Positions 1 to 64,000 of a DNA stretch of 64,000 nucleotides are shown here, piece after piece. The stretch comes from Octopus vulgaris (Eukaryota): positions 64,604,001 through 64,668,000 of the forward strand of contig OX597828.1 in the NCBI GenBank assembly GCA_951406725.2. Reading direction: 5' to 3'. The position numbers and the translations under genes were made by a program. The notes under the pieces were generated by a model. That model saw only the letters and a list, made by a program, of their open reading frames with translations. It did not search any database and was not told the DNA's origin. Each line of letters opens with the position of its first letter. Position 1 is the first letter of the stretch.

Positions 1-417
1 GTTTTCGTACTTCATGTTGTTTACGTCCTGTACCCATATATGCAAATATATACACTCACACACTCACACACACACACAGACACACACACACACACACTGA
101 TGTATATCCCGCCTCTGCCTTTTTTTTTTTTTTTTCGATAAGCAAAGTCAGCCATTTCTTTCAAACTACTCCTACTACAGTTTCTCGCCACAGATCTCTT
201 GTTATCTTCCTCTAAATGTAACTCCATCTTCCATTTCAGTAACAACTTGAAGTTGTTGGACGGCTTTGCAAAGTAATGGACGGCTTTGCAAAAAGAAAAA
301 TGCGATCTAAAGACGTTCATTAATCATGTGACGCCATTACATAGACATAAGTTTATCGAGAGGATTTTATCTGGCCATTAGCAGACATCCTCTCATTCCC
401 CCATCACCCTTGCTCGC

Positions 418-418
<1 letters not shown>

Positions 419-497
<79 letters not shown>

Positions 498-577
498 ATC
501 TGCATGTTTGTCTGTCTGTCTGTCTATATACATATGTGTGTGTATATGTGTGTGTGTATGTGTGCGCGTCCGAGGGC

Positions 578-611
<34 letters not shown>

Positions 612-680
612 GCATATATTCATGCGTACAAGCATACATAGTCACACGCACGCACACACACGCGCGCGTATACACACACG
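419..680. repeat. Compound microsatellite (TATC)n/(TG)n/(TA)n/(CA)n
   Basis: Directly visible tandem repeats; they explain the low-complexity ORFs at 410-836. Confidence 0.95.
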
Positions 681-1816
681 TATCACCTCTACCGCCACGA
701 CTACCACCACCTTAACACACCGTACAAACCACAAACATATTATAACCTGATCCTCACATCTTATCGGATATTTAACCCAATCTTCCCCTTTTACAGTCTC
801 ACATTCACCAAAATTGATCTCGTTAAGTTGGGCCATAGTAAGGTGGAGGGGTAGGGAGGAGGGAGGGAAGTGCTTATGTATTTAGGGGTATGTAAATAGT
901 TAGGTGGATCGAAGGGCGGTCGGTGGGTACTCGAGCCGTTAGGATGTTTTGTTAGATAACGGGTGTGTGGGTAAATTGTTTGTCTAGTTGTTAATCTCGC
1001 AGGACGAACGACGATCCCCTTATCTACCCATTCACCTAATTGACCATCAACTGATCTACCCATCAAATTATCTCCCTGGATATATTCTAGCATACAAATC
1101 AACCAACCCTTCTGACCTAAAAAAAAATAAACAAACAAATCTGCTGATCGATCAGTTTGATAAACCAACCTTCATTATCCTAATCAGATAGAACTTGATC
1201 AGCCACCCTGAAATGGCGTACCCACTATTTGAAGGGTTGCCTAGCCACCCGTCATACAACAACCATACCAGTCACTCGTTATCCATCTCACAACATTTCC
1301 TGTCAGCTAATAAACGCAATGGAAATTGCTGAGACAAGAAAGTATTTCGTTTCGTAGCGCCAAGGGTTTGAACAAACCATAAGATAGGCATCAAGTGAGT
1401 CGACATTGGAGTCTGGTTTCATATTCGTTTGTTTAAAATTTCACGAAATATCGAATTCTTCTAATCGAGGTGCAGACATGTTTGGATAGTCAACTCGTAA
1501 TTTTGTGCTTTCGAATCGAAACACAATGCGTGGAACCTTGAGAAGATGAAGGACTTGGATAAGGTTTACCCTAGCTTTCGGTCGAGTAATGTTTTGTGAG
1601 TAAAACGTAGTGAAAGGAAACTGTGGGAAAGCTTTTCAAAAACACGATATTTGTTTTAATGTAGCTGACTTAGCTCGTCGCACTGTTAAACACCACCACC
1701 TAGTCTTTTAGTGCCTTTGTTTATGTGGAATGTTTTTATTCTTGCCGAGTTGGTCGGTCACTTCTCTGAAGAATAATGAGCGACTGACTCCAACAAAATT
1801 TTATTAACGAGTATCA

Positions 1817-1950
1817 ATGTATATATACATACATACATATGCGTATGTATATATACATATATATATATATGTGTATATATACATATATATACATGCATAT
1901 GTATATATACATATATACGTATGTATATTCATATATCGTAATACACACAC

Positions 1951-2031
<81 letters not shown>

Positions 2032-2045
2032 ATATATATTATTAT
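1817..2045. repeat. Compound (TA)n/(TG)n/(CA)n microsatellite
   Basis: Directly visible. Confidence 0.95.
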
Positions 2046-2049
2046 ACAT

Positions 2050-2417
2050 ACCGTAATATTAGTGCCAAGCAATATTTAGGCATAATCTAATCTTAGGTTA
2101 GTTAAAGTATGTTTGTGCCAGATTTCAACTGCTAAAAGGCAAATTCACTGCATTTACCGCGGAGAGAATTTTCTCTTATAGTAAAAAGATATATAAACAT
2201 CTTTGTCCAGTGACGGCGTCTGTCAGTATTCCCAGACATCCATGTTTCTAGCTCCTTAGCTTTTATCAATGGGAAATACTTAAAAGAAGCAACTCTGGAC
2301 AAACCTTATAATAGCATTTGCTTTAGTTAAAATGCAGCCAACTATATTGACCGATTTGCGCCAGTAGACCGGCAAGACGTGGAAGTTACCGTAATATTAG
2401 CAGCAAGCTAATATTTA
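2050..2417 (-). mobile_element. Short terminally redundant element with degenerate hammerhead-like motif (Penelope/retrozyme-like)
   Basis: An imperfect ~28-bp direct repeat ACCGTAATATTAG..AAGC.AATATTTA occurs at ~2050 and ~2388. The minus strand of 2240-2273 reads CCCA-TTGATAA-A-AGCT-AAGG-AGCT-A-GAAA-CA-TGG, resembling a decayed CUGAUGA/stem II/GAAA core. Confidence 0.4.
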
Positions 2418-2586
2418 ACTTGCTTCAGTCATTAGACTGCAGCCATTCTGGGGCAGCGCATTGGATCGATCCCAGTACTTAGTTTTCATTTTAATGCCTG
2501 ATACTTATTCTATCAGTCTCTTTTGGCCGAACCGCTAAGTTACGAGGACATAAACACACCAGCACTGTTTGTCAAGCGGGACAAAC

Positions 2587-2667
<81 letters not shown>

Positions 2668-2752
2668 ACGGGATTCTTTCAGTTTCCGTATACCAAATCC
2701 ACTCACACGACTTTCGTCGGCCCGAGGCGATAGTAGGAGATCCTTGCCTAAG
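2418..2752 (-). mobile_element. SINE family A, headless copy
   Basis: Matches the body and tail of the full copies at 43729 and 47400 (GCCGAACCGCTAAGTTAC, CCAAATCCACTCAC); has an internal CA/TA microsatellite. Confidence 0.85.
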
Positions 2753-3103
2753 GAATCAGTAAGATCTGTAATTCTTATTTCCTGAGATTTATTCTTGTAA
2801 CAGTTCAGCCAAACAACAGGTTTTTGTTTCTCGCTGTTTTTTCCTTGTGCAAAGTTAGTCTTTTTAATAAATTATAATATTTTACATTGAGATCTTAGTT
2901 ATTAATGATGTTTCTGTATGTGTATGCACGTATATATGCGCGCGCACACACACACATACATAACGTTATATATATATATATATATATAACGTTATATACG
3001 TGTCTAGCCTTTCTGGTGACGTCGATGTTCGCCTGGGGCTAAATGCAACAGTAACACCCCCACCACCCTGCCCTGTCCCTAGCCATATTCAGATGGCTTT
3101 AGT

Positions 3104-3137
<34 letters not shown>

Positions 3138-3280
3138 TCGTACTGACGCACTCGTTTACATCAATAAACTGCGATGCTTGTATACACAAATCTATTCAAC
3201 CTATAAAATAATTTGAGATGAATGTATATGGCCATATGTCTATATAGAGAGACATTGCAATTTTTATTCGAAATTAATTA

Positions 3281-3333
<53 letters not shown>

Positions 3334-4103
3334 CCTACACTCACACACACATACATTCATACATATTTATACACACACATATACATATGCAAATATATAC
3401 ATATATATGCATATCTATATGCATATGTGTGTGTGTGTGTATGGATATGTCCATATATATTGTATGTATGTATGTGTATATATATATATATATACATGGT
3501 GCAGGTGTGTATGTATGTTTGTGTGTGCTCACAGTGAAAGGTAAATTTAGGGTACCTAAGCGTGTAAGTTCTTTTAAGTCACCCGACATATACACCCCAT
3601 CACGCTTTAAATGGATGTACCCCTGTTAAAGTACTTATGGAGCACGTGCGCCACTCGTGTATATAAATCTACAGTATACACCCACATTAGTGTGTATAAT
3701 ATAGATCATTGAATCAACACTGTCACAAAAGGGCTAAAGTTGAAATGCGTAACGGAAAACAGAAGTATTTAAATATGAATGGAACACGCATGAGCATTCA
3801 CACACACACTCAGTCTGTGTGTGTGTGTGTGTATACATATATATACGGGCATGTGTATACGTTTGTATTATGTGTGTGTGTGTGTATGTCTCTCTCTCTC
3901 TATATATATATATATATACACACACACGTGTTCAGTCATATACGAAATATATACATATATATTACACATATATGTTTGTGTATGTATGAATATACTTATA
4001 TATACACACAAACACACACCTATGTATATACATAACAGTGTGAGTAAACGCATACACACATACATGCATACGCATGTATGTGTGTGTGCGCGCGGGTATA
4101 TAT

Positions 4104-4150
<47 letters not shown>

Positions 4151-4151
<1 letters not shown>

Positions 4152-4258
4152 AAATATTACATTATATAATTAGGGCCAAGTAAAATAAATTACTTTGCCA
4201 CATACTGAACTTAGTAAAATTTATTTTACTAAGCCCTAATTATATAATGTAATATTTT
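4151..4258. repeat. AT-rich inverted repeat (MITE-like hairpin)
   Basis: 41-bp arms at 4151-4191 and 4218-4258 with 2 mismatches and a 26-bp spacer; abuts a (TA)n tract. Confidence 0.85.
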
Positions 4259-4750
4259 GAATACGCCTTAAATGGTCCTTTTACATACTGAATACTACTT
4301 GGTGAAATTGATTAATAACTAATTAATTTTACCCTCAATTATTGATATATATAATTTATATATATGTATATACACGCATATGAGTGAAGAAGGAGTTGGA
4401 GGAGGAGAATGGAATAAGTGGAAGCGAAAAAAGTAGTAAAAGTAGAAATATCTGAATTCATGAGAAATTTAAAAAAAAGTAAAACTACAAATAATCCGTC
4501 ATAAAAGTTAAAAATATACGAATGACGAGAAAGAGAGAAGGAAAGAATGAATGAATGAATGAAGGAAGGAAGGAAGGAAGAGGAAAGAAAAACGAGTAGA
4601 TTGAACATCGGATAAGAAAAAAACTCAAAAAGGGAAACGGAGAAAGAGAGATAGCAATAATTAAAGAGAAAGGAAGAAAGAAAACGGGTGAGGAAAATGG
4701 ACGGCCATATTTGTTATTATATCACAAGGACCGACGAATGTGTGATCAAT

Positions 4751-4798
4751 TTTATTATCACTTCCGGTAGTTCTTTATTGTCACTTCCGGCAACCAAT
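4751..4798. promoter_or_regulatory. Tandem ETS/GABP-type motifs (CACTTCCGG x2) plus CCAAT, candidate promoter/enhancer
   Basis: CACTTCCGG at 4759-4767 and 4782-4790 inside a 17-bp direct repeat of period 23; CCAAT at 4794-4798. Motif evidence only. Confidence 0.3.
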
Positions 4799-5020
4799 AT
4801 ATTCTTTTGTTACTGCACCCCCCTTTTTAATACTTCTTGTCCGGATGTACCCTTTTTTCTTTTCTTTTTGTTTTCTTTTTTTATAACCGCCCATCTATGA
4901 ACTGTTTTAAGAAAACAACGATTCACTTTGTCCATTTGGTGGTGAGATGGAAGTGGTAGAGAGGCGTGAAGCACAAAAAAACAAGAACGAAAAAGAAATC
5001 TGCAGAATGGACAAACGCAG

Positions 5021-5026
5021 TGATGT

Positions 5027-5065
<39 letters not shown>

Positions 5066-5140
5066 GGAGGAGGAGGAGGAGGAGGAGAATGATAACAATA
5101 CCTGGAATATTCAAAACAAGATTAGCAGCATCAACAAACG

Positions 5141-5202
<62 letters not shown>
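5021..5202. repeat. (GAT)n, (GAG)n and (TAA)n trinucleotide tracts
   Basis: Directly visible. Confidence 0.95.
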
Positions 5203-6312
5203 TTCATTTATTGGCCACCAGGGTCGACATGTTGCGGACAATACAGTAGATGTGGACAGTGGTGATTTTACACAAAACAACGAGTATACAATTAAAACAA
5301 TAACAATAATATGAAACAAGAAGAATATAACAATGAAAGTTCTCCTATAGCGGGGTAACCACCTGAGGTTGGCTCAGGTACGCCGCCAATAATGAACCAG
5401 TCGATGCTTCTAGGGCACCGGGGTAGGGTACCCTTCTCCCTCTCAAATTCAATAGCCTACAGGCGCATTATTAAAGTAAGTCCACGAACATGGACCATTT
5501 TCGCTACATTCACACACCTTTTAGCAAATGTACTGGGGGGGGGGCAAGCACTTCTCTCTCAACCCTCATCTTCCTTTTCAAGTGAAATATGAAAAAGTTG
5601 ATGAAGGATTGGCCGAAGAGAAAACAGTCTGTCTTCAGTCCTTTCAAACTCGTCCACCATACAGCCACTTTCGCTACGGCTATCGGACAGGAAAATTGCC
5701 TGCCCTTCCTGACCAATGGAAGGCGGCAGATCGATCTTCACCATGAACTCGGGCGAGAGCCAGATCCGTCCTACATGTGATAACAGCTGTTCAGCATAAC
5801 TCCCCTAGGACACCGTACGAGGCGTGCAGAACGGTTTCATCATTTTGCGTACATCTGACAGCACTTCCGTGCCTGTAGAGTTTATCTCGAAGCGGCAGTG
5901 CCCCCCCGTCCCCGGTTGCACTTCCAAGCTAGGGATTTCTGGAAGTTATCCGTCGTCCCCGGAACAGACTGGTCAGTTCGACTTCATCGACGCCTAGCAC
6001 CTCTCGAGTGCGTCATCGCTCTTTCCCTCAACTAATTCTCTAGAGAACTCGAGAGTAGATGTTCCCCTGATCGCATTGCCTGCCTGGTAGAGGTCAGTGA
6101 GTGCCTGGCAACATTCCAGATGTCAGTCACCCTATCTCGGTCTCTTCTTGACCCGGGACTGCAGCTCAGTCAGGGCGACGAGCTGGGGGAAAGGCCAGTT
6201 TAACAAACAGGGACCACACCTGCTCACCGTTAAAGCAGAATATCTGAAGATGCCGCAGTCTCAGTGCATGTCTTCGCATCATTGGCCACAGCAAGCTCAG
6301 CGCACCGCGTAG
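5203..6312 (-). mobile_element. 5'-truncated, decayed Tx1/L1-clade LINE (ORF2 C-terminus and 3'UTR)
   Basis: Minus-strand peptides MMRRHALRLRHL..GEQVWS, ALPLRDKLYRHG..ETVLH (zinc-knuckle region) and AVAKVAVWWT..HLKRKMRVEREVL. The 3' end has AATAAA followed by (ATT)n, and (TAA)n flanks both sides. Confidence 0.7.

Positions 6313-6368
<56 letters not shown>
6313..6368. repeat. (TAA)n tract between the Tx1-like and R4/Dong-like elements
   Basis: Directly visible. Confidence 0.95.
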
Positions 6369-9300
6369 GATACACCGGGGGACGTTTAAGATGTAAGAAC
6401 GATAAAACAGAGCTCCGAAATCTATCCGCAAACATCGAAAACAAGGACGTCGTATGGAGCCAAAGATTTACTAACAAAGGATTATTCTGTATACGAGTAA
6501 GTAATACTCATTGAAATTTATTACTATTTTCGAAACGAAATGATGTATTTTGACTCGATATCATCTCCACCTCTAACACAACACATGTAAACATGCGTGA
6601 TACATTACGATCCATCAACACCAGATCATCCCCGACCCCAAACACCATGTACAAAGGAACTACGAAGAAATTAAATACCACCGATATTATTCAACCCAAG
6701 AATAACAATCGGGAGGTACGTACTTTAAACTTACAACACAAAATGTACGAAAAACTACACGTGCAAAACAATGTGACAACAGAAATGAACGGACTGGTAC
6801 CCTACGAAAATGACGACCGTCAAAATGATGGGCCGGACGTTGTTCCTCATGTCCCGCAAATAAAACCCAAAAGACATAAATGGACATGTGAGGAATACTT
6901 TTCTATCCTACACGCATACTTCACAGCAGTGCTCTACCCAAAAAATGAAAACACAACAACACATACATATAAAATATGGAAGGAAAATAACATAAATATA
7001 GACTTGGATACAGCAATGGACCCTAATAAACTAGCTAACGTACGAAGATACATTCTCAACGCAAAAAAATATCAGAAATAGAAATAGAACATCTAAAAGA
7101 AAAAATACACCAGGAAAATGTAGATAGAAGCCACACAACAATGCCCAATAATATAAACACTGAACAGTAAAACACGAAGACAAACGTAACATTCCCGACA
7201 AACACGAGGTAAACAAAAAACAACAAACCCAGACCGTAAGGATGCATAATAATACACGACAAACAGCAAACCAAAACACGGCAAACAAACATATAAATAA
7301 GAAAGAAAGCGACACAAATCTAAAACCTGGAAACAACGAAGGGGAGCCTAATGATTATGATAATATAAAAAGTAAAATAATCAAAGAACTGAAAACCACA
7401 GAGCTCAAAATGGACCACCGACCATACCTCCCAAAAATCAAAATAGACGAAACAACAACACCAATTATAAACAGCATAAACCTAGCCGTCACGGAACTAA
7501 TAGCCACTGAAACAAAAAACGATATCACTGAGCTAAATGACTTAATATACGCAGCAGCCACTGCAGCCACAAAAGAAGCTGGATATTCACTCACACCCAT
7601 CCAAACAGGAGTACCACCACCCAAACAAACTCTGTGGATAAATAACATCCAAAACAAAATGCAAAAAATGAGAAAAGATCTGTCGATTCTTAATGAAATC
7701 AGTAGACAATCAACGCTACTGAGCAACAAAAAGAAAACAAAAATACTCCGCAAATATAACATCACAGAAAAAGATTTACCTGAGATAAAAGAAAAGCTGA
7801 AGCAAGATATCCTTGCCAAAGCACAAAGGATCCGCCGGTACGAGAAACGCCAGCGCTTCTTTGAACAAAACAAAAAGTTCAACTCCAACCCCAAAAAGTT
7901 CTACCAAGAACTTGGCAAAAATAAAATAGAAATCACTGCAGCACCAACGGTAGATGAAGTGGAAGAATTCTGGAGAGAAATATGGTCGGCGAACGAACAA
8001 CCAAAAAAATAGTATTAAAACAACAAACTCAGCATCTGAGCAACTTTGGACCCCCATAACAACTGAAGAGGTCACCCAGGCACTGCAAAGACTAAGCAAT
8101 TGGAAGGCACCTGGGCATGACAAGATCCCCAACTTCTGGTTGAAATATCTAACAGGAATGCACAAAAAGCTTGCTGAAAACTTTAACAACATACTAGCAG
8201 AGCCAGAGACAATGCCTGAATGGCTCACGAAGGGGAAAACCATCATAATTCCCAAATCAAATGAGACAGCAAAACCAGAAAACTACAGGCCTATAACCTG
8301 TCTCCCTACAATGTACAAGGCATTTACTGCAGTAATATTGCAAAGATTGAACAAGCACCTGGACGAAAACAACCTGTTTCCAGAAGAGCAGAAAGGATGC
8401 TGCAAAGGCTCATATGGCTGTAAAGATCAAGTAATGATTAATAAAGCCATAACTGAAGACAGCCACAGAAAGAAGAAAGGCCTCAGTATGGCCTGGATCG
8501 ACTACAAAAGGCGTTTGATAGCATCCCCCACACATGGATCCTCGAAACACTAGCCATGAACAAAGTTGCACCAACAATTATAAAATACATAGGACACTAT
8601 ATGAATAAATGGCAGACAGTGCTACAGCTCCAAACAAAAGAGGGACTTGTGAAAACCAAAGCCATCCCCATTAGAAGAGGAATATTCCAGGGAGATACCC
8701 TCTCTCCACTCCTTTTCTGCTTGGCACTGTCACCTCTATCAGATATGCTAAACAGAACTGGATGCGGATATAAATGTTACGGCAAAACGATCAGCCACCT
8801 TTTATATATGGATGACCTAAAACTATACGCTACAAATGACAAACCGCTGGAAACACTACTAAAGACAGTTCATGGATTTACCAAAGAAATAGATATGAAA
8901 TTTGGATTAGAAAAATGCGCCAAAGTAACCATGGAAAGAGGAAAACTAGTTAAGAGTAGCAACATCACACTCGATAAAACCAATGAAATAAAAGAATTAG
9001 ACCAAAGCCAAACTTACAAATACTTAGGAATCCATGAACTAGATAAGACACAACACACACAAATTTAAGAGAAAATAAAAAAAGAATATTATAGACGAGT
9101 TAGATCAATACTGAAAACACAGCTCAATGCTAAAAACAAGATAATAGGTATCAAAACTTTAGCCGTCCCAGTTATAAGTTACAGCTACAATATCCTTAAC
9201 TGGACACTAAATGAACTGACCAAAATAGATAGGAAAACAAGAAAAATAATGACAGGATCTAGGATGCATCACCCAAAATCTGACATAGAAAGGCTATATA

Positions 9301-9700
9301 TACAACGTATAGAAGGTGCCAGAGGCCTTATACAGCTGGAAAACTACTATAAAATAACCACCATAGGACTGCAAAAATATCTACTTCAGAAGGAAGGAAA
9401 ACTGATACAAATAGCGGCAAAACACGAGCAAAACAAAAAAAACTGTTCTCAGTATTTAAGGAAGCTGACAAATACAAACAAGAAATCATACCACCTAACA
9501 AATATGAAGAAGAAGAAGAAGAAGAAGATGAAGAAACAACAAAAGCTATAAAACAAATGAAGTCCAAACCAAAATTAGAACAGCAACGAACCATGATAAA
9601 ACGATGGCAAGAAAAGCCCCTTCATGGTAAATACTGGACTAAACTAAATGCAAAAGAAATAGATAAAGAAAAATCCCAACAATGGCTAAGAAACTCAGAC
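6369..9700 (+). mobile_element. R4/Dong-like (RLE) non-LTR retrotransposon, subfamily a; apparently 5'-complete, frameshifted, 3'-truncated
   Basis: ORF pieces 6593-7081 (N-terminal RHKWTCEEY..AYF motif), 7242-8012, 7954-8553 (NWKAPGHD, YRPITCLPTMYK, WIDYK), 8556-9068 (GIFQGDTLSPLLF, LLYMDDLKL, YKYLG) and 9249-9551 (HPKSDIERLY). It begins directly after (TAA)n. Confidence 0.92.
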
Positions 9701-9870
9701 TATCACCAACAGACTTGTTAGAACGGTGTAACTATGACAATTATATTAACACAGAAACTTATTCTGTTAAAAACAGCAAGAATTGTTCGAAATGAGCTCA
9801 ATATGTACGGAAATTGGCTGTGACTCGCCATGAAGGGCATCGATTCCAAGGGCAACACATTTCTACATAC
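9701..9870 (+). mobile_element. Old R4/Dong-like 3'-end remnant
   Basis: Translates to TQKLILLKTARIVRNELNM, similar to the C-terminal IQKIVLMGTAHILRKILSM of the element at 20115-21224. Confidence 0.5.
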
Positions 9871-9886
9871 CTTTAAATAATTATGG

Positions 9887-10057
9887 CCGTTTCGAATTTT
9901 GGTACAAAGCTGGCGGTCTCAGAGGGGGGTGGGATATCGATTAAATCGACACCAGTATTTAAAAGGTACCGGATTTTATCGACCTCGAAATCAAGAAAAG
10001 CAGAATCGATCTCAGCGGAATTTAAACGCAGAACGTAAAATGCCAGAGGAAATGCCA
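9887..10057 (-). mobile_element. SINE family B, old subfamily, degenerate
   Basis: Degenerate GGCAAAGTCGACCTCGGCGGAATTTGAACTCAGAACG-type body with the alternative ..TTGTACCAAAATTCGAAAC tail. Confidence 0.65.
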
Positions 10058-10366
10058 AAACAAAAACGCAGAAGAGTCAAGGATCATCCAGTTACTCGAC
10101 AGAGTTTTACTAAGCATAAAAGAGATTTTTTTTTAAAAATTATCTTTTAGAAAAAGTTGTGAATTCTATATTAGAACGTCACTAATTTTTGGAAGAAATT
10201 TTTCCTCATGTTTGTGAGCGCTTTCGATTATCTTTTCAAACACACGCGTTACACACACGCACACCCACGCGCGTGGGTGTGTAAAGATATATATATGACT
10301 GGCCGCAGTCAAATGACTGAAATAAGTAAAAGAATAAAGAAATATATATGTATGTCGGTATGTATA

Positions 10367-10440
<74 letters not shown>

Positions 10441-10494
10441 AGAAAATATATATTAAAATAAGATAGATATATATAGAATAAAAAAAAATTTAAA

Positions 10495-10992
10495 AAAAGA
10501 GGTCGGCAATGCCTGTGCAGAGTTTTAGGTCCAATAAGGCTTGCACAACACCTCACAGACCCTCTCCACTCTATTGACCTTATCCAGAGACAAGCCGGAG
10601 CAAGATGTCTGGTGCCAATATGAGTCTCAGGCTCAGGTATGTGGGAGCGCCGTGATCTCTAGCACAAACAAAAGATCCCCAAAATGTTCAATGCCATTCC
10701 CTGCATATCTGGTTTTATATTAGAGTGACCTTCCAGAGACGTGCTTTAAAAAAAGCTGAGGGGCGCCTCACTCCCAGTGGTCTTTCAGCACGGCTGACAC
10801 CACCCCGGATTTTCTACGTACCCGTGCTAACATTTATTGGATGGCCGTTGACTATCAAGAGGTCCTCCGCCCTTTGACGGGTTTTGTTTTTCATCCCGCA
10901 GGGTGTCCAATAAACACCCACCTCACCAAGCAAGCTTGGTGAGGTTGCCGGTTTAGTCGCTGACGACCCGACCATGCAACAGGTGACCTGAC
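10495..10992 (-). mobile_element. Probable LINE 5'UTR-like fragment, family uncertain (RTE-type suspected)
   Basis: GC-richer non-coding block between (TA)n tracts, with two adjacent hairpins (GGGTGT..ACACCC at ~10901-10919 and CCTCACCAAGC-AA-GCTTGGTGAGG at 10921-10944). The family guess is from memory only. Confidence 0.35.
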
Positions 10993-11014
10993 ATATATAT
11001 ATATATATATACAA

Positions 11015-11071
<57 letters not shown>

Positions 11072-11082
11072 CAAACATACAG

Positions 11083-11129
<47 letters not shown>

Positions 11130-11167
11130 AGCATACATGTATACATATATATATATACAAACATACA

Positions 11168-11214
<47 letters not shown>

Positions 11215-11502
11215 CATATATGTATATATATATGTACATATGTATATATATATATATATATATAAATATGTATATATATGTATATATATGTATGTATATA
11301 TATGTATATATATGTATATATATATATACAAACATAAATATATGTATATATATATGTATATATATGTATATATATATATGTATATATATGTATATATATA
11401 TATGTATATATGTATATATATGTATATATATATATGTATATATATGTATATATGTATATATATGTATATATATATATGTATATATATATATGTATTTAAA
11501 TG

Positions 11503-11546
<44 letters not shown>

Positions 11547-11751
11547 CATGTATATATAGATGTATATATATATATGTATGTATATATATATGTATATATA
11601 TATGTATGTATATATACATATGTATATATATATATATGTGTATATGTATGTATATATATATGCATATATATATGTTTGTATATATGTATGCATATATGTA
11701 TGCATATATATATGTATATTTATATGTATATATAAATGTCTATGTATATGT

Positions 11752-11785
<34 letters not shown>

Positions 11786-12060
11786 GTATATGTATATATA
11801 TATGTATATGTGTATATATATATGCGTATATATATGTATACGTATATATGTATATGTATATGTATATATATATGTATATATAAATGTATACATATATGTA
11901 TATATGTATATATGTATATATGTGTATATATGTATGTATATATGTATATATGTATATATATTTATATATGTATATATGTATATATGTATATATATATATG
12001 TATGTATATGTATATATATGTATATATGTATATATATGTATATTTGTGTATATATGTATA

Positions 12061-12101
<41 letters not shown>
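10993..12101. repeat. ~1.1-kb compound (TA)n/(TATG)/(CA) microsatellite
   Basis: Directly visible alternating purine-pyrimidine array; source of many spurious Y/I/C/M ORFs. Confidence 0.97.
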
Positions 12102-12108
<7 letters not shown>

Positions 12109-12260
12109 ATACACCATGGGCAATACACCATTTTATCAATTCAATAATGAAAAATTAAATTATACCATTTAGAAAAATTACATATTATAGAAAGATTAAA
12201 TATAAGATAAAACATATAATGATGATTAAGTAATGTGCAAAATAGTAAATAAAACGTATA

Positions 12261-12309
<49 letters not shown>

Positions 12310-12320
12310 GTTATAACTAT

Positions 12321-13015
<695 letters not shown>

Positions 13016-13049
13016 GACTGGCCCAGGAGGGAATTCATTCCCTCAATCA

Positions 13050-13771
13050 AAATAAGTGCACGATCCGGGCACTGACTTGAACAATGATGCATCTTTCCAA
13101 GTGCATATGACTAAGATGGCAATACGATGCAGATGGCCGACTAGATGGATCCTTATAACTTTCAGAACGAGAGAGCAGTATACCATGTTCGTCCTCTGGA
13201 GAACATGTCCTCAACTATTTAGATAACTGCTCCCAACTATGATCGTCACACAGTATAAAATTAACAGAGGAACTCGAAGCAATCCAACGAGGTTACACAA
13301 AAGGATCGCCGCAGTGCAACATGTCAGCCACTGGGAGAGACCGAAAAAGTTAAAATGTACACTCAACAAGGAAGGCAGGAAAGAGATGCAGTTATATACA
13401 CCTGGAGGCTCCCGGAAGGACTTGTACAAAACTTTGGCATTGAGAGTTACACAAACAGCAGAACGAGGTGCCATGGTGTATTGCCCAAAATCCCAACATC
13501 GCTATCAACATATAGGACCAGATACTACAAGAGCTTCGGTTTCAAGGGGCCATAACTCTTCAATATCTTTCCAAAGAACCCGAGAGACCTGCATGGTATG
13601 GATGTAGGTGTCTTCAAAATAAAAGTGCATTTCTTGCCAAAAGTTTTAGAGGAACATACTTCACGGCAGGAAACACAGATGAAGACAGCAGCATCAAACT
13701 CACTCATTCGCTTAATGCTATATATCAGACGAGGTTTCAAGTGGTGCATGGCCACAGCTCTCGAGCTAGAG

Positions 13772-13772
<1 letters not shown>
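13050..13772 (+). mobile_element. Decayed CR1-group LINE 3' fragment, same family as 24222-26430
   Basis: Colinear with the minus-strand element (DLHGMDVGVFKIK..EEHTSRQETQMKTAASNSL); ends GCATGGCCACAGCTCTCGAGCT. Confidence 0.85.
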
Positions 13773-13839
<67 letters not shown>

Positions 13840-14156
13840 GGAGTTGAACGCAGATGTTATTAAAATTCTTTTACTTTTGATATATGTTTCGAAGACATGG
13901 TTTTATTCCAAAGGAATAAACGGTGTAAAATGCGATCTTCTCATCAGGAAAGAAAGAGAGAGCCTCTCTCAACAACAAGACATTATAACAATTACGATGA
14001 TTGCCTACATGATAAACAGAACGTTATTAAGTATTTAAAAAACCGTTAGTAGATTTGACGTCAAAGGCAGATACTAGGAAGAGAAGAGTTAAAGAAATAA
14101 TAAGTAATTGAATTTTCCTTGTTAACGGTAAACATAGGATAATCCATTTAAATATT

Positions 14157-14215
<59 letters not shown>

Positions 14216-14277
14216 TATATAGTATGTATGTATGTATATAAACTTTAGTTATAAATATAGATAGTAATATTATAATA

Positions 14278-14427
14278 ATAATAGTAGGGAATATAATTCC
14301 AAACTTAATTGCCTAATAGAGGTTTTTCTCTAAATTTTATACATATATTATATATTGTGAAATTTGATTTGGAATTGCTAAATTGAATTTTTCCCTCTAA
14401 GTTTGGAATTATATTCCCTATTATTAT
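14278..14427. repeat. AT-rich inverted repeat (MITE-like)
   Basis: Perfect 23-bp arms TAGGGAATATAATTCCAAACTTA at 14285-14307 and 14398-14420, extendable with mismatches; ~90-bp spacer. Confidence 0.85.
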
Positions 14428-14663
14428 AATATATGTATGTATATAGGATAACATTTTTGAAAAATTTTTATAAATGGCCAGCATATTAAAAAGACGCGTG
14501 CTTAGAGTGATAAATTATATGGTTATTAACGATTAAGTCTATTTTCGGCATATTTTACATTGGAATTTTTTTTATTTTGCCCTTGTTTATAAGTTGTATA
14601 TATATATATATATATATATGTATATACATACATACATACACACATACACACACACGCACACAC

Positions 14664-14740
<77 letters not shown>

Positions 14741-14771
14741 AAATAGATATTGTGTTTTATACTTTGAATCA

Positions 14772-14965
14772 TTTACTTCTTTCACTCATTGGACTGTGGC
14801 CTTGCTGGGGCACCGCCTTGAGGAGTTTAGTTGACCAAACGGACCCTAGTGCTTACTTTTATGGATATCTTTAGTCTGGTAATCATTCTAGCAATACTTT
14901 ATGCCGAACTGCTAAGTCTCAGGAAGGTTAACAAACCAATGTTGGTTGTTAAGCAGCCTGCAGAC
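14772..14965 (-). mobile_element. SINE family A, old 3' half
   Basis: Degenerate CATT.GACTG.GGCC.TGCTGGGGCACCGCC tail and GCCGAAC.GCTAAGT body. Confidence 0.7.
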
Positions 14966-15002
14966 AACACACATACACACAAATAAAGTAAGAGAGAGAG
15001 AT

Positions 15003-15091
<89 letters not shown>

Positions 15092-15585
15092 TTGCAAAGC
15101 CTATTTCGGTGTTATGAAAGCAGATGAATCTCGCAGTAACAGTTGGGAAGAGAAGAAGAATTATATTTGTTATTTACAGCAATTGAAATGTATTTGTATT
15201 TGGAAGTTTTATCGCATCAGCGGCATTTTAGATTAGGTTTAATCTTGCATGGAGTAGACATCCGTTTTATATTATCACTTAGCGCACGTGGCAATGGGCG
15301 ATTAAGCATGCACGCACATAAGGTCACACATACAAATACACTCACGCGCATACACACACACACAACACACACAACAAACACACAAACACACATACACGCA
15401 TACATGCACGCGTGCGCACCCACACACGCACACACATTGATATACAAATACATATACACACATTCACGCAATCACATACACGTAAGTCATAAACTCAGTT
15501 TTATACAGTATATTCATGCATATATTTGCATATGAATACACACACACATAAGGATGTATATGTATGCATATATTATATTTATGAT

Positions 15586-15931
15586 TTTTACTTGTTTCAG
15601 TCATTTGATTGCGGCCATGCTGGAGCACCGCCTTTAGTCGAGCAAATCGACCCCGGGACTTATTCTTTGTAAACCCAGTACTTATTCTATCGATCTCTTT
15701 TGCCGAACCGCTAATTGACGGGGACATAAACACACGAGCATCGGTTGTCAAGCAATGCTAAGGGGACAAACACAGACACACAAGCATACGCACACACACA
15801 TATATATATATTATATACGACGGGTTTCTTTGAGTTTTCGTCTACCAAATCCACTTGCAAAGCTTTGGTCGGCCCGAGGCTACAGTCCACTTGCCCAAGA
15901 TGCCACGCAGTGGGACTGAACCCGGAACCAT
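15586..15931 (-). mobile_element. SINE family A, head partly lost
   Basis: High similarity to 47400-47839. Confidence 0.92.
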
Positions 15932-16340
15932 ACGGCAAGGAATCCAAACCTGTGGCCACACATATGGCCATCCGACAGCTACCCTCTCCTATCACAGTTT
16001 TTGCCACAGTCATCAGTAGTTTCACATAGCCATCTGTATTGAACCGAAAGCCCCGGTCAGAGATGTGCGGACGAGTTCCAACGTCTGCTGTGTCCCTTTC
16101 TGCTGGCTTCGACTTCGTAGTCTCCGTTGAAGTTGTTAATGTCACGTTTTACAGGCCCTTACAGTGTCCATACGATGTTGGCATTTTGGTACACGGCACG
16201 ATCACGATACGGAGGTAACTCTTTTCCGACATTCAGATGGCTTCGAATCCTTTGTGTCAGCTTTTTCTGAATTACAACTTTAGTTTTTAGGCACTCCGAT
16301 ACCGTTGACAGTTCACCAACAAATCAAGCGGTTCCCGGAA
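15932..16340 (-). mobile_element. Decayed Tc1/mariner-superfamily (maT-like) transposase remnant
   Basis: Minus-strand PHISDRGFRFNTDGYVKLLMTV..WPYVWPQ resembles PHLFPQGLRVKSAAYIDVLNPVVKPW..RPYTIQQD of the element at 38320-39488. Confidence 0.55.
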
Positions 16341-16380
16341 AAAAAAAAAAAAAAACTGTCAAATTTAGCCCGAACACATT

Positions 16381-16444
<64 letters not shown>

Positions 16445-16511
16445 CCGCATGACTAAGAATCTATTTGTTGAATTTATCTTCCTTTCCTTCTTTTTTCTCT
16501 TCCTGTCATGC

Positions 16512-16556
<45 letters not shown>

Positions 16557-18029
16557 TCTTTCTTCTACACTCTACCCCTCATCTCTCTCCTTCTCTCTCT
16601 CTCTCCATGTATACATACATTTATGCAGATATACATTTATTATGAATATTTTTTAGCTAAATATAAAACTGTAAAACAAACCAAATAAACGAGTCTGTCA
16701 GGTGAAGTCAATCATTTCTTTCAAATAATTAAATTTGAGCATTTGTCGTCGTCAAGTGGGAATCAAGCTCGTTTATTTGAATTAATATTAGAGTAATAAT
16801 ATATGGCGGAAATGTAGAGATTTTTCAGAAGTCTTCAGGCCTTTGACCTGTTCTTAAATACCATCATTAGTCTGTCTCTTATCATTTTCATAAGATACTT
16901 TGAAAGGCTTGTGCTTTTATTTTATTTTTTTTTTCGGACCGACGTTGACGCAACGAACATAGTTGTTGGTATGGCCTATCTTTGAGTCAGTGCCATTTTT
17001 GTAATCGAAATACCAGCACCGTATACAATGTTTTCTTTTTAGTCATATGCCTTTGGGGAGACAAATCTTTGTTTCAGTTTTGCATGAATGAGCAACGAGT
17101 AAAAATATCGCCAGCAAACCAGGGCGGAGCAAGCAGACATTCATTTGTTGGAATATAGAACTTTACTAACTAAAAGGCAAATGTTTAAATAAAAACATTA
17201 TATAATGGATTGGTGGTTCTCCCAGCAAAATATCAACAAGCTATATAGAACTTACAGAGGACTTGTTGAAGTGACAGAGCTGACTCAGAGCACCCCAGAT
17301 GTGACCGTCTTGCCTTTTTCCTGTGTTCAAGGGAGCTTTTTCTTCGGCAGTAAAGGAGGTGATTTAAGGGAACCTTTTTGGTTATATTTTCTAAACGTGA
17401 TGTAAAGGGAATTTGACTGGTATTTCTAACAAATCCAGTGACTAGATAAATGCTTCTTCACTGAGTCATGTGATTTAGTGGGGTATGGGGGAGTGGGGGT
17501 GGATATGCAAATTTTTGGGTCAAAGGTCAAAGTAGTAACTTTATTACCGAAAAATGATAATAAAGCCTTTTCCTTGCACACCCGACATCCTGCCTCCCGA
17601 CCACCACACGTTTAAGGGTGGGGTGTGGGTTAAGTTGGGGATCAGGTAAGAGGAAGAGGAGGAGGGAGAGTTGTGGTGTAGTGGTTTAGTTGTTAGTGAC
17701 AAGTGAGTTGACAACCTGTCACTGGGTCGGCGGATCAGTCACACCTGACTGATTCTATTGCTTCTCACTATATATACACTTTGTGCGGCTAATCAGGCTT
17801 CTGCTTCGAAATCATCGTCATAGTCATTGTAGTCATCACCATCGACACCACCAGCAGCACCACCACCACCATCATTGTCATCATCATCATCATCAACGTT
17901 GTCGTCATCTTCGTTAGCCTAACTTATTCATCTCATCAGTTTTGGACGCTTTCTGATCTTACACGCTGCCCTACCACTGACTACGCAGGCAATACTCCAG
18001 GAGCTCCAACAAAACCTGTGATAAAGAGA

Positions 18030-18030
<1 letters not shown>

Positions 18031-18095
<65 letters not shown>
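18031..18095. repeat. (TAA)n tract
   Basis: Directly visible; start of the 18-22 kb nested cluster. Confidence 0.95.
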
Positions 18096-18429
18096 CTGGA
18101 GTGGCTGTGTGGTAAGTAGCTTGCTTACCAACTACATGGTTCTGGGTTCATTCCCACTACGTGGCATCTTGGGCAAGTGTCTTCTACTATAGCGTCGGGC
18201 CGAACAAAGCCTTGTGAGTGGATTTGGTAGACGGAAACTCAAAGAAGCCGTCGTATATATGTATATATATCTGATGGTGGTGTGTTTACATCCCTGTAAC
18301 ATAGCGGTTCGGCAAAAGAACCGCTATGTTAAAAAAATACTAGGCTTCCAAAGAATAAGTGCTGGGGTTGATTTGCTCGACTAAAGGCGGTACTCCAGCA
18401 TGGCCACAGTCAAATGACTGAAACAAGTA
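18096..18429 (+). mobile_element. SINE family A (tRNA-derived, CORE-like body), internally deleted
   Basis: A-box TGGCTGTGTGG, B-box GGTTCATTCCC, CTTGGGCAAGTGTCTT core and tail GGCGGTACTCCAGCATGGCCACAGTCAAATGACTGAAAC; lies between (TAA)n tracts. Confidence 0.92.
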
Positions 18430-18431
18430 TG

Positions 18432-18480
<49 letters not shown>

Positions 18481-18508
<28 letters not shown>

Positions 18509-19345
18509 AAGAAGAAGAAGAAGAATGAAAGAAATAGACGAGAGAAAAATCACAGCAATGGTTGAGAAGCTCAGGACTCAAAGCAGAGACAGAGGGATTT
18601 TTAATTGCAGCACAAGACCAAAGCCTCCCCACTAGAAATTACCAAAAACATATAATGAAAAGAAACATAGCAAGTAACCGCAGATTATATGGAGATGGAC
18701 AAGAGCAATAAATCATATTATCTCTGACTGCCCAGTCCTGGCTAAGAAGGAATATATTCGCAGACACGACAGAGTTGGGACCTTCATACAATGGAAGCTA
18801 TACTAACACTATGGAATAACAACAGAAAAAGATGGTATAGGCACACGCCAGAAAAGGTCACAGAAAACGAGAAAGCAACCATACTATGAGATATGCCAAT
18901 ACACACGGATAGAGAAATTAAGTCCAATAGGCCAGATATAGTTGTCAGAGATCATGAAGGAAAAAAATGCTTTGTAATTGATGTATCAATACCAGCAGGT
19001 GACAACGTGTCTCTAAAAGAAATGGAGAAACTCTCAAAATACAAAGACCTGGAAATGGAGGTAACCAGAATGTAGAATCTGAAAACAGAAACAATTCCTA
19101 TCATAGTAGGTGCATTAGGCATGATAAAAAAATATTCAGACAAATACGTAACAAAAATACCAGGACTTACAAACACATATAACATACAGAAAATTGCACT
19201 ACTTGGGCACTGCCCACATCCTACGCAAAACACTTTCAATACAGTAACCATAAGAGTATCACAGCAGACCATAGCACATACCTAAGGCACACAGAGCTGC
19301 GCTCGGTAGTGAAGTGAAAGCACGCTATAAAAATAAAACTACTGA
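18481..19345 (+). mobile_element. R4/Dong-like subfamily a 3' fragment (decayed CCHC, RLE endonuclease, 3'UTR)
   Basis: Peptides GLKAETEGFLIAAQDQSLPTRNY and NRPDIVVRD..VIDVSIP..EKLSKYKDL (PD..D..K RLE motif). It overlaps the end of the 6369-9700 copy (QQWLR) and is followed by (TAA)n. Confidence 0.9.
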
Positions 19346-19348
19346 ATA

Positions 19349-19415
<67 letters not shown>

Positions 19416-19417
<2 letters not shown>

Positions 19418-19971
19418 GCCCTGATGCAGTACCAGGCAGTGGCTCAAATGGCTTCTGATCTTAACTGATTTGAAGTGTTATCATGTACATTGTTTTGTCT
19501 TGGTATAAAAGATGGGCTACAGCAAATATTCTGCCCAATACCACAGATTTGCTTGTCAGTTGTTTGACCTTAACCAGTTGAGCATGTCCCTTAGTGGCTG
19601 ACGATATGTGCATCTCTGATCACGAGCAGAAGTAGTGGGGGAGCATCATAGCCATGTGTTGAGAGGGATTCTTTGGGGTTTGAATAGTTCACCTCTGGAA
19701 ACATGGGTGGTTCTTTCAACATCCTTAAACAACCCTTATTCAGGGACCGTTTGAGTGGGATGAGCTACTCAACCTGAAGAAAATTCTAACTGGGCCCCAC
19801 CTGCAAGGTCATGTGCTGTTTATCTTGATATGAGATCACCATGTCGCGCACATATGGTTGTGATGCATGTGCCTGGTGTACCTTTATCAGACGGGTAGTC
19901 ATGATGGGTATATTGGGCTTCGTATATTTTACCCCAGTGTCACTTTGATGGCATGAACTGCTCTCTCACTC
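19416..19971 (+). mobile_element. ORF-less ~556-bp interspersed element ('element X') inserted in (TAA)n
   Basis: A second colinear copy with the same 5' and 3' ends lies at 58744-59327. Both start ATGCCCTGATGCAGTACC and end CTGCT.CTCA.TC + (AAT)n. Strand is inferred from tail polarity. Confidence 0.85.
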
Positions 19972-20012
<41 letters not shown>

Positions 20013-20038
20013 TAATAATGATGATGATGATGATGATG

Positions 20039-20112
<74 letters not shown>

Positions 20113-20114
20113 AA

Positions 20115-21224
20115 ATGCATAGAATGCACCACCCTAAGGCAGATACAGAACGACTTTATCTGCCAAGAAAAGAGGGAGGCCGTGGACTTTTACAACTGGC
20201 AATAACAATGAAGATTGCTACAATTGGCCTAGACACCTACCTGAAAAACTCTGAGTACTGGATGTTAAAACTTGTCTCAAAACATGAAAACAAGAAAGCA
20301 TCATACTCAGTAACAAAACAGGCAAAGGAATATCTAAGTGAATTCCGAATACAACAAATTTCGGAATTAGAGATAGACATACAAGAAACAGGCACAGAAA
20401 AAGCTAAGCGCATGAAAACCCGTGCTAAATCTGCGGCCTTAGATATTCTGAATGATAAATGGCAAGAAAAACCTCTCTATGGCAAATACCCAAAGAGAGC
20501 AAATAATACAGATGTTGACAAAGCCCTGACCCATCAATGGCTAATGGCCTCTGGCTTAAAATCTGAAACAGAGGGGTTTATCATAGCAGCTCAAGATCAA
20601 TGCCTACCAACAAGAAACTACCAGGCCAACATATTAAAGATCAGAAGCAGTCCAACGTGTCGTGTATGCCAGCAACAAAATGAAACCATTGACCATGTGG
20701 TCTCCAAGTGCAGTCTTCTAGCGCCTACAGAGTATCTCAACAGACACTATAGAGCTGCACAATATATTCACTGGGTAATCTACAAAAACCTGGATTTGCC
20801 CCATGAAAAAAACTGGTGTGAACACAAACCACCCCCAGTGCTTGAAAATGACCACATCTCACTCCTCTGGAACTTCACCATTCAAACTGACAGAAAGATA
20901 GATGCAAATAGGCCAGACATCATATTGAAAGACTTCAAACAAAGAACATGCCTCCTCATTGATATGACTGTCCCAATCGATATAAACGTATCTGTCAAGA
21001 CCTACCAAAAACTGAGCAAATATAAAGATCTTGAAATAGAAATCAGCAAAATGTGGAACCTGAAGACTAAAACAATACCTGTTGTCATAGGTGCCCTGGG
21101 AATGATAGCAAAATGGGCTGATAGCTACCTAACTCAGATACCAGGAAACCCCAAAATGGCAGAAATTCAAAAGATAGTGCTCATGGGAACTGCTCATATC
21201 CTACGCAAAATACTTTCTATGTAA
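20115..21224 (+). CDS. C-terminal part of an RLE retrotransposon protein (thumb/linker, CCHC knuckle, restriction-like endonuclease); TE-encoded, 5'-truncated
   Basis: RLYLPRKEGGRGL, CRVCQQQNETIDHVVSKC, ANRPDIILKD..LIDMTVP..KLSKYKDL, IPVVIGALG. Confidence 0.85.
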   Translation: MHRMHHPKADTERLYLPRKEGGRGLLQLAITMKIATIGLDTYLKNSEYWMLKLVSKHENKKASYSVTKQAKEYLSEFRIQQISELEIDIQETGTEKAKRMKTRAKSAALDILNDKWQEKPLYGKYPKRANNTDVDKALTHQWLMASGLKSETEGFIIAAQDQCLPTRNYQANILKIRSSPTCRVCQQQNETIDHVVSKCSLLAPTEYLNRHYRAAQYIHWVIYKNLDLPHEKNWCEHKPPPVLENDHISLLWNFTIQTDRKIDANRPDIILKDFKQRTCLLIDMTVPIDINVSVKTYQKLSKYKDLEIEISKMWNLKTKTIPVVIGALGMIAKWADSYLTQIPGNPKMAEIQKIVLMGTAHILRKILSM

Positions 21225-21439
21225 TCTCAAGGTTTAAAACAAACATAATTTTCGGTTTAAAAAAAAATTATTTATTTATTTTTTTTAGACATTCATTAGT
21301 ACAACACCAAAACCTCCCCACCCCAAATATATGGCACACTAGGCATAACAACAACATGAAATCCAACCTGTTGTCTCTTGAGGTCTCTGGGTGAGACTTG
21401 GAGCCAACTTGTACAAATATAAAGCAAAAGTCAAACATA

Positions 21440-21440
<1 letters not shown>
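20115..21440 (+). mobile_element. R4/Dong-like subfamily b, 5'-truncated
   Basis: Open 369-aa frame plus a ~215-bp 3'UTR, flanked by (TAA)/(TGA)n on the left and (TAA)n on the right. Confidence 0.93.
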
Positions 21441-21493
<53 letters not shown>

Positions 21494-21504
21494 TAATAAT
21501 AATA

Positions 21505-21867
<363 letters not shown>

Positions 21868-21944
21868 AATAATTGAATAATAATAATAATTGACACCTTT
21901 ATCTGACATGCTAAATAGAATTGGATGTGGATACAACTTCTACA

Positions 21945-22394
21945 GCAAAACAATCAGCCACCTCTTGTGTATGGATGATCTAAAACTATTACGCTAAAAA
22001 TGATAAACAACTGGAAACATCACTATAGACAGTATATGGATTTACCAAAGAAATAAACATGAAATTTGGCTTAGAAAAATGTGACAAAGCAACCTTGAAG
22101 AGAGGAAAACTAGATAAGAGTAGCAGCATCATACTAGATAAAGCAAATGAAATAAGAGGATTAGACCGAAGCCAGACATACAAATACTTAGGAATCAATG
22201 AACTAGATACGATACAACACACACAAATGAAAGATAAGATAAGAAAGGAGTACTTTAGACGAGTTAGATTAATACTGAAAACAGAGCTCAATGCGAAAAA
22301 CAAGATAATAGGTATCAACACTCTAGCCGTCCCAGTTATAAGTTAAAGCTACAATATCTGGACTATTAATGAACTAATTAAAATAGACAGGAAA
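21945..22394 (+). mobile_element. R4/Dong-like subfamily a internal RT fragment
   Basis: Colinear with ~8785-9237 (ISHLL.MDDLKL, MKFGLEKC, YKYLG, ELNAKNKIIGINTLAVPVISY). Confidence 0.9.
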
Positions 22395-22906
22395 CAGAGT
22401 CAGTTGAAGGTTGACACTAGCAGCCAGCACAGGGTTAGTGGAGAGTTTGAAGGAGAATGGTGTGTAAGGGTATTTTCTTGACCCCGGATTGCAGCTCCAT
22501 TAAATAGATGAGTTGTGGAAACTGAAAAGTTTACGCTTCAGTCCGACCAGAGGACTGGGCAAGGTACAACGGTCAAGAGGTAAGTTATTAAAGCGGCGAT
22601 GTGTGCATTCGCCACCTCTGCTAGATTTCTTAGCAGGGATAATTTCCTCTTAGCTCGGTCGAGGAATGAAGAACATTACAAAGGCATATTTTAAAAACAG
22701 TTGAATTGATATTAACATTTTTTAAATCACGAACTGACTGTTCGAGCAAATACTGTTGAAGGATGTCAACAATCCTTTCCTGAATCCCTCCAATAGTGTC
22801 TTCATAGACACCTTCACCCACCCACACACACACACCATTCTCCTTCAAACTCTCCACTAACCCTGTGCTGGCTACTAGTGTCAACCTTATACTGACTCTG
22901 TTTCCT
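22389..22906. repeat. 77-bp inverted duplication
   Basis: 22389-22465 is the reverse complement of 22830-22906 with 3 mismatches. Confidence 0.92.
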
Positions 22907-23640
22907 AACTGGCGGAGACTGTCTAGAAACATTCCGGATGTCAAACACACAACCTCGGTTTGCACTTTGGCCCATGACTGTTCAATCTGAGAGACGAACT
23001 GAAGAAAGTCATGTCTCATCAGCGATGACTGCAGCTATTCACCATCCACGAAGATTCCTGGATAATAGTGCGTGCCTGCAAATTATCAGCTACATTACCC
23101 CTGGACACAAGTTTCCTCTTTATGGAGACCACCATATGTTGCTGATAACGGCACCACCACCATTTAACTTGCTTGCTAGCTCTACGTTAAAAATCGTTTC
23201 CATTCCCGGAACGAGGCGTTCAATTTCCAGGAACTGAGCTCCCCTCAGGAGGAGCTGGATGACCACATTGTAAGGATATCACAAATTTGTGCTCTTTGTA
23301 ATCAACAACCATTGCAGGCACATTTCTGTGACCCTCACCGTCAAAGGAGTGAAAACTCTAAGTACCATTTGGAAGACCAACTGAAGCATAACCAAGTCCT
23401 GATTGACGTATTTAGGAAATCCATTATTCGATATGTGTCGGGGTGTTTGGAGACTCCGAGGAAGACTGATAAAGCTTCACACCTATCCTTTCTGTACAGT
23501 GTTCTCACACATCTGAGGTTGCGTTTAGGTTGCTATGCCAAACACCTATTAATATTGTTGAGGGAACCAGCCTCAAGATGTTGCCTTTATTGCTATTTAT
23601 GTCGAGGACCACCAACTTCATGACTATGGAACATAATGAC
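22466..23640 (-). mobile_element. Heavily decayed Tx1/L1-like ORF2 fragment (APE endonuclease and linker)
   Basis: Minus-strand remnants VLDINSNKGNILRLV, VDYKEHKFV (similar to SDHK) and SWKLNAS (similar to WKLNxSLL). Confidence 0.5.
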
Positions 23641-23744
23641 TACGAGGATTCGTTAGCAGAATAAGTGTTCATGGGATGGGTGGCTTTGGTAACCCACTCA
23701 CATAAATTAATGCACACGCATAAACATACGTATGTAAGTATATG

Positions 23745-23842
23745 CGTGTATGTAGTGTGTATGTATGAATTTATGTATGCATGTATATATGTGTGTATGT
23801 GTGAATATAAGTAGGTAGGAGGATAGTTAAGTCGACAGGGTG

Positions 23843-23880
<38 letters not shown>

Positions 23881-23941
23881 GCATATATATATATACATAC
23901 ATGCATGCATATATACATACATGCATATACATATACATACA

Positions 23942-23982
<41 letters not shown>

Positions 23983-24043
23983 GCATATATATATATATAC
24001 ATACATGCATATATATATACATGCATATACATATACATACATG

Positions 24044-24109
<66 letters not shown>

Positions 24110-24146
24110 TAATATATACATACATACATACATATATAATATATAC

Positions 24147-24177
<31 letters not shown>

Positions 24178-24212
24178 CATACATACATATATATATAGAT
24201 ATATATATATAC
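23745..24212. repeat. Compound (TA)n/(CATA)n microsatellite
   Basis: Directly visible; the 733-aa ORF reads through into it. Confidence 0.95.
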
Positions 24213-24221
24213 AATTTTTAA

Positions 24222-26430
24222 ATTTATTTTATTTTTATTTTTATCTAGTTTCAGCTCACAAGCTGTGGCCATGCTGGGGCACCGCCATTTGGTGTTGCTA
24301 CATGATTTTACTTCACGAATGCTTTTTAGCAACTGCCATTTTGTGCACGAGAGAGAGTTCGATGCAGCTGCCCTCATCTGCACCTCCTGCCGTGAAGTTG
24401 GTTCCTCTGGGAAACCTGACAAGGAGAGATCCAGTTTTATTTTAAAGACATCTACATCCACCCCATGCAGGTCTCTTAGGTTCATCGGGAGGATATTGAA
24501 GAGCTGTGGGCCTCGGAAGCCCAGGCTATCACAGTATCTTGTCCTACATCTTGATGGCAAATTTGGAGTCCTTGGCACTATGCAGTGGCACCCAAGTCCT
24601 TCTAGGATCTTCCAGATATATATTATGGCATATCTTTCTCGCCTACGCTCCAGGGAATAGAGCTTTAATCTCTTGAGTCTCTCCCAGTAGCTTGTATGCT
24701 GCACAGAGGCTATCTTCTTCGTGTATCTTCGTTGGATCGCCTCAAGTTCTGTGATTAACTTGACACTGGATGGTGACCATAGCTGAGAGCAATAGTCAAA
24801 GTGGCTTAGGACAAGTGTCCTCCAGAGGACCATCATGGTTTCCTGGTCTCTTGTTCTAAAGGTTCTAAGAATCCATCCGGTCAGCCGCCTACTTTTCATT
24901 GCCAATTTAGCAACATGCACATGAAAGGTTGCATCATCACTCATGTAAATACCCAGGTCTCGCACTGATTGTGCCTCTGGGATTGCAATCCCTCCAGGTC
25001 CAGTGTATTCATTGGGTATTGCATTCAGTTTTGCATGCTGATAGCATAAAGCTTGAAACTTTTCAGTATTGAACTGCATGCTATTCTTTTCAGCCCACTT
25101 GTATATTTTGTCCAGCTCACATTGCAGGTGCTTAGTGTCTTCAGGGTTCTGTATTGCCTGTGAAACTTTTGTATCATCTGCATAACTTGTGATCGTGGCT
25201 CTCTGTGTGGCTGAGGGCATGTCTGAGAGGGCCATTATGAACAGTAGTGGTCCCAAAACAGTGCCCTGCGGAACACCGCTCACTATTTGCGTGTTAATGG
25301 AAGTGGCTACTACCACCTGACTTCTATCCTTCAGAAAATCATGAAGCCATTCTCCCAGTTTTCCAACTCTGCCAAGATCACGCAGTTTGTGACATATCAT
25401 TCCATGATCGACTTTATCAAAGGCCTTTGCAAAGTCGAGATATATGACTTCCACATTAGAGTGGTTGAGCAGTCGTTTCAGCACCCAGTCATAGTGTAGT
25501 AGGAGCTGAGTTAAGCTGCTTCTTCCTGGTCGGAAACCATGTTGGGTGTCAGGCAGCAAGTCATTTTCTTCAAGGAAGGTGATTAGTTTCCTTCTGACTA
25601 TTCGTTCCATGACCTTGCTGATGTGTGAGGTCAGAGAGATAGGTCTGTAGTTCTTGGCCTCCGCTCTGCTACCTCCTTTATGAATAAGGCATATTTTACC
25701 TTCCTTCAGTTTTCTTGGAAGTTTGCCAGTTGCAAGGAAGCTCTGAAAGAGGAACTGCAGTGGTCTTGCTAGGACTCTCTTACATGCTTTTAGAAGGATT
25801 GCCGGGAATCCATCGGGGCCAGTACCTGAGATTGTTTTCATTTCATCTATAGCCGTCTTCCTTTATATTGATGTAATCAATCATCGCTGCCTCTGATTTT
25901 ATATCTGCAGTGGTAAAGAAGTCAGTTGGATTGCTGACTTGAAAATGCCCAAGGGGTGGAGTGAAAATACTCTTGAATTGCTCATTTAGTATTTCACTTA
26001 TCCTCATTGGATTTCCTGTGAGTGTGCCATCCCTTTCAAGGAGTGGCCCTATCCTACAGTGCACCGTAGCTGTTTCTCTGGCATACCTGTAGAAAGCTCT
26101 GGGGTTAGATTTTATGTTGTCTATAGCCCAGGCTTCTTTGTCTGCTCTTTCCTTTTCATGGGAGAGTTGCAGACATTTTTCGATTTCCAACAGTTTTATT
26201 TTTAGGCGGGACTTTTCACTGCTTTCAATTTGTTTGTTTAGGCGATTTGAGATTTTTGTACGCCGTCTCATTAGAATTTTCCTCTCTCTGGGGATTTTGT
26301 TCTTGTGTACAGTGGCCTTTCTTTCTGGGACACATTTGTAGCATATGGCTTGCATTACAGACATGAATTGTTGAAGTTTCATGTCGATGTCTGGCGAGGA
26401 GAGACATTCAGGCCATTTTCCTGTTTGTCA
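24222..26430 (-). mobile_element. CR1-group (CR1/L2-like) LINE, 5'-truncated, RT nearly intact
   Basis: ORFs 25843-26382 and 25841 downward: [70 protein letters not shown]. The 3' end is GGCGGTGCCCCAGCATGGCCACAGCTTGTGAGCTGAAACTAG + (TAAAAA)n. Confidence 0.93.
24340..25841 (-). CDS. Reverse transcriptase of the CR1-group LINE (TE-encoded; upstream frameshift, native stop unclear)
   Basis: All core RT motifs lie in one frame; the ORF extension to 23640 is read-through into 3'UTR and microsatellite. Confidence 0.8.
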
Positions 26431-26460
26431 ATGTGGAAGCTTTCTTGGTTGTTCACCCTG

Positions 26461-26523
<63 letters not shown>

Positions 26524-27155
26524 TTATCGACCTCTTCGGGATTCTTCTCTTCCTGTCTCTCCATCTTCTTTACAGGAACAATTCTTGTGGTTAAAACTAG
26601 ATAGAGATGGACCGTGCTTCATGTACAAGTTTTGTGTGTGTATGCGTGTATGTGTGTTTGCGTACCTGCGTGTGTGTGTGTGCGCGCATTGCATCGTAAA
26701 TACATAGCAACATTAAACGTACGCCATGGTATAAAACTGACATGACAAAACTGAATGTAAAGTATAACCCTCAACAGAAATTGTAACCAAGACACATTAC
26801 AACACTAATTAAACAATAGAGATTATCATACTAAATCAACATTATAATACTAAATACAGATTATAATATTAAATATAGAATATTAATGTAAGAAAATATT
26901 ATATAAAAAATAAAGCTCGTCCCACCGCTGTAAGCTAACAGCGCAACATCTCCACCACTTTTAATCCACTACCGCAACAACAGACCGCTACGACACCACC
27001 ACAACATAGAAACAACCCCGCCCCATCACCACCACACCGACACATCACCTCTCATAATATATAATTACGCCAAATAAATAAAAATTTCAATAATTACAAT
27101 AGACATATGCAAAACAATTCTTCTTCATCATTATTATCATCATCATTATTATTGA

Positions 27156-27204
<49 letters not shown>

Positions 27205-27899
27205 TACTTTTAATCTGCATGTTTGTTACAATCACTTACCGATATACACCTAGCGTCCCAGGGCGAGTGGAGGATAAGGGATGTTACAGAATGATTGAAA
27301 ATTTGGGGAGAGGATGTTGTTGTTGTTGTTATTATTATTATTGTTATTATTATCATCACTTGAATAAGGGGAAAAAAAAAACAATATTAGAAATGTTTCA
27401 ATGAAACAAAGCAACATTTTTACTATAAATAAACATTATAATAATAAACAACGCTATGACGTTTAATTTAGACATTTATACAAAAGGAATTCTACAGGAG
27501 AATTGACAGTTAACTGTCTCCCGGAGGAATATACCAAGTATTGTCCTGTAGACACATTAAATTAATTAAATGAGTTAGCTAGTACCCCTGGGGTGGGGTG
27601 GAGGGTCCTGTGACACGTGTCTTCTAAGGAACGTCTTTAGGGGGCGTTTCATGTCATTCTGAAGCCACATCAACGCCCCCTGTCTTTGTTTGCTCACACC
27701 AATTAGTCGTTTATCGAGTGTCTTGTAGTTTTGTTAGTTCGCCGCACACCACAAAAACCACCAATCTACGAACCCCACCCCCATCCTACCGTTACCTCAG
27801 CTCCTCATGATGCACAATACTACCACCTCATCACACGGGACTACCACACCACACGAGACTACTGCCACCACACCACATCAACACGCCGTCACTGTTGCA

Positions 27900-28167
27900 C
27901 GAGAAACTGAGACGCTACGAGTCCGGACAAAAAAACACAAATGCTTTCCACTATCAAAATACCAAACACCAAAATAAACATTACATACATACATGTATAC
28001 ACACACACACACACATATGGACTTTTTCTATGATTTCTACTGAAGAGTTCCGCTCGAAACGTGAAATCCTCTTTCTTTTCTTTCCTTTCCTGACCGTCCA
28101 ATAACACTGTACTTATTCCACATCCTTGCGTTGTTGTCTTTTCTTGCGTATTCATATTTGGATTAAC

Positions 28168-28170
<3 letters not shown>
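27900..28170 (+). mobile_element. Penelope-like pseudo-LTR fragment with minimal hammerhead-like motif
   Basis: GATTTC-TA-CTGAAGA-GTTCCGCTC-GAAA-CGT-GAAATC at 28032-28068, followed by a T-rich tail. Confidence 0.5.
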
Positions 28171-28208
<38 letters not shown>

Positions 28209-28209
28209 A

Positions 28210-29488
28210 CGAAGTCTGATCAATAAGTATCCTGACTGGTGCTATAGAAACAAAACCACAACGCGTACCAATTTAGCATCATATCTCCTTCAAACTAGTC
28301 CCCTTCGGAGCCGCACACTTAATCCACCGTTGTTTCCGTTGATGGAAGCATTTCTGGAACTCATTTTCTGGGATAACCAGCAGCTGCCTCGGCGCATTTG
28401 ATTTTTGGAAAGAGGAAAAAGTCGCAAGGGGCGAGATCTGGGGAATACAGTGGCTGTTGGACCTGGGGAATGCTGTGACTGGCCCAAAACTCCTACACAC
28501 GCTGCACTGAATGGGCAGGTACGCTGTCATGGTGTAGTTGCCACTCACCGGACGCATGCAATTGTGACTTTTTCCAGCGAACAGCATCACACAAACTCCG
28601 CAAAACGTCACCGTAGTACTCCTTATTTACTGTCTGACCAGGTGGAACATTCTCATGATGAACAATCCCCTTGTAGTCGAAGAAAACAGTCAACGGTGGC
28701 TTCATATTGCTTCAACTCAGTCGTGCTTTCTTCGATCTAGGGGAGGTGGAGGTCTTCCACTGTGAAGACCGATCCTTTGTTTCGGGGTCAAAGCCATAGA
28801 CCCACGATTCGTCACCCGTTATGACCATTTTTAAAAGTTTTCACCGTTCTCGACATAATCAAGATCTTGTGCAACTGACTCCTGAGTGTCTTTTTGGTCA
28901 GCTGAAAATAGTTTTGAAAAAAACTGAGCGGACACGCGACTCATACCCAAATCTTCAGTGATAATGGACTGAACTGAACCGTATTAATTACGGTTCAGTT
29001 CAGTCCATTATCTGCACATCCTCTGATAACTCACGGATGATGATTCGACGATTTCCCTCACAGTTGCACGCACATCTGCAATATTTTCCTCAGTTCTGCT
29101 GGTTGCGGGTCTTCCAGAACGTTCGTCAATATCGACATTTTTTTCGGCTATCTAGTAAACGTCTCAACCACTCGTACACTTGTGTGCGGCTCATACACTC
29201 CTCTTCATACACTTTCTGCAAATTTGTGTAGGCCTCTGAGCAGCTATCACCAAGCTTTTGGCAAAATTTGATGCAGATTCTCTGCTCAACTTTTTCTGTC
29301 ATGGTCAATGCGATGATCGCACGTTCCTTCCAAGCGCTGTAGTAAATAGTGGAAGTGAGCTACAAAAGTTAAAACTTAGTGCGCATGCACAGCAGAGTTC
29401 AAGGTCAATCTGTGTCAAGCGTCGTCACTCTGCGTGCTTTAGCTTCTTTACTATGGCAGCACTCCGGATATTTATTGGCCAGACCACT
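28210..29488 (-). mobile_element. Full-length decayed mariner (DD34D-type) DNA transposon
   Basis: Diverged TIRs (CGAAGTCTGATCAATAAGTATCC vs AGTGGTCTGGCCAATAAATATCC) with TA on both sides. Transposase pieces [48 protein letters not shown] and PLYSPDLAPCDFFLFPKIK. Confidence 0.92.
28960..29012. repeat. Perfect 24-bp inverted repeat with 5-nt loop inside the mariner
   Basis: GATAATGGACTGAACTGAACCGTA-TTAAT-TACGGTTCAGTTCAGTCCATTATC. Confidence 0.95.
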
Positions 29489-29537
29489 TATATACATACA
29501 TGCAAACATACATACACACATACATACATATACGCAG

Positions 29538-29579
<42 letters not shown>

Positions 29580-29643
29580 TCAGACATCTATGTATATATG
29601 CATGTATATATATACACACACATTCATACATCTATGTATATAT

Positions 29644-29730
<87 letters not shown>

Positions 29731-30168
29731 ATAGATGAGTGTATTTTTATCTTGTTAACAATTAACACGGAAAAAATAAAATAAATAGTTATCAGGGCAG
29801 CAAAAATCTCACAAGTAAAGGTGTTTATACCATTTATTCTTTTGAATAGTATCAGTGGAATTTTCGAAACATGTGTCGAAAGTAAAAATATTTGATTACA
29901 CCTGCGTTAACATTTTTTTATTCATATATATATATATAACTTTGTTCATGTTCTTCGTGTTGTCGCTATTAATATTATTATTACTGTTTCAATTAATCGC
30001 ATCAACAATTGTATTCTCCATGTCCACTAAGATATGTGTTTGAAGTTATGACTAAATAATAAATGCTATTGTCATGAACGTACTTAAAGATCTTATTCTT
30101 GTTTTATTTCATCATTTTATTCCTTTTCTGGCTATATTTTTGCATAATATTCTCAAAGAAAAAGGTTA

Positions 30169-30407
30169 CGACCTGGCAGAAACGTTAGCACGCCGGGCGA
30201 AATGCTTACGTTCTGAGTTCAAATTCCGCCGAGGTCGACTTTGCCTTTCATCCTTTCGGGGTCGATAAATTGAGTACCAGTTACGCACTGGGGCCGATGT
30301 AATCGACTTAATCCGTTTGTCTGTCCTTGTTTGTCCCCTCTGTGTTTAGCCCCTTGTGGGTAATAAAGAAATAGGTATTTCGTCTGTCTTTATGTTCTGA
30401 GTTCAAA
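30169..30407 (+). mobile_element. SINE family B plus the start of a second unit
   Basis: CTGGCAGAAACGTTAGCACGCC head, GAGTTCAAATTCC B-box, GGTCGACTTTGCCTTTCATCCTTTCGGGGTCGATAAA domain and tail CCCCTTGTGGGTAATAAAGAAATA, then GGTATTTCGTCTG..GAGTTCAAA. Confidence 0.92.
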
Positions 30408-30631
30408 GAAACAAAACCCAAAAACCTTTCTGAACTCCACTGCAAGTCAATAAGATGCCGACGTTTGATTGGTTGACACGTCTCACACGTGATGTCATCT
30501 TCTTATTCGGATGAAAAGACATCTCCCATGTCGATAAGTGAATATAATATATACACCTATTGCTAGGTGTATATATAACTAGAAATTACACGGACATTTG
30601 TACATAGGTTCACACATACATACGCACATAT

Positions 30632-30800
30632 CTTTTACTATTTACAGTCATTAGACTGCGGTCATACTGGGGCACCGCCATAAAGAATTTTAGTCGAACG
30701 TATCAACCCTTGTACTTATTTTTTAAGAGTCTGCTACTTTTTCTATCGGACTCTTTTGTTGAACGGCTAAGTTACAGGAATATAAACACATCACACAGCA
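30632..30800 (-). mobile_element. SINE family A, old 3' half
   Basis: CAGTCATTAGACTGCGGTCATACTGGGGCACCGCC tail and GAACGGCTAAGTTAC body. Confidence 0.75.
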
Positions 30801-30928
30801 ACGCCTGCACTTGTACACGTTTCTATACGTAGCTTTATTACGTTCTGTACTCGACGAACGCTTCTTTCCGAAACATAAGTAAAGTGAGTTCAAACGCCAG
30901 GTTGTTAGTATTGCTATATCGAAACAAA

Positions 30929-30978
<50 letters not shown>

Positions 30979-31213
30979 CATACATACATGTATACATACA
31001 TAGATACACACACATATACATACATACATATATATACATACATACACACACATATACATACATACATACATACATACACACACATATACATACATACATA
31101 CATACATACATACATACATACATACATACATACACACATATATATATATATACATGCGCACACATAATATACATACATTATATACACAAACGGACACACA
31201 GACACACGCTCAT

Positions 31214-31614
31214 TTTCTCCATGACAAAACACAGTGAATTGTTCTCTTACGGGTTCGAATATGCCTCAAGCATATTTGAACCGGTAACAAGTTTATATTT
31301 ATCCACCTCACTGGTTCGTTATTCTCTTTATGGCAATCCGCCTGAATAGCGCAACCAGTCACTGAACGATGACGGGAATATCATAAGAGAGAGTTGTCTC
31401 TCTTGTCAGTTCGCAGCATCCGACTTTCCGGTATCTGTTGCTGAAGAGGAACTAACCTCTCTGAAAAGCTGCATCCCACAGTCTGGGGAGTGGTGTGTGT
31501 GCGTGTGACTCGGTGTATTTACACTTTAACTTTACAGCGAGAAATTTCTTCCATGAGGAAAATACAGTGTATGGCTTTTCATGGGTTCGAATATACCTCA
31601 AGCATATTTTAAAC
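31214..31614 (+). mobile_element. Short terminally redundant element (period ~332 bp) with degenerate hammerhead-like motif
   Basis: A ~68-bp imperfect direct repeat includes GGGTTCGAATAT.CCTCAAGCATATTT at 31251 and 31583; CTGAAGA-GG..CC..GAAA lies at 31441-31466. Confidence 0.5.
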
Positions 31615-31654
31615 TTGTATTTATACACATCACTGCTTTACGCTGCCACCTTGC

Positions 31655-31685
<31 letters not shown>

Positions 31686-32289
31686 TGTATGTATGTATGT
31701 ATGTATGTATGTATGCATGCATGCATGTATGTGTGTATGTATGTATGTATGTATGTATGTATGTATGTATGTGTGTGTGTATGTATGTGTGTATGTATGT
31801 GTATGTGTGTATGTATGTGTGTGTACAGAATGATAGCCTTAAACTGCTTCAATGCAAGTTACTCGAGGTTCGATGAATAATTTAATGGACGTCTCGCTTC
31901 TCCCTTTCTCTTTATCCCTCTCCTTCCTAACATCTCTCCATTGCATTCATCATGTGCGCCCGACTCCAGTCCCTTTCTATTAACTGTTACGGCTCAGGGG
32001 TTGCAGAATAGCTATGCTGCTCTCCTGCAGTTCACGCTACCAGCCTCTCCGATCACCTTGGACTGTTGAAGTAGCCGTAAGAAGGTGTTTCTTATGGCCA
32101 GATCACATTTTTAGTGCATTGTCCTAGGAACAGGTGTTCGTTAGATTTGAGATAAGATCTCCAAAGTGACCAAAAACTCGGAAGACCTGACCATATCGAA
32201 CTTCGACCTGACATTGCACGATCTGAAAATCAATTAGATCTATTTCCTATCTTATTTCAACCACAAAAATAGAAAACCTCCTTCACCCA

Positions 32290-32720
32290 GTTTCCTCATC
32301 AGCTCCAGTTAGGATGACTGGGTAGTTTTTTTTTTATTCCTTCTTTTATCTGGATGTTCCCAAATTGTCACAGGCATTAGTATCCTTAGAGTTACCTGGT
32401 CATTTGAGCAGAATCTTGAGCTGTTGTTACCTCCCACCCCAGCACGTAGCCTCAATCATCACACACGAGCCTCCAGTGTACACATTTTCACCAAGCGCCT
32501 TCTAGATCCTCAAACTCACTACCTTCTCTGTTTATCTGTCACCGCAACATCTCTCCTTCCCTTACACCATGTCTTCAGTCCGGTGTTAAGTTCCATTTTT
32601 TTTGTACACCCAGATAGATATAGACAGTCTCTACCCTCATACACTCAACCCAGAGGAACTTTTAGGTTGTGACAATTGGCTAGACAGGGTACCACATCCA
32701 TTTAACTTAAAGATGGAAGA
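32290..32720 (-). mobile_element. Very decayed LINE RT C-terminal remnant (possibly Rex1/L2-like)
   Basis: Minus-strand traces RVETVYIYLGV and ATCWGG..TAQD; weak. Confidence 0.3.
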
Positions 32721-32841
32721 TTTACAGCCACAGCACATCGATATCACCGGTTCTCGCCGCCATATCATCGACGTTCAGCAACATCGAGCTTAATAAGTAC
32801 TTAAATGGGTAACCAATGGGAAATCTAGGGGTTGCAAGCAT

Positions 32842-33078
32842 ACCTATTTCTTTACTACCCTCAAGGGGCTAAACACAGAGGGGACAAACAAGGACAGACA
32901 GACGGATTAAGTCGATTACATCGACCCCAGTGTGTAACTGGTACTTATTTAATCGACCCCGAAAAGGATGAAAGGCAAAGTCGACCTCGGCGGAATTTGA
33001 ACTCAGAACGTAGCGGCAGACGAAATACTGCTAAGCATTTCGCCCGGCGTGCTAACGTTTCTGCCATCTCGCCACCTT
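32842..33078 (-). mobile_element. SINE family B, full length with 15-bp TSD
   Basis: TSD AGGGGTTGCAAGCAT at 32827-32841 and 33082-33096. Confidence 0.95.
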
Positions 33079-33245
33079 CAAAGGGGTTGCAAGCATGCCC
33101 TTTTCCATTTTGTAGAGTTGTACAGCAGCAGGAGACGTCCAAGAATGATGTATGATAGAACGGCCTCTAAATATAGGGGGTAACCGCAACTAAACTAGCT
33201 TCATGATTAATAAACAGTGAAAGCCGAACAATGGCAGAGATGGCA

Positions 33246-33681
33246 GTGATGTCGTCTTCTTATTCGGATGAAAAGACATCTCCCATGTCGATAAGTGAAT
33301 ATAATATATACACCTATTGCTAGGTGTATATATAACTAGAAATTACACGGACATTTGTACATAGGTTCACACATACATACGCACATATCTTTTACTTGTT
33401 TCGGTCATTAGACTGCGGTCATACTGGGGCACCGCCATAAAGAATTTTAGTCGAACGTATCAACCTTTGTACTTATTTTTTAAGAGTCTGCTACAGACTA
33501 CGATAAAGCCTGTACCTGGTCGCTTGGCCAACTGGAAATATCAGCCAATCTCCCTCAACACATACACTATTGTCTTAAAGTGTACTGAATTATGTTAAGC
33601 CCACGATGGAATCTACACCTGGTTACTCGGTCAGGTAGAAATAGCAATCTATTCTACCTCAAATCACACTAAATTTAATGG
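33246..33681 (+). repeat. Chimeric duplication of 30489-30737 and 35209-35395
   Basis: 33246-33494 matches 30489-30737 (offset 2757) and 33495-33681 matches 35209-35395 (offset 1714), each with few substitutions. Confidence 0.95.
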
Positions 33682-33898
33682 TCACCAGGAAGTTGATACT
33701 GAAGGATCCACAGACAACTGTTTATAACATGCGATGTTGTCCTGTAACAGGGTAGGAAATAGTTGCCTTAAAATAAATGAGTAAATATATAAATATGTAT
33801 ACACACACACAAACATATGTATGTATGTGTGCATATATGTACGTACGTATTGGTTATATGGTTGGAATTATAGGAAATAACGGTGTTTTATGGGAAGT

Positions 33899-33926
<28 letters not shown>

Positions 33927-33935
<9 letters not shown>

Positions 33936-34608
33936 GCATCCTTTTTGTCTCGGGAGACAATGGAGTTGCGCATAAAGTAGTCTAGTCCGGCTTTTACATT
34001 TCATGTCCTGATACATTTCCTGCTGTGGCTGTGTAGTCCTATCCTGGACAAACACTCCCTCTGGCAGGTACCGCAAATGTAGCGAAGACTGTTCCTGGCT
34101 GGTTGTAATGCCATAGTTTCTTGGCATGGGGTATGGGCACCTATCCAGGGTTACGGAAAGGAGACAACCTTCAAAGAAATCTGGAGTGGAGCCCCGAAGG
34201 CGGTTTAGTGTTCGACTCGACACTCTTCCGGCAGTTCCTGCAACCAAGCTGGTGCCAAACGTAATGCTCTGCACTCCTTTGGACTACATCAGCAAGGTCG
34301 AGAGAGGAAACCTGACAATTGGGCTACCCAGGACTTTCTTATCTCTAGCCCAGGCCTGCACAAAACTGGAGAGAACACTTCAGTGCTGCTGTAAAAAGCT
34401 GCAGAAACAACACGGGAGGTAACAGTCACGAGTGATAAGTCCATTCAGATTGGCGTAAAGTATGGGCTATACGGGTTACCTCTGACGGTGGGAGGGACCT
34501 CCGTGTCCTATTGTTTAGCTACAGCCCACCTCAAGCTGGGCAGCCCCCAGTTAATAAGGTGCTGACCCGCCACAGGCCGCCTGCTTCATTGGGTGCTTGA
34601 AGCTAAGA

Positions 34609-34609
<1 letters not shown>
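33927..34609. mobile_element. RTE/BovB-like 5'UTR fragment with an inverted RTE-type 3' tail, inside (TA)n
   Basis: The plus strand resembles recalled RTE-BovB 5'UTRs (GCTGGTGCCAAAC, GGGCAGCCCCCAG..AATAAGGTGCTG.CCCGCCACAG). The minus strand ends CCATTGTCTCCCGAGACAAAAAGGATGCCAACAACAA. Confidence 0.6.
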
Positions 34610-34688
<79 letters not shown>

Positions 34689-35049
34689 ATGTATATACAC
34701 ATACACATAAATGCGTGTGTACGTATACCTTAGGTAAATTTACAAAGCTAAACGACTGAAAGACACCTTTGATGTCTTGTCTTTTTAGGTGAAACTGTGA
34801 AACCCACACCGACATACAAATAGAGGTGTGTGTGTGTACACACACATACACATACCTGTATACATGAATATAATACATACCACGGTACTGTTTTTTTCTT
34901 CTTCTTTCTCCTTTGTCCATGATATGTGTGTGAGAGTGTTGGGCGCAGCTCATTTTCTTCAACCCAAGCTCTCATAATTCTCTTCCTGTTTAATGAAGTG
35001 TTACATTACTTACAACAGATCATTCCTATCTTCCCACAAACACACCCAT

Positions 35050-35570
35050 TATTTCAGTTGTTAGAAATAGCAGCCATAATTTCCTGAAATCACACACAAT
35101 ACTCTCTTAAAGAGCATTACGGAGTCACTGTATAGTGGCTTGATTCTCTGGAAATAGACAAATCTGCCTGGAAACACGTTATTGTCTTAAATTATATAGA
35201 ATAATATAAGACTACGATAAAGCCTGTACCTGGTCGCTTGGCCAACTGGAAATATCAGCCAATCTCCCTCAACACATACACTGTTGTCTTAAAGTGCACT
35301 GAATTATGTTAAGCCCACGATGGAATCTATACCTGGTTACTCGGTCAGGTAGAAATAGCAATCTATTCTACCTCAAATCACACTAAATTTAATGGAGTCT
35401 GCACGTTTGACCAGGTAGAAACAACAGCCAAATCTTCTTCACAAAGTAGAAGAAATTGAATAAAGTAGATCTTGAGATTTACGAAAAAGGGATAGTCATG
35501 GCTGGAGAACCTTTGATTATCAGTTTACTGGAAGAAAGGAGACGCTGATTTGGAGATAAACAGCCAAAAC
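35050..35570 (+). repeat. Old repeat with recurring GAAATAGCAGCCAAATCTCCCTCAAATCACAC-like units
   Basis: Degenerate units at ~35064, 35250, 35351 and 35417. Related minus-strand traces appear near 17410, 37690-37830 and 38030-38120. Confidence 0.5.
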
Positions 35571-36226
35571 CACCAATAACTACGAGAAGAAGAAATATCA
35601 GAATATGTTAACTGACTTTCAGCACTTTCTTCAATACGAGGGTGGTATTGCGGTCAACGAAACATAAAAGTTAAAAGCAATATTATCACAAAGTATGCGG
35701 CAACCCTTTTGGTCAGTGACCCTTAAATTAGGGGTTAAAGTAAAATTCTGAAAGGGTCATAAAAGCAAAATCTGCTAATTTTAAAATATTCAATAAAATT
35801 TCAAAAGTTCCGAGATGCTTTTATGTATGGGAGCGTAAAGAGGAATACAACGAAGGTTTTTGTGTATGATATTGTTGTGTGGTGCTATAAGAAAAAAAAA
35901 ACGTACTCAATTGTGGAAACAAACAGGACTCTCCAGACACCACTGGTGTTAGAAAAGTACAGAAGAAATAGGACATCTCTGGACCATTGATAAGGAGTTT
36001 GAAAACCGAGAAGCCAAGACACGCTTTCAGTTTCATACCTATTATTATTGAGATAAGTTATGCGAACATACCTGGAACAAAGTGCGTTTGAATTTGCGTT
36101 CTTGGGGAGAGAATGCAATTCCCTAACTCGAACACTTACAAATGATAAAATGATCAGGATATCTGGGAGTAAAAAGTCTGCAACTTAAAGAATGATGAGG
36201 AAAATACACACACACACACACACATA

Positions 36227-36333
<107 letters not shown>

Positions 36334-36341
36334 GAGAGAAA

Positions 36342-37425
36342 GGCGCAGGTCTGACTGTGTAGTAAGAAGCTTGCTTTCCAACCATATGGTTTCGGGTTCA
36401 GTTCCACTGCGTGGCACGTTGGGCAAGTATCTTCTGCTGTAGACTCGGGCCGACCAAGCCTTTAAATCTTTACTACCCACATGGGGCTAAACACAGAAGG
36501 GACAAATAAGGACAGACAAACGGATTAAGTCGATTACATCGACCCCAGTGCGTAACTGGTACTTATTTAATCGACCCCGAAAGGATGAAAGGCAAAGTCG
36601 ACCTCGGCGGAATTTGAACTCAGAACGTAGCGGCAGACGAAATACATATTTCTTTATTGCCCACAAGGGGCTAAACACAGAGAGGACAAACAAGGACAGA
36701 CAAAGGGATTAAGGCGATACATCGACCCCAGTGCGAAACTGTTACTTAATTTATCGACCCCGAAAGGAGGAAAGGCAAAGTCGACCTCGGCGGAATTTGA
36801 ACTCAGAACGTAGCGGTAGACGAAATACCTATTTCTTTATTACCCACAAGGGGCTAAACACAGAGGGAACCCCAGTTCGTAACTGATACTTAATTTATCG
36901 ACCCCGAAAGGATGAAAGGCAAAGTCGACCTCGGCGGAATTTGAACTCACAACGTAACGCAGACGAAATACCGCTGAGCATTTCGCCCGGCATGCTAACG
37001 ATTCTGCCATTTTGCGGCTTATCCTTGTGAATGGATTTGGTTGACCAATCCTTGTGATTGGGGCCGATCAATGAATGGGCCCATTCAATCCTTGTGAATG
37101 GGGTCTTCTGCTGTAGACTCGGGGGCCGACCAATCCCTGTGAATGGATTTGATTGACAGAAACTGACATAAGCTCGTCGCATGCGCATATGTATATATCT
37201 ATGTGTGTGTATCTTTGAATCTGTGTTTGTCTGCCACCACCACTTGTCAACCGGTGTTGGTGTGTTTACGTCTCCGCAACTTAGCGGTTCGGCAAAAGAC
37301 CCATACAATAAGTACTAGGCCTAATAAAAGTCCTGGGTCGATTTTTCCGGCTAAAACCCTTCAAGGTGGTGCTCCAGCATGGCAGCAGTCAAATGAATGA
37401 AGCAAGTAAATAGATAACAGTAAAA
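36342..37425 (+). mobile_element. SINE family A interrupted by a SINE-B trimer and junctional duplications
   Basis: Head at 36342-36460; body resumes at ~37020; tail GGTGGTGCTCCAGCATGGCAGCAGTCAAATGAATGAAGC at ~37366-37410. Confidence 0.85.
36468..37008 (-). mobile_element. Tandem trimer of SINE family B with one head and three body+tail units
   Basis: Units at ~36829-37008, 36646-36828 and 36468-36645; both junctions read GAAATA(G/T)GTATTTCGTCT on the minus strand. Confidence 0.93.
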
Positions 37426-37435
37426 GATGTATATA

Positions 37436-37484
<49 letters not shown>

Positions 37485-38167
37485 AGAGAGGAAGGGAGAG
37501 AGAGAGAGAGAGAGAGAGCTGTCGGTGATTTCTTCATGAAATTGAAGATGAATTTCCCTGACAGTGACAGGGAGATAATCCATGAAAGTTAAAGTAAATT
37601 TACAGAATGTACGAGTTACTTCCCATACCACACATTTTAATCCAATCGCGTTTAACTAATCCCTAAGTTAATCATGATCGAGCCAACGAATGATCAAAGA
37701 CTCTCCAGCCATGACTCACTTCTCTATTTTAGGACCAGTATAACTACTGTACTAAATGTAGTCCTTTTTTATTTCTCAAGTCAGTGTTTGAATTTAGGTG
37801 CATTTCGCTGCTATTGTTAGCAGAGAGAATAGCCATGTAGAGTCACCGTCGTGGGTTCGATAGTAAATGAATACAAAGTACATTAAGTTCTAGTTGTATA
37901 CGGGTGGGTGTGGTCCAATTGACTACAAATCTAGGCTTGTACGATATCACATAAAAATAACGATTATTATTGTTGTCGCCGCCGCCACCGCCGTTGTCGT
38001 TGTTATTCTTGTTGTTGTTTGTCTAATTTCAGGTCAGCTCTCCATGATCAAATCTAGAATTTAGAAACGTTCCTTTCATAGCCATTTTGTCTTATGAATG
38101 GAGGATGTGATTCTTTGAAGTGAGATCCATCCACCCATCCATCCATCCATCCATCCATCCATCCATC

Positions 38168-38258
<91 letters not shown>

Positions 38259-38319
38259 CATCTATCGTGTATAAGGTATTTGAGGACAGTTATACACTTA
38301 CACAAAATTGACTCTTAGA

Positions 38320-39488
38320 TACAGACGATAATGGTTTCTTACTAAAAAAAATGGTTTTGAAGATAAGAATAAACATATTGTTTCGTCATTTTATTCAATA
38401 AAATATCCTTCAGCTTCAATAACGGCTTCTATGCGAGGTCTGAATCGCCTAGATGCCAGGATCGAGTGGTCTGTGTTCATATTGGATATATCTGACTATG
38501 GAGGCTTTTGATTGTGATCTGGGGGAGCTAGGAGGCCAAATGTTGGGGGTTATGTGGTCATGAATATTTTCCGCCATTCTTTCCTGCGTTGCTGTAGCCT
38601 TGTGTGATGGTGTCGAGTCTTGTTGAATCGTATAAGGTCTTCCATTGCGTACATTATTGATCCATGGCTTAACCACTGGATTCAGAACATCTATGTAGGC
38701 AGCAGATTTTACTCGAAGACCTTGTGGAAAGAGGTGAGGAGGCATCACATGTCCTTCATTGTTGACGACCCCCTAAAACCATGGCGGTTGCAGGGAATTT
38801 TGTATGCATTACTCTTGGAACTCCTGAAGGGTCTGTACATAGCCATCTGTCATTTCTTCTGTTTACTTTCTTATCTTGATCAAAGATTTTCTCGTCTGAG
38901 AAGAACCAAAGGACATCTTTCTCTTCTGGGTTTTTAAGTTTGTTCAGGGATCTTTTAAGCGATTTTCCTTCACTGTTTCTGACATGAAATGACCTTTTCT
39001 CATCGTATAAGATTTGTATCTGATGTCTTTGTGGACAACATTTCGGATTGTTCCTTCTGACACATGGTGTTCTTTTGCAACCAACGTTCATGGATCTTCT
39101 GAGATTGTCATTAATGGTCAGCTTTTCTTGTTGAATAAATTCTGGTGCTCTAATAGTATCAGTGTGTCTACAATGTTTCTTGCGTTTTGATACTGGCGAT
39201 AGACTTCCGTCTTTAGCCTCTAACTCTTTGCAAATTTTGTAGATTAAGGGTCTAGTGACTTTTAAAAATCGTGCTATCTCTAGATTGCTATGTTCAGCCT
39301 TTATAGTCACGATGACAGCGTGCCTTTTCATTTCTTGTGTAATCATAGGGTCTGCCATTGATAATTCTGACATATAGAAAATATTGATAAATATGAGAGT
39401 CAAGACTATTGAAAAGGTTGCAAGACGCAACGAAAATTTTAGGAAAATAAAAATAAGAAAAAAGTGGAAATTTTACCGGTGAGTGTGT
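38320..39488 (-). mobile_element. Decayed Tc1/mariner-superfamily transposon, maT (DD37D)-like
   Basis: ORFs 38756-39430 and 38449-38748 give an HTH-like N-terminus (EIARFLKV), WFFSDEKIF, NRRNDRW, VKPWI..PYTIQQDSTPSH and WPPSSP. The left boundary is approximate. Confidence 0.85.
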
Positions 39489-40186
39489 TACATTATAAGG
39501 CACAAATATACATTTTTTTAGCGAATGTTAAATATAAAAAGAAAATTAATGTTTAAATTATATATAAGGATAGAGATTACTTATATGAACTAAAGGTGTG
39601 TTCTAGCCAATGTTTACATCGGTATGCACGCTCTATATGTGTTGGAAAAACCAATCCTAACCGTATGTGAGTTGATAATAGAGTAATACCTATAAGGAAA
39701 AATCCAAAACGTGAATTGGTTGGGCAATAAGAAAAGCGAACCAGGTGCCTTGTGGTATTTTTACCAGCTTCTTTTCGTTGAAATCACGCCATGGCCTGCT
39801 TGAACGCTTGTCTTAACCCGTTGCTTGGTTTAGCACCGTAACCTAGCATTAAGTGGACCAGGTCTTCGATTTGATGGCACTTCTTTGTATTTCACCCACC
39901 CACCGTACCAGGGATCCACTAAAGGGTCACAAGAACTTATTGCCTGATTAAAAGATTTAAAGAAAACAACGATAAAGTGACTGAGTAGAGCATCCACGTT
40001 GGCGCGCACGGGGGCAATGTTGGTGAGTCGAGGTTAAGAACGTTGTCATAACTTCTATCTTTTCCACCTTTTTTTTTGATCAGTTATAAGTAAACATATA
40101 ACCACAGAAAGCCAATACTCGACGAAAACTACACAACAGGAGAGTATTGTGTATTTATATGCGTGCGTCCGTGCACGCTCACAAAG

Positions 40187-40224
<38 letters not shown>

Positions 40225-40360
40225 CACACACACATTTATATATTTGAATAGATAAAAACAGAGAAAAGATAGAGATGATAGATTATGAGAAATAGAAAAA
40301 GTGTAAATAGTGTAAATAATATATGCCTACATAAATATACCCTCTCCTCTACTCCCATGA

Positions 40361-40467
<107 letters not shown>

Positions 40468-41699
40468 AGAGAGAGAGAGAGAGGGTACGTACGCCGCTTG
40501 TTTATTTTCATAAAGCTTCCCGTTATATTCCATAACAATTGTTTTACGATTAGGAGGAGAGTGAAAAACTCTCAGATCATCTCATAAGTAATGTCTGCAT
40601 TTTAAAAGAAGAAAACAGTGGAGTCCAGTGGTGGGCGATCCACGGTGTTAGGCACAGAGACGATCGAGAAGTGTTGGATAGAATAGACTAGAACTGTCTG
40701 GCGGCCTGAGTCTAGCCTGAGTGTCCATGGTTTATGTACCATATAGAATTTTACCTCATTCAAGCAACAGTTTTTTCCCTTGATGTTTTGCGCACTCGTA
40801 TAGTCGTTATGTGAGTCTCAAATGCAGCGGAAAAAGAAAGAAAACGAAGATACTTGGAGATAAACCAATGCCAAAAGAACATCTCTTGCTAAAATTTGTC
40901 TCTGTATAGTTTTTTCAAACATGAAAGCAAATCTTTCAAGTTCTTATTCCTTTATTTAAATAATAGTTTTCATTTATCGTTTTCTCGTATTCCCAGTATG
41001 TGTGTTAGCGCGCGCATATGTGTGTGTATCTCACCTTCCCTCTCACTATATTATGCTATATTATATTATATTGTAATGTATTATATTCTCGTATTCTATT
41101 TATGCTATATTTTAAAATTTCTCCTATCGTTTATTTTGTTTCAGACATACGGAGAGATGGGCGACATAGACAAGACAAAGGGTTGAGAAGGAGTGTACAA
41201 AACATAATGAATATCGGAATAAGTCACGGTGTAGTTATACAATAGTTACTTCTCGCTTACAGAAGCGAGAAATGTTTATAATTACTCACGACAATAAACG
41301 ATATTCTCATACTTTTGAGATTGGAGTGTTTGAATTTTTAAAATCCTTATCGAAACTTTTCCTCCCATATTCAAACTGCGGTAAGTTTTATATAATTCTT
41401 TCATTATGTACTTACATCATATATATCGATTAATATTTTCTATGAATCACTTCCAAATTCTATAAACGAAATAGCTGTTAATGAATCTAAATAACCTTTA
41501 TTATAATGGTCGTAGACTGCATACATATTGCTGAAAATATAGTGTTAACCATAAAAATTACCAGCAGCATTGTTAACATCACTTTGCTTATTTCGAGGTG
41601 AAATATATAAAATTGAAGAGGTTTTTGCATCCATTGAAGCTGTCAGCAAAGATAGCGTAGCAAAATAATATTTCAGCAAACTTCGCAAAGTATAGAAAG

Positions 41700-43100
41700 G
41701 TTTGATCTGTCTGCATAATCCATAATGCATTCTCTCTTCTAATACAAGGACCAACATCTCGATAGTCAAAGAGCTCCGAAACTTAAACATTACGAAATGT
41801 ACTGGCCTTCATTAGCAACGTTCCAAATCGGGAGTGACTCTGATAAGATCTGTCTTAAACGAAAGCATGGGGATAGATACATAAGTTCCGTCCAGGCAGC
41901 CGTTGAGAAGCGCATCATTTCACTTAGACAACTCATACTGGACAGCAAGAGGGAAGTGGTTAGCAAGTACTTGTTATCTATACACAAGAGCAAACATAAC
42001 ATCATGAGATTGGGTGACGAACTATTGTATACGTGGAGGCGCAATGCCCCAGTGGTTTGAGCAGCGGACTCGCGATTTCGATTCCCAGACCGGGCGTTGT
42101 GAGTGTTTGAGCGAAAACACCTAAAGCTCCACGAGGCCCCGGTAGGGGATGGGGTGGCGATCCCTGCTGTACTCTTTCGCCGAAACTTTCTCTCACTCTT
42201 TCTTCTGTTGGCCTGCTCGCTTAGCCAGCGGGATGGCGTCATTTGAAAGCTAAAAACAATGCGAAGCTCATTGGGACCAGCGATGTGTAGCAACATCTGA
42301 TAGCCTGGTCGGTCACGATCACGGTGACTATTGAATGCATACTTCGGTTGTGCAACATTTGCATGTGGATTAGGGGAGGCTGGATTACTTTACTTGAACA
42401 GGAACTTGCAGAAAAGGCACCCATCATATATCAGAAAAAATCTATGCCGAGCACATATTCCACAAACTCAAGAATAACAAAAACACTAACAGAAATTGTA
42501 GTATATTTTGGAGTTGCGGTAGGTGCTTCACATCTAACCTAGAAGTTATCACTTTACTTTTCAGAAGCAGGATATAGCTAACAGGTACTTGATCTCATAG
42601 AGGAATAAAAGTGCTTCTGAGTCTCCTTTTTGTGATAGAAAATGGGAATTGTGCTTCATCAGTGTAGAGTAAACCACCCATATCCTCACTAACTGTTCAA
42701 AATGTTCAGAAAGAACTACCTTCTCATGCGACACAATATTGTAGCAAATACATTTATTTACAATATTATTTACAAGACATGTTCCGATGATTATACCCAA
42801 AGCACTCCAAGACCAGAATGCTTCCAGTCCTTTAAATCTCAGAATGCGTCCAGTCCTTTAAATCCCAGAATGTTTCCAGTCCTTTATATTTCAATAAAAG
42901 CAGCAATCTGGTGCAAACACAATTGGCTTGAAATTGTTCTAAGAGATATAGTATGAATGTCTAAAATTAGGGAAAAGGCAATAATCTATGGTAAACTGCC
43001 AAGGAAGTTACAGCTCATACGAAGATTATAGATTTTTACTTGAACAACAAATTTGCATGAGCGCCTATGCAACCTGAAGGCACTTCAAAAAAAGAACAAA
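41700..43100 (+). mobile_element. Old R4/Dong-like RLE LINE remnant split by SINE C
   Basis: SDSDKICLKRKHGDRYISSVQAAVEKRIISLRQL (similar to DRLYL.RK.GGRGL), QDIANRYLI, CDRKWELC..TTHILTNCSK..YLLMRHNIVA (CCHC region) and CKHNWLEIV (similar to KHNRPDIV). Confidence 0.7.
42035..42327 (+). mobile_element. SINE family C (tRNA-derived head)
   Basis: GGAGGCGCAATGCCCCAGTGG A-box-like and TTCGATTCCC B-box-like motifs; GC-rich body unlike its flanks; imperfect flanking repeat ACTATTG at 42021 and 42327. Confidence 0.75.
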
Positions 43101-43209
43101 GCCAACTGATTACAATCTTCGTATCATAATGAATTAGATGTAGGATGAAAATTGGTATTATCTACTTCTGCTTCTTAAAATGAATATATACACGCAGTCC
43201 CTAGCGCGT

Positions 43210-43323
<114 letters not shown>

Positions 43324-43728
43324 GCTATTGCATAAATTCAAATTTAACCACAGATGCTCCTAGTAATATGCGCACACGAGCTCATTTCGATATTCACAAA
43401 TCCCAGAAACGCAAACATAAAAGCATAGGGACATTATAAGTAAACTGAATTCTACGAAAACTAAATCTAAAGGGAAATACTTCATACATACGTACAAACA
43501 AAATCATCTCCGGTTATATGTAAAAGCAAATTCTCCGACTGACTTGCGAAGATTGATGAATACGCTACAGCGAATAAATTATGTATCTACTATTATTAGG
43601 GAAACTGGAGAGACCTACTTGCACATGAAATACTTTTTGACTGCTAGTTTGATAAATTACTTTTACGTTACTGTTATTTTGTGCCAATATTATAATATAC
43701 AATATTATAATATATCTAGATTATTAAC

Positions 43729-43896
43729 GGCGCAGGAGTGTCTGTGTGGTAAGTAGCTTGCTTACCAACCACATGGTTCCGGGTTCAGTCCCACTGCGTG
43801 GCACCTTGGGCAAGTGTCTTCTACTATAGCCTCGGGCAGACCAAAGCCTTGTGAGTGGATGGATCTGGTAGATGGAAACTGAAAGAAGCCCGTCGT

Positions 43897-43957
<61 letters not shown>

Positions 43958-43964
43958 CATATAT

Positions 43965-44015
<51 letters not shown>

Positions 44016-44036
44016 CACACATATATACATACACAC

Positions 44037-44094
<58 letters not shown>

Positions 44095-44305
44095 TTGTGT
44101 GTCTGTCTTTGTCCCCCACCCCAACATTGCTTGTCAATGACTGATGCTGGTGTGTTTACATCCCCGTCACTTAGCAGTTCGGCAAGAGAGTGCGATAGAA
44201 TATGTACTAGGCTTACAAAGAATAAGTCCTGGGGTCGATTTGCTCGACTAAAGGTGGTGCTCCAGCATTGCCGCATTCAAATGACTGAAACAAATAAAAG
44301 AAAAG
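43729..44305 (+). mobile_element. SINE family A, full length with expanded internal microsatellite
   Basis: GGCGCAGGAGTG head, B-box GGTTCAGTCCC, ~200-bp (TA)/(TG) interior and the standard tail. Confidence 0.95.
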
Positions 44306-44842
44306 GAATCTAAGTTTAGGCAAAGTTAAAAATATAATTTAAGTGTTACAAGACCCAGTTTCACTCTAACCGTGTGGTCAATTTCAAGGCATTCTTTCTT
44401 TTATCGATATGGAAGAAAAATTGTAAATATTGTCACTAAGTTAATATAGATAATAATATGATTTCACTATCTTTCTAAAATACGACTTAGTCAGAAAATA
44501 ATGGAAGCGCTCTGAAGTTTTAAACTTTAACAACAAAACCTCTTATTTTGCAGGAACAGCTGTTGCTCTGAAGGACTTGTCAAAACAATGCAATTTTTCA
44601 CTTGTATTGACCATTTTTCGGACATAATCAATCCTATAATCATAGTTAGGATTAACTGCACATTCCCTGAGTAATTATAGTTTATTGTCTGTCATATAGT
44701 TTACTGAAATACTATGGCTAATGAACAATTACACTTGATGCTCTGTATTAAGATCTACATTGTGTGACTAAACCTCTAATAACGACAATAATAATGCTTT
44801 CGTTCCATTGGACAAGGCTGTATTCATCATTGGAATAAGTCT

Positions 44843-45055
44843 GCGAACTAACGGAATCGTTAGCACGTAGGGCAAATTGTTAGCGACATCTCGTCCATCT
44901 TTACGTTCAGATTTCAAATTTCGATAAGGTTTTCTTTGCTTATCATACGTGGGGTTAATAAATTAAATACCAGTTGAAGACAGGGATTGATGTAACCGAC
45001 TTACCCTCGCACACGAAATTGCAAGCCTTGTGCCGAAATTTGCAACTAATAATTA
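44843..45055 (+). mobile_element. SINE family B, old subfamily with alternative tail
   Basis: Degenerate head GAATCGTTAGCACG; tail GCCTTGTGCCGAAATTTGCAAC followed by TAATAATT. Confidence 0.7.
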
Positions 45056-45838
45056 TTAATGGAATAACATTTCACAAAAACGTTTGTAACCTATATAAAA
45101 TATTTTCATTCTGAACCTATTTATTATTGCATTGTGCTCGGCACGATATCAACAAAACTATTATGTACTTTTAGCTTAAATGTGTCATTTATCTTTCGTA
45201 GGTAAACATATTTATGCATGCATGTATGTGTAGTTTGTTGCTTAGCATTTAGTCAAACGTGTTTGCGGTTTTATTATTTTATCAGAGATTTGTCACATCA
45301 AAAGCAAACTTTTGGGAAATAAAGTTTCCTTTCGTTCTTTCAAATCAAGAAAAAATATTTCTATTTTGCTTAATATGTTTTATTTTCTTTTTGAGAAGAC
45401 AGGATAGTGTAGAAATATCAACAAACCATTCACATCAAGCGAATGCTCTATTTATTGTGTTGTGTTTGTGTTAATCAAATGCTGCTGTAAGCAATTACTC
45501 TTTTTGCTTTTGTCTTTATCTTTCTTAGAACCTAACACATTGACTGTATGGTGTGAGTATATTTCGCATGAATACAACGAATTATATCTATACATAGTTT
45601 ATCAGTATTTGGCGCAAATCTATAGTTCTGCATTTGATTAAACGGACAAAAAAGAGATAATAGCTTATATTTAAATTTGTAAATATCAATTAATATAATG
45701 TTATAACAATATTTTCCTTAGGTCATATGTAAGAGTTTATATTTACAAACACACATACACACACGCACAAACACGCACACACACGCACACACATACATAC
45801 AGAGATGCACACAAGCGCACGCACACACAAACACACAA

Positions 45839-45908
<70 letters not shown>

Positions 45909-47399
45909 GTACATACAGTGGCTTAGGCATAGAGATATTGGTAACGTGTTATTAGATTTCAATACACATATGCTTCAGAATAAAGCATTAGTCACGTACA
46001 GAGTATTATATGAATTAACTGAATAACTACGAAATAGGAATTGCATAATTTGTTTCGTTAATTTCATTAGTTTAGTATTTTTTCTTCTATAAGAAGCAAT
46101 ACACTCTAAGCTGTATGTGTGTGCATCTTCTGATAGCTTCTTCAGAGCCTTTAAAACGAAGTACTTGTTCCTTTCGAACACTTCATTTCAAAAGCTCTGA
46201 GGAAGCTATAATATAATGCACAAGCACTCAACTCTGAGAGCACAGCTTCTAGCGGAAACATCTATAATCTAACGAAGTAATGAAGTTAATTCCCTATTAG
46301 TGTTTCCTTGTCATTCAATTAATTCACACTAACAGATATATGCATATGTGTGTGTGTGTGTGTGTATAAAGAGAGAGGGAGAAACATCTGTAAATAAGTT
46401 TAACCGAAACATATCGAAGAAAGGAGTTAGCAATTTGCATTTATTGCCTAGTTTACAACTCTTTCGTCAATTTCCATCATAACTAATCTACCACCATGTC
46501 GTTACCATGACAACGATGACCGAATTATTAACATATTACTTATTGTTCTTTTTGTGACGTTCGAGTGGTTAAATGTGCAGGGCGCAGTGAATGAAAAATT
46601 GCACAGTTCACGGAAATAATTTGATAATTGTTGACATGGAATGACTTGACGCAAAATTTCTTATAAAGGAAACCGGCGAAACAATTGTAAACAATACATT
46701 TAACCAAATTGGTAACACCGCATTCTTCGATATTTTTATGATATATATATATCTTAACTTAAACAAAAAAATGTATTAATCACTTGCAAATGATAAGCAT
46801 AAAAATATGTATGTAATATTAGTATAATTTTTTGTAGATAAAATTTAAAATATCATAAGACTTAATGACAGACATGCTCTCACAATTTTATCCTGCCCTT
46901 TCAGTATTGACCCGTTTCCCAAATATAATTTATTACACATTTTCCATCTATTGCGATTTAGGAGCTCATTACGTTGTATCATCATAAACAACAAATCTAA
47001 ATGTCTGCGACTGGCAACAAATTAAAGCTGATAGTTGCGATATTATCACATCTATTAATTACTAGTCGTGATTTTACAAGTGTTTCAAGAATTTCTGTAC
47101 CTGAGATAACCAGTAATATCGAAGAGAGTACAGACAGTTACATCCACACACTTAAAGACAATAACATTAAATTTCGTGGCAAGACTATAATGGTTTTATC
47201 TCTCTAATTATACGTGAAATGGAAAAGAAAATATTTAGAACTCTGGAAGCAAGGCATTCTGAGATATTATTCCTTTAATGTTTGTCAATTAAATGTATTA
47301 ATCCAGCGCATTGACGAAGTAGTTTTATTACCAAAATAAAATAAAACTGCGCGCTTGTATCTCTGTTTGTGGACGTGCCAGAGTTTTATTTTCTGTTAT

Positions 47400-47627
47400 A
47401 CTCTTTTACTCGCTTTTTACTCTTTTACTTGTTTCAGTCTTTTGACTGTGACCATGCTGGAGCACCGCCTTTAGTCGAGCAAATCGACTCCAGGACTTAT
47501 TCTTTGTAAACCTGGTACTTATTCTATCGGTCCCTTTTGCCGAACCGCTAAGTTACAGGGGCGTAAACACACAAGCATCGGTTTTCAAGCGATGTTGATG
47601 AGGATAAATACAGACACACAAACTTAT

Positions 47628-47668
<41 letters not shown>

Positions 47669-47839
47669 CATTTATATGACGGGCTTCATTCAGTTTCTGT
47701 CTACCAAATCCACTCACAAGGCTTTGGTCGGCCCGAGGCTATAGTAGAAGACACTTGCCCAAGGTGCCACGCAGTGGGACTGAACCCGACATCATGTGGT
47801 TGGTAAGCAAGCTACTTGCCACACAGCCACTCCTACGCC
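47400..47839 (-). mobile_element. SINE family A, full length
   Basis: Complete from head to tail, with a (GAGTAAAA)n-like terminal repeat. Confidence 0.95.
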
Positions 47840-48669
47840 TTATGTATATTTCCATTGAATTACAAATTTTACCTTTCCTTTCTAATACTATTTGAAACCT
47901 GTTTCTAATCTAAACATCTGTAAGGGAAAAATTGAGCGAAAGAGTGACTTGTAACATTTTGCTTTTTCAACTCAACGCAAAAAAAGAACGATAGAGAGAG
48001 AGAAAACTTTCCAAATGCCAGATTCCATTCACAAGAATAGTCATTTGGCTAGTATCAACTGCGGATATTACTGTAATCGAAAGTAGTGATTTTTTATGCT
48101 TATTTATACAGTGAATGGACTTGCACCAATGCTGGCCAATCAAGCGAGAACAGTAGGGGATAGCATATTTTTTCAATATGTCTTGCAAACCGAATTCAAA
48201 TAAAATGCAAAGAAAAGATTCTGATGTAATCGATATCGCTCTTGGAGTGTTGTGATATTTTAGCATTGTAATATTCATTTAGTTTTGTTTCGCTTTATAT
48301 TTATTTGTTTTCGTTACGCATATTAATATCTATAGATATCTGATACTTACAGAATTTTAGATTCATATGTTAGCGTGATATTTATAGAATTGTTTAATGG
48401 AATTTTTATTTGTTTATACAGCCATGCTCTCCCTCTCTCTTGACATCTTTGGAGAGGTGCATATATCCGTGTATGTATATATGCATGTATGTATGTATGT
48501 ATGTATGTATGTATGTATGTATGTATGTATGTATGTATGTATGTATGTATGTATGTATGTATGTATGTATGTATGTATGTATGGGGAAGCTACAAAGCTC
48601 TTTGCAACTTATATTGAAAACTCGAAGTTATGTCTTCGTTGTAACGGAAATATGTACACACACACACAA

Positions 48670-48711
<42 letters not shown>

Positions 48712-48811
48712 ATAATACATATAAATACGCAAATATTTATATATAGGTATACACATATACATTTTTGCTTACATATAGTTTTTTATGCAAGTGTGGCCGT
48801 GTGGGAAAAAG

Positions 48812-49045
48812 GGCGGCGAGCTGGCAAAAACGTTAGCACGCCGGGCGAAATGCATAGCCGTATTTCGTCTGCCGTTACATTCTGAGTTCAAATTCCGCCG
48901 AGGTTGACTTTGCCTTTCACCCTTTCGGGGTCGATAAATTAAGTACCAGTTACGCACTGGGTCGATATAATCGACTTAATCCATTTGTCTCTCCTTGTTT
49001 GTCCCCTCTGTGTGTAGCCCCTTGTGGGCAGTAAAGAAATAGGTA
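48812..49045 (+). mobile_element. SINE family B, full length
   Basis: GGCGGCGAGCTGGCA head through CCCCTTGTGGGCAGTAAAGAAATAGGTA. Confidence 0.95.
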
Positions 49046-49520
49046 TATTCAACGGCTTAGAATGGACTAAAATATATCAGATTTTCATGTCGATAATTTT
49101 TATGGGAAAAGACATAATTCAGTATGTAATCGGGTTTCGATCCCGTGCTCATATGGCACTTTATAACATTCATATCGCTGAGAAATGTTGAGTGTTTCAC
49201 CATAACTTAACTTTGAGATTTCAAACTATTTTAAGAATTTTTTAAGAGTACCCTTGACAACAATCTAATACAACCATCAATTAAAACATTATAATCCGAG
49301 AAAATATTCTTTGCGACATATCTACTTAAAACTAACGTTGACGTCCACTTGCTTATATTTCTGGACGTCCAGTGTTTAACGATAAGTTGAAAACCAACTG
49401 GAAAAGGCTTTACTTTAGCTTAAGTCCCCAATTTCATGGTCCGCTGATTAATACATTAGCCACACTGATTTTCCTATCTCATCCATTCCATATAAATTAC
49501 CAAAGAGGTTTCGAAGGAAT

Positions 49521-49629
49521 GAATGTGTGTGTGTGTGTGTGTGTGTGTGCGTGCCTGCGTGTGCATGTGTGTGTGTTCGTATACATACATGCATGCAAAT
49601 ATGTCTATACATACATTCATATATGTATG

Positions 49630-49666
<37 letters not shown>

Positions 49667-50130
49667 GTGTGAGTGTGTCTATCGATCTATCTTTCTGTCT
49701 ACCTAAATATATACACACTGACATACATGTGTGTGTGTGTGTGTGTGCGTGTGTGTGTGTGCGTGTGTGTATATACATGTTCGCGTATGTGTGTCTGTCT
49801 ATAAGTATGTATGCATGTATGTATGTATGTATGTATGTATGTATGTATGTATGTATGTATGTATGTATGTATGTATGTATGTATGTATGTATGTATGTAT
49901 GTATGTATGCATGTATGTATGTATGTATGTATGTAAGTATATACGTACATATAGCTGACATATAAGATCAATCATAAATGCTTCAAAACTTACCGTTAAT
50001 GTTGGAGTATGTTGTTTCATTTCGTTGTATTGCATTACTAAATCCTCTCTCTTTCTCTCACTCACTCTCTCTTTCTCCCTCTTTCTCTCTCTCTTTCTCT
50101 CTTTCTCTCTCTCTCTCTTTCTCTCTCTCA
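49521..50130. repeat. Compound (TG)n/(TATG)n/(TC)n microsatellite field
   Basis: Directly visible. Confidence 0.9.
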
Positions 50131-50442
50131 CCCGCATTCTTTCAAACGTTCCTGTCATAAAACCACCGAGTTATCTTAAGTTTATAAACATCGGTAGATA
50201 AGGGACTCTAAGTCATAATGCACCGATTACTAAATATTCCGGACTCTCATTCATATCGGAATTAATTCGTCGAAGGTACTTTAGATAATAAAAGTCAGTG
50301 TGGGCAAAAGGAGTGGGGGAAGAAGAGAAGGGAATGGATCTCCGTTGGTCTAAGCGATGACTTTTCAGTTGTTGATCAACTCGATTTTCTGCTCATTGAA
50401 AATAACATGTAATGAGTCTACGTTCGTTGTAATCATATATAT

Positions 50443-50524
<82 letters not shown>

Positions 50525-50527
<3 letters not shown>

Positions 50528-52016
50528 TAAACAGTAAAAATAATTACAGACATGGACAAGAACACGAAACGCCACAGAGACGACACAAGAACCACAAGAC
50601 GGGACATTCGAAGCCCTCAGTCATCAGTCAAGAACCAGATCATCTTAGCAATTTCGGCTGATTAATCTTGAGATTGCTCCGATATGGGCAGCCCGCCACG
50701 GGAAATCTAAGCCAAGTGCATTAGATCCCCTGGAAGAAAGCTTCGAATGTATACAACACGAGGACGGAAAACGAACGAAGTACACGAACAAAAATACAGA
50801 ATACGTGACAACAATAAGAATACAAAAACGTAAAAACAATAACGGTAAAAATAAAGTATAAAAAATAAACAACAAAACAAAACCAGGACGTAGGACAAGG
50901 GTCTTTCGACAGGACGAATTGAGCATGGGGCTGGCTTATGAAGTTGTGCCTAATGGCCACAGGGAGACGAACAAGTACGTGTTGCTTCAACGGCTGCTGG
51001 AACGAAAAGAGCGCTCAACAGCGGTCAGCGGTCACCTGAGAACAAAAGACAAGAGAAAGGGACAGATGAAAAGAGAGAGAAGGTGGACGAGGGAGGAGAA
51101 GAAAGAGACAGATCGAGGGGGCTGGAGGTGAGAGAGATAGAGAAACGTAGAAGGGGGGGGAACGGATGGAGAGTGAAAGAAAGGAGGGGCAATAAGGGAG
51201 GAGAGAGAGAGAGAAAGAAAGATTAAGAGTCGTATCAATGCTTGAGAAAAAAAATATACTTATCGTATAAGGACAATTGTGGATACGTAGCCGCCGATTA
51301 TATAGGTAAACAGTAAAAATAATTACAGACATGGACAAGAACATGAAACGCCACAGAGACGACACAAGAACCACAGGACGGGACATTCGAAGCCCTCAGT
51401 CATCAGTCAAGAACCAGATCATCTTAGCAATTTCGGCTGATTAATCTTGAGATTGCTCCGATATGGGCAGCCCGCCACGGGAAATCTAAGCCAAGTGCAT
51501 TAGATCCCCTGGAAGAAAGCTTCGAATGTATACAACACGAGGACGGAAAACGAACGAAGTACACGAACAAAAATACAGAATACGTGACAACAATAAGAAT
51601 ACAAAAACGTAAAAACAATAACGGTAAAAATAAAGTATAAAAAATAAACAACAAAACAAAACCAGGACGTAGGACAAGGGTCTTTCGACAGGACGAATTG
51701 AGCATGGGGCTGGCTTATGAAGTTGTGCCTAATGGCCACAGGGAGACGAACAAGTACGTGTTGCTTCAACGGCTGCTGGAACGAAAAGAGCGCTCAACAG
51801 CGGTCAGCGGTCACGTGAGAACAAAAGACAAGAGAAAGGGACAGATGAAAAGAGAGAGAAGGTGGACGAGGGAGGAGAAGAAAGAGACAGATCGAGGGGG
51901 CTGGAGGTGAGAGAGATAGAGAAACGTAGAAGGGGGGGGGGGAAACGGATGGAGAGGGAAAGAAAGGAGGGGGAATAAGGGAGGAGAGAGAGAGAGAAAG
52001 AAAGATTAAGAGTCGT
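50525..52016 (-). mobile_element. Near-identical tandem duplication, unit 779 bp; probable Penelope-like pseudo-LTR dimer inside (TA)n
   Basis: 50525-51235 repeats at 51304-52016 (ORF-track offsets are also 779). The spacer 51236-51303 may hold a decayed GIY-YIG-like C-terminus (..FF....TTLN). (TA)n flanks both sides. The duplication is certain; the family is inferred. Confidence 0.65.
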
Positions 52017-52027
52017 ATATATATATG

Positions 52028-52092
<65 letters not shown>

Positions 52093-53134
52093 GCTTTTGC
52101 ATTTCGGTTTTGATGACAATTGTTTGCGACTGCTACCCACGGCATTCAATGCAGCTGAGTTTTGGCGTCTCACTTCAGGGAAAGTTAAAAGGTTACCTGT
52201 AATTTGGGTCTCAGCCATAAACCAGCATGTCTTGGAATATTTACACTTACATCCCCGAAACAAATTTTCAGAATTTACCATTAAAAAATGACATTTGAAA
52301 GCATCGCGTTTCTTTTGCGGTTCAGTATAAATTCTGTGGTTTTAAAATCATGGAAGTTGGTTAGACTCAACTTAGACTTAATTGAACAAATAATTGATCA
52401 AAGATACTTTAACCGGCCAGATAAATCGATTTAAAATACTTAAAACTTTTAAATCTACAAAAAATAAAAACTATAACACGCACGAAATTTATGTATCATG
52501 TAAATAATGCTATAAAACATTTTAATAATGCACATATTATGTGGAGAATACCAATTACATAAGCTCAACATTTAAATCTAAAAGGGAATCCCATATAATA
52601 GGGAAATATGTATATACATGAGTGTGCACGCGTGTGTGTGTGGCGTGTATATGTGTGTGAGTGTGTGTGTGTGTATCTGTGTGCGTGCGTATGTGTCTGT
52701 GTACGTGTGTCTGTGTGCGTGCGTGTGTCCGTGTGCATGTGTTTGTATGTGTGCATGTGTGTGACGCTAGGAGGTTATTGAAGTGAGATTTAATTGTTTG
52801 ATGTAGCACCTTTGAGCGAACATACGGATACACCTTCGCTGATTAATATCTTTACAGAACACAACTCACAACGTCCGGTTGCTGTCCACTCCAAATACTG
52901 TCGGGTCAAGCAAACAATCCCTTTGTCTCTTTTTACTTCCTATTGGAACACTAAAGTTTGTTCTTCATAATAAATTCCTTCGATATTTCACTAACTCGTC
53001 TTTTTGATTTATAGTTTCCGTAACATACAATTATTAATTTTATTCGTTTACCGGTTTCACTCATTGAAATTCAGCCTTGTTGCGGGTATTCCATTCGTAG
53101 ATTTTACCTCATGTGTTTATTTTATCTCCATTTG

Positions 53135-53435
53135 TCAAAACTGACGATTGCTCGAAAGCCTTCATGTGCAAACTAGAAATTTGAAACAAAGAAGTCAATA
53201 TTAAAAATTTTGCAATATTTGAGAAACTGTCATCAATTATCGCTGCTGGAAATGAAGACCAAATGTTACTGCAATTTGCTGAAAATGGAATTTTGCAGCA
53301 TTTGAGAGCATTGAAGAATGGATTAAGCCTATATTTTCCAGAAGTCTCTCGTGAGTATTTGGATATAATGCAAAATCCATTCATATTGTCAGTTGCAACA
53401 ACTCCTGATGATTGTCAAGATGAATTCTTGAGCCA
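53135..53435 (+). mobile_element. hAT (Charlie/Buster-like) transposase remnant
   Basis: KAFMCKLEI*NKEVNIKNFAIFEKL..ILQHLRALKNGLSLYFPE..QNPF..DDCQDEFL, with an in-frame stop. Confidence 0.7.
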
Positions 53436-53862
53436 TTCATGTTTGATTCCTATCCCAATATAGCAGAGAGTGCCACCTGTGCAATACTTCAACGTAGAAA
53501 TCAATATTTTCAACTTTGTCAGCTGAGTTTGTGCTGATGTTTTCAGTAGTCTGAAGAACTGAGCCATTATGTTGTCATAAATATTTTGCTATCGTGAGAA
53601 CAGCAACGGATTATTCCATTTTTTTTTTTTTGTTCAGGAATTCACTCGGATCGCGTGAAACATGTACTTATACGCGGCTGACATCTACCATAGGAAGTAA
53701 CTCTTCTTTCTTTCCCAGAAAACGTTATAACTTTGAAAGCACTTTCTGTTGTACTCTTAATTATCAAGTCACCTTCGGCATGAAAAAGATTATGCACTGC
53801 CAGCCAATTCATATGTTTACATGCATGAATGCATGAATACATGCTCAGCCACCCAACACGAA

Positions 53863-53926
<64 letters not shown>

Positions 53927-53954
53927 GATAGATTGTTTGATAGATAGATAGATT

Positions 53955-54025
<71 letters not shown>

Positions 54026-54086
54026 GGACGGACGAATAGATGGATAGATAGATTCATTTTTATGTATGTGTGCGTGTGTAAAAAAA

Positions 54087-54123
<37 letters not shown>

Positions 54124-55268
54124 CAAAGAGAACTTATTATTATGCTTGCAACTTTTGGACAGATATGGCATTTTTCTTTTTTCCAGTATACTTAGTGAAA
54201 TAAAATTATTTTACAAGATATCTTATGAAGATATTCTCTGGCCAACATTTGTATAATTCTCAGATTTACTCTACGTATGTCACAGCAGGCAATGGTTATG
54301 TGAATCTATCGACGATGCAGCATTGAATCGCTATACATTTTTATAATAATCATACAATATCCTTATATGGTATGGACTCTACATTTACCATATCAAATTA
54401 TGGTGATATTAATTTATCGATGCTACTATAACGAATTGCCTGCAATCAAACCAATAACAGCTTCACTACAATCAAATCCTACATAAACAAGTATATAGTC
54501 CAAAACTATGATTATACACAGTTATGGTGTGGCTCGATATAACAAAGCTTATTTGCAATCAAACTGTATTATCAGGTGAATCATCTAAATCAGGTGATTC
54601 TCCTGGACCAGTGTAACTTTACCACGGCAGACGCCTCGAGGGAACGATGAGGCATGGATGTATGGCCTGGATTTCAGTCATATTGCTCTTCCGCTAGTCG
54701 AAATATCTCATCTGCGTTCACCCTGATTACAGATCATAGCAGTATTTCACTAACTGAATTCATTGATCCTGGCCACTGACAGTTTGTTGTCTCTTCATTT
54801 TGCCGGAATATTTAACATCCACCCACCATGCTGTGCACCAAATTTTAACGTACCCTGATTCGGGTGGTTATATGCTGCTGCCAGGCTCCCGATAACTGGG
54901 AACCTGACAAGTGCTATTGATCCCAGTCAGAGTAGACCTGGGAACAATAGTCGTTAAGAAGTGGTATTACAATCCCCAATATCCCGGAACAAATGTATAT
55001 ATAATAGATTAACAGTGGATATTACTGTATGAATTATAAATGATTCAGTAGTTTTTAACACCTTGATTGTGAAGTATTAACTTAGCGATTCGACAGACTT
55101 AACGAAATTAATCCCAACAGAGATTATATAGAACATTCTGTCAACTCTAGTTGTATATTTCGCTGACAAATGGAAATGTGATTTAACTGAAGAACAGCAG
55201 TTTCAGGTTAGTTCTGAACTTGTTAAATCTGTAAGCAACGACGGTCCACGCATGACCTTATATTATTA

Positions 55269-55653
55269 CTAGCAGTATCGCCCGGCGTTGCTCAGGTTTG
55301 TAAGGGAAATAACTATAAAGCATTTTTAGAGAGTTATAGCCAAAAAATAGCAAAAAAATGGAAAAAAAATTATGGTAATTTTTTTTTGAGAGTTAAAAAA
55401 GGTCGAGTTGCGTCCCCTAAACAGTCTGTGGTTTGTGTTTCTGATTCTCGATCCCATGTCGAATTTATCGATTTTTTTCAGAACTGGGGGAACTTTTCAA
55501 AATTTTCGCTGCGTTAGTTTTGAATTATGACATTGGGCTATGTGTGTGTCAAGTTTCATCAGAATCGGTTGAAAGCCGTGGTCAGGGTGAGGGTACAACC
55601 TGACAGACACACAGAAACACACACAGACAAACTGCCGTTTATATAGAGAGAGA
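55269..55653 (-). mobile_element. Non-autonomous Helitron
   Basis: The minus strand starts TC (TCTCTCTCTATATAAACGGCAG) and ends with a hairpin CCTGAGCAACGCCGGG, then CGATACTG-CTAG. It sits between A and T with no TSD. Confidence 0.85.
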
Positions 55654-55939
55654 TAAGTAGAGTCAAACTTTGAAGATGGAAGGATACGTTTTAAAGGAAA
55701 CGTGGCTTCTATTTCTAACAAGTTGAGAAACCATTTAGAGACTACTTTGTTGTCGGTTTATATATATATATATATATATATAAACTACCTCCTTCGCTTG
55801 CTGATGTCTGCTGGATTTTCCACATGTATTCTTTTGAAATCAAAGTTCGAATACTGAATACGATTATATAAGGCGAACTATAAGTTTTTCTGTATTTCAC
55901 TTGATTAGCTGGCTTTCAACATCATGTTCACGATACATT

Positions 55940-56153
55940 GGTTTCAAATGTTGTCACAAAGTCACCAGGTTTGCTGGAAGGGCTAAGTCAATTGCATCGA
56001 CCTTAGTGTTTAACTGGTACATATTTTATCGACTTCGAAATGACGAAAAACAAAGTCGACCTCGGCGAAATTTGAACCTCAGAACGTGCAAACGGATGAA
56101 ATGCATGCTAAGTATTTTGTCAGGTGTCCTAACGATTCTGCCAGCTTGCCGCC
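55940..56153 (-). mobile_element. SINE family B, old subfamily
   Basis: CAAAGTCGACCTCGGCGAAATTTGAAC body and CTAACGATTCTGCCAGCTTGCCGCC head; alternative tail. Confidence 0.8.
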
Positions 56154-56592
56154 ATGTTTGCAATACATTAACGACTATGTACTATATGAAAAAATGGAGT
56201 ATAAATTAGGAAGAATGTGCTTCTGACAATTTAATAATATTACGTTCAACTATGATCCAAGCTTAGATCCAAACTCCTCATTTACTAGACTTTTTATTTT
56301 GGATTAAAATACAAACAGCAATAAGTCTATTTTCATGTAAACATTCTAGTGTGAGGGAGGTAATTAAACATTTCAAAGTTATCTCCCGTAGGATATTTTT
56401 TTACTTGTGATTTTGCAATTCTTACTACATTCGTTCTATTTATTTAGCATTAATTTGAAATGACTGCAACAAGTTACATTAGATACTGTAAATACTTTTG
56501 AAACAGAATTTGAGAATTGTGATGTTTACAGAAGGTTCTGTAAAAACTTTTCTGTTAATGTCCCTCTACAAATAATATTTCGAATTAATTCG

Positions 56593-56692
56593 GGCGGCGA
56601 GCTGGCCGAATCGTTAGCACGCTGGCCATAATGCTTAGAGGCATTTCGACTGACTTTACGTTCTTATTTCAAATATCACCACGGTTAACTTG
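56593..56692 (+). mobile_element. SINE family B head fragment
   Basis: GGCGGCGAGCTGGCCGAATCGTTAGCACGC. Confidence 0.75.
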
Positions 56693-56950
56693 AGCCCCTA
56701 GATTGTTAGGTCCTTAGGTAACTGCCCAGAGAATCCATTCCTTAGATGGTCCTGCTTATTATTATATAATTAGTTTTAATAGTATGAATAAAGTGGGATT
56801 ATAAATATATAAACTTACATCAGGTGATGAAAATATACATTTGTGTCAAAAGCGTGATGCAGAAATCTAAACAGTATGAAACTAAGACATTATTAACAAA
56901 ACACTAATTTTGAATGTGCTTACATTTAAGAAATAATCCGTGATTATATA

Positions 56951-57164
56951 TATTTCTTTACTACCCACAAGGGACTAAACATAGAGGGGACAAATAAGGG
57001 CAGACAAACGGAAAAAGTCGATTATATCGACCCAGTGCGAAACTGGTACTTTAGGATGAAAGGCAAAGTCGACCTCGGCGGAATTTGAACTCAGAACATA
57101 ACGACAGACGAAATACCGCTAAGCATTTCGCCCGGCATGCTAAAGTTTCTGGTAGCTCGCCGCC
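56951..57164 (-). mobile_element. SINE family B with ~14-bp TSD
   Basis: TSD TCCGTGATTATATA at ~56937-56950 and ~57168-57181. Confidence 0.93.
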
Positions 57165-57898
57165 CTTTCCGTGATTATATATGCCAGGCAACTGAACTGA
57201 TATTTAAATATTTTTAAAAATCGTTAAAACCTATATTACAATAAGTAATTTAGTTTCTGTCTCGATTTAACCAATGTTTTCAAATGCATAAAAGACGCCA
57301 GATTTTCAAATAATTCTACAAATATCAAATCAATGTAGCCATTGATATACAAGAGAAAATTTTAAATACTTTTAAATATTCTCTTATTGCTCAATGTCGA
57401 TTTGCAATTAATTTTAACATAAAGTCTTCAAACAATAAGTGTCAATAAAAATACTCAACAGAAATATATTTCACAATAATAAAAAATCTCACATCTCTGA
57501 AACCTAGCTGAACATTATGAAAGTTGTAAACAACCTCATTCTCTGACAGGGATTGGAAAATCACAAAGGAACTACATTTTGTTACAGGTTGACAAGTAAT
57601 CTTGAAGTGTAGTTTCAAGGTCTATCACGTGAAAACAAAAGAAACAGGGTCCTTTTGGCGAATATTATCCCTTGTTTAAATCTTTACATCTTCAGCTGCT
57701 AGTTCCTATTTGAATTTATTTATATTGCTTTTTAAAATACATTTATGTACTTTTAAATTTGTTTTATTTAATGTGCCTTCTTCCTCTCCTATCTTTTCCA
57801 GTTTCTTGTTAACATTCATAAATTTAGATCCATCACTGCAATTGATATGAAACAAAGAAAATATATTATTTTAATGAACATTTTACTTTTATCTTATA

Positions 57899-58313
57899 GG
57901 TGCAGGAGTGGCTGTGTGGTAAGTAGCTTGCTTACCAACCACATGGTTCCGGGTTCATTCCCACTGCGTAGCACGTTGGGGAAGTGTCTTCTACTATAGC
58001 CTCGGGCCGACCAAAGCCTTGTGAGTGGATTTAGTAGACGGAAATTGAAATAATCCCGTCGTATATATATGTATGTGTGTATATATGTTTGTGTGTCTGT
58101 GTTTGTCCCCCCCCCCCCCCACCAACAGCGCTTGACAACCGATGGTGTGTGTGTGTGGGGGTTTACGTCCTGTAACTGAGCGGTTCGGCAAAAGAGACCG
58201 ATGGAATAAGTACTAGGCTTCTGAAGAATAGGTCCTGGAGTCGATTTGCTCAACTAAAGGCGATGCTCCAGCATGGCCGCAGTCAAATGACTGAAGCAAG
58301 TAAAAGAGTAAAG
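57899..58313 (+). mobile_element. SINE family A, full length
   Basis: Head, core and tail as in the other copies. Confidence 0.95.
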
Positions 58314-58642
58314 CGTATACCTAATTAATTTTATCTCATCTCAGTCTTCCATACATTCTATATACAAAGATAAAATTTTGTATATGGACTTGGACGTGAA
58401 GAATTGATGTAGCCATGATGTTCGGGTGATCTGATGAGCTAGCTTTCTTTATCTTCAGTGATTTGTAAATATATGCTTAACATACATATATATCCTAGGG
58501 CCCCGATAATTACACGTATAAACCTGAAATCTTAACCATTATGCTATATGCCCACGAGATTATAGCGTAATGGTTAAGAGCGCGGGCTACTAACCTCAAG
58601 ATTGCGAGTTCAATTCCAGGCAGTGCCTTTAATAAATAATAA

Positions 58643-58698
<56 letters not shown>

Positions 58699-58743
58699 AT
58701 AATAACAATAATAATAACAACAACAACAACAACAACAACAGCA

Positions 58744-59327
58744 ATGTCCTGATGCAGTACCAAGCAGTGGCTATGCCCTGATGCAGTACCAGGCGGGGGC
58801 TCTCATGGCTTCTGATCTTAACTGATTGGAAGTGTTATCATGTACATTGTTTTGTCTTGGTATATATGATGAGCTACAGCAAATATTCTGCTCAATACCA
58901 CAGATTTGTTTGTCAGTTGTTTGACCTTAACCAGTTGAGCATGTCCCTTAGTGGCTGACGATATGCGCATCTTTGATCACGAGCAGAAGTAGTGGGGGAG
59001 CATCATAGACGTGTGTTGAAAGGAATTCTTAGAGGTTTGGATAATTCAACTTTGGAAACATGGGTCGTTCGTTCAACATCCTTAAACAATCCTTATTCAG
59101 GGACCTTTTGAGCGGGATGGGCTACTCGACCAGAAGAAAATTCTAACTGGGCCCCACCTGCAAGGTCATGTGCTGTTTATCATGATATGAGATCACCATG
59201 TCGCGCACATATGGCTGTGGTGCATGTGCCTGGTGTACTCTTATCAGACGGGTAGTCATGATGGGTATACTGGGCTTCGTATATTTTACCCCAGTGTCAC
59301 TTTGATGGCATACACTGCTACTCATTC
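58744..59327 (+). mobile_element. Element X, second copy, with its first 29 bp duplicated
   Basis: Colinear with 19416-19971; ATGTCCTGATGCAGTACCAAGCAGTGGCT directly precedes ATGCCCTGATGCAGTACCAGGC. Confidence 0.9.
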
Positions 59328-59410
59328 AATAATAATAATAACAACAGCAACATCAGCGAAAAGAATACCTTAGGAATGAAAACCCAGGGCTGGGTTCAAA
59401 ATTCTACCAG

Positions 59411-59456
59411 GACACCTGATGATGGCTGGAGAGTAAATCCGCCGAAATGTTGTGGC
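59411..59456 (+). ncRNA. Minimal type-I hammerhead ribozyme-like motif, probably degenerate
   Basis: CAC-CUGAUGA-U-GGC(U)GGA-GAGUAAA-UCC-GCC-GAAA-UG-UU-GUG: core boxes, stem II and a short stem I are present; stem III is reduced as in Penelope-type minimal hammerheads. Confidence 0.55.
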
Positions 59457-59696
59457 AACAACAAACAAGATGCGGACACGTAGTCGTCCAATGTAAATAA
59501 TGTGAATAAATCTTACGATGTTATCAGCCTCATGTATGCAAACTTGATCAAGGTATGCACTTCGACAATTGGTAGTTAAAAGGTGTTGCCGAAGGGATAT
59601 GATGCGACATTCAAAGGCATTTTGGATCGATGTTAAACCTCTGCCGCCTTGTTTTCATTTTAGGTAGAAGCGGTCTATGTATGTATGTATGTATAC

Positions 59697-59729
<33 letters not shown>

Positions 59730-60649
59730 TGTATGTATGTATGTATGTATGTATGTATGTATGTATGTACAAAAGAGAATGTACATTTATACGTATACAT
59801 ATATTGATACGTGCATTAGAACGTCATTGCTTTTATTTTTTAATCCAACGTATTTTCACTGTAATTTTTCCCTATTAAACATTTATGTGCATCTACTCCC
59901 ACCCCCACCTTCTTTACCTTCACCCTTCTGTCTTATGTCTAACTTCTGTCGTACACCATTATATATATTGTATATTTTTGTTTATGTCTTATTTATATCA
60001 CAGTGGTATCCCGTTCCTAATGTTGTAACATCTTATTATAGAAATGTAACTAATAGTCATCAGTAAAACTACCCGCTAATTAACACCCAAGCAATACGGT
60101 TCTCTTTCTTTTACTGATAAACTGATATGCATATAAATATGTGTGTGTGCGCACGTGTGTGTTCTCTAACAATAGTTGTGAATAGAGTTCTGTAACAATA
60201 GCGATTACGCAGCATCGCTGTTTTTCACACACTATTTTTTCATAAGACCAAGTATTTGCTTGACAATTAAGCGAATAGGCGACGAAATGCTATTTCCTTT
60301 TCGTATACCGAATAAGCTGTTTTCTATGTAGGTATCATTTTTGCGTAAATATACGTTTAAACTAGTTTCACTCTCTATTCTTTCGCATAGAACAACGGCA
60401 TCATTTCCAAAACATTCATAGCTTTTCTTTCAATCTTATTTCTATTCATGTTCTTCTTCTTCGTCTTCATTCCCCCCAAATTTTTATTTTGCTTTGCACT
60501 GTTTCTGAGAGCGTCCATTACACAACGGAAACTGGTTTGTTATCAATTGTTAGCACCAACTCAATAAATAGACAAATCCTCTAATTTTAACGGCATGGAG
60601 ACCTTCATTTAAATCATGGTTGATTCATACTTTGGAACAATCTCATTTT

Positions 60650-60715
60650 AGGAGTGGCTGTGTGGTAAGTAGCTTGCTTACGAACCACATGGTTCCGGGT
60701 TCAATCCCACTGAGA
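60650..60715 (+). mobile_element. SINE family A head only
   Basis: AGGAGTGGCTGTGTGGTAAGTAGCTTGCTTAC..GGTTCAATCCCACTG. Confidence 0.85.
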
Positions 60716-60782
60716 GGTAACGCTTACCTCCACTTCAACATGACTGAAGGAACGAATGTTGGAGCCCCATGATGACCATGCT

Positions 60783-60863
60783 CCAGCTAGTTATTCCATA
60801 CAATCTGCACTCGATATATATTGCAATATATATCGGATGCAGATTGCATCGATTATCAGCTGG
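60783..60863. repeat. Near-perfect 46-bp palindrome with outer stem extension
   Basis: CAATCTGCACTCGATATATATTGCAATATATATCGGATGCAGATTG at 60801-60846; outer CCAGCT/AGCTGG pair. Confidence 0.9.
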
Positions 60864-61058
60864 AAGAGGCTCTTCCTGAAGATATAAACGGGAGTAGCGT
60901 CGGTTTCTACGGAACAGCCATGTTAAAGGGCCAGTAAACATTACTATATATATAAAGTAAGAACGCTTTCTGAAGACTACAAATACAAACAGTTATCCTT
61001 GCCCAGCTTCAGGTATTATTATACGGACATTATTTCTGACTAGGGAAGAACAATTGAA

Positions 61059-61299
61059 GGCGGCGAGCTGGCAGAAACGTTAGCACGCCGGGCGAAATGC
61101 TTTGTGGTATTTCGTCTGCCGTTACGTTCTGAGTTCAAATTCCACCGAGGTCGACTTTGCCTTTCATCCTTTCGGGATCGATTAAATAAGAACCAGTTAC
61201 GCACTGGGGTAGATGTAATCGACTTAATCCCTCTGTCTGTCTTTGTTCGTCCCCTCTGTGTTTAGCCCCTTCAGGGCAATAAAGAAATAAGAAATAAGA
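61059..61299 (+). mobile_element. SINE family B, full length
   Basis: Complete from head to tail; probable TSD AAGAACAAT at 61046 and 61300. Confidence 0.95.
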
Positions 61300-61560
61300 A
61301 AGAACAATCAAGGCGAAGCACCGTTATATAAGAGTGGTCATTGGAATAGAAGGAAGCGAAACGCCAACTACATATCATTCACAGAAATGATATTACGAAA
61401 GTTCTGTTTAATTTAACTTATTTCAATTTATTCTTCCTTTAAGTTGGGGATTATTAAATCAACTTTATAAAGCGATTGAAACCGATAGCTTATTTTGATA
61501 AAGATGTAATTTCTCACTTTCATCCATGGTAAAGGTCACAAAGCATTTTCTTCTTTTTGT

Positions 61561-61628
<68 letters not shown>

Positions 61629-61971
61629 TTATATATATCTGCATATCTGTCTATTTATACACACACATACACACACAAAATACACACATATTATTCGTAA
61701 AAAGGATTGGATGTATTTGAATGTATGGGCTGACTCAGTATCGAACCCACCATTTTGCGAGTGTGAGGAGAACATAACTATTCGTACTCATTAAAATGTC
61801 CACACATTATATGATAAGAGTACAACTCTTCTTTCTTAGCCTGACCCGACCCGAAATATGTTAACATTACAACAAAAAAAGAGACCCCCAAAATAAGAAA
61901 TGCATTGATAGCTGTTTTGTGTACTTCAGTTACTCATCTCATTCCACTGAGTTCCACTCCAGTCAGTGCCA

Positions 61972-64000
61972 ATTTTTCTTGACATCGCTTCGCTGACGAA
62001 GATTAGGAATGCTGTTGTCCACGTCCTCTTCACGCTCGTTCTCGGCTGATAAGGCCGATGTGGCATCGACATATCCGATTGCAGTGATGAGAGGGGTATG
62101 GTTTTTCGGGGTCTGATGATGCAGCTGCATAATTTTTTCGCCTCTGACGTTTGTCTTCAAGAGAGTCACTGCGAGAGATCTCAAAGGAAGAAACAACATC
62201 GCTGATCGTATGGCGCCAAGCGACGTGATCAGAGTGCACCACTCATGATAATCATTGTCACAAACACTAAGGGATTTCTTCAGGCTGTCCTTGTAATGCT
62301 TCCTTGGTACCCTCACCCCACTCTGTTGCGGTGGTCTGTGGTGAACTAACTGTACATGATGATCTCGAGTAGGCGGTGGTCTTTCATCCTGTCAACGTGC
62401 CACGTCCAACGCAATCGTGTCTCAATCAAAATGGCTTCCTTCCAGGCTGGTGACCTTTGCTCGCCCGAGGACCTCAGTATCGATGATGTAGATGCTCCAG
62501 TAAATGTTGAGGATGGTACGGAGGCAGCGTTGATGAAAACATTCAAGGAGCCTCAGATGATAGCAGTAGGTGACCCAAGACTCAGAGCCATATAGGAGCG
62601 TCGTGAAAACGACGGCCCTGCAGATGCTGACTTTTGTGCTGATCTTAAGATGCTTTTTGTTTAAGACACGCTTGTAAAGTCTGCCAAATGTTTTGTTTGT
62701 CTTTTCAATTCTGTTGTCAATTTCTTTGTTGATACTTGCATCTGATGAGACGGTACGTCCTAGATAAGTGAACTGCTGTACAGACTTCAGTTCTGTTTCG
62801 GCAATGGTGATATGAGGCAGGCTGTACGCTTCCTGAAGAGCTGGTTGGTTTAGTCTCTATGAAACTAACTTCCAGCCCGAAGTGCTAGGCGGCCTCTGCG
62901 AAGCAGGATGTGATGCGTTGCAGGGCCCTTTCTGCGTGTGCGACAAGTGCGGCATCATCTGCAAAGAGGAGGTTCTGGGTCAGTTGCTCTTGACCCATGG
63001 ACCTGTAGGCGCCGCAGGTTGATAAGACTTCCACACAGACGCCTTTAGCGCCGTCTTCAGCGTTGAGGTTTGCTGAAGAGGGTTGCTGCCAGGACACAAC
63101 CCTGCTTCACGCCGTTGTTGATGAGGAATGACGCTGATATATCGCTATTCAGGTGGATTTGTTCTTGTTGGTCTTCGTGAAGCTGGCTGACCATGGCTAG
63201 GGATATTGAGGGACAGCCAATTCTTTTGTGATCTGCCACAGACCTTACCTGATCACAGAGTCAAACTCCTTCGTCAGATCAACAAATGTTACGCAAAGTG
63301 GTTTGTTTTGCTCCCGTCACTTTTCTTGGAGTTCCCTGAGAACGAAAACAATATCTGTTGTTCTTCTGTTGGCTCTGAATCCACATTAGCGTTCTGGAAG
63401 ATGATTTTCGGCGATGGACAGAACAAATCTGTTGAGGAGTGATCTTGCTAGAACTTTTCCTGCAGTGGAAAGCAGGGTGATCCCCCGGTAGTTTGAGCTA
63501 TCTGACTTTTCTCCTTTGTTTTTGCACAGTGTGATGATGACAACATCGTAGAAATCTTTTGGCAGCTTGACCTGTTCCCAGCATGCAACGAGGAGCGTGG
63601 AGTGTAGCATGTAGAACAGTACCCCCATGATTCCATATCTCTGGAAGTGTACCATTGACCCTTGCTGCCTTTCTACTCTTCAGCCGGTCTATGACAACTG
63701 TATTCTTTTTCAGGGTTGGGGGCTCTTCTAGTTCCATTCTGACTGGTTGCTGTTGGATGTAGAGGATTGCGTTTTCCTGGACAACTCGGTTTGCATTGAA
63801 GAGGGCCTAAAAGCATTCAGAGCAGTGGTTGAGGATAGATGGTGTGTCTGTGAGAAGCGCCTGACAATCTGAGCTGCGCAGGGGACTCTGGACTTGATGT
63901 GTTGAACCGTAAGCTACTTTGAAAGCTGAGGTCGTCAGAGTCAGCACACAGCTGGGTTCTCCGTGCGAAGTTAGTCCACCACTCCTTCTGAACTTCACAG
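61972..64000 (-). mobile_element. RTE-BovB-like LINE, frameshifted, continuing beyond the window
   Basis: KNKGEKSDSSNYRGITLLSTAGKVLAR, NGVKQGCVLAATLF, LLFADDAALVAH, RLRWTWHVDRM and CNRICRCHIGLIS; 3' hairpin CTTCGTCAGCGAAG. Confidence 0.93.

Follow-up and report, generated by a model that had tools for sequence, protein, structure and literature searches.

The window analysed here is a 64,000-nucleotide stretch of the Octopus vulgaris genome, which comprises 2.8 Gb in 227 contigs and is rich in microsatellites, SINEs, and LINEs. Two copies of a short repeat, referred to as element X, are found in the window (Table 1). As an earlier reading made from the sequence only had described, the two copies are colinear, share the same polarity, and lie between AAT-type tracts. 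Copy 1 is flanked by the 3' end of a Dong-type LINE and by another Dong fragment, with AAT tracts between them. Copy 2 is preceded by a second occurrence of the first 29 nt of X, also described earlier. The sequence-only reading counted this repeat as a third independent 5' boundary; judging from the head repeats found in both X and Dong-A, it is most likely part of one insertion event. Element X has no open reading frame, again as first described: the longest stop-free stretch is 59 aa, and the longest ORF beginning with ATG is 50 aa.

Two further arrangements were seen. Copy 2 lies inside the internal AAT tract of a repeat whose head is tRNA-like and whose body contains a hammerhead core (window 58548-59480). 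Elsewhere in the genome, a Dong family D element, X, a full-length Dong-A, and an older Dong-A are stacked in one AAT array with a single polarity (L091:1-10000).

Table 1. Coordinates of element X, its parts, and neighbouring or related features (positions in the window unless a locus is named)
Feature	Position	Strand	Remarks
Broken, 3'-incomplete Dong-A LINE, 5' end in AAT tract	6369..9700	+	candidate carrier family; right limit approximate
Broken, 5'-truncated Dong-A LINE 3' fragment (endonuclease region and 3' UTR)	18526..19344	+	same array as copy 1; left limit approximate
Upstream (AAT)n target tract of copy 1	19345..19415	+	directly behind Dong-A 3' end
Element X copy 1, full length (556 nt), young	19416..19971	+	98-99% identity to best 39 other genomic copies
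Predicted self-contained 5' RNA domain (X 1-102; hairpin 32-70)	19416..19517	+	consensus pair probabilities 0.88-0.99; prediction only, no covariation
Zone of clustered 5' truncations (X 70-100)	19485..19515	+	
Segment X 103-272, also carried by MITE-like family Y	19518..19687	+	
Predicted 3' hairpin (X 456-503), 53 nt before AAT tract	19871..19918	+	pair probabilities 0.97-1.0
Downstream (AAT)n/(GAT)n tract of copy 1	19972..20114	+	
5'-truncated Dong family C fragment (369 aa open frame and 3' UTR)	20115..21440	+	same array as copy 1
Upstream TAG/TAA/CAA tract of copy 2	58643..58743	+	
Partial head repeat (first 29 nt of X) before copy 2	58744..58772	+	
Element X copy 2, older subfamily	58773..59327	+	93% identical to copy 1 over 547 nt
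Bulged hairpin in Dong 3' UTRs	L066:554-596, L091:8342-8384, L128:5545-5587, L198:1334-1376, L206:2747-2789		

Copy Number, Age, and Distribution

Element X is a real, abundant, and partly young family that is non-coding, dispersed, and present in no fewer than 22,000 copies. When one mismatch is tolerated, a 22-mer from the 3' end has 22,275 matches in the genome and a 22-mer from the 5' end has 16,030, while the reversed control of each has none. In 80 evenly spaced 10-kb stretches (800 kb), eight matches to X cover 3,334 of the 800,000 bases, and six of the eight start at positions 1-13. Extrapolation from these eight matches gives approximately 28,000 copies (95% range 12,000-55,000), and the same sample puts the share of X at approximately 0.4% of the genome. 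The family comprises several subfamilies, and divergence from the consensus ranges from 0.2% to 20% in a biased set of 213 copies. Between 79 and 94% of X words are present in 14 public runs that are non-RNA or unlabelled and carry five organism labels. The corresponding figure for six metatranscriptomes is 4-23%; run X15 yields one contig at depth 3.4, which does not amount to evidence of expression.

Ends, Truncation, and Target

Where does element X begin and end? End statistics were drawn from the first 30 exact pattern matches on contig C1 for each motif, which were not selected for length; the two samples overlap partly. The top matches of searches with full-length X are biased towards completeness and were excluded. 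In the sample anchored at the 3' end, all 30 copies reach position 550 or beyond; 14 of them start at positions 1-14, 16 are 5'-truncated with starts at 37-348, and none runs past position 1 into other sequence or an ORF. In the sample anchored at the 5' end, 29 of 30 copies start at 1-14, AAT precedes 27, and 26 extend as far as the 3' end. Where X is joined to partial heads, broken copies, or non-target DNA, it likewise resumes at A1, and an added G was found at none of 85 junctions. The 3' end of X is fixed, whereas the 5' end is a hard limit at A1 and not a constant. The proposal that both ends are fixed therefore stands for the 3' end only; a defined 5' end exists in the sense of a limit at position 1, and about half of the copies are ordinary 5' truncations.

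The targeting of microsatellites, proposed from the two copies in the window, is borne out by the 3'-anchored sample, in which AAT flanks are present on the right in 29 of 30 copies and on the left in 25, compared with 1.1% of random 60-nt windows. Among 3' ends with an exact 13-mer at all loci (n = 149), 145 lie in AAT, two in mixed tracts, two in neither, and none in ATT. One copy outside this count (L308, identical with L049) has (GAA)n on both sides. Because of this copy, the (AAT)n that follows X is probably target DNA and not a tail belonging to the element. AAT is also found in front of truncated copies, and its presence on both sides therefore indicates targeting rather than tailing. 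One-sided truncation with target sequence at the new junction is the mark of target-primed reverse transcription; in X, one-sided truncation with AAT at the new junction fixes the RNA strand.

The truncations are not evenly spread: 11 of 35 AAT-flanked truncations fall at positions 70-100 (scan p ~0.001 against a uniform spread). This cluster fits a block of the enzyme by the predicted 5' domain, but a U-rich tract in the same place explains it equally well. One copy has an inverted 5' part ahead of position 97 (L271). Among 93 full 5' ends, a script counted tandem partial heads in front of at least 8; it missed cases such as L017, where there are at least 12 tandem heads.

Dong LINEs and Their Footprints

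We infer the Dong/R4 label of the LINEs in this genome from their architecture, their target, and the literature. About ten Dong families were seen here; an octopus annotation lists 51 Dong-R4 consensus sequences and five recently active families (PMC13282606), and Dong-R4 elements are described as abundant in octopuses (PMC8967140, PMC9115989). Among the potential carriers, family D is very young, with many open frames of 1235 aa that contain one RVT_1 domain and have R2 proteins as their best solved relatives. Its 5' UTR is long and AT-rich, with a variable start (L321-L330).

The insertion footprints of X (target, polarity, truncation rate, and tandem heads) match those of the Dong-type LINEs of the same genome, albeit in small samples, which agrees with the earlier assignment of X to Dong machinery. 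The polarity of X in AAT is that of all Dong families seen. Both X and Dong-A also occur in GAA tracts (L308 and L153, respectively). Copies that reach 556 nt make up 14 of 30 for X, 12 of 32 for Dong-A, 5 of 12 for Dong-D, and 2 of 4 for Dong-C, with short loci limiting the counts. Dong-A, which was found via its N-terminal region, has a fixed 5' end, with one head motif at the start in 26 of 30 loci, and its head is repeated in tandem in 11 of 30 loci by eye (13 of 25 in a loose script count). By eye, the recurrent AAT-adjacent ends in the loci belong to X, Dong families, and SINEs.

Is there a sequence link between X and a LINE? The search for an autonomous LINE sharing either end of X, proposed with the original description, returned none: X resembles neither the 5' ends of Dong A, C, and D nor ten groups of 3' UTR (lowest p 0.075) nor family J (p 0.25-0.34). 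A resemblance of the last hairpin of X to the 3' UTR of family J lacked statistical significance and was dropped. Among the tblastx matches listed, none lies outside X and no coding remnant is seen, and no LINE joins the last 110 nt of X among the best-supported loose ends of contigs from public runs.

A bulged hairpin recurs in several Dong 3' UTR families, 30-37 nt ahead of the AAT tract; its stem sequence differs among them, and it is a candidate recognition signal. The hairpin common to the 3' UTRs of Dong A, D, E, and F has no motif match in X, and the likeness is positional only. In one locus, an internally deleted Dong-A was seen once (L182:2607-3240, minus strand), in which a 478 nt 5' part is joined to a 121 nt 3' end; it is possibly a SIDE-like product of an R4 element.

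Loose ends did reveal a different relationship. Family Y, which is MITE-like, ~490 bp long, flanked by TA, and bounded by long inverted ends (L231-L260, e.g., L242:1120-1610), carries 170 nt of X (positions 103-272) with 96% consensus identity and has at least 768 copies, counted as matches to one motif. Both CpG sites of this segment have decayed in Y, which makes a genomic copy of X the most likely source of the piece. One locus holds a Y/X chimera (L194).

Tests for Promoter, Ribozyme, and Class

Which class of element does X belong to? Its many dispersed copies without an ORF, its complete 3' ends, and its variable 5' truncation fit a non-autonomous non-LTR retroposon. ARAGORN found no tRNA in X. 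No B box is present on either strand and A-box-like matches are loose only, in line with the absence of Pol III A and B boxes reported earlier; runs of four T are present internally at 78, 334, and 512. A SINE in the strict sense was rejected, as neither a head derived from tRNA, 7SL, 5S, or snRNA nor a set of Pol III A and B boxes was found in X. A similarity of 10 nt between X 17-26 and a neighbouring tRNA-type SINE was seen by eye. The two ends of X are not complementary, which confirms that terminal inverted repeats are lacking; this and the one-sided truncation argue against a MITE or DNA transposon. A TATA-like word at X 89-96 was discarded as a promoter because it cannot account for a start at position 1.

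Self-cleavage had been put forward as one source of the 5' end, and it has no support from Rfam, HDV-type descriptor, or hammerhead searches. Rfam gave no match at gathering score in the window and only three chance-level bacterial matches with X (E 0.08-9). No hammerhead core (three stems in any order) was found on either strand of X in a search whose control recovered 6 of 9 hammerheads of the neighbouring repeat, and X was therefore rejected as a retrozyme or hammerhead element. A strict HDV-like descriptor, for which there was no positive control, had no match in X. The relaxed descriptor, likewise without a positive control, gave none in the consensus, none in copy 1, and four in copy 2, but 37.5% of shuffles matched. 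Nor did the HDV-like descriptor, again without a positive control, match the 5' end of Dong-A (window 6369-6600, L141-L170), unlike silkworm Dong. The first nucleotide of X is A; in HDV-like ribozymes it is usually G.

RNA Structure

The plus strand of X folds somewhat better than its shuffles (z -1.68, with 6 of 100 as good), compared with z 0.15 for the minus strand. Two 3' stems had been pointed out in the first description: GTGTAC/GGGTATA is upheld, with pair probabilities of 0.97-0.999, while GCACAT/ATGTGC has probability 0 in the consensus ensemble. In the predicted 3' hairpin (X 456-503), pairing is kept by common variants, and compensatory change is rare. A covariation check on the copy alignment, also suggested there, gave no excess over controls: the score is at shuffle level (0.068 versus 0.067, with 73 of 500 shuffles as high), at low power, with 36 diverse copies out of 102 eligible. 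Double-change cells alone came near significance (22 of 500) and derive mostly from one pair, and tolerated changes in the stems are not above the unpaired background. Two seemingly favourable results were set aside: a count of 21 of 24 pair-compatible changes, which is circular, and a z of -3.6 for X 176-520, which is one of 12 windows and was picked post hoc.

Comparison with Known Elements

SINE-like elements of Entamoeba (EhSINE1, EdSINE1, and R4-N1_ED, with the carriers EhLINE1 and R4-1_ED) resemble X in being short and non-coding, in having no identified small-RNA precursor, and in their R4-type LINE carrier, which X likely has as well (PMC2996970, PMC3747384). They have ~70 bp of 3' end in common with the LINE, whereas X has no detectable shared tail; they prefer T-rich sites with no fixed target, whereas X targets (AAT)n; and they number in the hundreds (393 EhSINE1), compared with more than 22,000 copies of X in an animal genome (PMC2996970). 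The non-tRNA, SINE-like class to which X had been assigned is not new, since a published table already gives such passengers of R4-clade LINEs in Entamoeba (PMC3747384). The R2 SIDEs of Drosophila are another close parallel: SIDEs and X are both ~530-560 nt long, without an ORF, site-specific, and defined at the 5' end, and SIDEs are moved by a restriction-like-endonuclease LINE, as X probably is (PMC3414825). SIDEs still carry R2's HDV-like ribozyme and 3' UTR (64% and 81% identity), neither of which was found in X (PMC3414825). The makers of bipartite elements named by Kojima in 2018 are RTE, Ingi, Vingi, and R2 only (PMC5786205).

Sadhu of Arabidopsis and SVA are LINE-carried retroposons that are neither SINEs nor deleted LINEs, as X probably is too, and Sadhu also encodes no protein and has no recognisable promoter (PMC4494074). 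The carrier of SVA is L1, and in that source neither SVA nor Sadhu is described as targeted, whereas X is microsatellite-targeted and likely to be R4-carried (PMC4494074). Dong of Bombyx mori belongs to the R4 clade and shares with X a TAA-repeat target and a defined 5' junction; it was assayed with TAA repeats upstream. In contrast to X, it is autonomous. It self-cleaves at the 5' junction by an HDV-like ribozyme, a fold that was not found in X with a descriptor lacking a positive control (PMC3774820). The listings in the literature searched describe no animal Dong passenger. X probably belongs with the LINE-carried retroposons without a small-RNA head, and the octopus library may well already contain it without a name, as an unclassified SINE or unknown repeat.

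Origin and Mobilisation

How is X copied? The footprints are what is observed; from them we infer transcription, a promoter, and a carrier. X is most likely a non-autonomous, non-coding retroposon of 556 nt in (AAT)n, for which Dong (R4-clade) LINEs of the same genome probably supply the reverse transcriptase and restriction-like endonuclease. An RNA starting at A1 would be made, most likely from a start site within X. An internal Pol II-type start has about an even chance of being the origin of this 5' end, cleavage of a read-through transcript is a clearly weaker candidate, and atypical Pol III transcription is weaker still. The Dong protein would bind the 3' part of X by shape and/or by read-through (AAU)n and not by shared sequence, nick the AAT tract, and prime at the last base of X. 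Reverse transcription would stop early in about half of the events, often at 70-100, and repeated attempts to start the second strand would leave the partial heads. Against carriage by Dong stand the lack of a sequence link between X and the sampled Dong 5' ends, 3' UTR groups, or family J, and the covariation at shuffle level. Moreover, R2 is described as a stringent reader of its 3' UTR (PMC3414825), which makes a passenger that lacks a common tail unexpected.

An alternative explanation for the missing link is that X is an internally deleted, bipartite derivative, similar to a SIDE, of an unsampled or extinct Dong family, and that its ends were once LINE ends. The SIDEs of R2 offer a precedent, being ~529 bp long, 64% and 81% identical to R2 at the two ends, and of no known derivation in between (PMC3414825), and Dong-A makes such deletions, as seen once in L182. 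Only three 5' ends and approximately ten 3' ends of Dong were sampled, and X has diverged by up to 20%, old enough for a likeness to fade. Yet X matches none of the sampled ends and has no coding remnant by tblastx, and no recurrent LINE junction appears among the loose ends listed, although the MITE junction did; such an origin is unlikely. The same low probability attaches to the idea that X arose independently and captured the R4 enzyme without borrowing sequence, with its own 5' end released from AAT read-through by an unrecognised RNA element in the first 100 nt, and with recognition via a hairpin mimic or (AAU)n read-through alone.

The absence of a sequence link to Dong would also suit a carrier from another LINE clade with TAA-type tails (RTE or I), or a microsatellite-targeting Tx1 element; X and Dong would then have only the tracts in common. 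TAA repeats terminate I elements (PMC3747384), microsatellites form the tails of RTE (PMC9115989), and the Tx1-type Kibi and Koshi target microsatellites (PMC4494074). This is improbable in view of the AAT on both sides, even before truncated copies, which indicates targeting and not tailing; of the recurrent AAT-adjacent ends, which by eye are those of X, Dong families, and SINEs; and of the head repeats of X, which match those of Dong-A. That X is simply the long 3' UTR of a LINE, present as plain truncated pieces, is hardly credible. Sixteen of 30 copies are indeed truncated at scattered positions, but none extends past position 1, and 29 of 30 5'-anchored copies start at 1-14, with AAT upstream in 27, which refutes this reading for the sampled copies; junctions to non-target DNA also begin at A1. 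The sequence-only reading had named scattered 5' ends extending into an ORF, or flanks other than AAT, as signs against its proposal; the limit at position 1 and the AAT-rich flanks in the 30 3'-anchored copies are the opposite.

Implications

The known passengers of restriction-like-endonuclease LINEs, as described in the sources cited, share ends with their carriers; X apparently does not, yet it has reached more than 22,000 copies and is partly young. As a natural template of 556 nt carried by Dong, X would set the minimum that an RNA must offer the Dong enzyme, a point relevant to the stringency of site-specific enzymes. It also raises the issue of what defines a 5' end when neither a tRNA promoter nor an HDV ribozyme is there to do so, and the many copies make the questions of both template needs and the 5' end testable. 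If the origin of X should prove to be independent, R4/Dong enzymes would be undemanding in the templates that they read, and foreign RNA could be written into microsatellites by them.
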